Origin: Enterobacteria phage Kha5h
Strand: one strand, 5' to 3'
Length of the DNA: 64,000 nucleotides
Sequence record: NC_054905.1
The notes beneath the pieces were generated by a model. The model was not told where the DNA came from. It saw nothing but the letters and a program-made list of their open reading frames with translations, and did no database searches. This document shows positions 1 to 64,000 of the stretch, piece after piece; the stretch's first letter is position 1, and the number at the start of each line of letters is the position of its first letter. The position numbers and the translations under genes were made by a program.

Positions 1-1958
1 AATTAACAAGAACAGCAAATGCTATTCCCGAGATATTCGTCGGGGGTACGTTTGCTGAAATAAAACAAAACCTCATTGAATGGCTTAATGGCCAAAATGA
101 ATTTTTGGATTATGATTTTGAAGGCTCAAGATTAAACGTTCTGTGTGACCTTTTGGCTTATAATACATTGTACATTCAGCAATTTGGTAATGCTGCTGTG
201 TATGAAAGCTTTATGCGTACTGCTAACTTACGAAGTTCAGTTGTTCAAGCTGCACAAGATAACGGATATTTACCTACTTCAAAATCAGCTGCTCAAACTG
301 AAATTATGCTAACTTGCACAGACGCATTGAATAGAAATTACATTACTATTCCTCGTGGTACTCGCTTTTTAGCATATGCAAAAGATACTTCTGTTAATCC
401 ATATAACTTCGTTTCTACCGAAGACGTTATTGCTATTCGTGATAAAAATAACCAATATTTTCCACGTTTAAAATTGGCCCAGGGACGTATAGTAAGAACT
501 GAAATCATTTATGATAAATTAACACCTATTATCATTTATGATAAAAATATTGATAGAAACCAGGTTAAATTATATGTTGATGGAGCGGAATGGATTAACT
601 GGACGAGAAAGTCAATGGTTCATGCTGGTTCAACATCAACGATTTACTATATGCGTGAAACTATTGATGGAAACACTGAATTCTATTTTGGCGAAGGTGA
701 AATTTCTGTTAATGCTTCTGAAGGAGCTTTGACCGCTAATTATATCGGAGGTCTTAAACCTACCCAGAACTCTACGATTGTTATTGAGTACATCAGTACT
801 AACGGTGCAGATGCGAATGGCGCAGTCGGATTTTCATATGCAGATACATTAACAAATATAACTGTCATCAATATTAATGAAAATCCAAACGACGACCCAG
901 ATTTTGTCGGAGCAGATGGCGGCGGTGATCCAGAAGATATTGAACGTATTCGTGAATTGGGTACTATTAAGCGTGAAACTCAGCAGCGATGTGTAACTGC
1001 GACAGATTATGATACATTTGTCTCAGAAAGATTTGGTTCTATTATTCAAGCCGTTCAGACTTTCACTGATTCTACTAAACCTGGTTATGCATTTATTGCT
1101 GCTAAACCCAAATCAGGATTGTATTTAACTACTGTGCAGCGTGAAGATATTAAAAATTATCTCAAAGATTATAATTTAGCACCTATTACACCATCAATTA
1201 TTTCTCCTAATTATCTTTTCATTAAGACTAATTTAAAAGTCACATATGCTTTAAATAAGCTGCAAGAATCTGAACAGTGGCTTGAAGGTCAAATAATTGA
1301 TAAAATTGATCGTTATTATACCGAAGATGTAGAAATTTTTAACTCGTCTTTTGCCAAGTCTAAGATGTTGACATATGTAGATGATGCAGATCATTCTATC
1401 ATTGGTTCATCAGCGACAATTCAAATTGTTCGTGAAGTACAAAACTTCTATAAAACGCCTGAAGCAGGTATTAAATACAATAATCAAATAAAAGATCGTT
1501 CTATGGAATCTAATACGTTTTCATTTAATTCTGGACGAAAGGTTGTAAATCCTGATACTGGTTTAGAAGAAGATGTATTATATGACGTTCGTATAGTATC
1601 AACAGACCGAGATTCTAAAGGAATTGGTAAAGTTATTATTGGTCCATTTGCTTCTGGCGATGTTACAGAAAATGAAAACATTCAGCCGTATACAGGCAAC
1701 GATTTTAACAAATTAGCAAATTCTGATGGACGCGACAAATATTATGTTATCGGTGAAATAAATTATCCAGCTGACATGATTTATTGGAATATCGCTAAAA
1801 TTAATTTAACATCTGAAAAATTTGAAGTTCAGACTATTGAATTATATTCTGACCCAACCGATGATGTTATCTTTACTCGCGATGGTTCACTGATTGTATT
1901 TGAAAATGACTTACGTCCACAATACTTAACTATCGATTTGGAGCCTATATCACAATGA
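1..1958 (+). CDS. 6: Baseplate wedge protein gp6 (5' end truncated by window edge)
   Basis: Frame is open from position 3 upstream of the track M at 105; 617 aa track ORF recognised as T4 gp6-like; stop overlaps the gp7 start (ATGA). Confidence 0.9.
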   Translation, partial: LTRTANAIPEIFVGGTFAEIKQNLIEWLNGQNEFLDYDFEGSRLNVLCDLLAYNTLYIQQFGNAAVYESFMRTANLRSSVVQAAQDNGYLPTSKSAAQTEIMLTCTDALNRNYITIPRGTRFLAYAKDTSVNPYNFVSTEDVIAIRDKNNQYFPRLKLAQGRIVRTEIIYDKLTPIIIYDKNIDRNQVKLYVDGAEWINWTRKSMVHAGSTSTIYYMRETIDGNTEFYFGEGEISVNASEGALTANYIGGLKPTQNSTIVIEYISTNGADANGAVGFSYADTLTNITVININENPNDDPDFVGADGGGDPEDIERIRELGTIKRETQQRCVTATDYDTFVSERFGSIIQAVQTFTDSTKPGYAFIAAKPKSGLYLTTVQREDIKNYLKDYNLAPITPSIISPNYLFIKTNLKVTYALNKLQESEQWLEGQIIDKIDRYYTEDVEIFNSSFAKSKMLTYVDDADHSIIGSSATIQIVREVQNFYKTPEAGIKYNNQIKDRSMESNTFSFNSGRKVVNPDTGLEEDVLYDVRIVSTDRDSKGIGKVIIGPFASGDVTENENIQPYTGNDFNKLANSDGRDKYYVIGEINYPADMIYWNIAKINLTSEKFEVQTIELYSDPTDDVIFTRDGSLIVFENDLRPQYLTIDLEPISQ

Positions 1959-4900
1959 CAGTAAAAGCACCTTCAGTCACTAGTCTCAGAATTTCCAAGT
2001 TATCCGCAAATCAGGTGCAAGTACGCTGGGATGACGTTGGTGCTAATTTCTACTATTTTGTAGAAATCGCTGAGACAAAAACAGACTCGGGGGAAAAACT
2101 CCCGAGTAATCAATACAGATGGATTAATTTAGGATATACAGCAAATAATAGTTTCTTTTTTGATGATGCTGATCCATTAACAACATACATTATTAGAGTA
2201 GCCACAGCTGCGCAAGATTTTGAGCAGTCTGATTGGATTTATACCGAAGAGTTTGAAACTTTTGCTACAAATGCTTATACATTTCAAAACATGATTGAAA
2301 TGCAATTAGCCAATAAATTCATTCAGGAAAAATTTACTCTTAATAATTCTGATTATGTTAATTTTAATAATGACACTATAATGGCTGCATTGATGAATGA
2401 ATCATTTCAATTCAGCCCATCATATGTTGATGTTTCATCAATAAGTAATTTTATTATTGGTGAAAATGAGTATCATGAAATACAGGGCTCTATTCAGCAG
2501 GTATGTAAGGATATTAACCGAGTTTATTTGATGGAATCAGAAGGGATTCTATATCTTTTTGAGCGTTATCAACCTGTAGTTAAAGTATCCAATGATAAAG
2601 GACAAACCTGGAAAGCTGTAAAGCTCTTCAATGACCGCGTAGGATATCCTTTATCTAAGACAGTATATTACCAATCTGCGAACACAACATACGTTCTAGG
2701 ATACGACAAGATTTTCTATGGCCGCAAATCTACTGATGTTAGATGGTCAGCTGACGATGTCAGATTTAGTTCTCAGGATATAACATTTGCTAAACTTGGC
2801 GACCAATTACATTTAGGATTTGATGTAGAAATTTTTGCCACTTACGCGACTTTACCAGCGAATGTATATCGCATTGCAGAAGCTATTACTTGCACCGATG
2901 ATTACATTTACGTTGTCGCCAGAGACAAAGTTAGATACATAAAAACGAGCAATGCACCTATAGATTCTGATCCATTATCTCCAACATATTCGGAAAGGCT
3001 TTTTGAACCTGATACAATGACTATAACCGGAAATCCTAAAGCAGTATGCTATAAAATGGATTCTATCGGTGATAAAGTTTTTGCTCTTATTATTGGTGAA
3101 GTTGAAACATTAAATGCTAATCCTAGAACATCAAAAATAATTGATTCTGCTGATAAAGGAATATATGTTTTAAATCACGACACAAAAACGTGGAAAAGAG
3201 TTTTTGGCAACACTGAAGAAGAAAGAAGACGTATTCAACCGGGGTATGCGAATATGTCAACTGATGGTAAATTAGTTTCTCTATCATCGAGTAATTTTAA
3301 ATTTTTAAGTGATAATGTTGTTAATGACCCTGAAACTGCCGCAAAATATCAGTTAATCGGTGCTGTTAAATATGAATTTCCTCGTGAATGGTTAGCTGAT
3401 AAGCATTATCATATGATGGCATTTATAGCAGATGAAAAGTCTGATTGGGAAACTTTTACTCCTCAGCCGATGAAATACTACGCAGAACCGTTCTTTAACT
3501 GGTCTAAAAAATCTAACACACGTTGTTGGATAAACAACTCTGATAGGGTTGTAGTAGTTTATGCTGATTTAAAATACACCAAGGTTATAGAAAATATTCC
3601 TGAAACATCACCAGATAGATTAGTTCATGAATACTGGGATGATGGCGATTGTACTATAGTAATGCCAAATGTTAAATTCACTGGATTTAAAAAATATGCA
3701 TCTGGGATGCTTTTCTATAAAGCTTCTGGTGAAATAATTTCTTACTATGATTTTAACTATCGTGTTAGAGACACTGTCGAAATTATTTGGAAGCCAACTG
3801 AAGTATTTTTAAAAGCATTTTTACAAAACCAAGAGCATGAAACTCCTTGGTCGCCTGAAGAAGAGCGTGGATTAGCTGACCCTGATTTAAGACCATTGAT
3901 TGGCACAATGATGCCTGATTCTTATTTGTTACAGGATTCTAATTTTGAGGCATTTTGCGAAGCATATATTCAGTATCTTTCTGATGGATATGGAACTCAG
4001 TATAACAATTTACGAAATTTAATTCGTAACAAATATCCACGAGAAGAGCATGCATGGGAATATTTGTGGTCAGAGATATATAAAAGAAACATTTATTTAA
4101 ATGCTGACAAACGTGATGCTGTTACAAGATTTTTTGAATCACGTAGCTATGATTTTTATTCTACTAAAGGAATTGAAGCATCATACAAATTTCTTTTTAA
4201 AGTTCTTTATAATGAAGAGGTTGAAATTGAAATTGAATCTGGGGCTGGTACTGAATATGATATAATCGTTCAATCTGATTCTTTGACTGAAGACTTAGTA
4301 GGACAAACGATTTATACAGCCACAGGAAGATGTAATGTTACTTATATAGAAAGAAGCTATTCTAATGGTAAATTGCAATGGACCGTAACTATTCATAATC
4401 TTTTGGGAAGATTGATTGCCGGTCAAGAAGTTAAAGCAGAAAGACTTCCTAGTTTTGAAGGCGAAATTATTCGTGGAGTTAAAGGGAAGGATTTGCTTCA
4501 AAATAATATAGACTATATTAATAGAAGTCGGTCATATTATGTAATGAAAATTAAATCCAATTTGCCTTCTTCCCGCTGGAAATCTGACGTTATTCGTTTT
4601 GTTCATCCAGTAGGATTTGGATTTATAGCAATTACCCTTTTAACAATGTTTATTAATGTTGGTTTAACTCTTAAACACACAGAGACTATAATTAATAAAT
4701 ACAAAAACTATAAATGGGATTCTGGATTGCCTACTGAATATGCTGATAGAGTAGCTAAATTAACTCCAACCGGTGAAATTGAGCATGATTCAGTAACAGG
4801 CGAAGCAATTTATGAGCCTGGCCCAATGGCTGGCGTAGAATATCCTCTTCCTGATGACTATAATGCTGAAAATAACAATTCAATATTTCAAGGTCAATTG

Positions 4901-5053
4901 CCGTCTGAACGACGCAAATTAATGAGTCCTTTATTTGATGCATCTGGAACAACATTTGCGCAATTTAGGGATTTAGTTAATAAACGTCTAAAAGATAATA
5001 TAGGAAATCCAAGAGACCCTGAAAATCCAACACAGGTTAAAATAGATGAATGA
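1955..5053 (+). CDS. 7: Baseplate wedge initiator gp7
   Basis: 1032 aa ORF, same length as T4 gp7; position between gp6 and gp8; start overlaps gp6 stop. Confidence 0.9.
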   Translation: MTVKAPSVTSLRISKLSANQVQVRWDDVGANFYYFVEIAETKTDSGEKLPSNQYRWINLGYTANNSFFFDDADPLTTYIIRVATAAQDFEQSDWIYTEEFETFATNAYTFQNMIEMQLANKFIQEKFTLNNSDYVNFNNDTIMAALMNESFQFSPSYVDVSSISNFIIGENEYHEIQGSIQQVCKDINRVYLMESEGILYLFERYQPVVKVSNDKGQTWKAVKLFNDRVGYPLSKTVYYQSANTTYVLGYDKIFYGRKSTDVRWSADDVRFSSQDITFAKLGDQLHLGFDVEIFATYATLPANVYRIAEAITCTDDYIYVVARDKVRYIKTSNAPIDSDPLSPTYSERLFEPDTMTITGNPKAVCYKMDSIGDKVFALIIGEVETLNANPRTSKIIDSADKGIYVLNHDTKTWKRVFGNTEEERRRIQPGYANMSTDGKLVSLSSSNFKFLSDNVVNDPETAAKYQLIGAVKYEFPREWLADKHYHMMAFIADEKSDWETFTPQPMKYYAEPFFNWSKKSNTRCWINNSDRVVVVYADLKYTKVIENIPETSPDRLVHEYWDDGDCTIVMPNVKFTGFKKYASGMLFYKASGEIISYYDFNYRVRDTVEIIWKPTEVFLKAFLQNQEHETPWSPEEERGLADPDLRPLIGTMMPDSYLLQDSNFEAFCEAYIQYLSDGYGTQYNNLRNLIRNKYPREEHAWEYLWSEIYKRNIYLNADKRDAVTRFFESRSYDFYSTKGIEASYKFLFKVLYNEEVEIEIESGAGTEYDIIVQSDSLTEDLVGQTIYTATGRCNVTYIERSYSNGKLQWTVTIHNLLGRLIAGQEVKAERLPSFEGEIIRGVKGKDLLQNNIDYINRSRSYYVMKIKSNLPSSRWKSDVIRFVHPVGFGFIAITLLTMFINVGLTLKHTETIINKYKNYKWDSGLPTEYADRVAKLTPTGEIEHDSVTGEAIYEPGPMAGVEYPLPDDYNAENNNSIFQGQLPSERRKLMSPLFDASGTTFAQFRDLVNKRLKDNIGNPRDPENPTQVKIDE

Positions 5054-6050
5054 TTCAAGTGTTATCTATCGTGCGATAGTTACTTCAAAATTTAGAACAG
5101 AAAAAATGTTGAATTTTTATAATTCAATTGGAAGTGGTCCGGATAAAAACACTATCTTTATCACATTTGGAAGATCAGAACCGTGGTCATCAAATGAAAA
5201 TGAGGTGGGCTTTGCTCCACCTTATCCAACTGATTCTGTATTAGGCGTAACTGACATGTGGACGCATATGATGGGAACCGTAAAGGTTCTTCCATCTATG
5301 CTTGATGCAGTTATTCCTCGTAGAGATTGGGGAGATACTAGATATCCGGATCCATATACATTTAGAATTAACGATATTGTAGTGTGTAACTCAGCTCCTT
5401 ACAATGCTACTGAATCAGGCGCAGGCTGGTTAGTATATCGCTGTTTAGATGTTCCTGACACAGGAATGTGTTCAATTGAGTCTTTAACTAATAAGGATGA
5501 ATGCCTTAAGTTAGGTGGAAAATGGACTCCTTCTGTTAGGTCAATGACTCCTCCTGAAGGTCGAGGAGACGCGGAAGGAACAATCGAACCAGGAGACGGA
5601 TATGTTTGGGAATATCTTTTTGAGATTCCGCCTGATGTATCTATAAATAGATGCACGAATGAATATATCGTGGTTCCTTGGCCTGAGGAATTAAAAGAAG
5701 ACCCGGCTAGATGGGGGTATGAAGATAATCTCACCTGGCAACAAGATGATTTTGGATTAATTTACCGTGTTAAGGCAAATACTATCCGTTTTAAAGCATA
5801 TTTAGATTCAGTTTATTTTCCAGAAGCTGCATTGCCGGGAAATAAAGGATTTAGACAAATATCAATAATCACGAATCCTCTTGAAGCTAAAGCTCATCCA
5901 AATGACCCAAACGTTAAAGCTGAAAAGGATTATTATGATCCGGAAGATTTAATGAGGCATTCGGGCGAAATGATTTATATGGAAAATAGGCCACCTATTA
6001 TCATGGCAATGGATCAAACAGAAGAAATCAATATTCTGTTTACATTTTAA
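5046..6050 (+). CDS. 8: Baseplate wedge protein gp8
   Basis: 334 aa ORF, T4 gp8 length and synteny; 8-nt overlap with gp7. Confidence 0.9.
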   Translation: MNDSSVIYRAIVTSKFRTEKMLNFYNSIGSGPDKNTIFITFGRSEPWSSNENEVGFAPPYPTDSVLGVTDMWTHMMGTVKVLPSMLDAVIPRRDWGDTRYPDPYTFRINDIVVCNSAPYNATESGAGWLVYRCLDVPDTGMCSIESLTNKDECLKLGGKWTPSVRSMTPPEGRGDAEGTIEPGDGYVWEYLFEIPPDVSINRCTNEYIVVPWPEELKEDPARWGYEDNLTWQQDDFGLIYRVKANTIRFKAYLDSVYFPEAALPGNKGFRQISIITNPLEAKAHPNDPNVKAEKDYYDPEDLMRHSGEMIYMENRPPIIMAMDQTEEINILFTF

Positions 6051-6055
6051 CTTAA

Positions 6056-6082
6056 GGGAGCCCATGGGCTCCCTTTTTCTTT
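6056..6082 (+). terminator. Rho-independent terminator after gene 8
   Basis: Perfect palindrome GGGAGCCCATGGGCTCCC followed by TTTTTCTTT. Confidence 0.8.
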
Positions 6083-6089
6083 ATAAATA
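6082..6089 (+). promoter_or_regulatory. Late promoter TATAAATA for gene 9
   Basis: Exact TATAAATA about 25 nt upstream of the gene 9 ATG. Confidence 0.7.
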
Positions 6090-6113
6090 CTATAAACTCA
6101 TAAGGAAACCGCT

Positions 6114-6980
6114 ATGTTCATTCAAGAACCAAAGAAATTGATTGATACCGGCGAAATTGGTAACGCTTCTACTGGTGATATCTTATTCGACGGTGGTAAT
6201 AAAATTAATAGTGATTTTAACGCAATTTATAATGCGTTTGGCGATCAACGTAAAATGGCAGTAGCAAATGGAACTGGAGCAGATGGCCAAATTATCCATG
6301 CTACCGGATATTATCAAAAACACTCTATTGCAGAGTACGCAACTCCAGTAAAAGTTGGCACTAGGCATGATATTGATACCTCTACTGTAGGTGTTAAAGT
6401 TATCATTGAAAGAGGCGAACTTGGCGACTGCGTTGAATTTATTAACTCAAATGGATCTATATCAGTTACTAATCCTTTAACAATTCAAGCCATTGATTCA
6501 ATTAAAGGTGTTTCGGGTAATTTAGTAGTAACTAGCCCATATAGTAAAGTTACTTTACGCTGTATTTCATCTGATAATTCTACGTCGGTTTGGAATTATT
6601 CTATTGAAAGTATGTTTGGACAAAAGGAATCACCAGCTGAAGGTACATGGAATATTTCTACATCTGGATCAGTTGATATTCCACTATTTCATCGCACTGA
6701 ATACAATATGGCTAAATTACTAGTTACATGCCAATCGGTAGATGGAAGAAAAATTAAAACAGCAGAAATAAATATTCTTGTGGATACTGTCAATTCAGAG
6801 GTAATTTCTTCTGAATATGCTGTCATGCGAGTTGGGAATGAAACCGAAGAAGACGAAATCGCTAATATTGCATTTAGTATTAAAGAAAATTACGTAACGG
6901 CGACTATAAGTTCTTCAACTGTCGGTATGAGAGCAGCAGTTAAAGTTATCGCTACGCAGAAAATCGGGGTGGCTCAATAA
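6114..6980 (+). CDS. 9: Baseplate wedge / long tail fibre socket protein gp9
   Basis: 288 aa, synteny; preceded by terminator hairpin and TATAAATA late promoter. Confidence 0.9.
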   Translation: MFIQEPKKLIDTGEIGNASTGDILFDGGNKINSDFNAIYNAFGDQRKMAVANGTGADGQIIHATGYYQKHSIAEYATPVKVGTRHDIDTSTVGVKVIIERGELGDCVEFINSNGSISVTNPLTIQAIDSIKGVSGNLVVTSPYSKVTLRCISSDNSTSVWNYSIESMFGQKESPAEGTWNISTSGSVDIPLFHRTEYNMAKLLVTCQSVDGRKIKTAEINILVDTVNSEVISSEYAVMRVGNETEEDEIANIAFSIKENYVTATISSSTVGMRAAVKVIATQKIGVAQ

Positions 6981-8788
6981 TGAAACAAAATATTAATATC
7001 GGTAATGTTGTAGATGATGGTACCGGTGACTACCTGCGTAAAGGTGGTATAAAAATAAATGAAAACTTTGATGAGCTTTATTATGAACTCGGTGATGGTG
7101 ATGTTCCATATTCAGCCGGTGCCTGGAAAACTTATAATGCTTCATCAGGACAAACATTAACAGCAGAATGGGGAAAATCGTACGCTATTAATACATCTTC
7201 TGGAAGAGTGACTATAAATCTTCCAAAGGGCACAGTTAATGATTACAACAAGGTAATTAGAGCTAGAGACGTATTTGCTACATGGAACGTCAACCCAGTT
7301 ACACTAGTAGCTGCTTCCGGCGATACGATTAAAGGGTCTGCAGTACCAGTTGAAATTAATGTTCAATTCAGCGATTTAGAACTAGTGTATTGTGCCCCAG
7401 GACGTTGGGAATATGTCAAAAATAAACAAATTGACAAAATTACCAGTTCAGACATTAGTAATGTAGCTCGTAAAGAATTTTTAGTTGAAGTTCAAGGACA
7501 AACGGACTTTTTAGATGTTTTCCGTGGAACTAGTTATAATGTAAATAACATCAGAGTAAAACATCGTGGTAACGAATTATATTACGGCGATGTGTTTAGC
7601 GAAAACAGTGATTTTGGCTCTCCAGGCGAAAATGAAGGAGAACTGGTTCCTCTTGATGGATTTAATATTCGATTAAGACAGCCTTGTAATATTGGTGACA
7701 CTGTTCAAATTGAAACATTTATGGATGGTGTATCGCAGTGGAGAAGTTCATATACAAGACGTCAAATTAGATTGTTAGATTCAAAATTAACGTCAAAAAC
7801 TTCTCTAGAAGGAAGTATTTACGTTACTGATTTATCAACAATGAAATCAATTCCATTTTCTGCTTTTGGATTAATTCCAGGAGAACCTATTAATCCTAAC
7901 TCTCTTGAGGTTCGTTTTAATGGGATTTTGCAGGAATTGGCTGGCACAGTTGGAATGCCATTATTTCATTGTGTTGGTGCCGATTCAGACGATGAAGTAG
8001 AATGCTCTGTTTTAGGTGGAACTTGGGAACAATCTCATACCGATTATTCAGTTGAAACTGATGAAAACGGCATACCGGAAATTTTACATTTCGATAGAGT
8101 ATTTGAGCATGGTGACATTATCAATATCACCTGGTTTAATAATGATTTGGGTACATTATTAACAAAAGATGAGATTATTGATGAAACTGATAATCTTTAT
8201 GTATCGCAAGGACCAGGGGTAGATATTTCCGGTGATGTAAATTTAACAGACTTCGATAAAATTGGTTGGCCAAATGTAGAAGCAGTTCAATCTTATCAAC
8301 GCGAATTTAATGCTGTTTCAAATATCTTTGATACGATTTATCCTATTGGAACTATATATGAAAACGCTGTTAATCCAAACAACCCTGTTACATATATGGG
8401 ATTCGGCTCATGGAAATTATTTGGGCAAGGAAAAGTTTTAGTTGGATGGAATGAAGATATTTCGGATCCGAATTTTGCTCTAAATAACAATGATTTAGAT
8501 TCTGGCGGAAATCCTTCGCATACTGCAGGTGGAACAGGTGGTTCTACTTCTGTTACATTGGAAAATGCTAATCTTCCTGCAACTGAAACAGATGAAGAAG
8601 TTCTAATAGTTGATGAAAATGGATCAGTCATTGTTGGTGGGTGTCAATACGATCCAGATGAATCCGGTCCAATCTACACTAAATACCGTGAAGCTAAAGC
8701 ATCTACTAACTCTACTCACACTCCGCCAACATCAATAACTAACATTCAACCATATATTACAGTTTATCGTTGGATAAGGATTGCATAA
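6980..8788 (+). CDS. 10: Baseplate wedge protein gp10
   Basis: 602 aa, T4 gp10 length; start overlaps gp9 stop. Confidence 0.9.
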
Positions 8789-9447
8789 TGAGTTTACTTA
8801 ATAATAAAGCGGGAGTTATTTCCCGCTTAGCCGATTTTCTTGGTTTTAGACCTAAAGCTGGTAATATAGATGTAATGAATCGTCAATCAGTTGGGTCAGT
8901 GACAATTTCTCAATTAGCGAAAGGATTTTATGAACCAAACGTAGAATCAGCTATTAATGACGTTCATAATTTTTCTATAAAAGACGTTGGTACAATTATT
9001 ACTAATAAAACTGGTGTTTCGCCTGAGGGTGTTTCTCAAACTGATTATTGGGCATTTTCGGGAACGGTAACAGACGATTCGCTTCCTCCTGGTTCTCCTG
9101 TTACTGTATTAGTATTTGGTCTTCCAGTTTCAGCAACTACTGGAATGACGGCAATTGAGTTTGTTGCAAAAGTTCGTGTTGCCCTTCAAGAAGCTATTGC
9201 GTCATTTACTGCTATCAACTCATATAAAGACCATCCAACAGATGGTAGTAAATTAGAAGTTACTTATTTAGATAATCAAAAACATGTATTAAGCACATAT
9301 TCTACATATGGAATAACTATTTCACAGGAAATTATTTCTGAGTCTAAACCTGGCTACGGTACATGGAATTTATTAGGCGCACAAACTGTAACTTTAGATA
9401 ATCAGCAGACTCCTACAGTATTTTATCATTTTGAGAGAACAGCATGA
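8788..9447 (+). CDS. 11: Baseplate wedge / short-fibre attachment protein gp11
   Basis: Track ORF starts at an upstream TTG (8770); the ATG at 8788 overlapping the gp10 stop gives 219 aa as in T4 gp11. Confidence 0.85.
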
Positions 9448-11027
9448 GTAATAATACATATCAACACGTTTCTAATGAATCTCGTTATGTAAAATTTGAT
9501 CCTACCGATACGAATTTTCCACCAGAGATTACTGATGTTCAGGCTGCTATAGCAGCCATTTCTCCTGCTGGCGTAAATGGAGTTCCTGATGCATCGTCAA
9601 CAACAAAGGGAATTTTATTTCTTGCCACTGAACAGGAAGTTATAGATGGAACTAATAATACCAAAGCAGTTACACCAGCAACGTTGGCAACAAGATTATC
9701 TTATCCAAACGCAACTGAAACTGTTTACGGATTAACAAGATATTCAACCAATGATGAAGCCATTGCCGGAGTTAATAATGAATCTTCTATAACTCCAGCT
9801 AAATTTACTGTTGCTCTTAATAATGCGTTTGAAACTCGTGTTTCAACTGAATCCTCGAATGGTGTTATTAAAATTTCATCTCTACCGCAAGCATTAGCTG
9901 GTGCAGATGATACTACTGCAATGACTCCATTAAAAACACAGCAGTTAGCTATTAAATTAATTGCGCAAATTGCTCCTTCTGAAACCACAGCTACAGAGTC
10001 TGACCAGGGTGTTGTTCAATTAGCAACAGTAGCACAGGTTCGTCAGGGAACTTTAAGAGAAGGCTATGCAATTTCTCCTTATACGTTTATGAATTCATCT
10101 GCTACTGAAGAATATAAAGGCGTAATTAAATTAGGAACACAATCAGAAGTTAACTCGAATAATGCTTCTGTTGCGGTTACTGGCGCAACTCTTAATGGTC
10201 GCGGTTCTACAACGTCAATGAGAGGAGTTGTTAGATTAACAACAACGGCCGGTTCACAAAGCGGAGGCGATGCTTCATCAGCACTAGCTTGGAATGCTGA
10301 CGTTATCCACCAAAGAGGCGGTCAAACTATTAATGGAACACTCCGCATTAATAACACGCTCACGATAGCTTCAGGTGGAGCAAATATTACCGGAACAGTT
10401 AACATGACCGGTGGTTATATTCAAGGTAAGCGTGTCGTAACACAAAATGAAATTGATAGAACTATTCCTGTCGGAGCTATTATGATGTGGGCCGCTGATA
10501 GTCTTCCTAGTGATGCTTGGCGTTTTTGCCACGGTGGAACTGTTTCAGCATCAGATTGTCCATTATATGCTTCTAGAATTGGAACAAGATACGGCGGAAG
10601 TTCATCAAATCCTGGATTACCTGATATGCGTGGTCTTTTTGTTCGCGGCTCTGGTCGTGGCTCTCACTTAACAAATCCAAATGTTAATGGTAATGACCAG
10701 TTTGGTAAGCCTAGATTAGGTGTAGGTTGTACTGGTGGATATGTTGGTGAAGTACAGAAACAACAGATGTCTTATCATAAACATGCTGGCGGATTTGGTG
10801 AGCATGATGATTCTGGAGCATTCGGTAATACCCGTAGATCAAATTTTGTTGGTACACGTAAAGGACTTGACTGGGATAACCGTTCATACTTCACCAATGA
10901 CGGATATGAAATTGACCCGGCATCACAACGAAATTCCAAATATACATTAAATCGTCCTGAATTAATTGGAAATGAAACACGTCCATGGAACATTTCTTTA
11001 AACTACATAATTAAGGTAAAAGAATGA
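9444..11027 (+). CDS. 12: Short tail fibre protein gp12
   Basis: 527 aa, T4 gp12 length; start overlaps gp11 stop; repetitive fibrous N-terminal half. Confidence 0.9.
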
Positions 11028-12487
11028 CAGATATTGTACTGAATGACTTACCATTCGTTGACGGCCCTCCTGCAGAGGGCCAGAGCCGCATTTCCTGGAT
11101 TAAAAACGGCGAAGAAATATTAGGAGCTGACACACAGTATGGAAGCGAAGGTTCAATGAATAGACCTACAGTTTCTGTACTAAGAAATGTTGAAGTTCTT
11201 GATAAAAACATTGGAATACTTAAAACATCTTTAGAAACCGCAAATAGTGATATTAAAACCATCCAGGGCATCTTAGATGTATCTGGTGATATTGAAGCTT
11301 TAGCGCAAATAAGTATCAATAAAAAGGATATTTCTGACCTCAAAACGCTAACCAGTGAACATACAGAAATATTAAATGGAACTAATAGTACTGTTGACAA
11401 CATTCTTGCTGATATTGGTCCATTTAACTCCGAGGCCAACTCTGTATACAGAACAATCAGAAATGATTTACTGTGGATAAAGCGTGAACTTGGACAATAC
11501 ACTGGTCAAGATATTAATGGTCTTCCTGTTGTAGGAAATCCTAGTAGTGGAATGAAGCATCGCATTATTAATAATACTGATGTCATTACTTCACAGGGAA
11601 TACGTTTAAGTGAATTAGAAACAAAATTTATTGAATCTGATGTAGGTTCTTTGACCATTGAAGTTGGTAATCTTCGCGAAGAGCTTGGACCGAAACCGCC
11701 GTCTTTTTCACAAACTGTTTATAGTCGTTTAAATGAAATTGACACTAAACAGACAACAGTTGAGTCTGACATTAGTGCTATTAAGACCTCAATAGGATAT
11801 CCAGGAAATAATTCGATTATTACGAGTGTTAATACAAACACTGATAATATTGCATCTATTAATTTAGAGCTAAATCAAAGTGGAGGTATTAAACAGCGTT
11901 TAACCGTTATTGAAACTTCTATTGGTTCAGATGATATTCCTTCGAGTATTAAAGGCCAAATCAAAGATAATACAACTTCAATCGAATCTTTAAATGGAAT
12001 CGTCGGTGAAAACACTTCATCTGGTTTAAGAGCGAATGTTTCGTGGTTAAACCAAATTGTTGGAACTGATTCTAGCGGTGGACAACCTTCTCCTCCTGGG
12101 TCTCTTTTAAACCGAGTTTCTACAATTGAAACTTCTGTTTCAGGCTTGAATAACGATGTTCAAAACCTACAAGTAGAGATTGGTAATAACAGCACAGGAA
12201 TTAAAGGACAAGTTGTAGCGTTAAATACTTTAGTAAATGGAACTAATCCAAACGGTTCAACTGTTGAAGAACGCGGATTAACCAATTCAATAAAAGCTAA
12301 CGAAACTAACATTGCATCAGTTACACAAGAAGTGAATACAGCTAAAGGCAATATATCTTCTTTACAAGACGATGTTCAAGCTCTCCAAGAAGCCGGTTAT
12401 ATTCCTGAAGCTCCAAAAGATGGCCAAGCTTACATTCGTAAAGACGGCGAATGGGTATTACTTTCTACCTTTTTATCACCAGCATAA
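11024..12487 (+). CDS. wac: Fibritin (whisker antigen control protein)
   Basis: 487 aa, T4 Wac length; segmented coiled-coil-like repeats; followed by GCAA-tetraloop hairpin. Confidence 0.9.
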
Positions 12488-12490
12488 CAT

Positions 12491-12506
12491 GGGGCCGCAA
12501 GGCCCC
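12491..12506 (+). terminator. GCAA-tetraloop hairpin after wac (terminator or RNA stability element)
   Basis: GGGGCC GCAA GGCCCC; weak U-tract. Confidence 0.55.
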
Positions 12507-12518
12507 AAAGGATTTTAA

Positions 12519-14220
<1,702 letters not shown>

Positions 14221-14261
14221 TAAATATTATAAACTAATTAAAGCCCAGATTAGGAGAAATC

Positions 14262-17402
<3,141 letters not shown>

Positions 17403-17430
17403 TATTAAAGCATATTAAAGAGGATTAAAA

Positions 17431-19410
17431 ATGACTTTATTATCTCCGGGCATTGAGCTCAAAGAAACTACGGTTCAAAGCACCGTGGTTAATAACTCTA
17501 CTGGTACAGCAGCTTTGGCCGGTAAATTCCAGTGGGGTCCTGCTTTTCAGATTAAACAGGTTACAAATGAAGTAGATTTAGTTAATACTTTTGGTCAACC
17601 AACCGCTGAAACTGCTGACTATTTTATGTCTGCGATGAATTTCTTGCAGTACGGAAATGACTTACGAGTAGTTCGTGCTGTTGATAGAGATACCGCTAAA
17701 AACTCATCTCCGATTGCTGGTAATATTGAATACACAATTTCTACCCCAGGTAGTAACTATGCAGTTGGAGATAAAATCACGGTCAAATATGTTTCAGATG
17801 ATATTGAAACTGAAGGTAAAATTACTGAAGTAGACGCAGATGGAAAAATCAAGAAAATTAATATTCCTACTGCAAAAATTATCGCTAAAGCGAAAGAAGT
17901 CGGTGAATATCCAACACTAGGTTCTAACTGGACTGCGGAAATTTCTTCATCTTCCTCTGGTTTAGCTGCAGTAATAACTCTCGGAAAAATTATTACTGAT
18001 TCTGGTATTTTATTAGCTGAAATTGAAAATGCTGAAGCTGCTATGACAGCGGTTGACTTTCAAGCAAATCTCGAAAAATATGGAATTCCAGGAGTAGTAG
18101 CTCTTTATCCAGGCGAATTAGGCGATAAAATTGAAATTGAAATCGTATCTAAAGCTGACTATGCAAAAGGAGCTTCTGCATTACTCCCAATTTATCCAGG
18201 TGGTGGTACTCGTGCATCTACTGCCAAGGCAGTGTTTGGATATGGACCGCAGACTGACTCACAGTACGCAATTATAGTTCGTCGAAATGATGCTATTGTT
18301 CAAAGCATTGTTCTTTCAACTAAGCGCGGTGAAAAAGATATTTACGATAGTAACATCTATATCGATGACTTTTTCGCAAAAGGTGGTTCAGAATATATTT
18401 TTGCAACTGCACAAAACTGGCCAGAAGGCTTCTCTGGAATTTTAACTCTGTCTGGTGGATTATCATCAAATGCTGAAGTAACAGCAGGAGATTTGATGGA
18501 AGCTTGGGACTTCTTTGCTGACCGCGAATCTGTTGACGTTCAACTGTTTATTGCGGGTTCTTGTGCCGGTGAATCTTTAGAAACAGCATCTACTGTCCAA
18601 AAACACGTCGTTTCAATTGGGGATGCTCGTCAAGATTGCTTAGTATTGTGCTCACCACCACGTGAAACTGTAGTTGGAATTCCTGTAACTCGTGCTGTTG
18701 ATAACTTAGTCAATTGGAGAACTGCAGCAGGTTCATACACTGATAATAACTTTAATATCAGTTCAACCTATGCAGCAATCGATGGCAACTACAAATATCA
18801 GTATGACAAATATAATGATGTGAATCGTTGGGTTCCATTAGCAGCTGATATTGCTGGTTTATGCGCGAGAACCGATAACGTTTCTCAGACTTGGATGTCT
18901 CCAGCTGGTTATAATCGTGGCCAGATTCTTAACGTTATTAAACTTGCTATTGAAACTCGCCAGGCTCAGCGCGACCGTTTATACCAAGAAGCTATCAACC
19001 CGGTAACTGGTACAGGTGGTGATGGTTACGTATTGTATGGTGATAAAACAGCTACTTCTGTTCCTTCTCCGTTTGATCGTATTAACGTTCGTCGTCTGTT
19101 TAATATGTTGAAAACGAATATCGGACGTAGTTCAAAATATCGTTTGTTCGAATTAAACAACGCGTTTACTCGTTCATCATTCCGCACAGAAACTGCCCAG
19201 TACTTACAGGGAATTAAAGCTCTCGGTGGAATTTATGAATATCGTGTAGTTTGCGATACAACAAATAACACTCCGTCAGTAATTGATAGAAATGAGTTTG
19301 TTGCAACATTCTACATCCAACCGGCTAGAAGCATTAACTACATTACCTTAAACTTCGTAGCAACTGCTACCGGTGCAGATTTCGATGAGTTAACTGGTCT
19401 TGCAGGTTAA
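17431..19410 (+). CDS. 18: Tail sheath protein gp18
   Basis: 659 aa, T4 gp18 length; TATAAATA late promoter overlaps the gp17 stop just upstream. Confidence 0.92.
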   Translation: MTLLSPGIELKETTVQSTVVNNSTGTAALAGKFQWGPAFQIKQVTNEVDLVNTFGQPTAETADYFMSAMNFLQYGNDLRVVRAVDRDTAKNSSPIAGNIEYTISTPGSNYAVGDKITVKYVSDDIETEGKITEVDADGKIKKINIPTAKIIAKAKEVGEYPTLGSNWTAEISSSSSGLAAVITLGKIITDSGILLAEIENAEAAMTAVDFQANLEKYGIPGVVALYPGELGDKIEIEIVSKADYAKGASALLPIYPGGGTRASTAKAVFGYGPQTDSQYAIIVRRNDAIVQSIVLSTKRGEKDIYDSNIYIDDFFAKGGSEYIFATAQNWPEGFSGILTLSGGLSSNAEVTAGDLMEAWDFFADRESVDVQLFIAGSCAGESLETASTVQKHVVSIGDARQDCLVLCSPPRETVVGIPVTRAVDNLVNWRTAAGSYTDNNFNISSTYAAIDGNYKYQYDKYNDVNRWVPLAADIAGLCARTDNVSQTWMSPAGYNRGQILNVIKLAIETRQAQRDRLYQEAINPVTGTGGDGYVLYGDKTATSVPSPFDRINVRRLFNMLKTNIGRSSKYRLFELNNAFTRSSFRTETAQYLQGIKALGGIYEYRVVCDTTNNTPSVIDRNEFVATFYIQPARSINYITLNFVATATGADFDELTGLAG

Positions 19411-19426
19411 TACGGTGCATTCTAAA

Positions 19427-19444
19427 GGCCTGTTTCGGCAGGCC
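19427..19444 (+). terminator. Hairpin after gene 18
   Basis: GGCCTG ... CAGGCC inverted repeat immediately after the stop. Confidence 0.55.
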
Positions 19445-19445
19445 A

Positions 19446-19512
19446 TATAAATACACTATATCCTTAATTCTTTAATTCTATATGCCCTAGGTTAAACATA
19501 GGGATATAAATA
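19446..19512 (+). promoter_or_regulatory. Two late promoters (TATAAATA at about 19446 and 19505) for gene 19
   Basis: Two exact TATAAATA copies in the 116-bp gap before gene 19. Confidence 0.65.
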
Positions 19513-19526
19513 CTACAGAGGCTAAT

Positions 19527-20018
19527 ATGTTTGTAGATGATGTAACACGAGCGTTTGAATCTGGTGATTTTGCTCGACCTAACTTATTCCAAGTAGAAAT
19601 TTCTTATCTTGGACAAAATTTTACGTTCCAATGTAAAGCCACTGCTTTACCAGCTGGTATTGTAGAAAAAATTCCAGTCGGATTTATGAACCGTAAAATT
19701 AACGTGGCAGGCGATCGTACATTCGATGACTGGACTGTTACAGTAATGAACGATGAAGCTCATGATGCTCGCCAGAAGTTTGTTGATTGGCAAAGCATTG
19801 CCGCAGGACAAGGAAACGAAATTACTGGTGGAAAACCTGCAGAGTATAAAAAGAGCGCTATCGTTCGTCAATATGCTCGTGACGCTAAAACAGTAACAAA
19901 AGAAATTGAAATTAAAGGTCTGTGGCCTACTAACGTGGGTGAACTTCAATTAGATTGGGATTCAAACAATGAAATCCAAACCTTTGAAGTAACTCTTGCT
20001 CTCGATTATTGGGAATAA
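19527..20018 (+). CDS. 19: Tail tube protein gp19
   Basis: 163 aa; preceded by hairpin and two TATAAATA motifs. Confidence 0.9.
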   Translation: MFVDDVTRAFESGDFARPNLFQVEISYLGQNFTFQCKATALPAGIVEKIPVGFMNRKINVAGDRTFDDWTVTVMNDEAHDARQKFVDWQSIAAGQGNEITGGKPAEYKKSAIVRQYARDAKTVTKEIEIKGLWPTNVGELQLDWDSNNEIQTFEVTLALDYWE

Positions 20019-20024
20019 AATGAA

Positions 20025-21675
<1,651 letters not shown>

Positions 21676-21676
<1 letters not shown>

Positions 21677-21933
21677 TGGAAGGTTTAATTGAAGCTATTA
21701 AATCAAACGACCTCGTAGCCGCTCGTAAATTCTTTGCTGAAGCCATGGCTGCAAGAACGATTGATTTAATTAAAGAAGAAAAAATCGCTATCGCTCGCAA
21801 TTTCTTAATCGAAGGTGAAGAACCTGATGAAGATGACGAAGACGAAGACGAGGATGATGAAGATAGCGATGATAAAGACGACAAAAAAGACAAAGACTCT
21901 GATGAAGATGACGAAGACGAGGATGATGAATAA
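21676..21933 (+). CDS. 67: Prohead core protein gp67 with acidic C-terminal tail
   Basis: 85 aa; N-terminus [12 protein letters not shown]; C-terminal run of D/E residues; start overlaps gp20 stop. Confidence 0.85.
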
Positions 21934-22358
21934 TGCTTCTGATCCCTGAAACTCATGAATTAGTTCTCGAGAATGTCGAAGCACTTATTCCTGAAGCACA
22001 GGGTCGCTTTGACGAATTGTCTTCTGCTTTAAATAAAGACGATATAAATACAATTATCGAGAATATGCTTGATGATGAAACTGATTTAGCAATTGCATTA
22101 GCTTCTATTAATGAAGATATGCCGCTAAATGAATTCATCGTTAAACATGTTTCAGCTCGTGGTGAAATTACGCGTACTAAAGACCGCAAGACGCGTGAAC
22201 GTAATGCATTTCAAACCACCGGGCTGTCTAAAGCAAAACGTAGACAAATTGCTCGCAAAGCTACCAAAACGAAGATTGCCAATCCAGCAGGTCAATCTCG
22301 TGCTCAGCGTAAGCGTAAAAAAGCTCTTAAACGCCGTAAAGCATTAGGATTAAGCTAA
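21933..22358 (+). CDS. 68: Prohead core protein gp68
   Basis: 141 aa, synteny; basic C-terminus. Confidence 0.85.
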
Positions 22359-22996
22359 TGAATGAACCCCAATTACTAATTGAAACTTGGGGTCAACCTG
22401 GCGAAATTATTGATGGTGTGCCAATGCTTGAATCCCACGATGGAAAAGACTTAGGTTTAAAACCTGGTTTATACATCGAAGGAATATTCATGCAAGCGGA
22501 AGTCGTCAATAGAAATAAACGTCTTTATCCAAAACGCATATTAGAAAAAGCGGTAAAAGACTATATCAATGAGCAAGTTTTAACTAAACAAGCTCTCGGA
22601 GAATTAAATCATCCTCCACGCGCTAATGTTGACCCGATGCAAGCCGCTATCATTATAGAAGATATGTGGTGGAAAGGAAATGACGTATACGGACGAGCTC
22701 GTGTTATTGAAGGTGACCATGGTCCTGGAGATAAATTAGCAGCTAATATTCGTGCCGGATGGATTCCAGGAGTTTCTTCTCGTGGATTAGGTTCATTGAC
22801 TGACACAAATAAAGGTTATCGTATCGTAAACGAAGGATTCAAATTAACTGTAGGTGTTGATGCAGTATGGGGTCCAAGTGCTCCAGATGCATGGGTAACT
22901 CCTAAGGAAATTACCGAATCACAGACGGCGGAAGCCGATACAAGTGCCGATGACGCCTATATGGCTCTCGCAGAGGCCATGAAAAAAGCGTTATAA
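22358..22996 (+). CDS. 21: Prohead core protease gp21
   Basis: 212 aa, T4 gp21 length, synteny. Confidence 0.9.
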   Translation: MNEPQLLIETWGQPGEIIDGVPMLESHDGKDLGLKPGLYIEGIFMQAEVVNRNKRLYPKRILEKAVKDYINEQVLTKQALGELNHPPRANVDPMQAAIIIEDMWWKGNDVYGRARVIEGDHGPGDKLAANIRAGWIPGVSSRGLGSLTDTNKGYRIVNEGFKLTVGVDAVWGPSAPDAWVTPKEITESQTAEADTSADDAYMALAEAMKKAL

Positions 22997-22999
22997 ATA
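22992..22999 (+). promoter_or_regulatory. Late promoter TATAAATA for gene 22
   Basis: Exact TATAAATA overlapping the gene 21 stop. Confidence 0.65.
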
Positions 23000-23026
23000 T
23001 TATTATCTAAACAACAGGACTACAAA

Positions 23027-23836
23027 ATGCTTAAAGAACAACTGATTGCCGAAGCGCAGAAAATTGATGCTTCCGTTGCTCTTGATAGTATTTTCGAATC
23101 AGTTAATATTTCTCCGGAAGCAAAAGAAACTTTCGGCACTGTATTCGAAGCTACCGTCAAGCAGCACGCCGTTAAATTAGCTGAATCTCATATCGCTAAA
23201 ATTGCTGAAAAAGCAGAAGAAGAAGTAGAAAAAAATAAAGAAGAAGCCGAAGAAAAAGCTGAGAAGAAAATCGCTGAGCAAGCTTCTAAATTCATTGACC
23301 ATCTTGCGAAAGAATGGCTCGCTGAAAATAAATTAGCAGTTGATAAAGGCATCAAAGCCGAACTGTTTGAATCCATGCTTGGTGGATTAAAAGAGCTCTT
23401 TGTTGAACACAACGTTGTTGTTCCAGAAGAATCAGTTGATGTTGTAGCTGAAATGGAAGAAGAGCTGCAAGAACATAAAGAAGAATCAGCTCGTCTGTTC
23501 GAAGAACTCAATAAGCGTGACGCATATATCAATTATGTGCAGCGTGAAGTGGCATTGAGCGAAAGTACTAAAGATCTGACTGAGTCTCAAAAAGAAAAAG
23601 TCTCTGCTCTGGTCGAAGGTATGGATTATTCAGATGAATTCTCAAGTAAATTGAGTGCCATCGTAGAAATGGTGAAGAAGTCTAATAAAGATGAAAGCAC
23701 TATTACTGAGGGTATAAATACTCCTGATACTGAAGCAGCCGGACTGAATTTCGTCACTGAAGCTGTAGAAGATAAAGCTGCACCTGGTGCAGAAGATATT
23801 GTAAGTGTATATGCGAAAGTCGCATCTCGTTTCTAA
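23027..23836 (+). CDS. 22: Prohead core scaffold protein gp22
   Basis: 269 aa, highly charged helical sequence; late promoter TATAAATA about 30 nt upstream. Confidence 0.9.
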   Translation: MLKEQLIAEAQKIDASVALDSIFESVNISPEAKETFGTVFEATVKQHAVKLAESHIAKIAEKAEEEVEKNKEEAEEKAEKKIAEQASKFIDHLAKEWLAENKLAVDKGIKAELFESMLGGLKELFVEHNVVVPEESVDVVAEMEEELQEHKEESARLFEELNKRDAYINYVQREVALSESTKDLTESQKEKVSALVEGMDYSDEFSSKLSAIVEMVKKSNKDESTITEGINTPDTEAAGLNFVTEAVEDKAAPGAEDIVSVYAKVASRF

Positions 23837-23854
23837 TTTTAAAGGTTAACACAA

Positions 23855-25420
23855 ATGACTATCAAAACTAAAGCTGAACTTTTGAACAAATGGAAACCAT
23901 TACTGGAAGGTGAAGGTTTACCGGAAATTGCTAATAGCAAACAAGCGATTATCGCTAAAATCTTTGAAAACCAGGAAAAAGATTTCCAGACAGCTCCGGA
24001 ATATAAAGACGAAAAAATTGCTCAGGCATTCGGTTCTTTCTTAACAGAAGCTGAAATCGGTGGTGACCACGGTTACAATGCTACCAACATCGCTGCAGGT
24101 CAGACTTCTGGCGCAGTAACTCAGATTGGCCCGGCTGTTATGGGTATGGTACGTCGTGCTATTCCTAACCTGATTGCTTTCGATATTTGCGGTGTTCAAC
24201 CGATGAGCAGCCCAACCGGTCAGGTATTCGCACTCCGCGCGGTATATGGTAAAGATCCGATCGCTGCCGGTGCTAAAGAAGCATTCCACCCAATGTATGG
24301 TCCAGATGCAATGTTCTCTGGTCAGGGTGCTGCTAAGAAATTCCCAGCTCTGGCTGCTAGCACAGAAACTGTTGTAGGTGACATCTATACTCACTTCTTC
24401 CAGGAAACTGGTACTGTGTATCTGCAAGCTTCCGCTGTAGTAACAATCGATGCTAGTGCTAACGATGCAACTAAACTGGATGCTGAAATTAAGAAACAAA
24501 TGGAAGCTGGTGTACTGGTAGAAATCGCTGAAGGTATGGCTACTTCTATCGCTGAACTCCAGGAAGGTTTCAATGGTTCTACCGATAACCCGTGGAATGA
24601 AATGGGCTTCCGTATCGATAAACAAGTTATCGAAGCTAAATCTCGTCAGCTGAAAGCTGCTTACTCTATCGAATTAGCACAAGACCTCCGCGCTGTTCAC
24701 GGTATGGATGCTGATGCTGAACTGTCTGGTATTCTGGCTACCGAAATCATGCTGGAAATCAACCGCGAAGTTGTTGATTGGATTAACTACTCAGCTCAGG
24801 TTGGTAAATCTGGTATGACCCTGACTCCGGGTTCTAAAGCTGGTGTATTTGACTTCCAGGACCCAATCGATATTCGTGGTGCTCGCTGGGCAGGTGAATC
24901 CTTTAAAGCTCTGTTGTTCCAGATTGACAAAGAAGCAGTTGAAATTGCTCGTCAGACCGGTCGTGGTGAAGGTAACTTCATTATCGCTTCCCGTAACGTA
25001 GTTAACGTTCTGGCTTCAGTTGATACTGGCATTTCTTATGCTGCACAGGGTCTGGCTACCGGCTTTAACACTGATACTACCAAGTCAGTATTTGCTGGTG
25101 TTCTGGGTGGTAAATACCGTGTATATATCGACCAGTATGCTAAACAGGATTATTTCACTGTAGGTTATAAAGGTCCGAACGAAATGGATGCTGGTATTTA
25201 CTATGCTCCATATGTAGCTCTGACTCCGCTGCGTGGTTCCGATCCGAAGAACTTCCAACCAGTAATGGGATTCAAAACTCGTTACGGTATCGGTATCAAC
25301 CCATTTGCAGAATCCGCTGCTCAGGCTCCGGCTTCTCGCATCCAGAGCGGTATGCCTTCTATTCTGAATAGCCTTGGTAAAAACGCTTACTTCCGCCGTG
25401 TATATGTTAAAGGTATCTAA
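23855..25420 (+). CDS. 23: Major capsid protein gp23
   Basis: 521 aa, T4 gp23 length; strong codon bias; followed by UUCG-loop terminator. Confidence 0.95.
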   Translation: MTIKTKAELLNKWKPLLEGEGLPEIANSKQAIIAKIFENQEKDFQTAPEYKDEKIAQAFGSFLTEAEIGGDHGYNATNIAAGQTSGAVTQIGPAVMGMVRRAIPNLIAFDICGVQPMSSPTGQVFALRAVYGKDPIAAGAKEAFHPMYGPDAMFSGQGAAKKFPALAASTETVVGDIYTHFFQETGTVYLQASAVVTIDASANDATKLDAEIKKQMEAGVLVEIAEGMATSIAELQEGFNGSTDNPWNEMGFRIDKQVIEAKSRQLKAAYSIELAQDLRAVHGMDADAELSGILATEIMLEINREVVDWINYSAQVGKSGMTLTPGSKAGVFDFQDPIDIRGARWAGESFKALLFQIDKEAVEIARQTGRGEGNFIIASRNVVNVLASVDTGISYAAQGLATGFNTDTTKSVFAGVLGGKYRVYIDQYAKQDYFTVGYKGPNEMDAGIYYAPYVALTPLRGSDPKNFQPVMGFKTRYGIGINPFAESAAQAPASRIQSGMPSILNSLGKNAYFRRVYVKGI

Positions 25421-25435
25421 TCTTTGACGATTTAA

Positions 25436-25465
25436 GGGACCTTCGGGTCCCTTTAGTTGTTTTTA
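25436..25465 (+). terminator. Rho-independent terminator after gene 23
   Basis: GGGACC TTCG GGTCCC hairpin followed by T-rich tract. Confidence 0.8.
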
Positions 25466-25468
25466 TGG

Positions 25469-25476
25469 TATAAATA
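25469..25476 (+). promoter_or_regulatory. Late promoter TATAAATA for gene 24
   Basis: Exact TATAAATA about 28 nt upstream of the gene 24 ATG. Confidence 0.7.
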
Positions 25477-25503
25477 AATCATATAAACCAAAAGGAAAGC
25501 GCA

Positions 25504-26787
25504 ATGGCTAAAATCAACGAACTTCTGCGCGAATCAACCACAACGAATAGCAACTCAATCGGTCGCCCAAATCTCGTTGCTTTGACTCGCGCTACCACTA
25601 AATTAATATATTCTGACATTGTAGCAACGCAAAGAACTAATCAACCTGTTGCTGCTTTTTATGGTATCAAATACCTTAACCCAGACAATGAATTTACATT
25701 TAAAACTGGTGCTACTTATGCTGGCGAAGCTGGATATGTAGACCGAGAACAAATCACAGAATTAACAGAAGAGTCTAAATTAACTCTCAATAAAGGCGAT
25801 TTATTCAAATATAATAATATCGTTTATAAAGTATTAGAAGATACACCATTTGCTGATATTGAAGAAAGTGATTTAGAATTAGCTCTTCAGATTGCAATTG
25901 TTCTTTTAAAGGTTCGTCTATTTTCTGACGCAGCGTCAACAAGCAAATTTGAAAGCTCTGATAGTGAAATTGCGGATGCTAGATTCCAGATTAATAAATG
26001 GCAAACCGCAGTTAAATCTCGTAAACTTAAAACTGGCATCACAGTTGAATTAGCGCAAGATTTAGAAGCAAATGGATTCGATGCTCCTAATTTCTTGGAA
26101 GATTTGCTTGCAACTGAAATGGCAGATGAAATCAATAAAGATATTCTGCAATCTTTGATTACAGTATCAAAACGCTATAAAGTTACAGGAATTACTGATA
26201 CTGGATTCATTGATTTGAGTTATGCATCTGCACCTGAAGCTGGTCGTTCATTATACCGAATGGTGTGTGAAATGGTTTCGCATATCCAAAAAGAATCAAC
26301 TTATACTGCAACGTTCTGTGTTGCTTCAGCTCGTGCCGCTGCGATTCTTGCTGCATCAGGTTGGTTAAAACATAAACCAGAAGATGACAAATATCTTTCA
26401 CAAAATGCCTACGGGTTCTTAGCTAATGGTTTACCGCTTTATTGTGATACCAACAGCCCATTAGATTATGTAATCGTTGGCGTAGTAGAAAATATCGGTG
26501 AAAAAGAAATTGTTGGATCAATTTTCTATGCTCCGTATACAGAAGGTCTCGACTTAGATGACCCTGAACATGTAGGTGCATTTAAAGTTGTAGTTGATCC
26601 AGAAAGCTTACAGCCGTCTATCGGTTTATTAGTTAGATATGCTTTATCAGCAAATCCTTATACCGTAGCAAAAGATGAAAAAGAAGCAAGAATAATTGAC
26701 GGTGGAGACATGGATAAAATGGCGGGTCGTTCAGATTTGTCTGTTTTATTAGGTGTTAAATTACCAAAAATTATTATTGATGAATAA
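25504..26787 (+). CDS. 24: Capsid vertex protein gp24
   Basis: 427 aa, gp23 paralog position; own TATAAATA promoter at about 25469. Confidence 0.9.
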   Translation: MAKINELLRESTTTNSNSIGRPNLVALTRATTKLIYSDIVATQRTNQPVAAFYGIKYLNPDNEFTFKTGATYAGEAGYVDREQITELTEESKLTLNKGDLFKYNNIVYKVLEDTPFADIEESDLELALQIAIVLLKVRLFSDAASTSKFESSDSEIADARFQINKWQTAVKSRKLKTGITVELAQDLEANGFDAPNFLEDLLATEMADEINKDILQSLITVSKRYKVTGITDTGFIDLSYASAPEAGRSLYRMVCEMVSHIQKESTYTATFCVASARAAAILAASGWLKHKPEDDKYLSQNAYGFLANGLPLYCDTNSPLDYVIVGVVENIGEKEIVGSIFYAPYTEGLDLDDPEHVGAFKVVVDPESLQPSIGLLVRYALSANPYTVAKDEKEARIIDGGDMDKMAGRSDLSVLLGVKLPKIIIDE

Positions 26788-26793
26788 AACAAA

Positions 26794-26815
26794 GGGACCT
26801 TTCGGTCCCTTTTTA
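26794..26815. terminator. Bidirectional terminator between convergent gene 24 and rnlB
   Basis: GGGACC TTTC GGTCCC hairpin flanked by A-run on one side and T-run on the other. Confidence 0.8.
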
Positions 26816-26816
26816 T

Positions 26817-27821
26817 TTAGCTCACCAACTCAATCCAAGCTGGACGAAGTACATCTTGCACCATTTTAACTAATTCCTTTTTAATCAAAGAAGGATTATC
26901 TGCTTGAGTTAAAGTAATACCTTCACGAGAAGTTTCTTCCAAAATATCTTGAACAGTTAGCCCCATCACCTTTCCAAAATCCTTTGGACCAATTTCACCA
27001 ATTTTAGAAATAACGTTATTTACTCGGTTTAGTGTAACGTAACAAGCTAAAATCCCCACCAATTTGTTATCAGCTTCTGACAGTTCAACTTTAGCTTTAA
27101 TAGGCTTATCAGACTTTTTCTTTTCACTAAATTTAGAATTCTTACATTTGATGGCTACACGATTGCGATTAGGCAGCCAAGAAGGATAACAAGGTTTCAA
27201 TACATATCCTTCAGCGGTAAATACTTCGCCTTTGGCTTCAGCTTTCCAAACACATTTGTTAGCGTCAATTAAACCTGCATTATCTACGGTAAAATTATAA
27301 GACGGAACAACAGAATCCAAATCATTTGGAAGTTTAATAAGATCTTCAAATTTACCACGACCCAAAAGTGGAGCGATTTTAAACCCAAATGAATTACAAA
27401 ACGATTCCATCATGTAATCATCAACATAAGTTACATCGCCACTTTCTGTAGTGACAATAATGTCAAATACATAAAAATCTTTATCGCCATAATCAACATT
27501 CTTCTGAATGCCAGGTCCAGCGAATTCGCCAAAGACTTGATAAGATACAACCGCTGAGGTTTCCATAATATCTTGTACTGCTTTAATGGAATCAGCATAA
27601 TTCTTTAAAATAATTTCATACCCAAAGAAATCTTCAGCAGGAAGAATAGGACCAGTACGTTTAGCGCAAGTTACTTTATCACGCTCAATAATCAATGAGA
27701 AATTTGTGCCGTGAATCTTTTCACGAGCTACCCATTCGCCGCCAGTCAATCCCAGGCTATAAAGTTTTTCAATAAATTTAGAGTTGTAATGATTTTCAAG
27801 ACTGCTATACTTTTTAAACAT
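26817..27821 (-). CDS. rnlB: RNA ligase 2
   Basis: 334 aa; nucleotidyltransferase motif I KIHGTN; T4 Rnl2 length and position after gene 24. Confidence 0.9.
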
Positions 27822-27830
27822 AATTAATCC

Positions 27831-28109
27831 TCAAAATGTAATTTCTAACCAATCACCATCACGCTGATCACTATTGACTTTAAAATTAAATCCTTCTTTT
27901 CTCAGCCAATCACCAATTTCTTCAGTAATCAATTTATCGCGAGCAGTACAATAATAACTAAAATATGTTTTACCTTGTTCAGCTGCTTTATTAGCAAGTT
28001 CTGAAAAATCTTTAATAAAACACTCTAGCTTAAACTGTTTACTTTTGAATGCTTTTTCGCGTAATTGATTAGCAAAAGATTCATTTTCATAAAGATCATA
28101 CTGTTCCAT
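27831..28109 (-). CDS. Hypothetical protein (24.2-like)
   Basis: 92 aa ORF on - strand downstream of rnlB direction; no recognisable motif. Confidence 0.6.
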   Translation of the reverse strand: MEQYDLYENESFANQLREKAFKSKQFKLECFIKDFSELANKAAEQGKTYFSYYCTARDKLITEEIGDWLRKEGFNFKVNSDQRDGDWLEITF

Positions 28110-28311
28110 TTTTCACCTTTTTATTGATATGTCTTTTTCTATAGACAACTTTTTCTCGAGTTTCAAATTTATTCTTAGCAGTCATAGCTCGAGCCCATAA
28201 TACAGCCACTTCTTTCGCCTGTAAATTTAATTCACGAGCAATTTCAATGAATGACTTTCCAGACTCATGAAGAGTAAACACCACAACCTCAGTTCTCATA
28301 ATTAATCTCAT
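28096..28311 (-). CDS. Hypothetical small protein (24.3-like); start uncertain
   Basis: 71 aa ORF with alternative internal start M5; possible helix-turn-helix-like segment. Confidence 0.5.
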   Translation of the reverse strand: MRLIMRTEVVVFTLHESGKSFIEIARELNLQAKEVAVLWARAMTAKNKFETREKVVYRKRHINKKVKNGTV

Positions 28312-28380
28312 GTTATCGAGTTGGTGCCATTATATACATCATTTTCTGATTGTGTTTTGTGTGCTTTCAAAATGAAGAAA

Positions 28381-28396
28381 GGGGCCGAAGCCCCTA
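28381..28396 (-). terminator. UUCG-loop hairpin after hoc
   Basis: Reverse strand GGGGC TTCG GCCCC followed by T-rich sequence. Confidence 0.65.
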
Positions 28397-28399
28397 CGA

Positions 28400-29530
28400 T
28401 TATGGATAGGTATAGATGATACCAGTTTCTAAAGCAGTTTTGTGAATGATGTATCCATTACGCGATTCTTGGACATCAACTTCTGGATAATCTTTCATCA
28501 TCTTCTGAAGAGTGTAACGATGCAGGTAGTATTTACTATCTGGATCTTCAGTTTTCCAATCTTTACCTTCTTCAGTCATTTTTTGAATTTCATCCATAAC
28601 CCACCAACCGCACCAGATGTAAGCTGAGCTACGGTGTGGAAGAGGATGAACATAAGGTAATTCACCTTCTGGTTCCGGAGCAACTTTATCAGTTACCTGA
28701 ACTTGACCTTCTGCTGTAATAGTTTTGCTATCATAGTCATCTGCAGTAACGACGGCAGTCACTTCAATAGTTTGACTTCCAACAGATGAAGTATCAACGG
28801 TATATACATTAGTTGACCCTTCTACAGGAGAAGAATCTTTCTTCCATGAATACGCAATTTGCGCTTCTTCTGGAGCATCAGTGACATTAGCGGTAAATGT
28901 AGCCGAAGCATCTTGTTGAACGTTAATAGAAGGAGGAGTCAATGTAACCTGCGGATTCATTGTCTTCTTATTAACTGTTAATGATACTTCATTAGAAGTA
29001 ACTTCCTTTGCATCATAATCTGTCGCGGTTACTTGAGCCACACACTTAATTGTTTTAACTCCGCTTGTGGTAGGAGTGTAATTGAATGTAGTAGAAGTTG
29101 CTTCGCCTACAGGAGAACCGTCAACGTGCCATTGATACGTAGCAGATGCGCCTGGTGGTTGAGAAGCTAAGGCAGCAGTAAATTGAACTGGGGTTCCAAT
29201 TACTCCAGCTGAAGGACTATCGGGAGTTACTGCCAAGGTAGTCGTCTGTGTCTTATTTTGAACTGTGATAGTTGTAGTAGCTTCTGCTGTTTCAGCTTCA
29301 GCTTCTGGAACTGTATTTGTTGCAACTACTTTAATAGTCTTTTGACCGGCAGGTCCCTTTAGTACATAACTAAAAGTTGCTTCAGCTCCATCTTGTGGAA
29401 CATCATCTACAGTCCAAGCATATGTAATAGGTCCATCTCCAGTTTGACCACTGGGTGTAGCAGTAAACTGCTGAGTCTGATCTATAACTCCAGTAGGTGT
29501 TTTAGGAGTTATATCAACTGTAAAAGCCAT
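28400..29530 (-). CDS. hoc: Highly immunogenic outer capsid protein Hoc (Ig-like domains)
   Basis: 376 aa, T4 Hoc length; internally repeated T/V-rich Ig-like segments; terminator hairpin immediately downstream. Confidence 0.9.
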   Translation of the reverse strand: MAFTVDITPKTPTGVIDQTQQFTATPSGQTGDGPITYAWTVDDVPQDGAEATFSYVLKGPAGQKTIKVVATNTVPEAEAETAEATTTITVQNKTQTTTLAVTPDSPSAGVIGTPVQFTAALASQPPGASATYQWHVDGSPVGEATSTTFNYTPTTSGVKTIKCVAQVTATDYDAKEVTSNEVSLTVNKKTMNPQVTLTPPSINVQQDASATFTANVTDAPEEAQIAYSWKKDSSPVEGSTNVYTVDTSSVGSQTIEVTAVVTADDYDSKTITAEGQVQVTDKVAPEPEGELPYVHPLPHRSSAYIWCGWWVMDEIQKMTEEGKDWKTEDPDSKYYLHRYTLQKMMKDYPEVDVQESRNGYIIHKTALETGIIYTYP

Positions 29531-29539
29531 AAGTTATCC

Positions 29540-30220
29540 TTATTTTAATGTTACGAAAGAAGAATTGCGTGTTTCACGAATTAAAACTGATCCGTCACGG
29601 TTAATGTAATAAATTAAGCTAAATAAAGTTTGGTGTGCTGATGCATGCTCAAAACTAGTTGGGTGAGATTTCCAATCCGGAGTTTCAGCAATCCATTGAT
29701 AAATCCACCAAGGAACAGTGCAGAATCCTGGATTTTTTCCAATCAGCTGAAGATTTGGGCTAAAGTTTTCCGGAAGAGTAAATACAGACGGCTTTTCAGA
29801 TTCAATAATCTCAGCTACAGCCTGTTCAAATTTTTCTTCAACAAAAGGAGTATCTTCAATCAAAACATCGGTATTTTCAGGAATTTTATCCTTTTCTACT
29901 ACTTCAATTTTAATGTCAGATTTAACCGGAGAATCAATCAGAAGTGCTGCTTCTGGATTGACTTCTTCATCGTCATATTTTAATCCCTCTGCGGCATCAG
30001 CAGCATCAATTAAGTCTTTAATAGATAACCCATCAGTCTCTGGCATAGGTTCACTAGCAAGCTTCTGGAGGGCTTCTTCAATATCAACAACGATATTATC
30101 AAAAGATTTATTCTTTTTGACCTTTATACCAAACTGTTCAGCATATTCAGCTAATTTAGCTTTAGCTTCTTTATTATCATCAAGAGCCTTCAGCTCTGCA
30201 ATATAATCTTTATCTATCAT
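29540..30220 (-). CDS. inh: Inhibitor of prohead protease Inh
   Basis: 226 aa, synteny next to hoc. Confidence 0.8.
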   Translation of the reverse strand: MIDKDYIAELKALDDNKEAKAKLAEYAEQFGIKVKKNKSFDNIVVDIEEALQKLASEPMPETDGLSIKDLIDAADAAEGLKYDDEEVNPEAALLIDSPVKSDIKIEVVEKDKIPENTDVLIEDTPFVEEKFEQAVAEIIESEKPSVFTLPENFSPNLQLIGKNPGFCTVPWWIYQWIAETPDWKSHPTSFEHASAHQTLFSLIYYINRDGSVLIRETRNSSFVTLK

Positions 30221-30233
30221 AATATTTCCTCAG

Positions 30234-30241
30234 TATAAATA
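30234..30241 (+). promoter_or_regulatory. TATAAATA late-promoter motif upstream of segE
   Basis: Exact TATAAATA about 30 nt upstream of the segE ATG. Confidence 0.5.
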
Positions 30242-30269
30242 TAGATATATTTATTACTCGGAAAATAGT

Positions 30270-30887
30270 ATGTACCACTTTGTATATGAAACAACAAATC
30301 TAATAAATGGTAAAAAGTATATAGGAAAACACTCTACTGATGACTTGAATGATGGTTACCTTGGTTCCGGTAAGGCAATTCAGCAGGCTATAAAGAAATA
30401 TGGTGAAAACAATTTCTCTAGAACAATACTAAAAGAGTTTAAAACTTCCGAAGAAGCGTACATGTATGAAGAAGAAATTATAACTCCTGAACTAATAAAA
30501 AGCAAAAATTATTATAATATGAAACCTGGTGGAATTGGTGGAATTGTTATGACTACAGAGGTTATAGCAAAGATGAAAGAATCTTCCGCTAAAAGATTTG
30601 AAAACTCACCAGGCACGGTATTAGGTAAAACTTGTTACACTAATGGAACTAAAAATATTTTTATTAAACCTGGAGAACTTGTTCCAGAAGGATTTGTAAA
30701 AGGGATGGTTCATCCTAATAGAAAGTCCAGAAAAGGATGTAAAGTCAAACCGACTACCACAGGAACTTTTTGGGTCAATAATGGTGCAATAAATAAATTA
30801 ATACAACCAGACGGTATTATTCCCGACGGATTTATTAAAGGTCGTCTCATGAAAAGAGATTCTAAAGGCAAATTTAGTAAGGCATAA
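30270..30887 (+). mobile_element. segE: SegE-like GIY-YIG homing endonuclease (free-standing)
   Basis: 205 aa; N-terminal GIY-YIG-type motif YHFVYETTNLINGKKYIGKHS; sits between inh and uvsW. Confidence 0.8.
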
Positions 30888-30889
30888 TT

Positions 30890-32398
30890 ATGGATATTAA
30901 AGTACATTTTCACGACTTCAGTCATGTACGCATCGATTGTGAAGAGAGCACGTTCCACGAATTAAGAGATTTCTTTTCGTTTGAAGCTGATGGGTATAGA
31001 TTTAACCCTCGCTTCAGATATGGCAACTGGGATGGACGAATCCGTCTTTTAGATTATAATCGTCTTCTTCCATTCGGCTTAGTCGGGCAAATTAAAAAGT
31101 TCTGTGATAACTTTGGCTATAAAGCCTGGATTGACCCGCAAATTAACGAAAAAGAAGAATTATCAAGAAAAGATTTTGATGAATGGCTTTCTAAATTAGA
31201 AATCTATTCAGGAAATAAAAGAATTGAACCGCACTGGTATCAAAAAGATGCAGTGTTCGAAGGATTAGTTAATCGTCGTAGAATTCTTAATCTTCCAACA
31301 TCCGCTGGTAAATCGTTAATTCAAGCTTTGCTTGCGCGATATTATTTGGAAAATTATGAAGGTAAAATTCTTATCATTGTTCCAACAACTGCTCTGACAA
31401 CTCAGATGGCTGATGACTTCGTTGACTATCGTTTATTCAGTCATGCAATGATAAAGAAAATTGGTGGCGGAGCATCAAAAGATGATAAATATAAAAATGA
31501 TGCACCAGTCGTTGTTGGTACATGGCAAACTGTAGTTAAACAACCGAAAGAATGGTTCTCACAGTTTGGAATGATGATGAATGATGAATGCCATCTTGCT
31601 ACAGGAAAAAGTATTTCATCTATCATATCAGGTTTAAATAACTGCATGTTCAAATTCGGTTTGTCCGGTTCATTACGTGATGGCAAAGCTAATATCATGC
31701 AGTATGTTGGAATGTTTGGTGAAATATTTAAGCCAGTAACGACTTCTAAATTAATGGAAGATGGGCAAGTAACTGAGCTAAAAATTAATAGTATTTTTCT
31801 TCGCTATCCCGATGAGTTCACTACTAAATTAAAGGGAAAAACTTACCAAGAAGAAATAAAAATTATTACTGGGCTTAGTAAAAGAAATAAATGGATCGCT
31901 AAATTAGCTATTAAGCTTGCGCAAAAAGATGAAAACGCTTTTGTCATGTTTAAACATGTATCACATGGTAAAGCTATTTTCGATTTAATTAAAAATGAAT
32001 ACGATAAAGTTTATTACGTATCAGGGGAAGTTGATACCGAAACCCGCAATATAATGAAAACCTTAGCTGAAAATGGTAAAGGAATAATTATAGTAGCGAG
32101 TTATGGTGTATTTTCTACTGGTATTTCAGTTAAAAATCTGCATCACGTTGTTTTAGCGCATGGTGTTAAATCTAAAATTATTGTATTGCAAACAATCGGT
32201 CGTGTATTACGTAAGCATGGTTCTAAGACAATAGCAACCGTTTGGGACCTCATAGATGATTGTGGCGTTAAGCCAAAATCTGCTAATACGAAAAAGAAAT
32301 ATGTTCATTTGAACTATCTTTTAAAACACGGCATTGATCGTATTCAGCGCTACGCAGATGAAAAATTTAATTACGTAATGAAAACAGTTAATTTATAA
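30890..32398 (+). CDS. uvsW: UvsW SF2 DNA/RNA helicase
   Basis: 502 aa; Walker A PTSAGKS and DECH box; followed by UUCG hairpin. Confidence 0.9.
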   Translation: MDIKVHFHDFSHVRIDCEESTFHELRDFFSFEADGYRFNPRFRYGNWDGRIRLLDYNRLLPFGLVGQIKKFCDNFGYKAWIDPQINEKEELSRKDFDEWLSKLEIYSGNKRIEPHWYQKDAVFEGLVNRRRILNLPTSAGKSLIQALLARYYLENYEGKILIIVPTTALTTQMADDFVDYRLFSHAMIKKIGGGASKDDKYKNDAPVVVGTWQTVVKQPKEWFSQFGMMMNDECHLATGKSISSIISGLNNCMFKFGLSGSLRDGKANIMQYVGMFGEIFKPVTTSKLMEDGQVTELKINSIFLRYPDEFTTKLKGKTYQEEIKIITGLSKRNKWIAKLAIKLAQKDENAFVMFKHVSHGKAIFDLIKNEYDKVYYVSGEVDTETRNIMKTLAENGKGIIIVASYGVFSTGISVKNLHHVVLAHGVKSKIIVLQTIGRVLRKHGSKTIATVWDLIDDCGVKPKSANTKKKYVHLNYLLKHGIDRIQRYADEKFNYVMKTVNL

Positions 32399-32410
32399 GG
32401 GCTTCGGCCC
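32399..32410 (+). terminator. UUCG-loop hairpin after uvsW
   Basis: GGGC TTCG GCCC directly after the stop codon. Confidence 0.55.
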
Positions 32411-32423
32411 TTTGGAGAAAAAG

Positions 32424-32654
32424 ATGTTACTAGAATTTAAACAATTTCTTTATGAAGCTTCTATTGATGAATTTATGGGTAAAATTGCCTCTTGTCAAAC
32501 ATTAGAAGGTTTAGAAGAACTTGAAGCTTATTATAAGAAAAGAGTCAAAGAAACTGAATTAAAAGATACTGATGACATCTCTGTGAGAGATGCTTTGGCA
32601 GGAAAAAGAGCTGAATTAGAAGATTCAGACGATGAAGTAGAAGAAAGCTTTTAA
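32424..32654 (+). CDS. uvsW.1: UvsW.1 small acidic protein
   Basis: Track ORF begins at TTG 32412; internal ATG gives 76 aa as in T4 UvsW.1. Confidence 0.8.
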   Translation: MLLEFKQFLYEASIDEFMGKIASCQTLEGLEELEAYYKKRVKETELKDTDDISVRDALAGKRAELEDSDDEVEESF

Positions 32655-32709
32655 ATTAAAAAAGGCCCAACCAAAAAGGAAGGGCCAAAACTATAGACTA
32701 AAGGTCACA

Positions 32710-32877
32710 CTATAGCAAAAGTTGTGTTTCATTTAATTGTTCTTCCGAACTTTCTGAAACTGGTAGTTCTTTAATGTAATTATAGCAAGGCCCAGGATGT
32801 ACAGGACCTTTGTCTGTTTCAACAACCAATGCAGAATCGATTGGAGTTTTACAGACAACACAAATCTTATCTGACAT
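32710..32877 (-). CDS. Small Cys-containing protein, about 55 aa (uvsY.-2-like); not in the ORF track
   Basis: Reverse-strand reading gives MSDKICVVCKTPIDSALVVETDKGPVHPGPCYNYIKELPVSESSEEQLNETQLLL; below the track length cutoff; coordinates within 1-2 nt. Confidence 0.5.
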   Translation of the reverse strand: MSDKICVVCKTPIDSALVVETDKGPVHPGPCYNYIKELPVSESSEEQLNETQLLL

Positions 32878-32905
32878 GATTGTCTCCTCTGAATTATATA
32901 TCTAT

Positions 32906-33130
32906 TTATACAACTCTCATATGCATATCAATGCCCATATCTTTAGAATAAAAATATTCATCAAGATATCCGGCAAATTTTCCTTTAATATAAAGGACAT
33001 CTTCACCACACGGGTGGTCGGCCAGGATACGAATATCCTGACGCTTAAGATTATGCTTTTTCATTAAGAATTGAATCTCAGTTTCAAATTCTTCTTCATA
33101 ATTAAAAGCATCATCAATGCTATATCTCAT
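32906..33130 (-). CDS. Hypothetical protein (uvsY.-1-like)
   Basis: 74 aa ORF immediately downstream of uvsY, start overlapping uvsY stop. Confidence 0.65.
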   Translation of the reverse strand: MRYSIDDAFNYEEEFETEIQFLMKKHNLKRQDIRILADHPCGEDVLYIKGKFAGYLDEYFYSKDMGIDMHMRVV

Positions 33131-33543
33131 TATTTTCCAGCCTCAAATGCTCGCATGTCTTGAATATGCTTAATAGCAAATCCGCGTGATTTGATAGCAT
33201 CAAGAGCTCCGCTACAGAAATCCAATAAAATCCCCCAATACTGTAACGAGGTATCAACCTTTAAAACATCCTTATCCGCTGATAGAACTGTCTTCATTTC
33301 TGATTTCTCGTAACGATCCATACTAAATTCATCACCATCTCCTCGTCCCGAGTAGTAGTCTAATTTAGCTTTAAGAGCAACTTTTTTCTGTGCATCAATT
33401 CTAAGCATTTCCTTTTTAATACTTGAATGCTTATTAAGCCATTTACTATATAACATCACATTATTAGCTGCTTCATACTGTAATTTAGTCGAATCTATAA
33501 ACACATCTTTCTTCAATTCTTCTTGAAGATCTTCTAATCTCAT
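33130..33543 (-). CDS. uvsY: Recombination mediator protein UvsY
   Basis: 137 aa, T4 UvsY length; MotA-box-like middle promoter upstream. Confidence 0.9.
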   Translation of the reverse strand: MRLEDLQEELKKDVFIDSTKLQYEAANNVMLYSKWLNKHSSIKKEMLRIDAQKKVALKAKLDYYSGRGDGDEFSMDRYEKSEMKTVLSADKDVLKVDTSLQYWGILLDFCSGALDAIKSRGFAIKHIQDMRAFEAGK

Positions 33544-33579
33544 ATTGTTCTCTATTCAATTGTTATTGGATGGACTTAG

Positions 33580-33612
33580 ATTCATTATACCACGTTTATA
33601 CGTGAAGCATTA
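33580..33612 (-). promoter_or_regulatory. MotA-dependent middle-promoter-like element upstream of uvsY
   Basis: Reverse strand reads TAATGCTTCA, 13 nt, TATAAT; matches MotA box plus -10 architecture. Confidence 0.55.
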
Positions 33613-34008
33613 TACTCTGTTACTGGAAGCCAGTTGTAGTTTTATCTGCTCAATATCATCAGGGTTATCGATGACTGAAAAGCGTATTTCTACTATCAGA
33701 GTATAATCATCATAAACTGGTATTACATTAACTGCTAATTTATCAATACGTGGCTCGTAGTTTCTTACTGCGCTTTCAATGTTACGCTCAACAGTATCAG
33801 CAGTAAGAGGAGTCATATTCTCAAAAAGCTGATCAGATAAATCGCATCCAAACTCTGGGTCAAATGGCCTTGACCCTTTCCTGGTTGTAATAATTCCTAA
33901 AAGGCTATTTTTAATTGACCTTAATCCAAGAGATCTGGAAACGTCTTTGTCCCAATCCATTTTCATTTCTGGGTCAATGTCAGAATAAAGCTTATTAATA
34001 TTTGCCAT
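33610..34008 (-). CDS. 25: Baseplate wedge protein gp25
   Basis: 132 aa, T4 gp25 length, synteny with gp26. Confidence 0.9.
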   Translation of the reverse strand: MANINKLYSDIDPEMKMDWDKDVSRSLGLRSIKNSLLGIITTRKGSRPFDPEFGCDLSDQLFENMTPLTADTVERNIESAVRNYEPRIDKLAVNVIPVYDDYTLIVEIRFSVIDNPDDIEQIKLQLASSNRV

Positions 34009-34634
34009 TACAATAGCTCAAAGAATTCTTTGAGTCCTCTTATTACATGAGCGTGAGTTTTTCCACACTCTGGACACTTAATTGGAACAGCCAAATAAAC
34101 AGTAGGCTTTAAAAGCATATCTTTTATAGCTACAATATCTGACTCTGTGATGATAGAATATAAATCTTCCAACTCTTTTTCATTTAAGTCTTCAATTGGA
34201 ATGCTTTCACCGTTAGCATGAATTGTTTCTATACATGATACTATCATGTGGGCTATGTTTTTATCATCAAAAATTTTAGGGTAATGGAACTTAATTTTAA
34301 TGTCGCCCAGTGTATACCAGAGGTCTTCTGGTGCATCTATTTGTGTATGTAATAGATTTATATGGGTTGGTATTTCAGTTCCACAGGTGCACTTCCAGGA
34401 GTTTTCGTGATTAACTTCTCCAAGAGAATGCGCCCATAAATGAATCAGCAGTAGTTCTGATTCTTGGCGGTTTAAATCTTTTGCATTTGTGCATTCTTTG
34501 ATTAGCTTTTTAACGATCTCTTCTACTGAACCGTTCTTTTTAGCAGTAATAAGTTCTAGATATTCTTTAAGAGTAAATGCGCGACAGTTGATTATTTTAG
34601 AACCAACTCTCACATCAAATTTGTATTCATACAT
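34008..34634 (-). CDS. 26: Baseplate hub protein gp26
   Basis: 208 aa; divergently arranged with gene 51 around a shared late-promoter palindrome. Confidence 0.85.
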
Positions 34635-34655
34635 ATTTAGCTCCTTTATTTATCA

Positions 34656-34667
34656 TATTTATAAATA
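34656..34667. promoter_or_regulatory. Divergent late promoters for genes 26 (-) and 51 (+)
   Basis: TATTTATAAATA contains TATAAATA on the + strand and its reverse complement on the - strand. Confidence 0.65.
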
Positions 34668-34684
34668 GAATAAAAGGAGCATCT

Positions 34685-35434
34685 ATGGCAAACATTATTC
34701 GTTGTAAATTACCAGATGGTGTTCATCGTTTTAAACCATTTACGGTAGAAGATTATCGAGATTTTTTGTTAGTTCGAAACGATATAGAACATCGGTCACC
34801 ACAAGAACAAAAAGAAATAATTGCTGATTTAATTGCCGATTATTTTGGAGACTATCCGAAGACTTGGCAACCATTTATATTTTTGCAGGTATTTGTAGGG
34901 TCAATAGGTAAAACTAAAGTACCGGTCACATTTGTATGTCCAAAATGTAAAAAAGAAAAGACAGTTCCATTTGAAATATATCAAAAAGAATTAAAGGAAC
35001 CTGTTTTTGATGTAGCTAATGTTAAAATTAAATTAAAGTTTCCTTCTGAGTTTTATGAAAACAAAGCAAAGATGATTACTGAAAATATTCATTCCGTTCA
35101 AGTAGATGAAATGTGGTATGATTGGAATGAAATTAGCGAATCAAGTCAAATAGAACTTGTTGATGCCATCGAGATAGAAACATTAGAAAAAATTCTCGAT
35201 GCAATGAATCCTATTAATTTAACATTGCATATGTCATGCTGTAATAAGTATGTAAAAAAATACACTGATATAGTAGATGTGTTTAAGCTATTAGTTAACC
35301 CAGATGAAATATTTACTTTTTATCAAATCAATCACACGCTTGTAAAAAGTAATTATAGCTTAAATTCAATAATGAAAATGATTCCTGCTGAGCGCGGATT
35401 CGTATTAAAACTGATTGAGAAGGATAAACAATAA
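34685..35434 (+). CDS. 51: Baseplate hub assembly catalyst gp51
   Basis: 249 aa, synteny; CxxC...CC cysteine pairs. Confidence 0.85.
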
Positions 35435-36609
35435 TGAGTATGCTGCAACGCCCTGGATATCCAAATCTCAGCGTTAAATTATTTGATAGCTACGACGCTT
35501 GGAGTAATAATAGATTTGTTGAATTAGCTGCTACTATTACCACATTAACTATGCGGGATTCTCTTTATGGCCGAAATGAAGGAATGCTGCAGTTTTATGA
35601 TTCTAAAAATATCCATACAAAAATGGATGGAAATGAAATAATTCAGATTTCTGTAGCTAATGCAAATGATATTAATAATGTTAAAACACGAATTTATGGA
35701 TGTAAGCATTTTTCAGTGTCAGTAGATTCAAAGGGTGATAACATCATTGCTATTGAATTGGGAACTATTCATTCTATAGAAAATCTTAAATTTGGCAGAC
35801 CGTTTTTCTCTGATGCAGGTGAATCTATAAAAGAAATGCTTGGTGTCATTTATCAGGATCGCACGTTATTAACTCCAGCAATAAATGCTATAAATGCTTA
35901 TGTTCCTGATATTCCATGGACTAGCACATTTGAAAACTATTTGTCGTATGTCAGGGAAGTTGCTCTAGCTGTAGGAAGTGACAAATTTGTATTTGTGTGG
36001 CAAGACATCATGGGAGTTAACATGATGGACTATGATATGATGATAAATCAAGAACCGTATCCAATGATTGTCGGTGAGCCATCTTTAATAGGTCAATTCA
36101 TCCAAGAATTAAAATATCCATTAGCATATGATTTCGTTTGGTTGACTAAATCGAATCCTCATAAACGTGACCCAATGAAAAACGCTACTATCTATGCGCA
36201 TTCATTTTTGGATTCTTCATTGCCAATGATTACTACAGGAAAGGGAGAAAACTCTATTGTAGTGTCAAGGTCAGGTGCTTATTCTGAAATGACTTATAGG
36301 AATGGATATGAAGAAGCTATTCGTCTTCAAACTATGGCACAATACGATGGTTATGCTAAATGTTCTACTGTCGGTAATTTTAACTTGACTCCTGGCGTTA
36401 AAATTATTTTTAATGATAGTAAAAACCAATTTAAAACAGAATTTTACGTTGATGAAGTTATCCACGAATTATCCAATAATAATTCAGTAACTCATCTATA
36501 TATGTTCACTAATGCAACGAAACTGGAAACAATAGACCCAGTTAAGGTTAAAAATGAATTTAAATCTGATACTACCACTGAAGAAAGTAGTTCTTCCAAT
36601 AAGCAATAA
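35434..36609 (+). CDS. 27: Baseplate hub protein gp27
   Basis: 391 aa, T4 gp27 length. Confidence 0.9.
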
Positions 36610-37087
36610 AGAAGTTTCTATTCCTAAAATGGGTCTTAAACATTATAACATTTTAAAAGATGTTAAAGGTCCTGATGAAAATTTAAAACTTCTTATTGAT
36701 TCTATTTGTCCGAATTTATCACCAGCAGAAGTTGATTTCGTTTCCATTCATTTATTGGAATTTAATGGAAAGATTAAATCTCGTAAAGAAATAGATGGTT
36801 ATACTTATGACATTAATGATGTTTATGTATGCCAAAGATTGGAATTTCAATACCAAGGAAATACATTTTATTTTAGACCGCCTGGAAAATTTGAACAATT
36901 TTTAACTGTGAGCGATATGTTATCCAAATGCTTGCTTAAGGTCAATGATGAAGTTAAAGAAATTAATTTTCTTGAGATGCCAGCATTCGTTTTAAAATGG
37001 GCAAATGATATTTTTACAACTTTAGCAATTCCTGGCCCTAATGGTCCAATAACTGGAATTGGTAATATTATTGGATTATTTGAATGA
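36554..37087 (+). CDS. 28: Baseplate hub distal protein gp28
   Basis: 177 aa; 56-nt out-of-frame overlap with gp27 3' end. Confidence 0.8.
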
Positions 37088-38856
37088 AAAAGCCACAAGA
37101 AATGCAAACGATGCGTAGAAAAGTTATTTCAGATAATAAACCAACACAGGAAGCGGCTAAATCCGCTTCTAACACTTTATCTGGACTTAACGATATATCT
37201 ACGAAATTGGATGATGCTCAAGCTGCTTCTGAATTAATTGCTCAAACTGTTGAAGAAAAATCGAATGAAATAATTGGAGCAATTGACAATGTAGAAAGCG
37301 CAGTGAGTGATACTACTGCTGGTTCTGAGTTAATTGCTGAAACTGTCGAAATTGGCAATAATATTAATAAAGAAATCGGTGAATCGCTCGGGAGCAAATT
37401 AGATAAATTAACAAGTTTACTGGAGCAAAAAATTCAGACAGCTGGAATTCAACAAACAGGAACTAGTTTAGCCACGGTTGAAAGCGCTATTCCTGTTAAA
37501 GTTGTTGAGGACGATACAGCTGAATCTGTGGGTCCTTTATTACCGGCTCCTGAAGCAGTTAATAATGATCCTGATGCTGATTTTTTCCCTACCCCTCAGC
37601 CAGTTGAACCTAAACAAGAATCGCCAGAAGAAAAACAGAAAAAAGACGCATTTAACTTAAAATTATCTCAAGCTTTAGATAAATTAACAAAGACTGTTGA
37701 TTTCGGATTTAAGAAATCTATTTCAATTACTGATAAAATATCAAGCATGCTATTTAAGTATACCGTCAGTGCTGCTATTGAAGCTGCTAAAATGACTGCA
37801 ATGATATTGGCTGTTGTTGTTGGAATAGATCTGCTGATGGTTCACTTTAAATATTGGTCAGATAAATTTTCACAGGCATGGGATTTATTTAGTACAGACT
37901 TTACTAAATTCTCTAGTGAAACAGGAACATGGGGTCCTTTATTACAGAGCATCTTTAGTTCTATTGATGAAATTAAAAAATTCTGGGAAGAGGGAGATTG
38001 GGGCGGTTTGACGGTAGCTATTGTAGAAGGGCTTGGAAAGGTTCTTTATAATTTAGGAGAACTTATTCAGCTTGGAATGGCTAAATTATCTGCTGCAATT
38101 CTTCGAGTCATTCCTGGCATGAAGGATACCGCTGATGAAGTAGAAGGAAGAGCACTAGAAAATTTCCAAAATTCTACTGGAGCATCTCTCAATAAAGAAG
38201 ACCAGGAAAAAGTTGCAAATTATCAAGATAAACGAATGAACGGAGACCTTGGTCCGATAGCAAAAGGATTAGATAAAATTGCTAATTGGAAAACTCGTGC
38301 ATCTAACTGGATTCGTGGCGTTGATAATAAAGAAGCACTAACTACCGACGAAGAACGCGCAGCAGAAGAAGAAAAATTAAAGCAACTTTCACCTGAAGAA
38401 AGAAAAAATGCTTTAATGAAGGCTAATGAAGCCCGTGCCGCGATGATTCGTTTTGAAAAATATGCTGATTCAGCTGATATGAGTAAAGACTCAACGGTTA
38501 AATCAGTTGAAGCTGCCTATGAAGACCTTAAAAAACGGATGGATGACCCGGATTTAAATAATTCACCGGCAGTTAAAAAAGAACTTGCTGCTAGATTTTC
38601 TAAAATTGATGCTACTTATCAAGAGCTCAAGAAAAATCAGCCTAATGCCAAACCTGAAACTTCTGCTAAATCGCCAGAAGCAAAACAAGTCCAGGTAATA
38701 GAAAAGAACAAAGCACAGCAAGCTCCTGTTCAACAAGCATCTCCTTCGATCAATAATACTAATAATGTTATTAAGAAAAATACTGTCGTTCATAATATGA
38801 CACCCGTAACGAGCACGACTGCTCCTGGTGTATTTGATGCGACTGGAGTTAATTAA
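37084..38856 (+). CDS. 29: Tail tape measure / baseplate hub protein gp29
   Basis: 590 aa, T4 gp29 length, helical low-complexity sequence. Confidence 0.9.
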   Translation: MKKPQEMQTMRRKVISDNKPTQEAAKSASNTLSGLNDISTKLDDAQAASELIAQTVEEKSNEIIGAIDNVESAVSDTTAGSELIAETVEIGNNINKEIGESLGSKLDKLTSLLEQKIQTAGIQQTGTSLATVESAIPVKVVEDDTAESVGPLLPAPEAVNNDPDADFFPTPQPVEPKQESPEEKQKKDAFNLKLSQALDKLTKTVDFGFKKSISITDKISSMLFKYTVSAAIEAAKMTAMILAVVVGIDLLMVHFKYWSDKFSQAWDLFSTDFTKFSSETGTWGPLLQSIFSSIDEIKKFWEEGDWGGLTVAIVEGLGKVLYNLGELIQLGMAKLSAAILRVIPGMKDTADEVEGRALENFQNSTGASLNKEDQEKVANYQDKRMNGDLGPIAKGLDKIANWKTRASNWIRGVDNKEALTTDEERAAEEEKLKQLSPEERKNALMKANEARAAMIRFEKYADSADMSKDSTVKSVEAAYEDLKKRMDDPDLNNSPAVKKELAARFSKIDATYQELKKNQPNAKPETSAKSPEAKQVQVIEKNKAQQAPVQQASPSINNTNNVIKKNTVVHNMTPVTSTTAPGVFDATGVN

Positions 38857-38864
38857 GGAATAAT

Positions 38865-39959
38865 ATGGCAATTGTTAAAGAAATAACTGCTGATTTAATT
38901 AAAAAGTCCGGTGAGAAAATTTCAGCCGGACAGAGTACTAAATCAGAAGTAGCAACTAAAACATACACTGCCCAGTTTCCAACTGGGCGTGCTAGTGGTA
39001 ATGACACTACAGGGGACTTCCAGGTAACAGATCTATATAAGAATGGATTATTATTTACTGCATACAATATGTCATCTAGGGATTCTGGAAGTCTTAGATC
39101 GATGAGATCTAACTACTCTTCTTCATCTTCGAGTATTTTAAGTACAGCTAGAAACACTATTAGTAGTACAGTATCAAAACTATCAAATGGATTAATATCA
39201 AACAATAATTCAGGAACAATAAGTAAAGCTCCTGTCGCAAACATTCTTTTACCGAGATCTAAATCTGACGTTGATACATCATCACATAGATTTAATGATG
39301 TTCAAGAAAGTCTTATCAGCAGAGGCGGAGGTACTGCTACTGGTGTGTTAAGTAATATTGCTTCAACTGCAGTATTTGGGGCACTGGAAAGTATAACACA
39401 AGGTATAATGGCTGATAATAATGAACAGATTTATACGACAGCCAGAAGTATGTATGGTGGTGCTGAGAATAGAACTAAAGTGTTTACATGGGATTTGACT
39501 CCACGTTCAACAGAAGATTTGATGGCTATTATCAATATCTATCAATATTTTAACTATTTTTCTTATGGTGAAACGGGCAAATCTCAATATGCTGCTGAAA
39601 TAAAGGGGTATTTGGATGATTGGTATCGTTCTACGTTAATTGAACCTTTATCTCCGGAAGACGCAGCTAAAAATAAAACACTATTTGAGAAAATGACATC
39701 GAGCTTAACTAACGTTCTAGTAGTTTCAAACCCGACAATTTGGATGGTGAAAAACTTTGGTGCAACATCTAAGTTTGATGGAAAAACGGAAATATTTGGT
39801 CCATGTCAAATACAGAGCATTAGATTTGATAAAACACCTAATGGTAACTTTAACGGATTAGCTATTGCTCCAAACCTCCCTAGTACATTTACTCTCGAGA
39901 TTACTATGAGAGAAATTATCACGTTAAACCGTGCTTCTTTATATGCGGGGACTTTTTAA
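38865..39959 (+). CDS. 48: Baseplate tail-tube junction protein gp48
   Basis: 364 aa, synteny. Confidence 0.85.
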   Translation: MAIVKEITADLIKKSGEKISAGQSTKSEVATKTYTAQFPTGRASGNDTTGDFQVTDLYKNGLLFTAYNMSSRDSGSLRSMRSNYSSSSSSILSTARNTISSTVSKLSNGLISNNNSGTISKAPVANILLPRSKSDVDTSSHRFNDVQESLISRGGGTATGVLSNIASTAVFGALESITQGIMADNNEQIYTTARSMYGGAENRTKVFTWDLTPRSTEDLMAIINIYQYFNYFSYGETGKSQYAAEIKGYLDDWYRSTLIEPLSPEDAAKNKTLFEKMTSSLTNVLVVSNPTIWMVKNFGATSKFDGKTEIFGPCQIQSIRFDKTPNGNFNGLAIAPNLPSTFTLEITMREIITLNRASLYAGTF

Positions 39960-40924
39960 TGTATTCTTTAGAGGAATTTAATAATCAAGCAATAAACGCA
40001 GATTTCCAACGTAATAATATGTTTAGCTGCGTTTTTGCAACAACTCCATCAACTAAAAGCTCTTCGTTGATAAGTTCAATTAGCAACTTTTCTTATAATA
40101 ACTTGGGCCTAAATTCAGATTGGTTAGGATTAACTCAAGGTGATATTAATCAGGGAATTACTACGCTAATTACAGCTGGCACACAAAAACTGATAAGAAA
40201 ATCAGGGGTTAGTAAATATCTTATTGGTGCCATGAGTCAACGTACAGTTCAAAGTTTATTAGGCTCATTTACAGTTGGTACATATTTAATTGACTTCTTT
40301 AACATGGCATATAACTCATCTGGATTGATGATATATTCTGTAAAAATGCCAGAGAATAGATTATCCTATGAAACTGACTGGAACTATAATTCTCCTAATA
40401 TTCGTATAACTGGGAGAGAATTAGACCCTTTGGTTATTTCATTTAGAATGGATTCAGAAGCTTGTAACTATCGTGCAATGCAAGACTGGGTTAACTCCGT
40501 TCAAGACCCAGTAACTGGATTACGTGCTTTGCCACAAGATGTCGAGGCAGATATTCAGGTTAATCTTCATTCTCGCAATGGATTACCTCATACTGCGGTG
40601 ATGTTCACTGGATGCATTCCAGTGTCAGTGAGCGCTCCTGAGTTATCATATGATGGAGATAACCAAATAACTACATTTGATGTTACTTTTGCGTATAGAG
40701 TCATGCAGGCTGGAGCGGTTGATAGACAAGCTGCGCTTGAATGGCTTGAATCTGCTGCTATAAATGGTATTCAAAGCGTTCTCGGAAATAGTGGAGGTGT
40801 TACTGGACTATCTAATTCGCTTTCACGACTTAGTAGATTAGGGGGAACTGCTGGAAGCATTTCAAACATTAATACTATGACGGGAATTGTCAATTCGCAA
40901 AGTAAAATATTAGGAGCAATATAA
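39959..40924 (+). CDS. 54: Baseplate tail-tube initiator gp54
   Basis: 321 aa, synteny; followed by bidirectional terminator. Confidence 0.85.
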   Translation: MYSLEEFNNQAINADFQRNNMFSCVFATTPSTKSSSLISSISNFSYNNLGLNSDWLGLTQGDINQGITTLITAGTQKLIRKSGVSKYLIGAMSQRTVQSLLGSFTVGTYLIDFFNMAYNSSGLMIYSVKMPENRLSYETDWNYNSPNIRITGRELDPLVISFRMDSEACNYRAMQDWVNSVQDPVTGLRALPQDVEADIQVNLHSRNGLPHTAVMFTGCIPVSVSAPELSYDGDNQITTFDVTFAYRVMQAGAVDRQAALEWLESAAINGIQSVLGNSGGVTGLSNSLSRLSRLGGTAGSISNINTMTGIVNSQSKILGAI

Positions 40925-40927
40925 CAA

Positions 40928-40959
40928 TGGGGACCTTTTGGTCCCCATATTTTTATTTA
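40928..40959. terminator. Bidirectional terminator between gene 54 and the alt.-3-like ORF
   Basis: TGGGGACC TTTT GGTCCCCA followed by TATTTTTATTT. Confidence 0.8.
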
Positions 40960-41243
40960 CGGAATGAAATAAAAGCAGCAACTGAAGCAACTAAACTGTC
41001 TTCAATATAAACTTCAATTTTTACCGGAGCTTCTGACTCAAATTTACCTGTTACTACACCTTGGAAAATGCTTTCAGTCTGTTCTGGCTTTGAAAAATTT
41101 TCAGAAGGAAAAATTCCGAACTTTTTATCTGTTCCAAAAATTTTGATAAATTCATCATAAACTGCTTCATTAAAAGCGTTATCAGCAGGAATAACGCCTT
41201 CAACTACAAGTTCTTGACCTAAAAAGCGTAAAGAAGATTTCAT
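40953..41243 (-). CDS. Hypothetical protein (alt.-3-like)
   Basis: 96 aa ORF preceded on the - strand by the 54-bp early promoter cassette with GAGGA RBS. Confidence 0.65.
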   Translation of the reverse strand: MKSSLRFLGQELVVEGVIPADNAFNEAVYDEFIKIFGTDKKFGIFPSENFSKPEQTESIFQGVVTGKFESEAPVKIEVYIEDSLVASVAAFISFRK

Positions 41244-41250
41244 TTTGTGT

Positions 41251-41304
41251 TCCTCATGTTATGTCAGTAAGATTACTATAACACAACACGAGGGACTTGT
41301 AAAC
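41251..41304 (-). promoter_or_regulatory. Early promoter plus leader cassette, copy 1
   Basis: Reverse strand GTTTAC, 17-18 nt, TATAGT, then GAGGA RBS; 54-bp element repeated at 56551-56604. Confidence 0.65.
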
Positions 41305-43361
41305 TACATCTTGAACTTTTTAGACATTCCGTTGATGTTAACCAAAGAAGCCAAGATTTGAGAAACTTCGTTTTCCTCTTCTTTTGATTCTTCTACAAGG
41401 AATTGATTAAACCCAGCCATTGGACGAACTTCACCAGTTTCCATTAGATGATCGCCATCATATACCGATTCTTCTAATTGTTCAGAAGGAGGAACGATTG
41501 TGCCTTCGATTAGATACTTGTTATAAGCAGTTTCTTTCATCATGTACGTGCTTACTTTATTAATCTTCAACAAAATTCCACGCGGTAGAATAACTTCAGC
41601 TTCTGATGGAAATCCTGATAAATGACCTGGAACGATAACTTTGATTCGTTCAGCCCCTTTAATTACCATACCTACGCTAGTTTCAGCATCTTCATTAGCA
41701 TATGTAGAATGACTACCCATATGCATCAAATCTTCTGCATCAACGGAACCTTCTCCTTCACCAGAAAATACTGCGCCGGAATCATCTAGAGCCATATAGT
41801 TTTTACCATGCTCACCGAAGATATTTGGTTTAAGCGATGTGGATACGAAGTTCTTGAAATAGAACATTTTATTTTCAATATTATGACGTAAAGTTTTAAA
41901 GGTAACTTCTTGTCCGCGATAAAGCGTAGTTCCTGGAGGAAGAACTGAACCTTTAGCAAATGCAGAATCCAACGTCTCGATGTGCTTAATAGCTCGTTCC
42001 ATATATTCTTCACGGGTAGAATCTGGTTTACCCAAAAGGAACGAGTTCATTTCAACATATGAATCTGCACAATAATCTTCAATTACATCAGATTCAGCTT
42101 GAGTTAATCCTTTTGGAGTTACTTCAGTGCTTGCGTATTCATATGCCTGGGCAGCAGATTCATTAATCAATTTATAAATGCCATTCATTACAAATTGAAT
42201 AATAGCTGTCTTTTCATCTGGCGTAGCTTTAGAACCTTTAACTAAATCATTGATAATTTTCTTAATAACATCAAAGCTATTAGAAATATTAATATCAGCA
42301 AGATCGCTTAAAATTTTATCAGTTTTATAATCAAAGAATTCTTTATTCTTTAAATATTCTTGAGAACCTTGATATGTTATATCGCTCTGCAACTTGATAG
42401 ATGGATCACGTAAACGTGCATGGGCCAATGCAATATGATTTCGGAAGCTTTCTAGTTCATAATCGTTAGATTTAAAACTAGAAGCACTTCTCATACCACC
42501 GATAGCTCCTTTGCCGAAGTTGGAACCAATCTGAATAACGCCAGAGTTCATTGGTCCTTCTGCTTTATATACCGGAACTTTAGATTCAAACTCTTGATAT
42601 TTCTTAGCGGCGAAGCTATCGCCCTGGAGTGAGGCATCGACAGTAGAATATTGAGCTTGCGCTGCTAATCGACGACTAATTTTAGTTTTCTGAATAACAG
42701 CTTGATCCGTGCGCTTATCATTTTCTAAAGCAATAGAAGCAGCAACAGCAACAGCTTTAGGAACAGCATTACCTGTTTTAACATCTACATAAACATCACC
42801 AACCTTTGATTCAACTTTTGTGAATAACTCAGTTGAAATAGGAGGTACACCTGGAATGTCTTCTAAATTGGCATTTTTACGGTAAACCATAATATATGCG
42901 TACTTTTTATCATAGTCCCAGATTTCCTTTAAAAGAACATATCGACCTGCTCCTTTAGTACGTACTAAACGGTCAGCAATAACTTGCATTTGACGAGCTG
43001 CGCCATTTGTTTTACTCTTTAGTACGCGGAATAGGCATGCGTCGATTTTATACTGCTTCATTGTTTGAAGAGCAGTATCAAAAACAGCATTAATGACGCC
43101 AATTGGATTTCCACCCAAGTTTCTAAGCTTAACCAGCGATAATTTCTCGTTGACACCTATCATTACGATATGCATCATTTTATCGCCTGGCTTAACGTTT
43201 TTATTCGTATCACCACCAGAGGTGTATGTACAAAATCTAAATCCAGGAAGCACGCTTTCTTCGCCGGCTTGAATAGCAAAAATTTGTGGTATTTTATGCT
43301 TAGGATTTAAGTTAACAACCGGCGCCGAAGCGCCGTCAAATAATTCTGTAATAAGTTCCAT
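41304..43361 (-). CDS. Alt-family ADP-ribosyltransferase paralog
   Basis: 685 aa; N-terminus MELITELFD closely similar to the adjacent Alt ORF; C-terminal ART motifs YRGQ, FVSTSL, EAEVILPRG. Confidence 0.8.
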   Translation of the reverse strand: MELITELFDGASAPVVNLNPKHKIPQIFAIQAGEESVLPGFRFCTYTSGGDTNKNVKPGDKMMHIVMIGVNEKLSLVKLRNLGGNPIGVINAVFDTALQTMKQYKIDACLFRVLKSKTNGAARQMQVIADRLVRTKGAGRYVLLKEIWDYDKKYAYIMVYRKNANLEDIPGVPPISTELFTKVESKVGDVYVDVKTGNAVPKAVAVAASIALENDKRTDQAVIQKTKISRRLAAQAQYSTVDASLQGDSFAAKKYQEFESKVPVYKAEGPMNSGVIQIGSNFGKGAIGGMRSASSFKSNDYELESFRNHIALAHARLRDPSIKLQSDITYQGSQEYLKNKEFFDYKTDKILSDLADINISNSFDVIKKIINDLVKGSKATPDEKTAIIQFVMNGIYKLINESAAQAYEYASTEVTPKGLTQAESDVIEDYCADSYVEMNSFLLGKPDSTREEYMERAIKHIETLDSAFAKGSVLPPGTTLYRGQEVTFKTLRHNIENKMFYFKNFVSTSLKPNIFGEHGKNYMALDDSGAVFSGEGEGSVDAEDLMHMGSHSTYANEDAETSVGMVIKGAERIKVIVPGHLSGFPSEAEVILPRGILLKINKVSTYMMKETAYNKYLIEGTIVPPSEQLEESVYDGDHLMETGEVRPMAGFNQFLVEESKEEENEVSQILASLVNINGMSKKFKM

Positions 43362-43364
43362 GAT

Positions 43365-45461
43365 TTATCCTTGAACGAACTTGTAAGGCATGTTTGTAAT
43401 ATCTATGCAAGACGCAATAATTCCAAGAGATGATTCGACTTTCTGTTTAACATTTGATGAAACAAATGATGCAAAATCAACTCTGTCTTCTATTTCAATA
43501 TCACCTGTCATTGCAACTACTTCGCCGGTTTCCATTAAACGGTCTCCGTCATAGATTACCGATTCGGTGAGCTCTTCCGTGGTCATAACTTCAGCTTGAA
43601 TGAGTTTTGTATTATTAGATGTTGTTCCGTCATTATTAGAAGCATCAGTTATTTTATTAACTTTGACCATCAATCCACGCGGTAGAATAACTTCAGCTTC
43701 TGTTGCTATTCCGAGACTTCCTGGATATACAACATTAACTTTATGAGCTCCATCAATTGCCCATCCTATTTGAACTTTAACGTATTCAGGATTTTCTTTA
43801 TACGCTCTTATTTCGTTTGGATTAATAGTTATTCCTTCTTCATTTTTATCAACTGTTAATTCATTGCGAGCTTCTGGTTCTAAAAGACCAATACCAGCAT
43901 GTGTAATTCCAAAACGTCCAAAAATGATAGGAGTTAAAGAAGTAGATACAAAATTTCTGAAGTAGAACACTTTATTTTTAACTAACGCTTCATATATAGG
44001 AGCAGTCATACTTTGAGCACGATAAACTGTAATGCCTTCTGGTATACGGTCACCATTTTCAAAAGCTGAATCTAAGTTATTTATAGCAGATTCAATTTCT
44101 TTTTCACTCATTACATCATATCGTTCTGGATTGTAACGACCTAAAAGAAGATTATTGATGTCAGTATATCCTGAACCGCAATATTCTCTAATGCCACGCT
44201 TTTGTGATGGAGTATATTTAGAACCATCGCGGGCAATAGTAATATCAATCATTGGACCAGCACCAATTCCAGAAAAACTGTAAATCATTCGTTTGAGGAA
44301 TTTAGTTTTTGCTGCGTTCCAGAAATTTTTAGTTATTTCTTCCCAGACTTCATCTGGTTGTCCTTTACGATTTTTATTATGATTAGCAAGCCATTTATCT
44401 TTATAATCTTCAAAGAATTGATTTACAGCTGCTGCGTATTTCTCTAAACATTTTATTGAAGTAGTTGGTTCATTTTTAATTGCATTAAAAATTACTTCTT
44501 TAATTTTTTCTGAAACTTCACCGACTTGACTCATTGGAAAGAATTTATAATCATAGTGAAGTTCATCTGCCGTTCCTTCAGCAATAATTTTTGCTGCCTT
44601 TGTTTTAGAAGCTAATGAATTAATTCCAATTTTCATTTCTTCTGCTTCGGGAATTAAAGGTGCAGTAGCTGGTTTATTAAAATTAGCTGCTGTAGATTCA
44701 TACTTCTGGAATAATTCACTTTCAAATCTAGAAGATTCCAATGACTGACTTTGTGCAATTGCTCTACGTGAAATTTTAACTTTAACGATTACAGCTTGGT
44801 CAGAACGTTTATCATTTTCTTGCGCAATAGATGCTGCAATTGCCTCATTTTTAGTTACTTGAGCTCCAGTATCTTTATTGATATAAACATCGCCGACTTT
44901 CGATTCAACTTTAGTAAAGAGCTCGGTACTAATTTCCGGAACTCCTGGAATGTCTTCTAGTGATACATTTTTGCGATGTATAAGAATATATGCATACTTT
45001 TTATCATAATCCCAGAGTTCCTTAAGAAGGACGTATCTGCCACCTGAACGACTACGGATAAGTCTATCAGCAATAACTTGAATTTGTCGAGCTTGACCAG
45101 CGGTTTTAGACTTAAGAATACGGAGCATACAGGCATCAATTTTATACTGACGCATTGTTTGCATTGCAACAGTAAAAACTGAATTGATATAATTAATTGG
45201 GCTTGGACCAAGACCTTTTAATTTAGCAATTGAACCTTTAGCAGTTAATGTAAAAGGAACAATATGCATCATTTTATCGCCCATCTTTAAATCGCGATTA
45301 GTATCACCTCCAGATGTATAGGTACATAAACGAAAGCCTGGCTGTTCAATTGCATCATCAACGTGAACTGAAAAAATTTGCGGTATTTTCTTCTTTGGAT
45401 TTAAGTTTGTAATCGGAAGAGTAGTATCTTCGTCAAATAATTCTGTAATAAGTTCCATCAT
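43365..45461 (-). CDS. alt: Alt ADP-ribosyltransferase (head-packaged), start possibly at second Met
   Basis: 698 aa; ART R-S-E motifs YRAQ, FVSTSL, EAEVILPRG; both an upstream hairpin and TATAAATA on the - strand. Confidence 0.85.
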   Translation of the reverse strand: MMELITELFDEDTTLPITNLNPKKKIPQIFSVHVDDAIEQPGFRLCTYTSGGDTNRDLKMGDKMMHIVPFTLTAKGSIAKLKGLGPSPINYINSVFTVAMQTMRQYKIDACMLRILKSKTAGQARQIQVIADRLIRSRSGGRYVLLKELWDYDKKYAYILIHRKNVSLEDIPGVPEISTELFTKVESKVGDVYINKDTGAQVTKNEAIAASIAQENDKRSDQAVIVKVKISRRAIAQSQSLESSRFESELFQKYESTAANFNKPATAPLIPEAEEMKIGINSLASKTKAAKIIAEGTADELHYDYKFFPMSQVGEVSEKIKEVIFNAIKNEPTTSIKCLEKYAAAVNQFFEDYKDKWLANHNKNRKGQPDEVWEEITKNFWNAAKTKFLKRMIYSFSGIGAGPMIDITIARDGSKYTPSQKRGIREYCGSGYTDINNLLLGRYNPERYDVMSEKEIESAINNLDSAFENGDRIPEGITVYRAQSMTAPIYEALVKNKVFYFRNFVSTSLTPIIFGRFGITHAGIGLLEPEARNELTVDKNEEGITINPNEIRAYKENPEYVKVQIGWAIDGAHKVNVVYPGSLGIATEAEVILPRGLMVKVNKITDASNNDGTTSNNTKLIQAEVMTTEELTESVIYDGDRLMETGEVVAMTGDIEIEDRVDFASFVSSNVKQKVESSLGIIASCIDITNMPYKFVQG

Positions 45462-45483
45462 AGCCTCTCTAGTGTTTATTCTA

Positions 45484-45511
45484 TTTATAAAATTAAAGGC
45501 CCGAAGGCCTT
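45484..45511 (-). promoter_or_regulatory. Late promoter TATAAATA and upstream hairpin before alt
   Basis: Reverse strand TATAAATA about 25 nt upstream of the alt ATG, preceded by AGGCC TTCG GGCCT hairpin. Confidence 0.55.
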
Positions 45512-45699
45512 TAGTAATCTAGTGGTAAGAGAGTACGATATATTTCAAACTTTGGTCCTTTTTCATAGGCATCAAATGTTTCTGTAAATTTATTATAAGC
45601 GTATGCATCTACAAATTCGAGAATGACTTGTGATACAGAAGTAGAAACATCTCCACCTTCTTTTTGAGCAATGACAATTGTTTCTAAGTAAGCTTTCAT
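45511..45699 (-). CDS. Hypothetical small protein
   Basis: 62 aa ORF between ligase and alt; start overlaps ligase stop. Confidence 0.55.
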   Translation of the reverse strand: MKAYLETIVIAQKEGGDVSTSVSQVILEFVDAYAYNKFTETFDAYEKGPKFEIYRTLLPLDY

Positions 45700-47159
45700 A
45701 GACCAGTTACCTCATGAAAATCACCAAATACATCCTCGAATGTATTAGCTTTAGTTTTATCTTCACGTAAACGAATCGCAATCGGAAGAAATAATTTAAC
45801 GTAATCAGTGCGGCCATCAGATTTTAACCAACCGTTGCATTCGCACTCTAGAATTTTTCCAATATAATAATTTTGGTTTTCCATAATGCGAGTACGGTCA
45901 AGCTCATGTGATTTTACGCCGGCTTTATCTTTTAAGCCTGAACCAGCATTTACTTTAATTTTTCCACATTCTGATTCAAGAATAAATCCACCCGCTTTAG
46001 TAGGGTCTTTACGGTGAGGATAAATTCCTACAATTTTTAAATCAACATCAATTACTTCTTTAAATTTATAAAGATTTTTTGAACGAGCATTTTCCCATAA
46101 TCCATCGATATTTTTGAGAATAATACCTTCAAGACCTTGGTCAATATACTTTTTGTAAATTACCTTAGCTTCATCTAGGTTATTTACTACTTGGTTTTCA
46201 ATTAAAATTACTTTATCATAGCCTGATGTCATTTGTTCTAGTTTAGAAAAACGTACATCATATTTTAAACGAAACGCTGGAAGACCATATATTTCTACTA
46301 ATGGAACATAGTCCCAGACCTGAAACTTCATGCATTGAGCTTCTTTTTCAGAAATGGTTCCTTTTAAGGATTTATTGGCGATTCCATTAGAAGTAGTACG
46401 AGATTCCGCTACTTCGGCGAATTCTTTAGCTTTACTAATTTTAGGATAAGCATCAAAAAGAAAATCTAGGCCTTCTGGTTCCTTTTTAACTTGCTCATGG
46501 TATACCAATTCGCCATCAATTAACACACCTTCTGGATGAATCTGGCGAGCTTCTGCAGTCATTTTGATTAACTCTTCCTTGAGAAGATCTAATCCTAGAT
46601 ATTCATTACCAGCTCGTGATAAAAGACGAACATCATCTAATTCATCACCTCTGACTTCAGCAAAGCACCGAGCTCCATCAGCTTTTAATTGGGCAAAGGC
46701 TGGAAATTTGATATTCTTATTAATGCCTTTTTCATCATAAGAACTTGCCAGCATTTGAGGTTGTTCAGGAATTAAACCTGGCCAAACTTTGTTTGCAATA
46801 GATACTGATGCACCACATTCAAGGTCTCGCATCATCACCCGACGCAAAACTTCAACATCATCTTTTTTACCGTCAGCAATATATCCAGTTAATTCCTCAA
46901 TTGCCGCATTTCCTGTCAATTTCCGAGTAGCTAACGTGAATTCAATGAAGTCAAGCATATCGGTAAGAGTCAACATTCCAAAACTCTGGGTAGCAATACC
47001 CGGTTTAGGCCATTTCTTGATATAATACTGTAACCCACGAGAATAAGTCAGACGATATACTCGTTTAAGCAATTCATTATCTTTATTCTTTTCAAGAATT
47101 GCTTGCTTCTGCTTAGTTGAACCAATAGATGCTATTTCGTTCAGAATTTTAAGAATCAT
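45696..47159 (-). CDS. 30: ATP-dependent DNA ligase gp30
   Basis: 487 aa, T4 ligase length; adenylation motif KADGARC. Confidence 0.92.
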   Translation of the reverse strand: MILKILNEIASIGSTKQKQAILEKNKDNELLKRVYRLTYSRGLQYYIKKWPKPGIATQSFGMLTLTDMLDFIEFTLATRKLTGNAAIEELTGYIADGKKDDVEVLRRVMMRDLECGASVSIANKVWPGLIPEQPQMLASSYDEKGINKNIKFPAFAQLKADGARCFAEVRGDELDDVRLLSRAGNEYLGLDLLKEELIKMTAEARQIHPEGVLIDGELVYHEQVKKEPEGLDFLFDAYPKISKAKEFAEVAESRTTSNGIANKSLKGTISEKEAQCMKFQVWDYVPLVEIYGLPAFRLKYDVRFSKLEQMTSGYDKVILIENQVVNNLDEAKVIYKKYIDQGLEGIILKNIDGLWENARSKNLYKFKEVIDVDLKIVGIYPHRKDPTKAGGFILESECGKIKVNAGSGLKDKAGVKSHELDRTRIMENQNYYIGKILECECNGWLKSDGRTDYVKLFLPIAIRLREDKTKANTFEDVFGDFHEVTGL

Positions 47160-47425
47160 TGTTCATCCTTTAGAGTTTGGTTTACAGCTCTATTATAAAT
47201 CAATTCATCATTAAGCTCAGTCAAAGACCTGTGGTACGTGGTTCTAACTTTATTTCCTTGCATCCAGTGCTTGACGTAAATGAAACCTTGCTCTACACAT
47301 TTTTTAAAAATTCGTTCGTCTTTTTGAGCTCGGAATTCTGGATTGCATCTAAAAAATTGATTTACGTGACCGTAATCACGTGTAGTATTACCTTCATTTT
47401 CATAAATAGTGTGAACGACAAACAT
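47156..47425 (-). CDS. Hypothetical protein (30.1-like)
   Basis: 89 aa ORF, translationally coupled to ligase. Confidence 0.6.
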   Translation of the reverse strand: MFVVHTIYENEGNTTRDYGHVNQFFRCNPEFRAQKDERIFKKCVEQGFIYVKHWMQGNKVRTTYHRSLTELNDELIYNRAVNQTLKDEQ

Positions 47426-48261
47426 TAGAATGCTCCTTGGAAAATATTATCACCACTAGTAGGTCTATTATACAAATACTCTATGCCACCGGGTTTAATA
47501 TAGTTCCATGTCTGAAACGGATGCGTCTGATATGGATGATATGGATTATAAGGATTAAACCCAGGAGTTCTCCAGGTAGTGTTCCAAGGAAAAGAATCGT
47601 TTTTGATCATCTTCTCAATTACATCTTTTATAGCTTTTTCACGATCAAAACTTTCTTTAATTTCCTTCGATGGAAAAAGCTTATTCTCGACATCATTCCA
47701 TGTATAAACTCGCTGTGCAGTTTTTGGAATACTGTCACGCTCTCCTCGAGCCATCCAATAAACAGGAACATTTAATATTTCACTCGCGTGATCGCAGTGG
47801 TGAGCGAGATCGTCAATATAACAAATTACGTTATATTTTTCTTTTGCTTTTTTGAACAGCTCTTCTTTTGAAGAATCATGACTACACATCAGTACTTCTG
47901 AGAAGGCACCAGGAAAAAGAGCATTCAAATTAAATTGACGATTCAGCAGAGCGTCAATAGAATCACCCAATGCTGTAACAGCTACAAAATTATAATCTTC
48001 TTTTAATTTGTTAATTACACACAGGGCATCTTTATATGGAGACAAGTAACGAATAAAATCTGAACGATTATATTTTTCAATTAACTTGACACCAAGTTCT
48101 TCATCACAGTTAAAGAGTTTACCTGGAGAAATAAATTTTTCGTCTTGAATCATTTTTAAAATATGTTCTAATGGAAGATTATATTTTTGGGCAAAATAAG
48201 GAAGGCCTGATTGCCAGCTTAAACATACTCCATCAATATCAGTTAAAATAGTAGGCTTCAT
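47425..48261 (-). CDS. HAD-superfamily-like hydrolase (30.2-like)
   Basis: 278 aa; N-terminal motif ILTDIDGV and a later YIDD motif resemble HAD phosphatase motifs I and IV. Confidence 0.6.
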   Translation of the reverse strand: MKPTILTDIDGVCLSWQSGLPYFAQKYNLPLEHILKMIQDEKFISPGKLFNCDEELGVKLIEKYNRSDFIRYLSPYKDALCVINKLKEDYNFVAVTALGDSIDALLNRQFNLNALFPGAFSEVLMCSHDSSKEELFKKAKEKYNVICYIDDLAHHCDHASEILNVPVYWMARGERDSIPKTAQRVYTWNDVENKLFPSKEIKESFDREKAIKDVIEKMIKNDSFPWNTTWRTPGFNPYNPYHPYQTHPFQTWNYIKPGGIEYLYNRPTSGDNIFQGAF

Positions 48262-48716
48262 AGAGAGTCTCTTAATAGGTTTAACACATCAATAAATTCA
48301 GCTTCGGTTAGTATTGTATCATCTTTTGTTAGACCACTAGCCATGCTGTGCTTCAAAACTTTTCCTTTCGAGGCTTGTAATGCATCACGAAAGCCCTTGT
48401 TTTGAATCGCTGCTTCAAAATATGCATTTGTGTATAATTCTTTCCACGCCGGGGAGTATCTTGAAAACGGAACTCCAAGCCAGAAGAGGGTCCCACGGTC
48501 CTGAGCTCTAGCATAAGACCTTCCAGCTTGTTGAGCGGCAAGCCCGGATAACCCAAATATACGACGTTGTTGTTCAACGTTTTTCACCTTGCATCCTTGG
48601 AGGAATCCTTCAAGACCTCCAAATTGAATACCATCCATGACGAAAGGCCATTGGGCGAAATTACTTAATGCACATGATGGCCACCTAAAATTGCTTCTAA
48701 TCTCTAACTCAGACAT
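48258..48716 (-). CDS. NADAR (YbiA-like) domain protein (30.3-like)
   Basis: Track ORF starts at an upstream non-ATG codon; ATG at 48716 gives 152 aa; motif LSNFAQWPFVMDG matches the FSNFAxWPxxxDG core of YbiA/NADAR proteins. Confidence 0.65.
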   Translation of the reverse strand: MSELEIRSNFRWPSCALSNFAQWPFVMDGIQFGGLEGFLQGCKVKNVEQQRRIFGLSGLAAQQAGRSYARAQDRGTLFWLGVPFSRYSPAWKELYTNAYFEAAIQNKGFRDALQASKGKVLKHSMASGLTKDDTILTEAEFIDVLNLLRDSL

Positions 48717-48915
48717 TTTCAATGCTTATAATCTCAACATCAGCCCAATGACCATAGCAAGGAAGACGAAATTCAACTGGCCAGTTAGGATCCTTTTCTA
48801 ATATAATAGACTTAACTTGTGGTTCTTCATGTTCATCAGTATATGGATTTTTATCTGTTACTTTATATGTGACCTTAATGTACTGAATTCCAAAAATCTT
48901 ATTAATTATATTCAT
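48709..48915 (-). CDS. Hypothetical small protein
   Basis: 68 aa ORF in the tightly packed - strand cluster. Confidence 0.5.
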   Translation of the reverse strand: MNIINKIFGIQYIKVTYKVTDKNPYTDEHEEPQVKSIILEKDPNWPVEFRLPCYGHWADVEIISIENV

Positions 48916-49109
48916 ACTAATTCCTTTAATCCGTAAATAGGAGATAATTCATCACCCATGCGAAGGTCTTCATTTCCATCTACCCAGGAAACAATATAAG
49001 CCTCTTTTATTTGAATACCACTCCATTTAAATGGAGGTAGAACCTTAGAAATTAATCCAGGTATACCAACTCCCTTTAATTCAACAGTTTGACCTAAAAA
49101 GAATTTCAT
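48912..49109 (-). CDS. Hypothetical small protein
   Basis: 65 aa ORF, start overlaps upstream stop. Confidence 0.5.
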   Translation of the reverse strand: MKFFLGQTVELKGVGIPGLISKVLPPFKWSGIQIKEAYIVSWVDGNEDLRMGDELSPIYGLKELV

Positions 49110-49396
49110 TAGAACCTCATCTGAAAACCGTGCGATTTAACATTACCGCCACCAATATCAGAGATATTAATTTCGCGCGCAATTGAAGGGTCAATGTCAA
49201 TTTCACGATTGAGTTTAGTGATAGCTAAAGTATCGCGCCCATTTACAGTACGAAACTCTAAAGGACAAACCACATCAACGTAGTTTTTAATCGATTCACT
49301 GGTAGGCTGCAAATGAGCAGGAAGGTCTTTAGGCGCCTTTGAGAAAACAACTTCGCAGAAGTTTTTACGGGTATCAAAATAAGTAGTCATAAACAT
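49109..49396 (-). CDS. Hypothetical protein; start trimmed to the ATG after a GAGGA RBS
   Basis: Track ORF of 107 aa runs through an upstream hairpin; Met 13 is preceded by GAGGAAA, giving 96 aa. Confidence 0.55.
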   Translation of the reverse strand: MFMTTYFDTRKNFCEVVFSKAPKDLPAHLQPTSESIKNYVDVVCPLEFRTVNGRDTLAITKLNREIDIDPSIAREINISDIGGGNVKSHGFQMRF

Positions 49397-49437
49397 AATA
49401 TTTTCCTCAGTAAGGGGCCGAAGCCCCCTCATTTATT

Positions 49438-49803
49438 TTAAATATCAAATTCATTAAGAACTACATCAAAGATTGCTTCAAGATGCTCAGGTTTAGCTCT
49501 GTTACTCAGAATATGACGAATCCAAGTTTTAACCAGAAGCTTGCGATTAGCACCATTCCAGCAAGGATGAGCCCCTAAATCGCGTTGACGGAAATCATCA
49601 TCCAGAGCAATTTTGAAGTTGGAACCTTCCATTGTGATTGAAACCGTGATACCGTTTTCAAATCGCATATAAACGTAATTAGGAGTCATATACTGCTCAA
49701 TTTCGCATACTGATCCATTTTGATGTTTCCAAAGGCAAATAGTATCAATAGAACCTGCAATACCATTAGAAACATATTTACGTTCAAAGTTGATGTAGTT
49801 CAT
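49438..49803 (-). CDS. Hypothetical protein
   Basis: 121 aa ORF preceded by a hairpin-promoter cassette and GGAGAA RBS. Confidence 0.6.
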   Translation of the reverse strand: MNYINFERKYVSNGIAGSIDTICLWKHQNGSVCEIEQYMTPNYVYMRFENGITVSITMEGSNFKIALDDDFRQRDLGAHPCWNGANRKLLVKTWIRHILSNRAKPEHLEAIFDVVLNEFDI

Positions 49804-49830
49804 TTTTATTCTCCAAGATGTTTAATTGCG

Positions 49831-49872
49831 GTACAGGTATATAATATCATATCCTGTACCAAAGTAAACAAT
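49831..49872 (-). promoter_or_regulatory. Hairpin-promoter cassette (early promoter with -10 inside a stem-loop)
   Basis: Reverse strand GTTTAC then inverted repeat GGTACAGG ... CCTGTACC enclosing TATTAT, followed by GGAGAA RBS. Confidence 0.55.
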
Positions 49873-50204
49873 TATTTTACTACTTTCCAGTGCTTCATGT
49901 CAAGTTTACCGACTTTTTTCATCTTCTCAATTAAGCGTTCTGCACGTTGGCGAGCTGTAACATAATGCCATTCACCTAATTCATTTTGTTCAATTTTTCC
50001 AACGATTACTGTATTCAATTCATAAATCCAACCAGTAAAGAAATTATGAACTTGAATTGTAAAGGTGAAATCTGTTCCCATACCTTCTGTTGTTTCTACT
50101 TCAATAATATCACCTTCAACTGCCATTAAGAACCACATAGTTTCATCATATTTACCATTGAAGCATTTAGTTTTAACTGCAGCGTTCAGATTAATCGTTT
50201 TCAT
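49872..50204 (-). CDS. Hypothetical protein
   Basis: 110 aa ORF preceded by GTTTAC...TAGTAT early-type promoter and AAGGAG RBS. Confidence 0.6.
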   Translation of the reverse strand: MKTINLNAAVKTKCFNGKYDETMWFLMAVEGDIIEVETTEGMGTDFTFTIQVHNFFTGWIYELNTVIVGKIEQNELGEWHYVTARQRAERLIEKMKKVGKLDMKHWKVVK

Positions 50205-50224
50205 TTTATTCTCCTTTGTTTGTG

Positions 50225-50265
50225 TAAGATAATACTATCACAAAGGAGCTATACTGTAAACAACT
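50225..50265 (-). promoter_or_regulatory. Early promoter with RBS-containing stem-loop
   Basis: Reverse strand GTTTAC, 17-18 nt, TAGTAT; flanking inverted repeat CTCCTTTGTG / CAAAGGAG covers the AAGGAG RBS. Confidence 0.5.
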
Positions 50266-50288
50266 TTATGCAATCTTTGGAAAATAAA

Positions 50289-50312
50289 AAAGGACTCCCG
50301 AAGGAGTCCTCA
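50289..50312 (-). terminator. Rho-independent terminator after the 30.9-like ORF
   Basis: Reverse strand AGGACTCC TTCG GGAGTCCT followed by TTTTTTATTTT. Confidence 0.8.
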
Positions 50313-50314
50313 AC

Positions 50315-50533
50315 TTATGCTTTCTGCTTACCAAAACGAGAAGCATCATCTCGAAGAACCGCACGTGCTCGGCGCATGATCTTCTCAACAGTTTGATTGA
50401 TACGAGAGTTCGACCCACGCTTGTAGCCAGCGCGTTTAGAATCACCAACTTTCTTTTCAACTGCTTTCTTTGCTTTAACTTGTTTTGCCATTATAAATTC
50501 TCTTTTAAATGAAAATGCAGGACTTATTGGCAT
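50315..50533 (-). CDS. Small lysine/arginine-rich basic protein (30.9-like); start ambiguous, 72 or 58 aa
   Basis: ORF with two candidate starts; strongly basic composition; followed by UUCG terminator. Confidence 0.55.
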   Translation of the reverse strand: MPISPAFSFKREFIMAKQVKAKKAVEKKVGDSKRAGYKRGSNSRINQTVEKIMRRARAVLRDDASRFGKQKA

Positions 50534-50736
50534 TGCCTGCGCAAGCCCTCAAGGGGAACATAGGTTTTTGGATATTTAACGACCAGGATAACCATAAACC
50601 CGTCATCATTCACATTCAAGAGGTACACCGTAAAACTGCCGGGGTCTTAAAACTATAATGATTCGCAAATCATTAATCAGACAGTTCGACGGCTCCTCGA
50701 TTTTAGCTCGCACTAAGGCAGTGAATCTCCAATAAA

Positions 50737-50985
50737 TTACTTCAGTGTTACCACAAAGTGACGAACTGCTTTTCGTGCAGCAGAAGCCAGAGGCTTAGCA
50801 TATTTAAGTTCATCTTTTTCCTGAAGCTCAGCAGCTAATGCAGTTTGAGCAGGATTCAGATGTTTGAAATAACGCAGGATTTCAAGAGCTTCGGCTTCAA
50901 CATCAATAGATGCGCCATAGTTTTCGTGACCATTATTCCATGCGTTTCGTTGCAGTTCAAGAGCGTGTTGTAATTGTTTAATCAT
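50737..50985 (-). CDS. rIII: Lysis inhibition accessory protein rIII
   Basis: 82 aa, T4 RIII length; position between gene 31 and the 30.x cluster. Confidence 0.8.
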   Translation of the reverse strand: MIKQLQHALELQRNAWNNGHENYGASIDVEAEALEILRYFKHLNPAQTALAAELQEKDELKYAKPLASAARKAVRHFVVTLK

Positions 50986-51124
50986 TTAAAAATTCTCGTT
51001 AGAGATTAAAACTCGGTAGTCACGTTCTTCTGAATTTCATCTTCTTTCGACAGATCTCTCAGTTGTAGACTACCACATAGAATTGTTCGGTTAACTTATT
51101 ATTCCGACACCCAATTCATATTAT

Positions 51125-51132
51125 TATTTATA
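51125..51132 (-). promoter_or_regulatory. TATAAATA late-promoter motif upstream of rIII
   Basis: Reverse-strand TATAAATA immediately after the gene 31 stop. Confidence 0.45.
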
Positions 51133-51468
51133 TCACTTATAAAGACACGGAATAGCTTTATAGTGACAGGTAACGAATTTTTGCTTAATTTCTTTTGGCT
51201 GCTTAAGACCCAGAGCTACAAAAGGATGTGGAACGTTTCGAATTTGACCAACTGGAAGAGAAGTCAAATCACCAACTTCGCAGAAACCTTCAGGAACATC
51301 AGGACCGACAGAGTGAACTACACACAGTTCAGGAACTTCACCTTGAACACGTTTACCGATGATAAGTCCTGATTCTGTAACTTCTTCATCACCGGCTTGT
51401 GCAGGTTCAGAAACTAAAATAACATATTCACCGACAGCACGAATTGGTAGCTGTTGTACTTCAGACAT
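51133..51468 (-). CDS. 31: Co-chaperonin gp31 (GroES analogue)
   Basis: 111 aa, T4 gp31 length; position before rIII. Confidence 0.88.
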
Positions 51469-51524
51469 CGTTTTTCCTTTTTGTTAACAGATGAATTAAT
51501 AATAACAAATAATTCTTAAAGCAT

Positions 51525-51833
51525 TTATTTACCAATAAATTGGAGTAAATGCTCAACTTTCATACCATTAACAGAAATCAATTTGTCAATAGAAAAACCT
51601 CGCCATGCACCAAGCTCAACATCAAATACTGGAATCATGTCAGTAGATTCTTTCCGAGTAGATTCAGTCAATTTACCAGTTTGCATGGTTGGCATAAAGT
51701 CTGCATCACGAGTACCTTTCATAGTACGAATAGTACCATCAGACTTTTCAAAAACTACGTTTGAAACACCCATGGACAATTTAGTTTTCAAAATTTCACG
51801 AATTGCTACTTTCTGCTCAGTTGTCAGTTTCAT
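51525..51833 (-). CDS. Hypothetical protein (31.1-like)
   Basis: 102 aa ORF. Confidence 0.6.
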   Translation of the reverse strand: MKLTTEQKVAIREILKTKLSMGVSNVVFEKSDGTIRTMKGTRDADFMPTMQTGKLTESTRKESTDMIPVFDVELGAWRGFSIDKLISVNGMKVEHLLQFIGK

Positions 51834-52070
51834 TTATTTACCTATTACAGTTTTAATATGAGTTGTTCCACGTTCTTTAAGGGTGGAAAGTAATTTTTGG
51901 CATTTTTCTAAATCAGATTTCCAACTATATGGTCTATCAATACTAGTCCAATCAGTTTTATAATACTGTTTCCATTTAGAGAAAAAATATTTCTTATACT
52001 CTACAGCAAATGAGATGTTCTCATTAGAATAAGAACTAATTGCTGTGAGCTTTACCAAACGAAATTTCAT
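51834..52070 (-). CDS. Hypothetical protein (31.2-like)
   Basis: 78 aa ORF contiguous with the cd stop. Confidence 0.55.
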   Translation of the reverse strand: MKFRLVKLTAISSYSNENISFAVEYKKYFFSKWKQYYKTDWTSIDRPYSWKSDLEKCQKLLSTLKERGTTHIKTVIGK

Positions 52071-52651
52071 TATTCACCACAGAATTCGTTGATATTTTCC
52101 CAGTTTAACTTATTCAAGTTTTTCTTAGGAACATTAAACACTTCAATACCTGCATTTCGCAGAATATCATCCCAACCAGGTTTATTTTTATCGTATGTTT
52201 CACAATAAACTAGCTTTTTAATACCAGATTGAGCTATCGCTTTTGCGCAATCCGGACAAGGAGAAAGTGTTACATACATAGTAGCACCTTCAATAGAAGA
52301 ACCATTTCGTGCAGCAAACAAAATTGCATTTAGTTCAGCATGAATTTCATTTTTAGATGACCATTCCGAGTGAGCACTACGATGTTCTTTCGCCAAGACA
52401 AAACGATCAGTTGAACCAAACGATACACATTCAGGCTTATGACCTTGAATGATAGTATGTTTAGGTTTATTCAACAACCAACCTTGCTCAGCAGCATAAT
52501 CACAGCAGTTCACACCACCAGCAGGTGAACCATTATATCCGGTAGAAATAATACGTCCATTCTTTTCAATTACTGCTCCTACTTTCCAGGAGCAACATTT
52601 TGATTCTTGTGATACTAAATATGCAATTTGAAGTACTGTACTCGCTTTCAT
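52070..52651 (-). CDS. cd: dCMP deaminase
   Basis: 193 aa; zinc-binding deaminase motifs HAE and PCPDC. Confidence 0.9.
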   Translation of the reverse strand: MKASTVLQIAYLVSQESKCCSWKVGAVIEKNGRIISTGYNGSPAGGVNCCDYAAEQGWLLNKPKHTIIQGHKPECVSFGSTDRFVLAKEHRSAHSEWSSKNEIHAELNAILFAARNGSSIEGATMYVTLSPCPDCAKAIAQSGIKKLVYCETYDKNKPGWDDILRNAGIEVFNVPKKNLNKLNWENINEFCGE

Positions 52652-52986
52652 TTCATAATCACCAGATAAGCAGATTTAGCAGTTTCAACACGATAAATTT
52701 CGTGACGAAGTTTAGTTATACTTTTAATAACAGAACTAATTATATTCTGCCCATCTTTAAAGCGGTTTTTCTTATCAATAAAAATTGCACCAGCCATCTT
52801 TTTGTGAAGCTCAACTGGATACTTCGTCACAATAATAGCATCATACACAGAAGGATGAATACTATTCACTAGAGTATCATTCATTAAAGTTATTCTAATG
52901 AACTGTGCTGTTTCAGAATCAAGCGCTCTATGATCGCCAGTATCATTTTCAAGACAATTATCAATTATATCAGTTAAATTCATCAT
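52648..52986 (-). CDS. Hypothetical protein (cd.1-like)
   Basis: 112 aa ORF, translationally coupled. Confidence 0.55.
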   Translation of the reverse strand: MMNLTDIIDNCLENDTGDHRALDSETAQFIRITLMNDTLVNSIHPSVYDAIIVTKYPVELHKKMAGAIFIDKKNRFKDGQNIISSVIKSITKLRHEIYRVETAKSAYLVIMK

Positions 52987-53219
52987 AGTACGCCATACAC
53001 CCTTTGTGCTTCAACTAATCCATCAAAATCCAGTTTAAGATGTGTTATTTGATCACCATCACCTGGATTCACAATTACTAATACTGAACGAGGAGTTTCG
53101 GTAATAACACGAACCGATGTTTCTGGAAATCGTTCAGAAACCTTATTTACCAATTCCTGAGCAAATAGTTTAACTTTTTCTTGGAATTCTTTAACAGTAA
53201 TTGGTTTTTCACTTAGCAT
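52983..53219 (-). CDS. Hypothetical protein (cd.2-like)
   Basis: 78 aa ORF preceded by hairpin-promoter cassette and GAGGAAA RBS. Confidence 0.55.
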   Translation of the reverse strand: MLSEKPITVKEFQEKVKLFAQELVNKVSERFPETSVRVITETPRSVLVIVNPGDGDQITHLKLDFDGLVEAQRVYGVL

Positions 53220-53242
53220 TTTGTTTTCCTCATTTGTTTTGG

Positions 53243-53277
53243 TAGAGCTATAATATCACAACTCTACCGTAAAGTAA
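53243..53277 (-). promoter_or_regulatory. Hairpin-promoter cassette
   Basis: Reverse strand GTTTAC then inverted repeat GGTAGAG ... CTCTACC enclosing TATTAT, followed by GAGGAAA RBS. Confidence 0.55.
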
Positions 53278-53281
53278 ACTG

Positions 53282-53563
53282 TTAAATTGCCTTGAATTCT
53301 GATGTCTGTGATTCAAAACGAATATCGCCTTTGATGACTAGCTCAGCATCAAGACCAAATACGACAATGATATGCGCGGAACCCGGATACAGCGTAATTG
53401 CAATAGAATCCACCTGGTCTGGAAGCAAAGTGTTCAATACATGAGTCACTTGAGCATGAATTCGAAGCTCGGCTGCGTTATCAAGCTTTTCAAACATATT
53501 ATTAGCGATAATTTGACTAAACACTACTTCTACGATTTTAGAATAAGTCGGAAACATATTCAC
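53282..53563 (-). CDS. Hypothetical protein (cd.3-like)
   Basis: 93 aa ORF. Confidence 0.55.
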   Translation of the reverse strand: MNMFPTYSKIVEVVFSQIIANNMFEKLDNAAELRIHAQVTHVLNTLLPDQVDSIAITLYPGSAHIIVVFGLDAELVIKGDIRFESQTSEFKAI

Positions 53564-53752
53564 CTCACATAATTTTCTTCAAGCCAATCAATAACATCCA
53601 ACGCATTATCAAAAGTTGAACCATCTACTTTGTCTTCTGTTTCATAATCAAGAACATCTAAGCCTACTCTTCCATCAACAATAGGCCATAAACAAAATAG
53701 ATATTTCTTTTCTTTTTCAATTTTATCACAAAGACGATAAATCTTTTCTATA

Positions 53753-53760
<8 letters not shown>
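53560..53760 (-). CDS. Hypothetical protein (cd.4-like)
   Basis: 66 aa ORF. Confidence 0.5.
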
Positions 53761-55175
<1,415 letters not shown>

Positions 55176-55178
55176 TTA

Positions 55179-55409
55179 TTATTTCTCAACCAATGATTGA
55201 ATATAATCATGCAGGTCTTTAGATGCTTTACCCCACTTATTTTGGTATTCATTTTTAAGATTAGCCCGAGATTGAGCTAATAAAACATCATTAGTTGGAG
55301 GTAAAGATTCTAACCGTTGAATCTGGCGTCCATAAATCATTGCAGCCATCTCGGATTCATAAATCAATCCTTTGAGATGTTCAAATTGATGCCATGAAAT
55401 CATTTGCAT
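55179..55409 (-). CDS. Hypothetical protein
   Basis: 76 aa ORF. Confidence 0.5.
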   Translation of the reverse strand: MQMISWHQFEHLKGLIYESEMAAMIYGRQIQRLESLPPTNDVLLAQSRANLKNEYQNKWGKASKDLHDYIQSLVEK

Positions 55410-55699
55410 TTATCCTCTTTTAACTCTTGACGATAATAACATATCATAGTTTTCTGATCATGTACATATCGTTTTACATCATTAAGCCAAATGCGAAATT
55501 CCTGGGAATCTTCAAATGGCATACCGACCCAAGCTTTACCATCAATAACTTTAACTTGCCAGGATAGTTTAGCTTCATCGTATGACTTTATTTGTACTGG
55601 CCAATTAGGATGAACTGTTTCTTTCTTTACTTCTAGAGGCTTTGTCGAACAACCAACTAGAAGACCAATAGATAATATTACTGCTGATAGTCTAATCAT
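55400..55699 (-). CDS. Outer-membrane spanin (o-spanin) lipoprotein
   Basis: 99 aa; N-terminal signal peptide ending in lipobox LVGC; Cys near C-terminus; follows the i-spanin-like gene with a 4-nt overlap. Confidence 0.7.
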   Translation of the reverse strand: MIRLSAVILSIGLLVGCSTKPLEVKKETVHPNWPVQIKSYDEAKLSWQVKVIDGKAWVGMPFEDSQEFRIWLNDVKRYVHDQKTMICYYRQELKEDKCK

Positions 55700-56049
55700 T
55701 TAGAAAGGTCCTGGATGTCTTCTGCGAACTTGTTGAAGGAGTTGTTGATTTGTTTTTCAACCAATCCTGGCTTATGAGCCACCACATCCGCCTTCTTTGC
55801 GTCTTTGCGCAGTTTTTCATTTTCACGCTCAATAGCAGCAATTGCCTCACGATTTTTATTATTCATCGCATCAATATAATTATACTGAATTCGCAAATTA
55901 TTTAATGCTAAAGCGTTTTCATTGGCCGTTTTTGTAATTTCTACAACAGACGTTTCTAATCTTTCAATTTTATTTTTTAAAATTAAAGAAGTTCCGCCCA
56001 ATGCAATTACAATTAATAGCAAGCCTGCTGTCGTATTACTTAATTGCAT
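55696..56049 (-). CDS. Inner-membrane spanin (i-spanin)
   Basis: 117 aa; N-terminal transmembrane helix followed by charged coiled-coil-like periplasmic domain. Confidence 0.7.
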   Translation of the reverse strand: MQLSNTTAGLLLIVIALGGTSLILKNKIERLETSVVEITKTANENALALNNLRIQYNYIDAMNNKNREAIAAIERENEKLRKDAKKADVVAHKPGLVEKQINNSFNKFAEDIQDLSK

Positions 56050-56546
56050 AAAGTTTTAATAACCTCTATAATATCGTCTTGAGAAAGACCGTTAATTAAA
56101 ATATGATGTTCAGCCGGAGATTTAGAAATTTTAAAGCATGCCTCAACATCTTCTGCCATATCCGATGCGCTACGATTTGGATTACTAATTCCAAGACGAT
56201 GTTTTCCCGTTAAAGGATTAACGATGATATAGCATTTACAGTTGTTAATATGAACATTAGGTTGAGTCTGATTAATGAACACATCACAATCATATTTCGC
56301 AAGCTGATTTTCTAAAAAGACTTTCATCTCCTCAACCGCATCAGGAAGCATATCACGGGCTTGCTCAAGACGACGATTTCGGTATTCTTTAATGGTCGTT
56401 TTCCGCTTGACTTGCTTAGCTAAATCTTTCTTAAGATCGGTGATATATCCAACTCGACGATTTCCTTTGAATACAGAAATCCCATCTGTAGTATCACCGT
56501 ATGCTTCAACGACCATTTCAGTAGTAATAAGCTGCAAATCCATCAT
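56040..56546 (-). CDS. alc: Probable Alc (host transcription unfolding/termination) protein; start may be the second Met
   Basis: 168 aa ORF (T4 Alc is 167 aa) between the spanin pair and rnlA; preceded by the 54-bp early promoter cassette. Confidence 0.6.
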   Translation of the reverse strand: MMDLQLITTEMVVEAYGDTTDGISVFKGNRRVGYITDLKKDLAKQVKRKTTIKEYRNRRLEQARDMLPDAVEEMKVFLENQLAKYDCDVFINQTQPNVHINNCKCYIIVNPLTGKHRLGISNPNRSASDMAEDVEACFKISKSPAEHHILINGLSQDDIIEVIKTLCN

Positions 56547-56550
56547 AAAG

Positions 56551-56604
56551 TCCTCATGTTATGTCAGTAAGACTACTATAACACAACACGAGGGACTTGT
56601 AAAC
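56551..56604 (-). promoter_or_regulatory. Early promoter plus leader cassette, copy 2
   Basis: 53 of 54 nt identical to the copy at 41251-41304; lies between the rnlA stop and the alc start. Confidence 0.65.
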
Positions 56605-56607
56605 AGC

Positions 56608-58195
<1,588 letters not shown>

Positions 58196-58204
58196 AATAA
58201 AATG

Positions 58205-58220
58205 GGCCTTGCGGCCCACT
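58205..58220 (-). terminator. GCAA-loop hairpin between nrdB and denA
   Basis: Reverse strand GGGCC GCAA GGCCC followed by ATTTTAT. Confidence 0.5.
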
Positions 58221-58222
58221 CC

Positions 58223-59401
58223 TTAAAAGTATTTTTTAAAACTCATCATAACTTTATCATCAACATCATTATCAATCTGTGCAACAAGATAAGATGACAG
58301 TTCTACTTCTTGTGGCGCGGATTGAACATTATCAGAATTAAGATATTCACGAATCCAAGGATATGGATGTTTAACCGGAGCATCGGTAATTGGGCATGGA
58401 AGACCACACTGTTTCATACGAGATACAGTTAAGTAATCAATAAAGCTCCACATGCTATTTGTATTTAATCCAGGAACATCGCCATCTTTAAATAAATGAA
58501 CTGCCCAATCTTTTTCTTGGCGGTTAACTTCCATGAAAATATCAACTGCTTCTTGTTCACACTCTTGAGCAATTTTAACCCATTGATCACCATCAGTACC
58601 AGATTGAAGTTGACGAATAATATATTGGGTGCCTTTAAGGTGAAGCTGTTCATCGCGTGCAATGAACTTCATAATCTTGGCATTACCTTCCATGATTTCC
58701 ATGTTCTTATGGAAGTTAAAGGTACATGCGAAAGATACATAAAAACGAATAGCTTCCAATGCGTTGATTACATGCAAACAGAGGTAAAGAGATTTCATTA
58801 GCTCACGCTTCCAATATGTCTCATGCTCAATAGCATCTTCAATAACGTCTTCGTCTGCATTAATTTCTTTTTGGTATTCGATATCAGCTTTAGCGTTTTC
58901 CCAATAACGAGTTTTAATCAGAACATCATCATAATAACGTCCAATGGATTCAGCACGTTTCATAATAGCTTCATCTAATACAATTTCATCAAATACCTTC
59001 GATGGATCAGTATAAAGATTTCGCATGATATGAGTATATGAACGACTGTGAATAGTTTCACTAAAAGTCCATGTAGCAACCCATGTATCAAGGCTTGGGT
59101 CTGAAATTAATGACATAAGTACAGCAGATGGCGCGCGACCCTGAATGCTATCTAAAAGTGATTGATACTTCAAGTTGTTAGTAAAAATATTTTGCTGATA
59201 CTGAGGAAGCTTATTAAACTGTGCAGCATCCATCATCAAGTTTACTTCTTCAGGACGCCAGAAAAATGATAATTGCTTTTCGGTTAAATCTTCAAAAACT
59301 TTATGACGTTGAATATCATAACGCGCAATACCAAGACCTGAACCAAAAAACATAGGTTCTTTTAAAACATCAACTGGATTTGTATTAAAAACTGTGCTCA
59401 T
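58223..59401 (-). CDS. nrdB: Ribonucleotide reductase small subunit, uninterrupted
   Basis: 392 aa continuous ORF; di-iron ligand motifs (E..H) present. Confidence 0.9.
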   Translation of the reverse strand: MSTVFNTNPVDVLKEPMFFGSGLGIARYDIQRHKVFEDLTEKQLSFFWRPEEVNLMMDAAQFNKLPQYQQNIFTNNLKYQSLLDSIQGRAPSAVLMSLISDPSLDTWVATWTFSETIHSRSYTHIMRNLYTDPSKVFDEIVLDEAIMKRAESIGRYYDDVLIKTRYWENAKADIEYQKEINADEDVIEDAIEHETYWKRELMKSLYLCLHVINALEAIRFYVSFACTFNFHKNMEIMEGNAKIMKFIARDEQLHLKGTQYIIRQLQSGTDGDQWVKIAQECEQEAVDIFMEVNRQEKDWAVHLFKDGDVPGLNTNSMWSFIDYLTVSRMKQCGLPCPITDAPVKHPYPWIREYLNSDNVQSAPQEVELSSYLVAQIDNDVDDKVMMSFKKYF

Positions 59402-59452
59402 AAATTTTCCGCTTAGTTAATAGTTGGTGACTCGTCCGTGAGTCAAATTATA

Positions 59453-61717
59453 TCATAATTTACAGGATGAACAATCTTCAGCTTTTGGAGTTTCTATTTC
59501 ATAATCATCAGTACCAGAACCATCGCGGGTATTATGATAATAGAAATTTTTTCCGCCAAAATACCAAAAATACAAAAGGTCATCAATCATTATTGACATT
59601 GGAACCTTGCCTTTAGGGAAGATTTGGGGGTCATAGTATGTATTCGCCGAAGCTGATTGACATACCCATTTCAGCATAATAGCTACCTGCGTAAGATAAG
59701 GTTTATTACCTTTCTTAGCTAATTTCCATGTATAATCATAGAGGTCTATGTTATGCTCAATATTGGGCACGACTTGATTAAAGGAGCCCTCTTTTGATTC
59801 TTTAACAGAGACTGGTCCACGTGGAGGCTCGATACCGTTTGTACTGTTAGAAACTTGGGAAGATGACTCACATGGCATAAGTGCTGATAATGTGCTATTA
59901 CGGATGCCAAAGAGCTTAAGGTCTTCCCGCAGCGACGACCAGTCACAAACGTATTTTGGAGCTGCGATTTGGTCAATCTTTTTATTGTACCAGTCGATAG
60001 GTAATTCGCCTCGAGACCAACGAGTGTCTGAATAATATTCGCAAGGTCCTTTTTCTTTGGCGAGCTTAATGGATGCTTTAATGAGTCCATACTGTAATCT
60101 CTCAAATAGTTCATGTGTTAAATCGTTAGCATCTTCATAAGAAGCAAAGTTACTTGCCAGCCAAGCTGCATAGTTAGTAACACCTACACCGAGGTTACGA
60201 CGCTTTTTAGCTTTTTCTGCTTCAGGAACTGGATATCCTTGGTAATCCAAAAGATTATCAAGAGCACGAACTTGGACTTCTGCCAATTCATTAATTTTAT
60301 CTTGGTCTTGCCAGTCAAAATTATCCAGTACGAATGCAGAGAGAGTACACAATCCAATTTCAGCATCAGGACTATTCACATCATTTGTTGGAATAGCAAT
60401 TTCACAGCACAAGTTACTCTGACGAATAGGTGCCTTTTCACGAATAAACGGAGTATAGTTATTCGTATTATCAATGAACTGCACATAAATCCTTGCTGTT
60501 CCTGAACGTTCAGTCATGAGCAATTCAAATAGTTCACGGGCTTTAATACGCTTTTTACGAATATTAGGGTCTTTTTCTGCTGCTTCGTATAATTCACGGA
60601 AACGGTCTTGGTCTTTAAAATAAGAATAATACAGCTCTCCACCCATTTCATGTGGACTGAACAAAGTAATGTAATCGTTCTTTCCGAATCGTTCCATCAT
60701 CAAATCATTCAGCTGAACACCATAATCCATATGACGAATGCGGTTTTCTTCTACACCTTTGTTATTTTTCAAAACGAGAAGATTTTCAACTTCCAAATGC
60801 CAAATAGGATAATAAGCAGTAGCAGCGCCGCCACGAATTCCACCCTGTGAGCATGATTTAACTGCAGTCTGAAAATGTTTCCAAAAAGGAATAACACCAG
60901 TATGGCGTACTTCACCTGTGCCAATCTTAGAACCTTCGGCACGAATCATACCAACGTTAATACCAATTCCAGCGCGTTTGGAGATATATTCAACAATTGA
61001 AGCGGAAGCCTTATTGATAGACTTTAATGAATCACCTGCCTCAATAACAACGCATGAACTAAACTGTCGAGTCGGAGTACGACAGCCAGCCATAATAGGA
61101 GTTGGCAATGAAATCTGTCGAGTAGATACTGCTTCATAAAAACGAATAACGTGTTTTAATCTATCAACAGGTTCATCTTGATGCAATGCCATTCCAATAG
61201 TCATAAATGCAAACTGCGGAGTTTCATAAATTTGACCAGTGGTTTTATCTTTAACGAGATATTTTTCTTTTAATTGCATCGCCCCGGAATAAGTAAATTC
61301 CATATCCCGCTCGTGCTTAATTTTTGATTCTAAAAACGTAATTTCTTCTGCTGAATATTTTGACAGCAGTTCAGGGTCATATTTACCTTCATTTACACAG
61401 TAAGAAATATGGTCAATAAATGAACGTGGTTCATATTGTCCGTAAACATGCTTACGAAGAGCAAACATTAAACAGCGAGCGGCTACGTATTGATAATCAG
61501 GCTCTTCAACTGAAATAGAATTCGCAGCAGCCTTAATTACAATGGTTTGAATGTCATCAGTGGTCATTCCATCACGGAGATATGATTTAATATTTTCATA
61601 TAATTCATAAGGATCTACAGATGTTCCTTCAGCTGCCCAGGATAAAACTTTAATAATTTTTTGCGGGTCAAAGCTCTGAGAAACACCACTACTTTTGATA
61701 ACATTAATTAATTGCAT
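59453..61717 (-). CDS. nrdA: Ribonucleotide reductase large subunit
   Basis: 754 aa; active-site region SNLCCEI; C-terminal Cys pair. Confidence 0.92.
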   Translation of the reverse strand: MQLINVIKSSGVSQSFDPQKIIKVLSWAAEGTSVDPYELYENIKSYLRDGMTTDDIQTIVIKAAANSISVEEPDYQYVAARCLMFALRKHVYGQYEPRSFIDHISYCVNEGKYDPELLSKYSAEEITFLESKIKHERDMEFTYSGAMQLKEKYLVKDKTTGQIYETPQFAFMTIGMALHQDEPVDRLKHVIRFYEAVSTRQISLPTPIMAGCRTPTRQFSSCVVIEAGDSLKSINKASASIVEYISKRAGIGINVGMIRAEGSKIGTGEVRHTGVIPFWKHFQTAVKSCSQGGIRGGAATAYYPIWHLEVENLLVLKNNKGVEENRIRHMDYGVQLNDLMMERFGKNDYITLFSPHEMGGELYYSYFKDQDRFRELYEAAEKDPNIRKKRIKARELFELLMTERSGTARIYVQFIDNTNNYTPFIREKAPIRQSNLCCEIAIPTNDVNSPDAEIGLCTLSAFVLDNFDWQDQDKINELAEVQVRALDNLLDYQGYPVPEAEKAKKRRNLGVGVTNYAAWLASNFASYEDANDLTHELFERLQYGLIKASIKLAKEKGPCEYYSDTRWSRGELPIDWYNKKIDQIAAPKYVCDWSSLREDLKLFGIRNSTLSALMPCESSSQVSNSTNGIEPPRGPVSVKESKEGSFNQVVPNIEHNIDLYDYTWKLAKKGNKPYLTQVAIMLKWVCQSASANTYYDPQIFPKGKVPMSIMIDDLLYFWYFGGKNFYYHNTRDGSGTDDYEIETPKAEDCSSCKL

Positions 61718-62034
61718 AAGTCCTCAACTTGAAAATCGTCTTTAAACAATCGGTTAACTATATGAGCTATTATATCACCATGACACGGCTTTGGTTTACA
61801 TGTGCATCCTAGCCTCATTCCACGTAAAGGCTCTAAATGTGCTTTAGTTATTTCTCCGGATTTAATTCGACGTATAAAATCTTTTTTGAATAATTCAATG
61901 GCAGCCTCCCGGCTGCCAGCATCTTTACCGACGTAATTTCCCCAAAATGTATCACGGTGAATATTAACATCAAAGTCGGATTTATATTTATTCACTACCC
62001 GGCATAGACGGCCCGCGTGGTAATAATTCGTCAT
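61708..62034 (-). CDS. Conserved Cys/His-motif protein (nrdA.1-like)
   Basis: 108 aa; motif [12 protein letters not shown] near C-terminus. Confidence 0.6.
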
Positions 62035-62263
62035 ATTGTTTTTCCGTTAAAACAGTAATATCATAATAACAATCAGAAGAAGTTTTAACTGTAGAAATTT
62101 TATTATCAAAATACTCACGAGTCATTTTATGAGTATAATATTTTTTGCCATAAATGATAATAGGCTGTTCTGGTCCTGGAACTTCTAACTCGCTTGGATT
62201 AGGAAGTGTAAAAAGAACGACACCAGAAGTATCCTTAAATCGTAAAATCATATATCCTCTCAA
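61988..62263 (-). CDS. Hypothetical protein (nrdA.2-like); start uncertain
   Basis: 91 aa ORF overlapping the downstream gene by 47 nt. Confidence 0.5.
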
Positions 62264-62274
62264 TTAAATTAAAA

Positions 62275-63135
62275 TTACACCGCCATCTTTCCTTTCAATA
62301 CACCGTGGGACTGATAATCTTTGAGAACGAAATCCCGTGCTGTCATATATTCAGTTAACCAATACATTTGAGTTTCAGTATCGCATTGACTGAATCCATT
62401 AGGCCAATTAATACTGAGTTTGCATAGATCCATAGGAGTTCTATTTAATATCTCTTTGCATTGCTCAATATGGTTAGAATAAATGTGTGTATTACCACCC
62501 GAGAATACCAAATCGCCCGGAACTAGTTCACACATGTCAGCAACAATATGCAAAAGAGCAGCATAACTCGCGATGTTAAATGGAAGACCGAGGAAAACAT
62601 CTACCGAACGTTGATACCATTGGAGGTCAAGGTATCCGTTACGCACATTAAACTGATAGAACATATGACAAGGAGGTAATGCCATCTGCTTGAGTTCAGC
62701 TGGATTCCATGCCGACACAATTTGACGCCTATCGTTGGGAAATGTTTTAATACGATTAACAACTTCTACAATTTGATCTACACCACCAAAATCACGCCAC
62801 TGTTTTCCGTAAATTGGACCAAGTTCACCGCTATGATAACCTAAGTCTTTGGCCTGGTTTTCGTAGTTTTCATCCCAAATTGTTTTTCCTGCAATTAAAG
62901 ATCCATGAGTACGTTGACGTAAATCATTTACGTTAGTACTTCCTGATAAGAACCACAATAACTCAGAAATACATGCATTCCAGGCGAGCTTCTTAGTCGT
63001 TACTGCAGGAAAACCTTTAGTTAAATCCCAGCGTAATTTAGTACCGAACAAAGCAATTGTTCCTGTGCCTGTTCGGTCATCAGTTTCATAGCCATTTTCA
63101 AAAATGTCTTTAATTAAATCTTGGTATTGTTTCAT
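62275..63135 (-). CDS. td: Thymidylate synthase, uninterrupted
   Basis: 286 aa continuous ORF; catalytic LPPCH motif and DLQWYQRSVD region. Confidence 0.92.
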   Translation of the reverse strand: MKQYQDLIKDIFENGYETDDRTGTGTIALFGTKLRWDLTKGFPAVTTKKLAWNACISELLWFLSGSTNVNDLRQRTHGSLIAGKTIWDENYENQAKDLGYHSGELGPIYGKQWRDFGGVDQIVEVVNRIKTFPNDRRQIVSAWNPAELKQMALPPCHMFYQFNVRNGYLDLQWYQRSVDVFLGLPFNIASYAALLHIVADMCELVPGDLVFSGGNTHIYSNHIEQCKEILNRTPMDLCKLSINWPNGFSQCDTETQMYWLTEYMTARDFVLKDYQSHGVLKGKMAV

Positions 63136-63179
63136 TTAGTACCTTATATAAATTATAATACATTTTATGAAGCTAATAA

Positions 63180-63539
63180 TCAATACGGTTTAGCATCAAA
63201 TTTTCTTTCGATTTCAGGAGTGAAATATAATTCTTTACCACGTTTGGAAAAACGACCAATAATATGATAATTATTCTCATCAAACGTGATATTACCAATA
63301 TCCATAGCTTTCAACCAAATATCGATATTTCTATCTAGTTTTATATCAAAATTCCAATACGGAGAACTATTACCAAAAATACTACAAGCGGATTCAGTGA
63401 AACAACTGCTATAAATCTTGTCTTTAGGAACTACTAATTGATAGACGCCTTTAATAAACTGAGGACCCTGCCATTTTGGTTGTTTCGCGTCTTTTTCTAA
63501 TAGAATAGGGTAATAATTAAAATTCATATTTTCCGCCAC
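63180..63539 (-). CDS. Hypothetical protein between td and frd; start may be the ATG 12 nt inside the track ORF
   Basis: 119 aa track ORF begins at a non-ATG codon; no recognisable motif. Confidence 0.5.
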   Translation of the reverse strand: MAENMNFNYYPILLEKDAKQPKWQGPQFIKGVYQLVVPKDKIYSSCFTESACSIFGNSSPYWNFDIKLDRNIDIWLKAMDIGNITFDENNYHIIGRFSKRGKELYFTPEIERKFDAKPY

Positions 63540-63547
63540 GTGTTATT

Positions 63548-64000
<453 letters not shown>

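Follow-up and report, generated by a model that had tools for sequence, protein, structure and literature searches.

Five intergenic elements on the minus strand of Enterobacteria phage Kha5h (NC_054905.1; the window analysed is a stretch of 64,000 nucleotides) carry a GTTTAC promoter with an overlapping inverted repeat, and each would constitute a complete expression cassette in which the stop codon of one gene is followed by a strong sigma-70 early promoter, an SD and the ATG of the next gene. These elements are very probably early promoter cassettes of the promoter-early stem-loop (PeSL) type, the resemblance on which a preliminary description of this DNA had remarked; they match published PeSL elements (Arbiol 2010; Comeau 2014), which are already known and ordinary for T4-like phages. 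The explanation that we favour, with a probability of roughly 0.7 for the whole, is that selection acts on the hairpin as an RNA structure of the sense strand, one peculiar to a putative read-through isoform, that it would gate translation in one class of cassette (class II) and form a boundary in the other (class I), and that the cassettes would also act as patches of homology.

Location and anatomy of the cassettes

The window is from a Tequatrovirus, with 97–99.5% identity to Tequatrovirus genomes and approximately 97% to T4, and its gene order matches that of T4, being syntenic with pseT-cd-31-rIII-30.x. The alt-30-cd-pseT-alc accessory region contains all five cassettes; the same promoter-pattern searches detected none in the approximately 40 kb of late genes within the window. 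A search of both strands of the 64 kb for GTTTAC-N16-19-TAnnAT gave three matches, each with an inverted repeat, and a hairpin is present at 5/5 GTTTAC promoters of the window. The preliminary description had given three of these, with coordinates accurate to 1–3 nt; the recurrence that it claimed is real, but its list was incomplete, as two more cassettes are located upstream of alc and alt.-3.

Cassette P(30.7) (49801..49869, class I) extends from the −35 box GTTTAC (49869-49864) through the ATG (49803) of gene 30.7 (121 aa; 49438..49803, minus strand) and contains, in order, the 5′ arm GGTACAGG (49860-49853), a TGn motif with the −10 box TATTAT (49846-49841), the 3′ arm CCTGTACC (49837-49830) and the SD GGAG (49814-49811). 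Cassette P(cd.2) (53217..53279, class I), upstream of gene cd.2 (78 aa; 52983..53219, minus strand), has GTTTAC at 53279-53274 and the arms GGTAGAG (53268-53262) and CTCTACC (53247-53241) around a 14-nt loop (53261-53248) holding TGn and TATTAT (53255-53250), followed by the SD GAGG (53231-53228) and the ATG (53219). At both sites, re-reading bore out the earlier account of GTTTAC and an inverted repeat enclosing TATTAT ahead of an SD and a small ORF. Gene 30.8 (110 aa; 49872..50204, minus strand) has cassettes on both flanks. Its own, P(30.8) (50202..50261, class II), comprises GTTTAC (50261-50256), the 5′ arm CTCCTTTGT (50248-50240), the −10 box TAGTAT (50237-50232), the 3′ arm ACAAAGGAG (50219-50211) and the ATG (50204); the 3′ arm covers the SD, confirming that in the third example, placed near 50225-50265, the repeat extends over the RBS. 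The two additional cassettes are likewise on the minus strand and of class II. P(alc) (56544..56604) contains GTTTAC (56604-56599), a hairpin of −24.4 kcal/mol (56598-56548), the −10 box TATAGT (56580-56575), the SD GAGGA within the 3′ arm and the ATG (56546), and P(alt.-3) (41241..41304) contains GTTTAC (41304-41299), a hairpin (41296-41249), a −10 box at 41275 and the ATG (41243).

In all five, the 5′ arm lies in the spacer between −35 and −10 and the 3′ arm beyond −10. The promoter boxes (TTTAC[AT], a spacer of 16–17, −10 hexamers TATTAT, TAGTAT or TATAGT, plus TGn) fit the T4-type consensus TTTACW-N17-TAYWAT in 5/5 cassettes, and on these motifs they would be expected to be active as promoters in this phage. 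The stop codon of the upstream gene is 0–3 nt before GTTTAC, and the SD and ATG are 21–31 nt past the presumed transcription start, taken as 7 nt after the −10 box. The cassettes at 30.7, 30.8 and cd.2 span the entire gap between two small early genes; promoters are annotated at all three of these sites in the Lutter record, and that of cd.2 is Pe133295 in the T4 GenBank record. Inverted repeats at these three promoters are 7–9 bp; the loops of the perfect repeats in the cassettes measure 8–37 nt, with tetraloops arising once the stems are extended by A-U and G·U pairs. The 25 nt upstream of the cassettes are inside the upstream coding sequence and have an AT content of 64–76%, compared with 63.8% in the window.

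Frequency and stability of the stem-loops

RNA folds of the 30.7, 30.8 and cd.2 hairpins were −14.6 to −16.3 kcal/mol (z −4.1 to −5.8; −16.1 kcal/mol and z −5.8 for P(30.7)), with 0/200 shuffles as good, and folds of all five window cassettes ranged from −14.6 to −24.4 kcal/mol. Against shuffles of the spacer alone, each of the window's five GTTTAC promoters scored a z between −3.5 and −5.2. In T4, a perfect spacer-to-downstream stem of at least 7 bp was found at 14/41 such promoters versus 3.8 expected (p=1.1e-5), and z was below −2 against spacer-only shuffles at 19/41 (Wilcoxon p=1.3e-5); approximately half of T4 early promoters are without such a stem. Among randomly chosen positions in T4, 2.2% have a hexamer bracketed by a perfect repeat of 7 bp or more, and repeats of at least 6 bp occur at 6.7%. 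A generic sigma-70 consensus scan of the AT-rich region showed no excess (40 sites versus 48 expected).

Conservation and covariation in relatives

No variation was seen in 14 diverged orthologs at TTTAC of the −35 box, at the guanine of TGn or at TA...T of the −10 box. The position of the stem relative to the promoter, whose loss would have refuted the earlier proposal, is retained in at least eight genera, whereas the stem sequence is not retained. Six unrelated stems were identified at the orthologous 30.7 promoter (GGTACAGG, GGTGAGAGTC, GGTGTAGGAGT, GCTGATTGAGTGT, GGGTGGT and CTCCGTTGTAT), each with a matching 3′ arm and folding at −17 to −26 kcal/mol. At the alc promoter, five genera have five different spacer-to-SD stems, and Mosigvirus and Muldoonvirus have a small hairpin between −35 and −10 instead. 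In a formal covariation count over three families, which represent a limited number of lineages, 99% of cells were paired versus 32–49% with the partner slid, both sides had changed in 6/11 pairs, and the score was reached by 0/500 shuffles; such changes could reflect wholesale stem replacement by recombination rather than stepwise compensation. Most stems contain G·U pairs (in the 12-pair RNA stem of cd.2, 3/5 inner pairs are G·U), and the single-base changes seen within families in the main stems still allow G·U pairing, while some variants (L033, L046) weaken the stem. For promoters picked by a strand-symmetric criterion, the sense-strand fold is more stable than that of the antisense strand by 3.5 kcal/mol (p=0.0055); promoters without a hairpin showed no significant strand bias. 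Conserved position with differing sequence, compensatory changes, G·U pairs and sense-strand bias together point to RNA from upstream read-through, and on this comparative sequence evidence selection on the hairpin at the RNA level appears likely.

Cassettes at sites of gene gain and loss

The preliminary description had also likened the cassettes to shuffling units, and comparison with relatives supports this. The alt.-3 and alc cassettes form a 54-nt direct repeat, 53/54 nt identical from GTTTAC to SD, whose copies are 15.3 kb apart and precede two unrelated genes. In RB6 and Lutter the start of an extra 528-bp ORF coincides precisely with the 3′ boundary of the cd.2 cassette, at its SD, and a Jiaodavirus-like contig (L054) differs from KP17 by a deletion of approximately 1.5 kb with its junction inside a cassette. 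In six other lineages, 30.8 is separated from the 30.7 cassette by one or two additional ORFs, and in JS98-like phages the cassettes flanking 30.8 have approximately 45 identical nt in common. Because the cassettes share approximately 50–80 nt of similar sequence, they could serve, as in the PeSL model, as homology patches where genes are gained, lost or swapped.

Predicted effects on translation

In the class II cassettes (30.8, alc and alt.-3) the 3′ arm contains the SD, and folding predicts that opening the RBS would cost 12.9–21.3 kcal/mol in read-through RNA versus 0.3–3.9 kcal/mol in the own transcript (12.9 versus 0.3 for 30.8; 20.5 versus 3.9 for alc), a predicted penalty of 13–19 kcal/mol restricted to read-through RNA. 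The own transcript would be unable to form the hairpin because the 5′ arm is upstream of its start site, and only read-through RNA would fold. Such RNA would not be translated, and expression of the gene would be confined to the time when its own early promoter is active. On balance these models favour a hairpin that gates translation in class II. At 30.8 there may be little read-through RNA to gate, because the cassette follows a strong intrinsic terminator 3′ of gene 30.9 (GAGGACTCC-TTCG-GGAGTCCTT then a T-run; 50290..50311, minus strand). Built from a GC stem with a TTCG loop and followed by a T-run, this terminator lies 29 nt upstream of the 30.8 promoter, is an element separate from the cassette hairpins, and is conserved in relatives and annotated as a terminator in the Lutter and Marfa records.

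In class I (30.7 and cd.2) the stem encloses only the −10 box and the start site and leaves the RBS free. Predicted RBS opening in read-through RNA is 1.7–2.7 kcal/mol and the penalty only 0.8–1.0 kcal/mol; therefore the gating logic fails to explain 30.7 and cd.2. The class I stem might instead be an intercistronic boundary hairpin, located where the upstream message ends, that stops 3′ exonucleases and/or attenuates read-through there; every ORF flanked by cassettes would then be an insulated unit. This boundary or stabiliser role is a guess that we offer tentatively. A stabiliser need not straddle the start site, and the overlap may simply result from scarce intergenic space. T4 RegB cleaves GGAG in early SDs (PMC3014915).

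A more far-reaching reading, which we hold with less than even confidence, is that the stem-loops of T4-type early promoter cassettes are conserved, covarying RNA switches acting only in read-through transcripts, and neither terminators nor recombination signals. In that case, translation of a large fraction of T4 early genes, alc, regB and those of ipII type included, would require a transcript from the gene's own immediate-early promoter, the variant enclosing only −10 would have a further RNA function, and the ‘promoter inside a hairpin’ rule would extend from late genes to the early programme in the Straboviridae genera sampled.

Alternative explanations

The alternative that survives best, although we consider it unlikely, is that proposed by the PeSL authors, in which the stems terminate or attenuate transcription by RNA polymerase that comes in from upstream, so that the cassette ends the upstream transcript and restarts transcription. 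The stem-loop of RB49 PeSL211/210 is reported to have caused a drop in lacZ expression comparable to that given by rrnB T1 (PMC2839356). The window stems directly follow the upstream stop codon and are stable as RNA, and a terminator or attenuator overlaps with the role proposed above for class I. However, a U-run follows 0/5 stems (the following sequences include GCAATTAAAC, AAAACAAATG and TTATGATG), and without a U-tract the stems are not shown to be terminators. A terminator scan flagged only 50311-50290 in the region on the minus strand and 0/5 cassette stems; after 30.9, where a real terminator is needed, the phage has one alongside the hairpin of the cassette. The frequent coincidence of the 3′ arm with the SD is likewise left unexplained by termination.

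Less probable still is that the repeats act in DNA, as extruded hairpins or cruciforms that are cut or promote template switching, making them recombination hot spots whose RNA fold is incidental. The indels and the duplicated cassette do map to cassette edges, and an old T4 clone (X03007) has the exact 14-nt cd.2 promoter loop inverted, as an arm-mediated DNA flip would give. Yet the observed junctions are at the SD/ATG or the −35 edge rather than in the stem, and plain homology between cassettes suffices for T4 recombination. G·U pairs and a sense-strand bias are unexpected for a cruciform, in which both strands must pair, and in DNA form the stems of alc and cd.2 are weak (for cd.2, −5.0 kcal/mol versus −16.3 kcal/mol for the RNA hairpin). 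Loops of 8–37 nt also disfavour extrusion.

We regard as very improbable an operator at which a dimeric phage repressor would bind over −10 and shut off early promoters. A dyad centred on −10 resembles classical operators, and the mechanism of early-promoter shut-off has been described as not completely understood (PMC3014915), but the arms are wholly different among promoters of one genome and among orthologs in sequence, in length (6–14 bp) and in their loops (8–37 nt). Only complementarity is conserved, with G·U tolerated, and no single protein could read such arms. Equally improbable are repeats without function, arising by chance or as a mutational by-product (template-switch ‘perfection’ of quasi-palindromes): the absence of a sigma-70 excess and the frequency of 6-bp repeats at random sites are in keeping with this, but it is refuted computationally by the enrichment (p=1e-5; 5/5 in the window), by the position conserved with differing sequences across genera and by the strand asymmetry.

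Comparison with known systems

In the original account (PMC2839356), a PeSL combines an early promoter with a stem-loop, which most often occupies the −35/−10 spacer or overlaps the −10 box; an SD and a start codon follow. The modules sit in intergenic gaps of plastic regions and fall into five positional stem-loop subclasses. A somewhat AT-rich upstream region and the excision of mini-circles by recombination between adjacent cassettes also belong to the PeSL description. A later extension of the class to the PST/T4 pair uses the promoter consensus given above (PMC4122927). With the PeSLs of RB49/phi1 (Arbiol et al. 2010) and of PST/T4 and nt-1/KVP40 (Comeau et al. 2014), the window cassettes share the intergenic promoter/stem-loop/SD/start module, its repetition through plastic regions beside small ORFs of unknown function, and its occurrence at indel borders between close relatives. 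They differ in that RB49 stems are rich in G/C tracts, one having been shown to terminate, whereas the window stems are of mixed sequence, contain G·U and are without a U-tract. The PST legend places the stems ‘just upstream of the promoter’, while the 5′ arm in the window is inside the spacer. The published work cited above presents the stem as a terminator or recombination motif, without covariation, RNA strand bias or an RBS-covering subclass.

For T4 e, soc, 49 and I-TevI, it is established that an SD-sequestering helix gates translation, and gating by a hairpin is also reviewed for I-TevI/II/III and segB of T4; the documented cases all use late promoters, delaying expression to late infection (PMC3014915, PMC2988022). 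In these genes the proximal promoter sits within the sequence that specifies the helix's 5′ strand, and the geometry of class II is identical; long upstream transcripts fold and are untranslated, proximal transcripts without the 5′ strand are translated, and the same logic is proposed here for class II. Unlike in those genes, the window promoters are early sigma-70 promoters with a −35 box. Class II would thus be predicted to limit translation to the first minutes, possibly the same mechanism with opposite timing. The class I cassettes at 30.7 and cd.2 differ from these T4 genes in having the RBS outside the helix.

Intrinsic terminators are likewise stable RNA hairpins soon after a stop codon, from which the cassette stems differ by their large loops and lack of a U-tract. 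The REP elements of E. coli operons are intercistronic stabiliser hairpins that form a sequence family. Like them, the cassettes place a hairpin without terminator features at the 3′ end of the upstream cistron, where it could block 3′ exonucleases after downstream cleavage; unlike REP families, the cassette stems are diverse in sequence.

Hairpin-promoter cassettes of the window

The 3.9-kb region around the cassettes matched at least 969 phage records, the top match being Escherichia phage vB_EcoM-S1P5QW (99.5%), with T4-family genomes at ~97%. Gene order on the - strand, here the direction of T4 early transcription, was the same as in T4 (pseT, cd.5-cd.3, cd.2, cd.1, cd, 31.2, 31.1, 31, rIII, 30.9, 30.8, 30.7, 30.6 onwards). 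Three hairpin-promoter sites had been proposed in a preliminary description, and all three were present on the - strand, with coordinates right within 1–3 nt. In the 30.7 promoter, GTTTAC (49869-49864) was followed by the 5' arm GGTACAGG (49860-49853), a TGA-TATTAT element ending at 49841, the 3' arm CCTGTACC (49837-49830), GGAG (49814-49811) and the ATG at 49803. The cd.2 promoter, which carries a name (Pe133295) in the T4 GenBank record, consisted of GTTTAC (53279-53274), GGTAGAG (53268-53262), a 14-nt loop including TGA-TATTAT, CTCTACC (53247-53241) and the ATG at 53219. The repeat of the 30.8 promoter had been described as covering the ribosome-binding site (RBS), and its 3' arm is indeed the Shine-Dalgarno sequence (SD): GTTTAC (50261-50256), CTCCTTTGT (50248-50240), TAGTAT, ACAAAGGAG (50219-50211) and ATG (50204). 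The list was incomplete, having missed a canonical terminator (50311-50290, 29 nt upstream of the 30.8 promoter) and two GTTTAC promoters with G·U-rich hairpins, before alc (at 56604) and alt.-3 (at 41304).

A generic sigma-70 consensus scan was uninformative (40 sites vs 48 expected, the real sites buried among others), and a T4-specific pattern was therefore used. The strict pattern GTTTAC-N16-19-TAnnAT occurred just three times in the entire window on both strands, each time with a 7–9 bp repeat bracketing the -10. As RNA, A-U and G·U pairs prolonged the three originally described stems into the loop, giving 12–14 pairs and -16 kcal/mol (z ~-5.5; 0/200 shuffles equally stable). The alc and alt.-3 hairpins, invisible to a perfect-repeat search, folded at -23 to -24 kcal/mol. 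When only the spacer was shuffled, all five GTTTAC promoters of the window gave z of -3.5 to -5.2. The hairpin cassettes are real and non-random.

An Rfam search returned nothing over threshold; weak matches to Atu_C8 (30.9 terminator) and mir-126 (30.7 hairpin) were dismissed as chance matches to hairpins. Two non-coding gaps nearby, rIII-30.9 (50534-50736, ~200 nt) and 31-rIII (50986-51132, ~147 nt), are unusually long for a T4-like genome and had no Rfam match; phage Lutter has ~150 nt more in the rIII-30.9 gap. Gene 30.9 with its terminator retained ~87% DNA identity even in Klebsiella phages otherwise sharing little of the region.

Frequency among T4 early promoters

The T4 genome was assembled, and all 41 candidate promoters with GTTTAC[AT] on its early strand were scored for perfect stems of 7 bp or more that pair the spacer (5' arm) with any stretch between the -10 and approximately the start codon (3' arm). 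Such stems were found in 14 of the 41, against 3.8 expected from 20,000 random positions with the same geometry (p=1.1e-5), and stems of at least 8 bp in 9 (1.2 expected). In folding energy, 19/41 scored z<-2 relative to spacer-only shuffles, and the average gain was 4.7 kcal/mol (Wilcoxon p=1.3e-5). The hairpin design is thus present in roughly a third to half of T4 early promoters and absent from the remainder.

Further spacer-to-SD stems, scoring z of -4 to -5 relative to spacer shuffles, were seen at T4 promoters 62796 (regB, TCCTCTT/AAGAGGA), 65412 (ipII, TCTCCTGTAG/CTACAGGAGA), 53942, 8217, 7214 and 166806. C/T-rich runs (TCC, CTCC) were frequent directly 3' of the -35 and may in part reflect promoter consensus instead of an anti-SD.

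Conservation and covariation of the stems

Single-protein IMG/VR searches gave close relatives only, and a wider set was obtained by protein alignment and tblastn against a phage collection. The region upstream of gp30.7 homologs was sampled at at least 40 loci covering Tequatrovirus, Mosigvirus, Dhakavirus, Gaprivervirus, Winklervirus, Marfavirus, Jiaodavirus, Kanagawavirus, Karamvirus and Gelderlandvirus. Among these orthologs the -35, the G of TGn and the TA...T of the -10 were invariant, and a stem beginning 3–5 nt past the -35 was present throughout, its sequence being lineage-specific. Variants included GGTACAGG/CCTGTACC, GGTGAGAGTC/GACTCTCACC, GGTGTAGGAGT/ACTCTTACACC, GCTGATTGAGTGT/ACACTCAATCAGC, GGGTGGT/ACCACCC and, in Karamvirus and Gelderlandvirus, CTCCGTTGTAT/ATACAACGGAG, where the SD itself forms the 3' arm; one relative carried CTCCGAGGTTT/AAACCTCGGAG, a full compensatory swap. 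Folds ranged from -17 to -26 kcal/mol, three variants excepted.

MAFFT alignment of all orthologs with stems enclosing only the -10 and start site (class I) anchored on the promoter boxes and did not bring the stems of different families into the same columns, so that the formal pair count was limited to three families sharing register. Within these, 99% of cells were paired, against 32–49% with partners slid by 1–3 columns; both sides had changed in 6 of 11 pairs, and the covariation score was 0.50 vs 0.19 in shuffles, none of 500 reaching it. At the alc promoter, five genera had five different spacer-to-SD stems (for example, CCGTTTGG/CCAAACGG vs CCATTTGG/CCAAATGG), while Mosigvirus and Muldoonvirus had instead a small hairpin between -35 and -10. 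The position of the repeats is conserved and is kept up by compensatory change, so the expectation that they hold their place relative to the promoter in related genomes was borne out at the 30.7 and alc promoters.

Probable selection of the stems as RNA

Three lines of evidence point to selection of the stems as sense-strand RNA. Most stems contain G·U pairs, and the single-base variants of main stems within families were G·U compatible (loci L033, L045, L053 and L056 from relatives), as were the cd.2 stem variant of Mosigvirus and a 30.8 stem variant in four T4-like contigs; the single disruptive change lay in the inner extension of the L033 stem. The cd.2 hairpin has a predicted stability of -16.3 kcal/mol as RNA vs -5.0 as DNA. 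Choosing promoters by sense-strand folding would bias a comparison of strands, and T4 promoters were therefore selected in a strand-symmetric way, by a perfect Watson-Crick stem of 7 bp or longer. In this set the sense strand folded 3.5 kcal/mol better than the reverse complement (10 of 14 promoters, p=0.0055). No significant strand bias was seen in hairpin-less T4 promoters. Neither a cruciform nor a protein reading the dyad would yield this sense-strand asymmetry.

The cd.2 arms have a further record. A T4 GenBank note, 'inverted complement of previously reported sequence; corrects the early promoter Pe133295', spans exactly the 14-nt hairpin loop (window 53248-53261, T4 133300-133313). The 1980s T4 clone concerned (X03007.1) reads GGTAGAG-CTATAATATCACAA-CTCTACC, so that a TATAAT comes to lie just 13 nt from the -35. 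The reversed loop may be an error of sequencing or a genuine inversion through the arms by which a toxic promoter was silenced in the course of cloning; outside that clone, no natural phage with the inverted loop was found above 93% identity.

Two classes of cassette

The 5' arm lay between -35 and -10 in every cassette, ahead of the cassette's own transcription start, which was assumed to be ~7 nt past the -10; a literature search found no T4 map of transcription starts or 3' ends. The cassette's own transcript would therefore be without the 5' arm, and only RNA entering from an upstream promoter (read-through RNA) can fold. The energy needed to open the RBS (-18 to +4), computed for both isoforms, separates two classes. 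For read-through RNA vs own transcript it was 20.5 vs 3.9 kcal/mol at alc, 21.3 vs 2.3 at alt.-3 and 12.9 vs 0.3 at 30.8, where the 3' arm holds the SD (class II), and 1.7 vs 0.6 at cd.2 and 2.7 vs 1.8 at 30.7 (class I). This modelling shows a predicted sequestration of the RBS solely in read-through RNA for three of the five cassettes. As the internal promoter of class II is early, translation would take place only during the few minutes in which early promoters fire.

RBS occlusion was dropped as an explanation of class I because of the low opening costs at 30.7 and cd.2. Nor are the stems canonical terminators, since none has a U-tract. As a working reading, the class I stem may be a hairpin that bounds the upstream message, blocking 3' exonucleases and/or working as an attenuator. 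The upstream stop codon lies 0–3 nt from the -35, so any intercistronic hairpin must overlap the promoter, and for class I lack of intergenic room explains the overlap more simply. At the orthologous 30.7 promoter, stems of class I and class II substitute for each other, which hints at a common role.

Cassettes as modules

The alc (56551-56604) and alt.-3 (41251-41304) cassettes form a direct repeat, 53/54 nt identical and 15.3 kb apart, with homology beginning exactly at GTTTAC and stopping at the SD, and with dissimilar flanks; T4 has the repeat too, at 123092 and 136335. Comparison of window 41304-41323 with T4 123092-123450 showed that in the window alt (685 aa) runs directly into the alt.-3 cassette, its TAG stop overlapping GTTTAC, and that homology to T4 ends ~20 nt upstream of this GTTTAC. 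In T4 the partial alt duplicates alt.-1 and alt.-2 lie between alt and the cassette.

RB6 and Lutter, ~97.7% identical to the window across the cd.2 region, share the cd.2 cassette through AAATGAGGAAA and then carry an extra 528-bp ORF (175 aa) ahead of cd.2, corresponding to window ~53219 (L063 of RB6, 382-909; L064 of Lutter, 379-906). A distant homolog occupies the equivalent place in Gaprivervirus PSD2001, behind a promoter with another type of hairpin (CACCA-CGGA-TGGTG between -35 and -10). The Jiaodavirus-like IMG/VR contig L054 lacks 30.8 and two ORFs (~1.5 kb) relative to Klebsiella phage KP17. Comparison of L054 583-705 with L028 1-122 and 1514-1640 showed a 30.8-type cassette fused directly to 30.7, placing the junction inside the cassette; the fused hairpin is weak (-8.8 kcal/mol). 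JS98-like phages have ~45 identical nt common to the cassettes either side of 30.8, and in six other lineages one or two additional ORFs separate 30.8 from the 30.7 cassette. Cassette boundaries are a practical guide to sites of gene gain and loss in T4-like genomes.

Comparison with known systems

Promoter-early stem-loops (PeSLs) were described in RB49/phi1 as promoter, stem-loop and SD, with stem-loops mostly between -35 and -10 or over the -10, and promoter and terminator activity for examples, as well as excised circles, were shown (Arbiol et al., 2010; PMC2839356). PeSLs in PST/T4 have the consensus TTTACW-N17-TAYWAT (Comeau et al., 2014; PMC4122927). Analogues based on T4 early promoters, with AT-rich stems at internal-protein loci, are attributed to Repoila et al. 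(1994) in the account of Arbiol et al. (2010; PMC2839356), and the T4 scan recovered such sites at 65412, 65798, 66497 and 73938. The elements fit these descriptions, and the earlier reading of them as PeSL modules of T4-type genomes was right. Given this literature and the named cd.2 promoter of the T4 record, they are already known, being standard early promoters of T4 and PeSL-type cassettes of the published kind, and their presence in a T4-like window is ordinary. To our knowledge, neither Arbiol et al. (2010) nor Comeau et al. (2014) states the evidence for RNA selection (covariation, strand bias), the rule that the 5' arm is always in the spacer, or an RBS-covering subclass at early promoters. 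What could matter is stem function rather than cassette presence: if confirmed, selection of the stems as RNA and RBS sequestration limited to read-through RNA would provide a simple rule for the individual timing of dozens of small early genes despite long polycistronic transcription, and would aid expression prediction for many unknown accessory genes of T4-like phages. A promoter inside a hairpin, such that the RBS is free in no transcripts but those of this promoter, is established for T4 e, soc, 49, I-TevI-III and segB, all late genes according to one review (PMC3014915, PMC2988022). Class II cassettes are predicted from sequence to share this promoter-in-hairpin design, but their internal promoter is early, whereas in the known cases it is late.

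Follow-up and report, generated by a model that had tools for sequence, protein, structure and literature searches.

Uninterrupted nrdB and td genes and empty insertion sites in the nucleotide-precursor gene cluster of Enterobacteria phage Kha5h

The nucleotide-precursor gene cluster

The stretch of DNA analyzed here (the window) comprises 64,000 nucleotides of Enterobacteria phage Kha5h (NC_054905.1), and its reading frames were called mechanically from the raw sequence. It carries a nucleotide-precursor gene cluster in the order frd, small ORF, td, nrdA.2, nrdA.1, nrdA, nrdB, denA, which includes the following features:

58223..59401, minus strand: nrdB, class Ia ribonucleotide reductase small subunit, 392 codons, uninterrupted (ORF list and Pfam PF00268)
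59402..59452, minus strand: nrdA-nrdB spacer, 51 bp, empty site
59453..61717, minus strand: nrdA, 754 codons, encoding the large subunit of ribonucleotide reductase (ATP-cone, lgN and lgC domains by Pfam)
61708..62034, minus strand: nrdA.1 homologue (DUF4326), 108 aa (Pfam PF14216, 7e-22), collinear with T4 nrdA.1
61988..62251, minus strand: nrdA.2 homologue (DUF5496), 87 aa from ATG (PF17600, 1.6e-60), collinear with T4 nrdA.2
62275..63135, minus strand: td, thymidylate synthase, 286 codons, uninterrupted, divergent allele (Pfam PF00303)

NrdB matched the Ribonuc_red_sm profile (PF00268, 5.7e-37), which identifies it as a class Ia small chain, and NrdA showed the domains of a class Ia large subunit (ATP-cone, PF03477, 2e-17; all-alpha, PF00317, 2e-20; barrel, PF02867, 3e-135). 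For Td, residues 2-286 covered positions 1-266 of the 266 positions of the Thymidylat_synt profile (PF00303, 3e-95) in one continuous frame. A sequence-only reading of this DNA had described nrdB and td as continuous genes and the nrdA-nrdB gap as about 50 bp without an ORF. Both statements hold, and the gap, measured at 51 bp, is too short for an ORF. Since the frames were read from the raw sequence, an artefact of merged exons is impossible; with ORF lengths equal to those of the T2 genes and the td profile completely covered, it is vanishingly improbable that an intron or a split ORF was overlooked in this way. Two nearby plus-strand ORFs in the list (59221..59355 and 59467..59616) are antisense and lie within genes. 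At its other end, nrdB is adjoined by denA (57785..58219), which encodes a GIY-YIG protein. We rejected denA as a homing endonuclease candidate because it corresponds to T4 endonuclease II and is collinear with T4 denA. Promoter and terminator scans of positions 57700..63700 gave counts equal to the shuffled expectation.

Insertion sites of introns and endonuclease genes

In the T4 reference genome (NC_000866), nrdB and td are two-piece joins (I-TevIII, I-TevI), and mobE and nrdB.1 lie between nrdA and nrdB. The sequence-only reading had described this layout correctly, and the possibility that the T4 genes are themselves uninterrupted at these positions is thus not the case. The corresponding sites of the window, together with two loci outside the cluster, are as follows:

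58725..58726, minus strand: empty intron insertion site of nrdB, the two bases between which T4 has its 598-nt intron
59276..59280, minus strand: nrdB nt 122-126, corresponding to the MobE nick site by comparison with T2
62576..62613, minus strand: equivalent of the I-TevI homing site, roughly 38 bp, with CAACG at 62609..62613 and the empty insertion site between 62587 and 62586
25432..25488, no strand assigned: empty segD site; genes 23 and 24 are separated by 57 bp (785 bp including segD in T4)
30270..30887, plus strand: segE, 205 aa, a free-standing homing endonuclease gene of the GIY-YIG type, intact and flanked by inh and uvsW

When nrdB, the spacer and td were aligned to T4, as had been suggested as a check, the window ran straight through all three sites. 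The T4 spliced-exon junctions of nrdB and td matched the window without any indel, and no inserted base indicative of a group I intron was found at either known site. The BLAST gaps tell the same story, with 2 nt in the window versus 600 in T4 at the nrdB site and 55 nt versus 700 at the junction (mobE/nrdB.1). In the td region the gap measured 286 nt versus 1304, and what fills it in the window is divergent td coding sequence. We judged intron absence by this collinearity rather than by Rfam. The group I model RF00028 gave 0 matches in the window (none with E<=1 in 57700..64000), but it also misses both ORF-containing introns of T4, whose own region gave 0 matches, whereas the td intron of phage L14, which lacks an ORF, is detected with 70 bits. 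Because the model is blind to the ORF-containing T4 introns, its negative result excludes only ORF-less introns.

The nrdB gene shares 93.7% of its nucleotides and 96.7% of its amino acids with the equally long T2 gene, and 92.2% of its amino acids with T4. At the intron site, the window reads TTCGCAT|GTACCT where T4 reads TTTGCGT|GTACCT, and only two mismatches (at -5 and -2) occur within -20..+20. I-TevIII cleaves at positions -14/-16 (PMC1865063). These positions correspond to about 58739..58741 in the window, and the cleavage region is identical to that of T4.

The 51-bp spacer agrees with the T2 spacer at 46 of 51 bases and contains no HNH (mob-type) ORF, as compared with 696 bp in T4 and a 732-bp gene in phage G50. 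A hairpin in the spacer (TGACTC...GAGTCA) had a fold energy not distinct from that of shuffled sequences (z -1.34), and the terminator scan did not detect it. MobE-dependent nicks have been mapped to nt 122-126 of T2 nrdB (PMC2790892). Between nt 91 and 160 the window equals T2 at 68 of 70 bases, while T4 differs at 21 of 70. The nicked bases themselves are identical in the window and T2, and the two exceptions (nt 129 and 132) lie 3 and 6 nt from the nicks. By sequence identity, the 5' region of the window gene would therefore qualify as a T2-type MobE target. Since a G50-type HNH gene stands exactly in place of the spacer in close relatives, the nrdA-nrdB junction is a live insertion site.

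Outside the cluster, the segE ORF matched SegE_GIY-YIG (PF19835, 6.6e-9, above cutoff) and the PHROG 314 family annotated as homing endonuclease (1.3e-43). It sits directly upstream of uvsW, in a block that is about 96% identical to T4 at the nucleotide level and collinear with T4 segE. In the alignment to T4, segD is absent between genes 23 and 24 of the window. The phage thus has fewer and different selfish elements than T4: segE is kept, and the td and nrdB introns, a mobE-type gene and segD are missing. The sequence-only reading had proposed a T4 relative with its own complement of such elements. The complement stands, with three elements absent from the cluster, segE intact and segD gone, but its distinctiveness does not, since the layout is that of T2 and represents the majority state.

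The td allele and interpretation of the empty sites

The td gene belongs to a divergent class. Its product, at 286 aa as long as those of T4 and T2, shares 79.8% of its amino acids with T4 (76% at the nucleotide level) and 80.8% with T2 (76.8%), whereas identity between T4 and T2 reaches 98.3%. From sliding identity it can be seen that the divergent stretch, about nt 150-840, passes through nt 549/550 without a break, and we therefore rejected the idea that it is a scar of homing recombination at the intron site. The I-TevI site was defined according to PMC2988022 and PMC5009752: a recipient allele carries the motif 5'-CNNNG-3', in which C and G are critical, 23/25 nt upstream of the insertion site, and AAC is the preferred triplet (PMC5009752). 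The window td gene has CAACG exactly, at -27..-23 and thus with native spacing, and combined with its uninterrupted insertion site this motif would mark the gene as an I-TevI recipient. Compared with T4, there are 4 mismatches among the 20 bp of the primary binding region (centred on the insertion site) and 10 substitutions in -30..+20. Among the latter, -22 and -19 lie in the spacer that separates the cleavage region from the binding region, and +19 and +20 at the edge of the site. T2 has 7 substitutions in the same interval, three of which (-6, +3, +6) are the same as in the window, and its use as a recipient of T4 elements in published crosses (PMC2790892) would count in favour of homing into such a site. 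The peptide YQRSVDVFLGLPFNIAS encoded across the site is identical in the window and T4, which makes all of these changes synonymous drift.

Among phage-collection records, the nrdA-nrdB junction is empty in 406 of 544 and the nrdB intron site uninterrupted in 596 of 710. Most of the nrdB intron is held by 118 records and the full T4 mobE/nrdB.1 segment by 20. Most of the td intron is present in at least 197 of roughly 520 Tequatrovirus-level td records, and the total of intron-free td genes is a rough range only, the 3' end of td being too divergent for coverage-based counting. The whole 6.3-kb region aligned as one unbroken piece in at least 30 records. Reviews treat T4 as the oddity among its relatives (PMC2988022). 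The best matches differ by sub-region (ACG-C40, AR1, PinkRuby), which indicates a mosaic Tequatrovirus; the closest record to the window is vB_EcoM-S1P5QW (97.2% over 24 kb).

Taken together, these data very probably describe an ordinary empty-site (T2-type) nucleotide-precursor gene cluster of a T-even phage. In such a cluster td and nrdB would be translated directly without RNA splicing, and nrdB would follow nrdA past the 51-bp spacer. The suggestion of the sequence-only reading that the sites are naive targets for homing is plausible. With the three target sequences largely intact, homing would probably follow if this phage and a donor phage infected the same cell. In td, I-TevI would be expected to cleave at the conserved CAACG, 23/25 nt before the insertion site. 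In nrdB, MobE would introduce a nick around nt 122-126, and cleavage by an I-TevIII of the RB3 type would fall 14/16 nt upstream of the intron site. Repair by recombination would bring the element, along with donor markers flanking it, into the recipient genome. Cleavage susceptibility is what we infer from these conserved sites. For td, with its divergent sequence, its 10 substitutions and no intron-bearing record of its allele in the collection, susceptibility to I-TevI is likely but unproven.

The td site may instead be refractory rather than naive, if the substitutions of the divergent allele reduce I-TevI binding or cleavage, so that the gene is intron-free through resistance and not through lack of exposure. 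We consider this unlikely. It would fit the higher number of substitutions than in T2 and the record of the allele class: among the matches listed, none of the 24 full-length records at least 92% identical to the window allele carries a td intron, set against the intron frequency among Tequatrovirus-level td records given above. These 24 records are, however, phylogenetically related and include RefSeq/GenBank duplicates, and are thus not independent samples. The sole intron-bearing variant inspected, phage L14, has an ORF-less 320-nt td intron in a T4-class allele, whose first 549 nt match T4 at 94.7% and the window at 86.7%. Against resistance stand the exact critical C and G and the preferred AAC at native distance (PMC5009752), the synonymous character of the changes, and the general tolerance of I-TevI toward changes in its homing site (PMC2988022). 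That the whole divergent class (about 80% amino acid identity to T4 and T2, about two dozen records, all those listed intron-free) is refractory via synonymous I-TevI site changes appears quite unlikely. If it were so, the class would constitute a naturally occurring resistance haplotype in the arms race of phages with their homing endonucleases.

It is likewise quite improbable that the sites are secondarily empty, the introns and/or a mobE-type gene having once been present and then lost by recombination with empty alleles. Such a history would be in line with the cycle of gain, degeneration and loss discussed for homing endonucleases (PMC2988022) and with the patchwork character of the region. 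Differences from T2 cluster immediately before the nrdB insertion site, at nt 481-625, and G50 is T4-like at positions -38, -35 and -32 of this site, where the window is T2-like. However, neither an intron nor an endonuclease gene has left any remnant, the exons join without a seam, and the spacer closely matches that of T2. Moreover, the td divergence neither starts nor stops at the insertion site.

The intron-free and mobE-free state, as in the empty-site reading that we prefer, is already known from T2 and most sequenced T4 relatives. That T-even phages differ in whether they carry the td and nrdB introns and mobE has been on record since the late 1980s, and the classic T2 x T4 experiments on homing and marker exclusion are built on this variability. 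The main value of our result is correct annotation, with little beyond. The phage joins the many Tequatroviruses with few homing endonucleases, and the result marks which sites would convert in co-infection with T4-like donors. In addition, the drift that I-TevI tolerates could be gauged with the window td allele as a naturally occurring variant substrate.

Comparison with T4, G50, U5 and T2

T4 shares gene order and orientation with the window, and also segE. Its flanks show about 96% identity, and its NrdA is 98.4% identical at the amino acid level. In addition, T4 has introns in td (1017 nt, with I-TevI) and nrdB (598 nt, with a defective I-TevIII), mobE plus nrdB.1 (696 bp) and segD. Unlike in the window, T4 frd and td overlap without an intervening ORF, and T4 nrdB has 388 codons instead of 392.

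Phages vB_EcoM_G50 (NC_054917), bov9_1 and bov10K1 are 97.5% identical over the region. Their td and nrdB genes are uninterrupted as in the window, and G50 has the td allele of the window (99.4%). In contrast to the window, the G50-type junction carries, in place of the 51-bp spacer, a gene for a 243-aa HNH+NUMOD1 endonuclease, the first 105 aa of which are 62% identical to T4 MobE; codon 2 of G50 nrdB is recoded. The nrd region is a hotspot for endonuclease insertion (PMC2988022, PMC2790892), and T4 mobE and hef of phage U5 have nrdB as their common target (PMC2988022). According to this review, U5 hef shares its hotspot with the window, which itself has nothing inserted there.

The layout of T2 (AP018813) is that of the window: an uninterrupted 861-bp td gene, nrdA.2, nrdA.1, a 2265-bp nrdA gene, a 51-bp spacer, an uninterrupted 1179-bp nrdB gene and denA, with a 348-bp ORF between frd and td, as in the window architecture. 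NrdA and NrdB of T2 are 99.3% and 96.7% identical to the window proteins. The window differs from T2 in its td allele, at nt 129 and 132 near the MobE nick and in its set of I-TevI site substitutions. In crosses with T4, T2 has been the recipient, and it was in T2 that MobE nicking and trans-homing of the nrdB intron were mapped (PMC2790892).

Gene organization and continuity of nrdB and td

The final 6 kb of the window contain the nrd-td cluster, whose components are arranged as follows:

57785..58219 (minus strand): denA
58223..59401 (minus strand): nrdB, 392 codons; full-length match to Pfam Ribonuc_red_sm (5.7e-37)
59402..59452: nrdA-nrdB spacer, 51 bp
59453..61717 (minus strand): nrdA, 754 codons; full-length, Pfam ATP-cone, lgN and lgC (up to 3e-135)
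61708..62034 (minus strand): nrdA.1
61988..62251 (minus strand): nrdA.2
62275..63135 (minus strand): td, 286 codons; Pfam Thymidylat_synt (3e-95), profile positions 1-266 of 266
63180..63527 (minus strand): 115-aa ORF between frd and td
extending beyond the window end (minus strand): frd, 3' two-thirds only

The coordinates and lengths assigned by the sequence-only reading proved exact. This reading had also described nrdB and td as uninterrupted and the nrdA-nrdB gap as about 50 bp long. When the spliced T4 exon junctions were aligned with the window, zero inserted bases were found and the gene lengths exactly equal those of T2. Both genes are continuous, and the gap, which measures 51 bp, lacks mobE/nrdB.1. 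Intron absence rests on this collinearity rather than on Rfam. An Rfam scan of the window found no group I intron, and a search of 57700..64000 at E<=1 yielded nothing relevant. In control searches, RF00028 detected the td intron of phage L14 (L007), which is 320 nt long and lacks an ORF, with 70 bits, but at the gathering threshold it found nothing in T4's own region (L001, 133000-147000). Since it misses both T4 introns, which carry endonuclease ORFs, the negative Rfam result excludes ORF-less introns only, and the T4/L14 control pair indicates that a negative scan is not proof of intron absence.

Candidate homing sites and the divergent td allele

I-TevI recognizes about 38 bp. Its binding region is a 20-bp stretch with the insertion site in the middle, and cleavage occurs 23/25 nt upstream at 5'-CNNNG-3', in which C and G are critical and for which CAACG is the native motif (PMC2988022; PMC5009752). 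In the window, CAACG is exactly present at positions -27 to -23 of the td site (62609..62613). The site differs from that of T4 at positions -22, -19, -6, -4, +3, +6, +12, +15, +19 and +20 (T2 differs from T4 at -22, -7, -6, -4, +3, +6 and +18), but the peptide encoded across it, YQRSVDVFLGLPFNIAS, is the same as in T4, so that the substitutions are synonymous. At the nrdB intron site, the window matches the T4 intron-minus sequence at 38 of 40 positions (-20 to +20; mismatches: -5, -2), with no change at the cleavage positions. For MobE, mapping in T2 nrdB placed the nicks at nt 122-126 (PMC2790892). Over nt 91-160, the window nrdB is identical with T2 save for nt 129 and 132, and T4, the mobE donor, differs at 21 of the 70 positions. 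Judged from these comparisons, the three sites (td/I-TevI, nrdB intron site, nrdB/MobE) look like plausible recipients, and we infer that they may be naive targets for homing, as had been proposed initially. Elsewhere in nrdB, differences from T2 cluster at nt 481-625 (58777..58921, minus strand), and T4 nrdB is four codons shorter.

The sole feature of the cluster that is not T2-like is td. Its amino acid identity is 79.8% to T4 and 80.8% to T2, while T4 and T2 share 98.3%. The divergence spans approximately nt 150-840 with a minimum of 43-57% nucleotide identity at nt 691-837, and T4/T2-like sequence returns about 25 nt ahead of the stop codon. About 24 full-length records among the matches listed have this allele (at least 92% identity), and td is uninterrupted in all of them, which might suggest that such a td is refractory to I-TevI. 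However, the critical CAACG motif is intact, I-TevI is known as a tolerant enzyme and the intron-free records are close relatives, so that we consider refractoriness improbable. A homing scar was rejected as origin of the divergent block because it is not tied to the site of intron insertion.

Occupied and empty sites in related phages

Phages G50 (vB_EcoM_G50, NC_054917), bov9_1 and bov10K1 are 97.5% identical to the window over the region (td allele, 99.4%), but carry a 243-aa ORF exactly in place of the 51-bp spacer. Its product has HNH and NUMOD1 domains, matches PHROG 655 ('homing endonuclease') and shares 62% identity with T4 MobE across the first 105 residues. In the G50 region (L003:2202-2933), the ORF directly adjoins the stop of nrdA and overlaps with the start of nrdB. 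These relatives directly support an interpretation of the window's spacer as an unoccupied endonuclease site. The MobE nick-site sequence of G50 nrdB is almost identical to that of the mobE-free window, whereas that of T4 is heavily substituted; in G50 nrdB, nt 630-645 also contain a series of third-position differences.

The full 6.3-kb region aligned as a single unbroken piece in more than 30 records among the matches listed. In the phage collection, the nrdA-nrdB junction was contiguous in 406 of 544 matching records and the nrdB insertion site in 596 of 710. At least 80% of the intron length was present in 197 records for td and in 118 for nrdB; 20 records contained the complete T4 mobE/nrdB.1 segment, and about 120 others matched mobE in part. 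These proportions are rough, since the collection includes RefSeq/GenBank duplicates and many laboratory strains of T4, but an uninterrupted state clearly predominates.

Comparison with T4 and T2

The T4 (NC_000866) counterpart of the window extends from gene 6 to frd (81106..145552; about 96-97% identity in the alignment). The T4 interruptions had been described correctly: NC_000866 gives nrdB and td as joins of two pieces that contain I-TevIII and I-TevI, and places mobE plus nrdB.1 between nrdA and nrdB. From this record, we derived a 598-nt nrdB intron (junction ...TTTGCGT/GTACCT...), a 1017-nt td intron (...CTTGGGT/CTACCG...) and a 696-bp mobE/nrdB.1 segment. The window lacks the nrdB intron (alignment gap, 600 nt in T4 vs 2 nt in the window), mobE/nrdB.1 (700 vs 55 nt), the td intron and segD (genes 23 and 24 are 785 bp apart in T4, 57 bp in the window). 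The segE-like gene noticed before (30270..30887) is an intact 205-aa ORF directly upstream of uvsW that matches Pfam SegE_GIY-YIG and PHROG 314. Thus, the window has only one of the five T4 selfish elements of the matching stretch, and the suspected difference in their complement was borne out. In the 57-bp gene 23-24 spacer (25432..25488), a GC-rich hairpin (GGGACCTTCGGGTCCC) with T's behind it resembles a terminator.

Three window segments have no T4 counterpart: an extra alt paralogue, 313 bp between pseT and pseT.1, and 401 bp between frd and td, which overlap in T4. Two full-length alt (ADP-ribosyltransferase) genes lie in tandem (41304..43361 and 43365..45461, minus strand; 685 and 698 aa), whereas T4 has a single alt plus the short duplication remnants alt.-1/alt.-2; two alt genes are also annotated in several relatives. 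The 313-bp segment contains a 106-aa ORF (54855..55175, minus strand; PHROG 2364, unknown function) and the 401-bp segment the 115-aa ORF (PHROG 1928, unknown function); neither matched in Pfam. The 115-aa ORF also occurs in T2, G50 and T-01, and the entire 401-bp segment is matched by 361 phage records.

The T2 layout (AP018813) equals that of the window gene for gene: nrdB of 1179 bp, a 51-bp spacer (46 of 51 bases identical), nrdA of 2265 bp, small ORFs of 327 and 264 bp, td of 861 bp and a 348-bp ORF before frd. The literature agrees that the uninterrupted state is the usual one; the nrd region has been called an insertion hotspot for endonucleases, and T2 has been described as lacking mobE and the nrdB intron (PMC2790892). 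The sequence-only reading was confirmed in what it observed and essentially right in its interpretation, but the intron-free arrangement is the already known, well-documented T-even default and no distinguishing trait.

Follow-up and report, generated by a model that had tools for sequence, protein, structure and literature searches.

Gene A, a short open reading frame between the genes for dihydrofolate reductase (frd) and thymidylate synthase (td) of Enterobacteria phage Kha5h, is probably an old resident of this slot in Tevenvirinae. Our overall reading is that of an expressed accessory gene that T4 probably lost through a 416-bp deletion. We came to gene A through a sequence-only reading of the window, a 64,000-nt stretch of record NC_054905.1, which had noticed an extra ORF of 115-119 aa between td and frd. 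That ORF is indeed present, and both its homologs and the selection acting on it mark it as a real gene.

The window is a segment of a Tequatrovirus genome: over bases 62000-64000 it shares 99.6% identity with Citrobacter phage CrRp10 and 98% with several Escherichia phages. The minus-strand gene order is frd, gene A, td, an nrdA.2-like ORF, an nrdA.1-like ORF, and nrdA. We identified frd through CrRp10 (99.6% identical), in which a 582-nt CDS is annotated as dihydrofolate reductase. The features of the junction are:

63548..64000, minus strand: 3' part of frd (dihydrofolate reductase), with its TGA stop at 63550..63548 and its start past the window end
63540..63554, minus strand: left 15-nt direct repeat, TAAATGAAATAACAC, read from the sequence; an endpoint of the 416-bp T4/T6 indel
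63180..63539, minus strand: 119-aa ORF from the alternative, in-frame GTG start of gene A at 63539
63180..63527, minus strand: gene A, 115 aa and 348 nt, from ATG 63527 to the stop (TGA) ending at 63180
63136..63179, minus strand: 44-nt spacer between gene A and td, holding the td Shine-Dalgarno sequence (AAGG)
63124..63138, minus strand: right direct repeat, TAAATGAAACAATAC, spanning the td start ATG at 63135..63133
62275..63135, minus strand: td (thymidylate synthase), 286 aa, an intronless, divergent allele, from ORF translation and comparison with CrRp10

The 348-nt ATG version of gene A is the one chosen by the GenBank annotators of CrRp10, T6, and AugustSocin. Ahead of ATG 63527 sits GGCGGAAAAT, which could be a weak ribosome-binding site, and GTG 63539 has nothing comparable. 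One metagenomic ortholog has a valine codon at the ATG position, which means that its start must be further upstream. The exact start of gene A is slightly uncertain. Its product has a predicted mass of 13.6 kDa and a pI of 8.5.

Gene A is a real gene rather than a chance open frame because it matches PHROG 1928, has full-length tblastn matches in 553 phage records, and shows purifying selection. The match to the PHROG 1928 profile (E = 9.5e-36) places residues 8-115 on profile positions 2-125 of 126, which amounts to a full-length family match. Location between frd and td, an empirical property of the PHROG 1928 members seen here, was also shared by gene A. The gene is already known in the sense of being catalogued: it has been deposited hundreds of times as 'hypothetical protein' and belongs to an existing PHROG, where hundreds of proteins encoded at this position match it exactly or almost exactly (e.g., YP_010067382.1 of T6 and AUV59603.1 of CrRp10). 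PHROG 1928 is a family with no assigned function, Pfam model, or NCBIfam model. The description of the ORF as having no recognizable motif holds, since searches of the gene A protein against Pfam, NCBIfam, PADLOC, and the PDB sequences were all empty. Searching Pfam with 25 members of the gene A/B family (B being a paralog described below) and the PDB with the 25-sequence profile likewise gave nothing beyond scattered single Pfam hits at E of at least 0.045. The family profile identified no further paralog of gene A in the 64-kb window or a 12-kb T4 region (hmmsearch), and literature searches on the frd-td interval and the PHROG numbers found no paper on gene A.

We next consider how widely gene A is distributed. 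A T-even copy with at least 90% amino-acid identity was present between frd and td in 361 of the 553 records. Carriers at this level include T6, RB7, RB33, wV7, ime09, and Mosigvirus PTK, along with many Tequatroviruses of Shigella, Yersinia, and Citrobacter. The other 192 records hold diverged copies with less than 60% identity and belong to Jiaoda-, Kanagawa-, Moon-, and Roskildevirus. In every case examined, isolates and metagenomic contigs included, gene A was located between dihydrofolate reductase and thymidylate synthase. This position was shared by the diverged copies of Jiaodavirus KP1 and Metamorpho, Kanagawavirus PEi26, Kosakonia phage 305, Roskildevirus FBB1, Moonvirus CF1, and Klebsiella phage kv_tblp8, as well as by the copies on three metagenomic T4-like contigs. 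Identity to gene A fell with phage relatedness, from 93% in Mosigvirus to 63-66% in metagenomic relatives, 43-46% in Kanagawavirus, and about 30% in Jiaodavirus. The sequence-only reading had interpreted the ORF as a lineage-specific insertion into an otherwise conserved operon, which is not supported given that approximately 361 T-even and 192 distant records carry gene A in the slot.

An exhaustive phmmer search of 1.84 billion cluster representatives returned only 17 matches, of which 16 were stand-alone proteins of about 100-116 aa. The remaining match was weak, had a length of 838 aa, and was taken as spurious. Domain fusions can hint at function, but our profile searches recovered stand-alone proteins only. 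An apparent fusion of 195 aa (P0012 in OR941409.1, L018:3001-3588), with a last 40 residues of Jiaodavirus-type A and an unrelated N-terminal part, was discounted because the record is fragmented and rearranged. In its surroundings td and nrdA are fragmented, and the region looks rearranged or poorly assembled.

Sequence divergence points to strong purifying selection on gene A. Relative to T6 and AugustSocin, the window's copy has 13 synonymous and no nonsynonymous differences (dS 0.24, dN 0), and the chance of all 13 being synonymous if they were random over sites is about 3e-10. The dN/dS ratio was 0 versus T6 and AugustSocin, 0.03 versus RB33, approximately 0.05 versus Mosigvirus copies, and 0.10-0.13 versus the metagenomic relatives with 63-66% identity. 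For frd, comparison with T6 and AugustSocin gave a dS of about 0.2 (0.19-0.21) and a dN of 0.043-0.047, a ratio of about 0.23. For td, compared with AugustSocin only, dS was 0.80 and dN 0.12, a ratio of about 0.15. With a dN/dS of roughly 0-0.05, gene A is among the most strongly constrained small genes of T-even phages.

These data bear on a functional label that has been attached to gene A. The GenBank product is given as 'putative homing endonuclease' in the BASEL phages AugustSocin and FelixPlatter (MZ501052, MZ501065), and such a gene, free-standing or degenerate, could account for the difference from T4 in a neighborhood where homing endonucleases abound (I-TevI within td, with mobE and I-TevIII close by). 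According to the BASEL paper, genes were annotated by whole-genome alignment together with blastp, InterPro, and Phyre2, and the paper offers nothing specific in support of the label for gene A. None of the 25 family members had a Pfam hit to HNH, GIY-YIG, LAGLIDADG, or PD-(D/E)xK domains, there is no invariant acidic, His, or Cys residue, and the protein is only 115 aa in size. Orthologs are stable in the same slot across genera, with divergence tracking phage relatedness, and the dS of gene A equals that of flanking frd rather than reflecting the sporadic, phylogeny-independent distribution and recent spread of a homing gene. The seg and mob genes of T-even phages resemble gene A in being present or absent between close genomes and in lying between conserved genes, but gene A lacks any nuclease motif or domain, has been inherited together with its flanks, and keeps its position across genera. 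We consider a homing origin very improbable and the label unsupported, as neither nuclease domain, catalytic residues, nor homing-like distribution was found.

Gene A is one of several genes found at this location. Across the phages compared, the frd-td slot holds zero to three genes: A, its paralog B, and an unrelated 68-aa gene C. The combinations were:

A, B, and C: metagenomic contig L019 and Klebsiella phage kv_tblp8
A and B: Kanagawavirus, Moonvirus, and metagenomic contigs L016, L017, and L020
B' followed by A: FBB1
A only: most Tequatrovirus (including the window and T6), Mosigvirus PTK, the related NHEP36, and Jiaodavirus
B only: Tegunavirus
C only: JS98 and Tequatrovirus fPS-65
Empty: T4 and its closest kin, Tequatrovirus JK45, and Dhakavirus WG01

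Paralogy of B and A was shown by profile-profile comparison, with hhalign probabilities against the A profile of 97.9% for g236 of Tegunavirus phiR1-RT, 97.7% for ORF-252 of PEi26, and 94.2% for the 151-aa protein of FBB1. Gene B had hmmsearch E-values of 1e-7 to 1e-14, also falls in PHROG 1928 (E of 1e-16 to 1e-37), and occurs in 123 records. Its main difference from A is an insertion of about 20 residues directly after the invariant Q-x-K-W motif. Gene C, which belongs to PHROG 9550, is unrelated to both A and B. It is found in L019, kv_tblp8, and JS98, following B in the first two, and matched 238 records in total, with copies at about 43% identity in rV5-like phages (Phapecoctavirus). In JS98 (NC_010105, L013:1295-1501), C is an unannotated 68-aa frame (PHROG 9550, E = 4e-45) in what appears as a 200-nt frd-td 'gap', and it overlaps both the frd stop (ATGA) and the td start (TAATG).

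Genes A, B, and C are usually joined to frd, td, and each other through ATGA-type stop/start overlaps in A-rich sequence. Junctions of this type were observed for frd|A in NHEP36 and L019, B|C and C|td in L019, frd|C in JS98, and frd|td in T4 and WG01. The near-identical A-rich junctions (TAAATGAA...) would supply 8-9 nt of microhomology at each gene boundary, and this microhomology could permit the precise loss of whole genes from the slot. Under such a mechanism, lineages would keep different subsets of a fuller ancestral A/B/C cassette via differential loss, and complementary remnants of the slot are what differential loss from a fuller cassette predicts.

The slot of Aeromonas phage phiAS5 (L014:776-1714) contains tandem paralogs of 161 and 150 aa (PHROG 12587) plus a 99-aa ORF. 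A 161-aa phiAS5 protein, which we equated with the first tandem paralog by its length, was a Foldseek match to the gene A model (E = 0.019, probability 0.99). Despite this structural similarity, its comparison with the family profile was not significant (hhalign), and phiAS5 was not counted as a family carrier. A very distant relationship to gene A is possible.

T4 itself presents an empty slot. As the sequence-only reading had stated, frd and td are directly adjacent in T4, where the frd stop and td start share a 4-nt ATGA overlap (AAATGAAAC) with no gene between them. T4 and T6 share 96.5% identity over frd and 97-98% over td with its intron, and a single clean indel of 416 bp, with 15-nt direct repeats (TAAATGAAAYAAYAC) at its ends, sets them apart here. 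In the window, the left and right repeats lie 416 bp apart and match at 13 of 15 positions, and the T4 junction, GTATATAAATGAAACAATACC, is an exact recombinant of the window's two copies. We searched for the T4-type junction with a 39-nt probe and a strict E-value cut-off. An earlier 50-nt probe could not separate the two states because the flanking repeats let its halves match ORF-bearing phages separately. Only 32 records had the T4-type junction, all of them T4 strains or very close kin: T4T, RB55, RB59, vB_EcoM_112, HY03, SG1, G28, F1, FN, JEP6, FL12, FL18, and G2133 in addition to the T4 strains proper. Since gene A is widespread at the slot and the T4-type junction is limited to these records, T4 is the exception among T4-like phages. 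Occurrence of the ORF at the same place in T4 and its close relatives had been named as evidence that would speak against an insertion. In the event, T4 does not have it and its close relatives do, under the name 'hypothetical protein'.

The indel could in principle have arisen in either direction. We favor a microhomology deletion of 416 bp as the source of the overlapping frd/td junction of T4. The direction was inferred from three observations: divergence of A tracks phage relatedness, its dS equals that of frd, and the T4-type junction is confined to a tight clade. Complementary A/B/C subsets in different lineages likewise argue for an old resident that was lost in T4. In the alternative direction, the overlapping frd/td arrangement would be ancestral, gene A would have inserted at the td start in an ancestor of Tequatrovirus and Mosigvirus with a target duplication of about 15 nt, and T4 would have kept the empty site. 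The ORF and its spacers are flanked by the 13/15-identical repeats, as expected for an insertion element, although such repeats are equally expected as the substrate of a microhomology deletion. The left repeat contains the frd stop overlapped by a two-codon ATG-AAA-TAA mini-frame (63551..63543), so that in Tequatrovirus it resembles a second copy of a start region. The same arrangement could result from an insertion that duplicated its target, and this useless mini-frame resembling the td start is a possible scar. ATGA-overlapped frd/td junctions also occur outside the T4 clade, in Dhakavirus WG01, Tequatrovirus JK45, and T5-like phages, which counts against the direction of a deletion.

Set against an insertion is the presence of A in the same slot of at least six other genera and metagenomic relatives with identity tracking relatedness. 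Furthermore, the dS of gene A versus T6 (0.24) matches that of frd (0.19-0.21), as if the gene had diverged along with its flanks. The A-only, B-only, C-only, and A+B+C states conform to differential loss, NHEP36 has frd joined to A by ATGA without a duplicated segment, and the T4-type junction is restricted to 32 near-identical records. Nor does the 416-bp unit encode a transposase, integrase, or endonuclease, as gene A is its only content and has no such domain. Taken together, we judge an insertion unlikely and a deletion in the T4 lineage probable.

The spacer between gene A and td differs in length among genera. It is 44 nt in Tequatrovirus versus 13-15 nt in Mosigvirus PTK and the related NHEP36, and the extra ~30 nt contain a promoter-like match. 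Specifically, positions 63150..63173 have a weak similarity to T4 middle promoters (aGCTTcA-N12-TAATTT, also TATAAT), in which aGCTTcA resembles a MotA box and TATAAT/TAATTT occurs at middle-promoter spacing. The pattern was not enriched over chance in the window, and we regard it as a consensus match only. Among five other Tequatrovirus copies, the spacer had no substitutions and one 1-nt indel.

Two side observations concern the ends of gene A. At its 3' end, a short frame on the minus strand (63173..63195; ATG-CTA-AAC-CGT-ATT-GAT-TAT-TAG, MLNRIDY*) overlaps the gene and starts like gene B of metagenomic contig L019 (MLNLIKIDEQKKW...), whose start likewise overlaps the end of A. This frame may be a vestige of a deleted gene B, or it may merely be constrained by the coding of gene A. 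At the 5' end in Mosigvirus PTK (L023:6-623), an extra A in the A run before the frd stop (AAAAATGA) shifts the frame such that the annotated frd runs 11 nt into gene A, which could reflect a genuine C-terminal extension or an error in sequencing the homopolymer.

We then turned to structure for clues about function. Six residues were invariant across 25 A and B sequences (Q16, W19, G27, G91, K95, and G97), and Y29, F93, and F102 were nearly so. K18, N79, and R92 were invariant or nearly invariant in smaller A-rich alignments and are the majority residues in the 25-sequence consensus. Among the 25 sequences, there was no invariant His, Asp, Glu, or Cys that would suggest catalysis. AlphaFold models of A (pLDDT 80, pTM 0.75), predicted as a small beta-barrel, and B (pLDDT 85, pTM 0.76) share a core of strands b1, b2, and b3, one helix, and a long b4-b5 hairpin, to which the B model adds a strand-helix-strand insertion after the Q-x-K-W motif. 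Structural matches were weak, and both lists of them were dominated by OB folds, including HIN, Teb1, RPA14/32, PriB, S1, Stn1-Ten1, and RuvA domain I, and Foldseek against viral models returned only other uncharacterized proteins of T4-like phages. The order of elements in the A model, b1-b2-b3-helix-b4-b5, is the same as in OB-fold domains (RPA14/RPA32, PriB/SSB, S1, HIN, and Teb1). In OB folds, the b1-b2 loop and the b4-b5 turn form a ligand clamp. The conserved aromatic and basic residues of the A model are in the b1-b2 loop (Q16, K18, and W19) and the b4-b5 hairpin (G91-R92-F93-x-K95-x-G97), and we infer from the model that they may line the equivalent of these clamp loops.

On this basis, the product of gene A could tentatively be described as a slightly basic, non-enzymatic small beta-barrel with a binding function. 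Its production would coincide with that of Frd and Td early in infection, and its most likely target would be a nucleic acid or a protein that takes part in nucleotide metabolism and DNA synthesis. Because T4 manages without it, gene A is expected to be dispensable in laboratory hosts. Since T4-like genomes keep their gene order throughout, the constant place of gene A next to frd and td says little about a functional link. For a possible place in the dNTP-synthetase complex, the only support comes from the two neighbors, with which gene A is co-located and, in several genera, shares stop/start overlaps. A doubtful extension is that A and B are accessory subunits or regulators of the phage thymidylate cycle, for example OB-like proteins that bind Td, Frd, or td mRNA and tune dTMP supply. 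If so, loss from T4 would explain how such a factor was missed in sixty years of T4 genetics.

About equally likely as the binding-protein model is a role of A (and B) in counter-defense or host takeover, in which these proteins would be host-interaction accessories using the strongly expressed early frd-td operon as a landing site and unrelated to thymidylate or DNA metabolism. Presence/absence polymorphism within a single genus (A only, C only, or none), tandem paralogs, and the sharing of the slot by the unrelated gene C, found in rV5-like phages too, would be no less expected of a host-interaction 'moron'. T4 also thrives without A, and divergence between genera is fast, with about 30% identity where Td keeps about 70%. 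Conversely, gene A is under very strong purifying selection among T-even phages (dN/dS 0-0.05), a scale at which nothing points to an arms race. No PADLOC or known anti-defense model was matched, in a library that covers defense rather than anti-defense proteins. We retain both possibilities, neither being more than tentative.

Gene A has parallels among the small ORFs frd.1 (DUF5417), frd.2, frd.3, nrdA.1 (DUF4326), and nrdA.2 of T4. Like A, these are short, early, and packed between genes of nucleotide metabolism, often with overlapping stops and starts, and they are conserved between genera, not needed in the laboratory, and without an assigned function. However, they have no sequence relationship to A (hmmsearch with the A profile on the window and the 12-kb T4 region). 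They also differ in being present in T4, whereas A is absent and hence never entered the T4 gene list.

When placed in the context of T4 as a reference, these results have modest importance. The frd-td junction of T4 is often quoted as a textbook case of overlapping genes, and the T4 reference genome is atypical at precisely this junction, where most of its relatives have between one and three additional small genes. The slot is also an example of how ATGA overlaps can serve as microhomologies through which whole genes drop out without harm to their operon neighbors. Gene A has no known function, fold family, or publication. Its strong constraint and its absence from the model phage make it a sensible choice for knockout or pull-down experiments.

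Finally, the td gene adjoining gene A in the window is itself unusual. Window td has 81% nucleotide identity to AugustSocin td, with 50 amino-acid differences, and its 3' third, downstream of the T4 intron position, is only 56-65% identical at the nucleotide level. Only 23 phage records have a Td at least 99% identical to that of the window. On either side of this divergent td allele, identity is 96%, both in gene A and in the stretch downstream of td.
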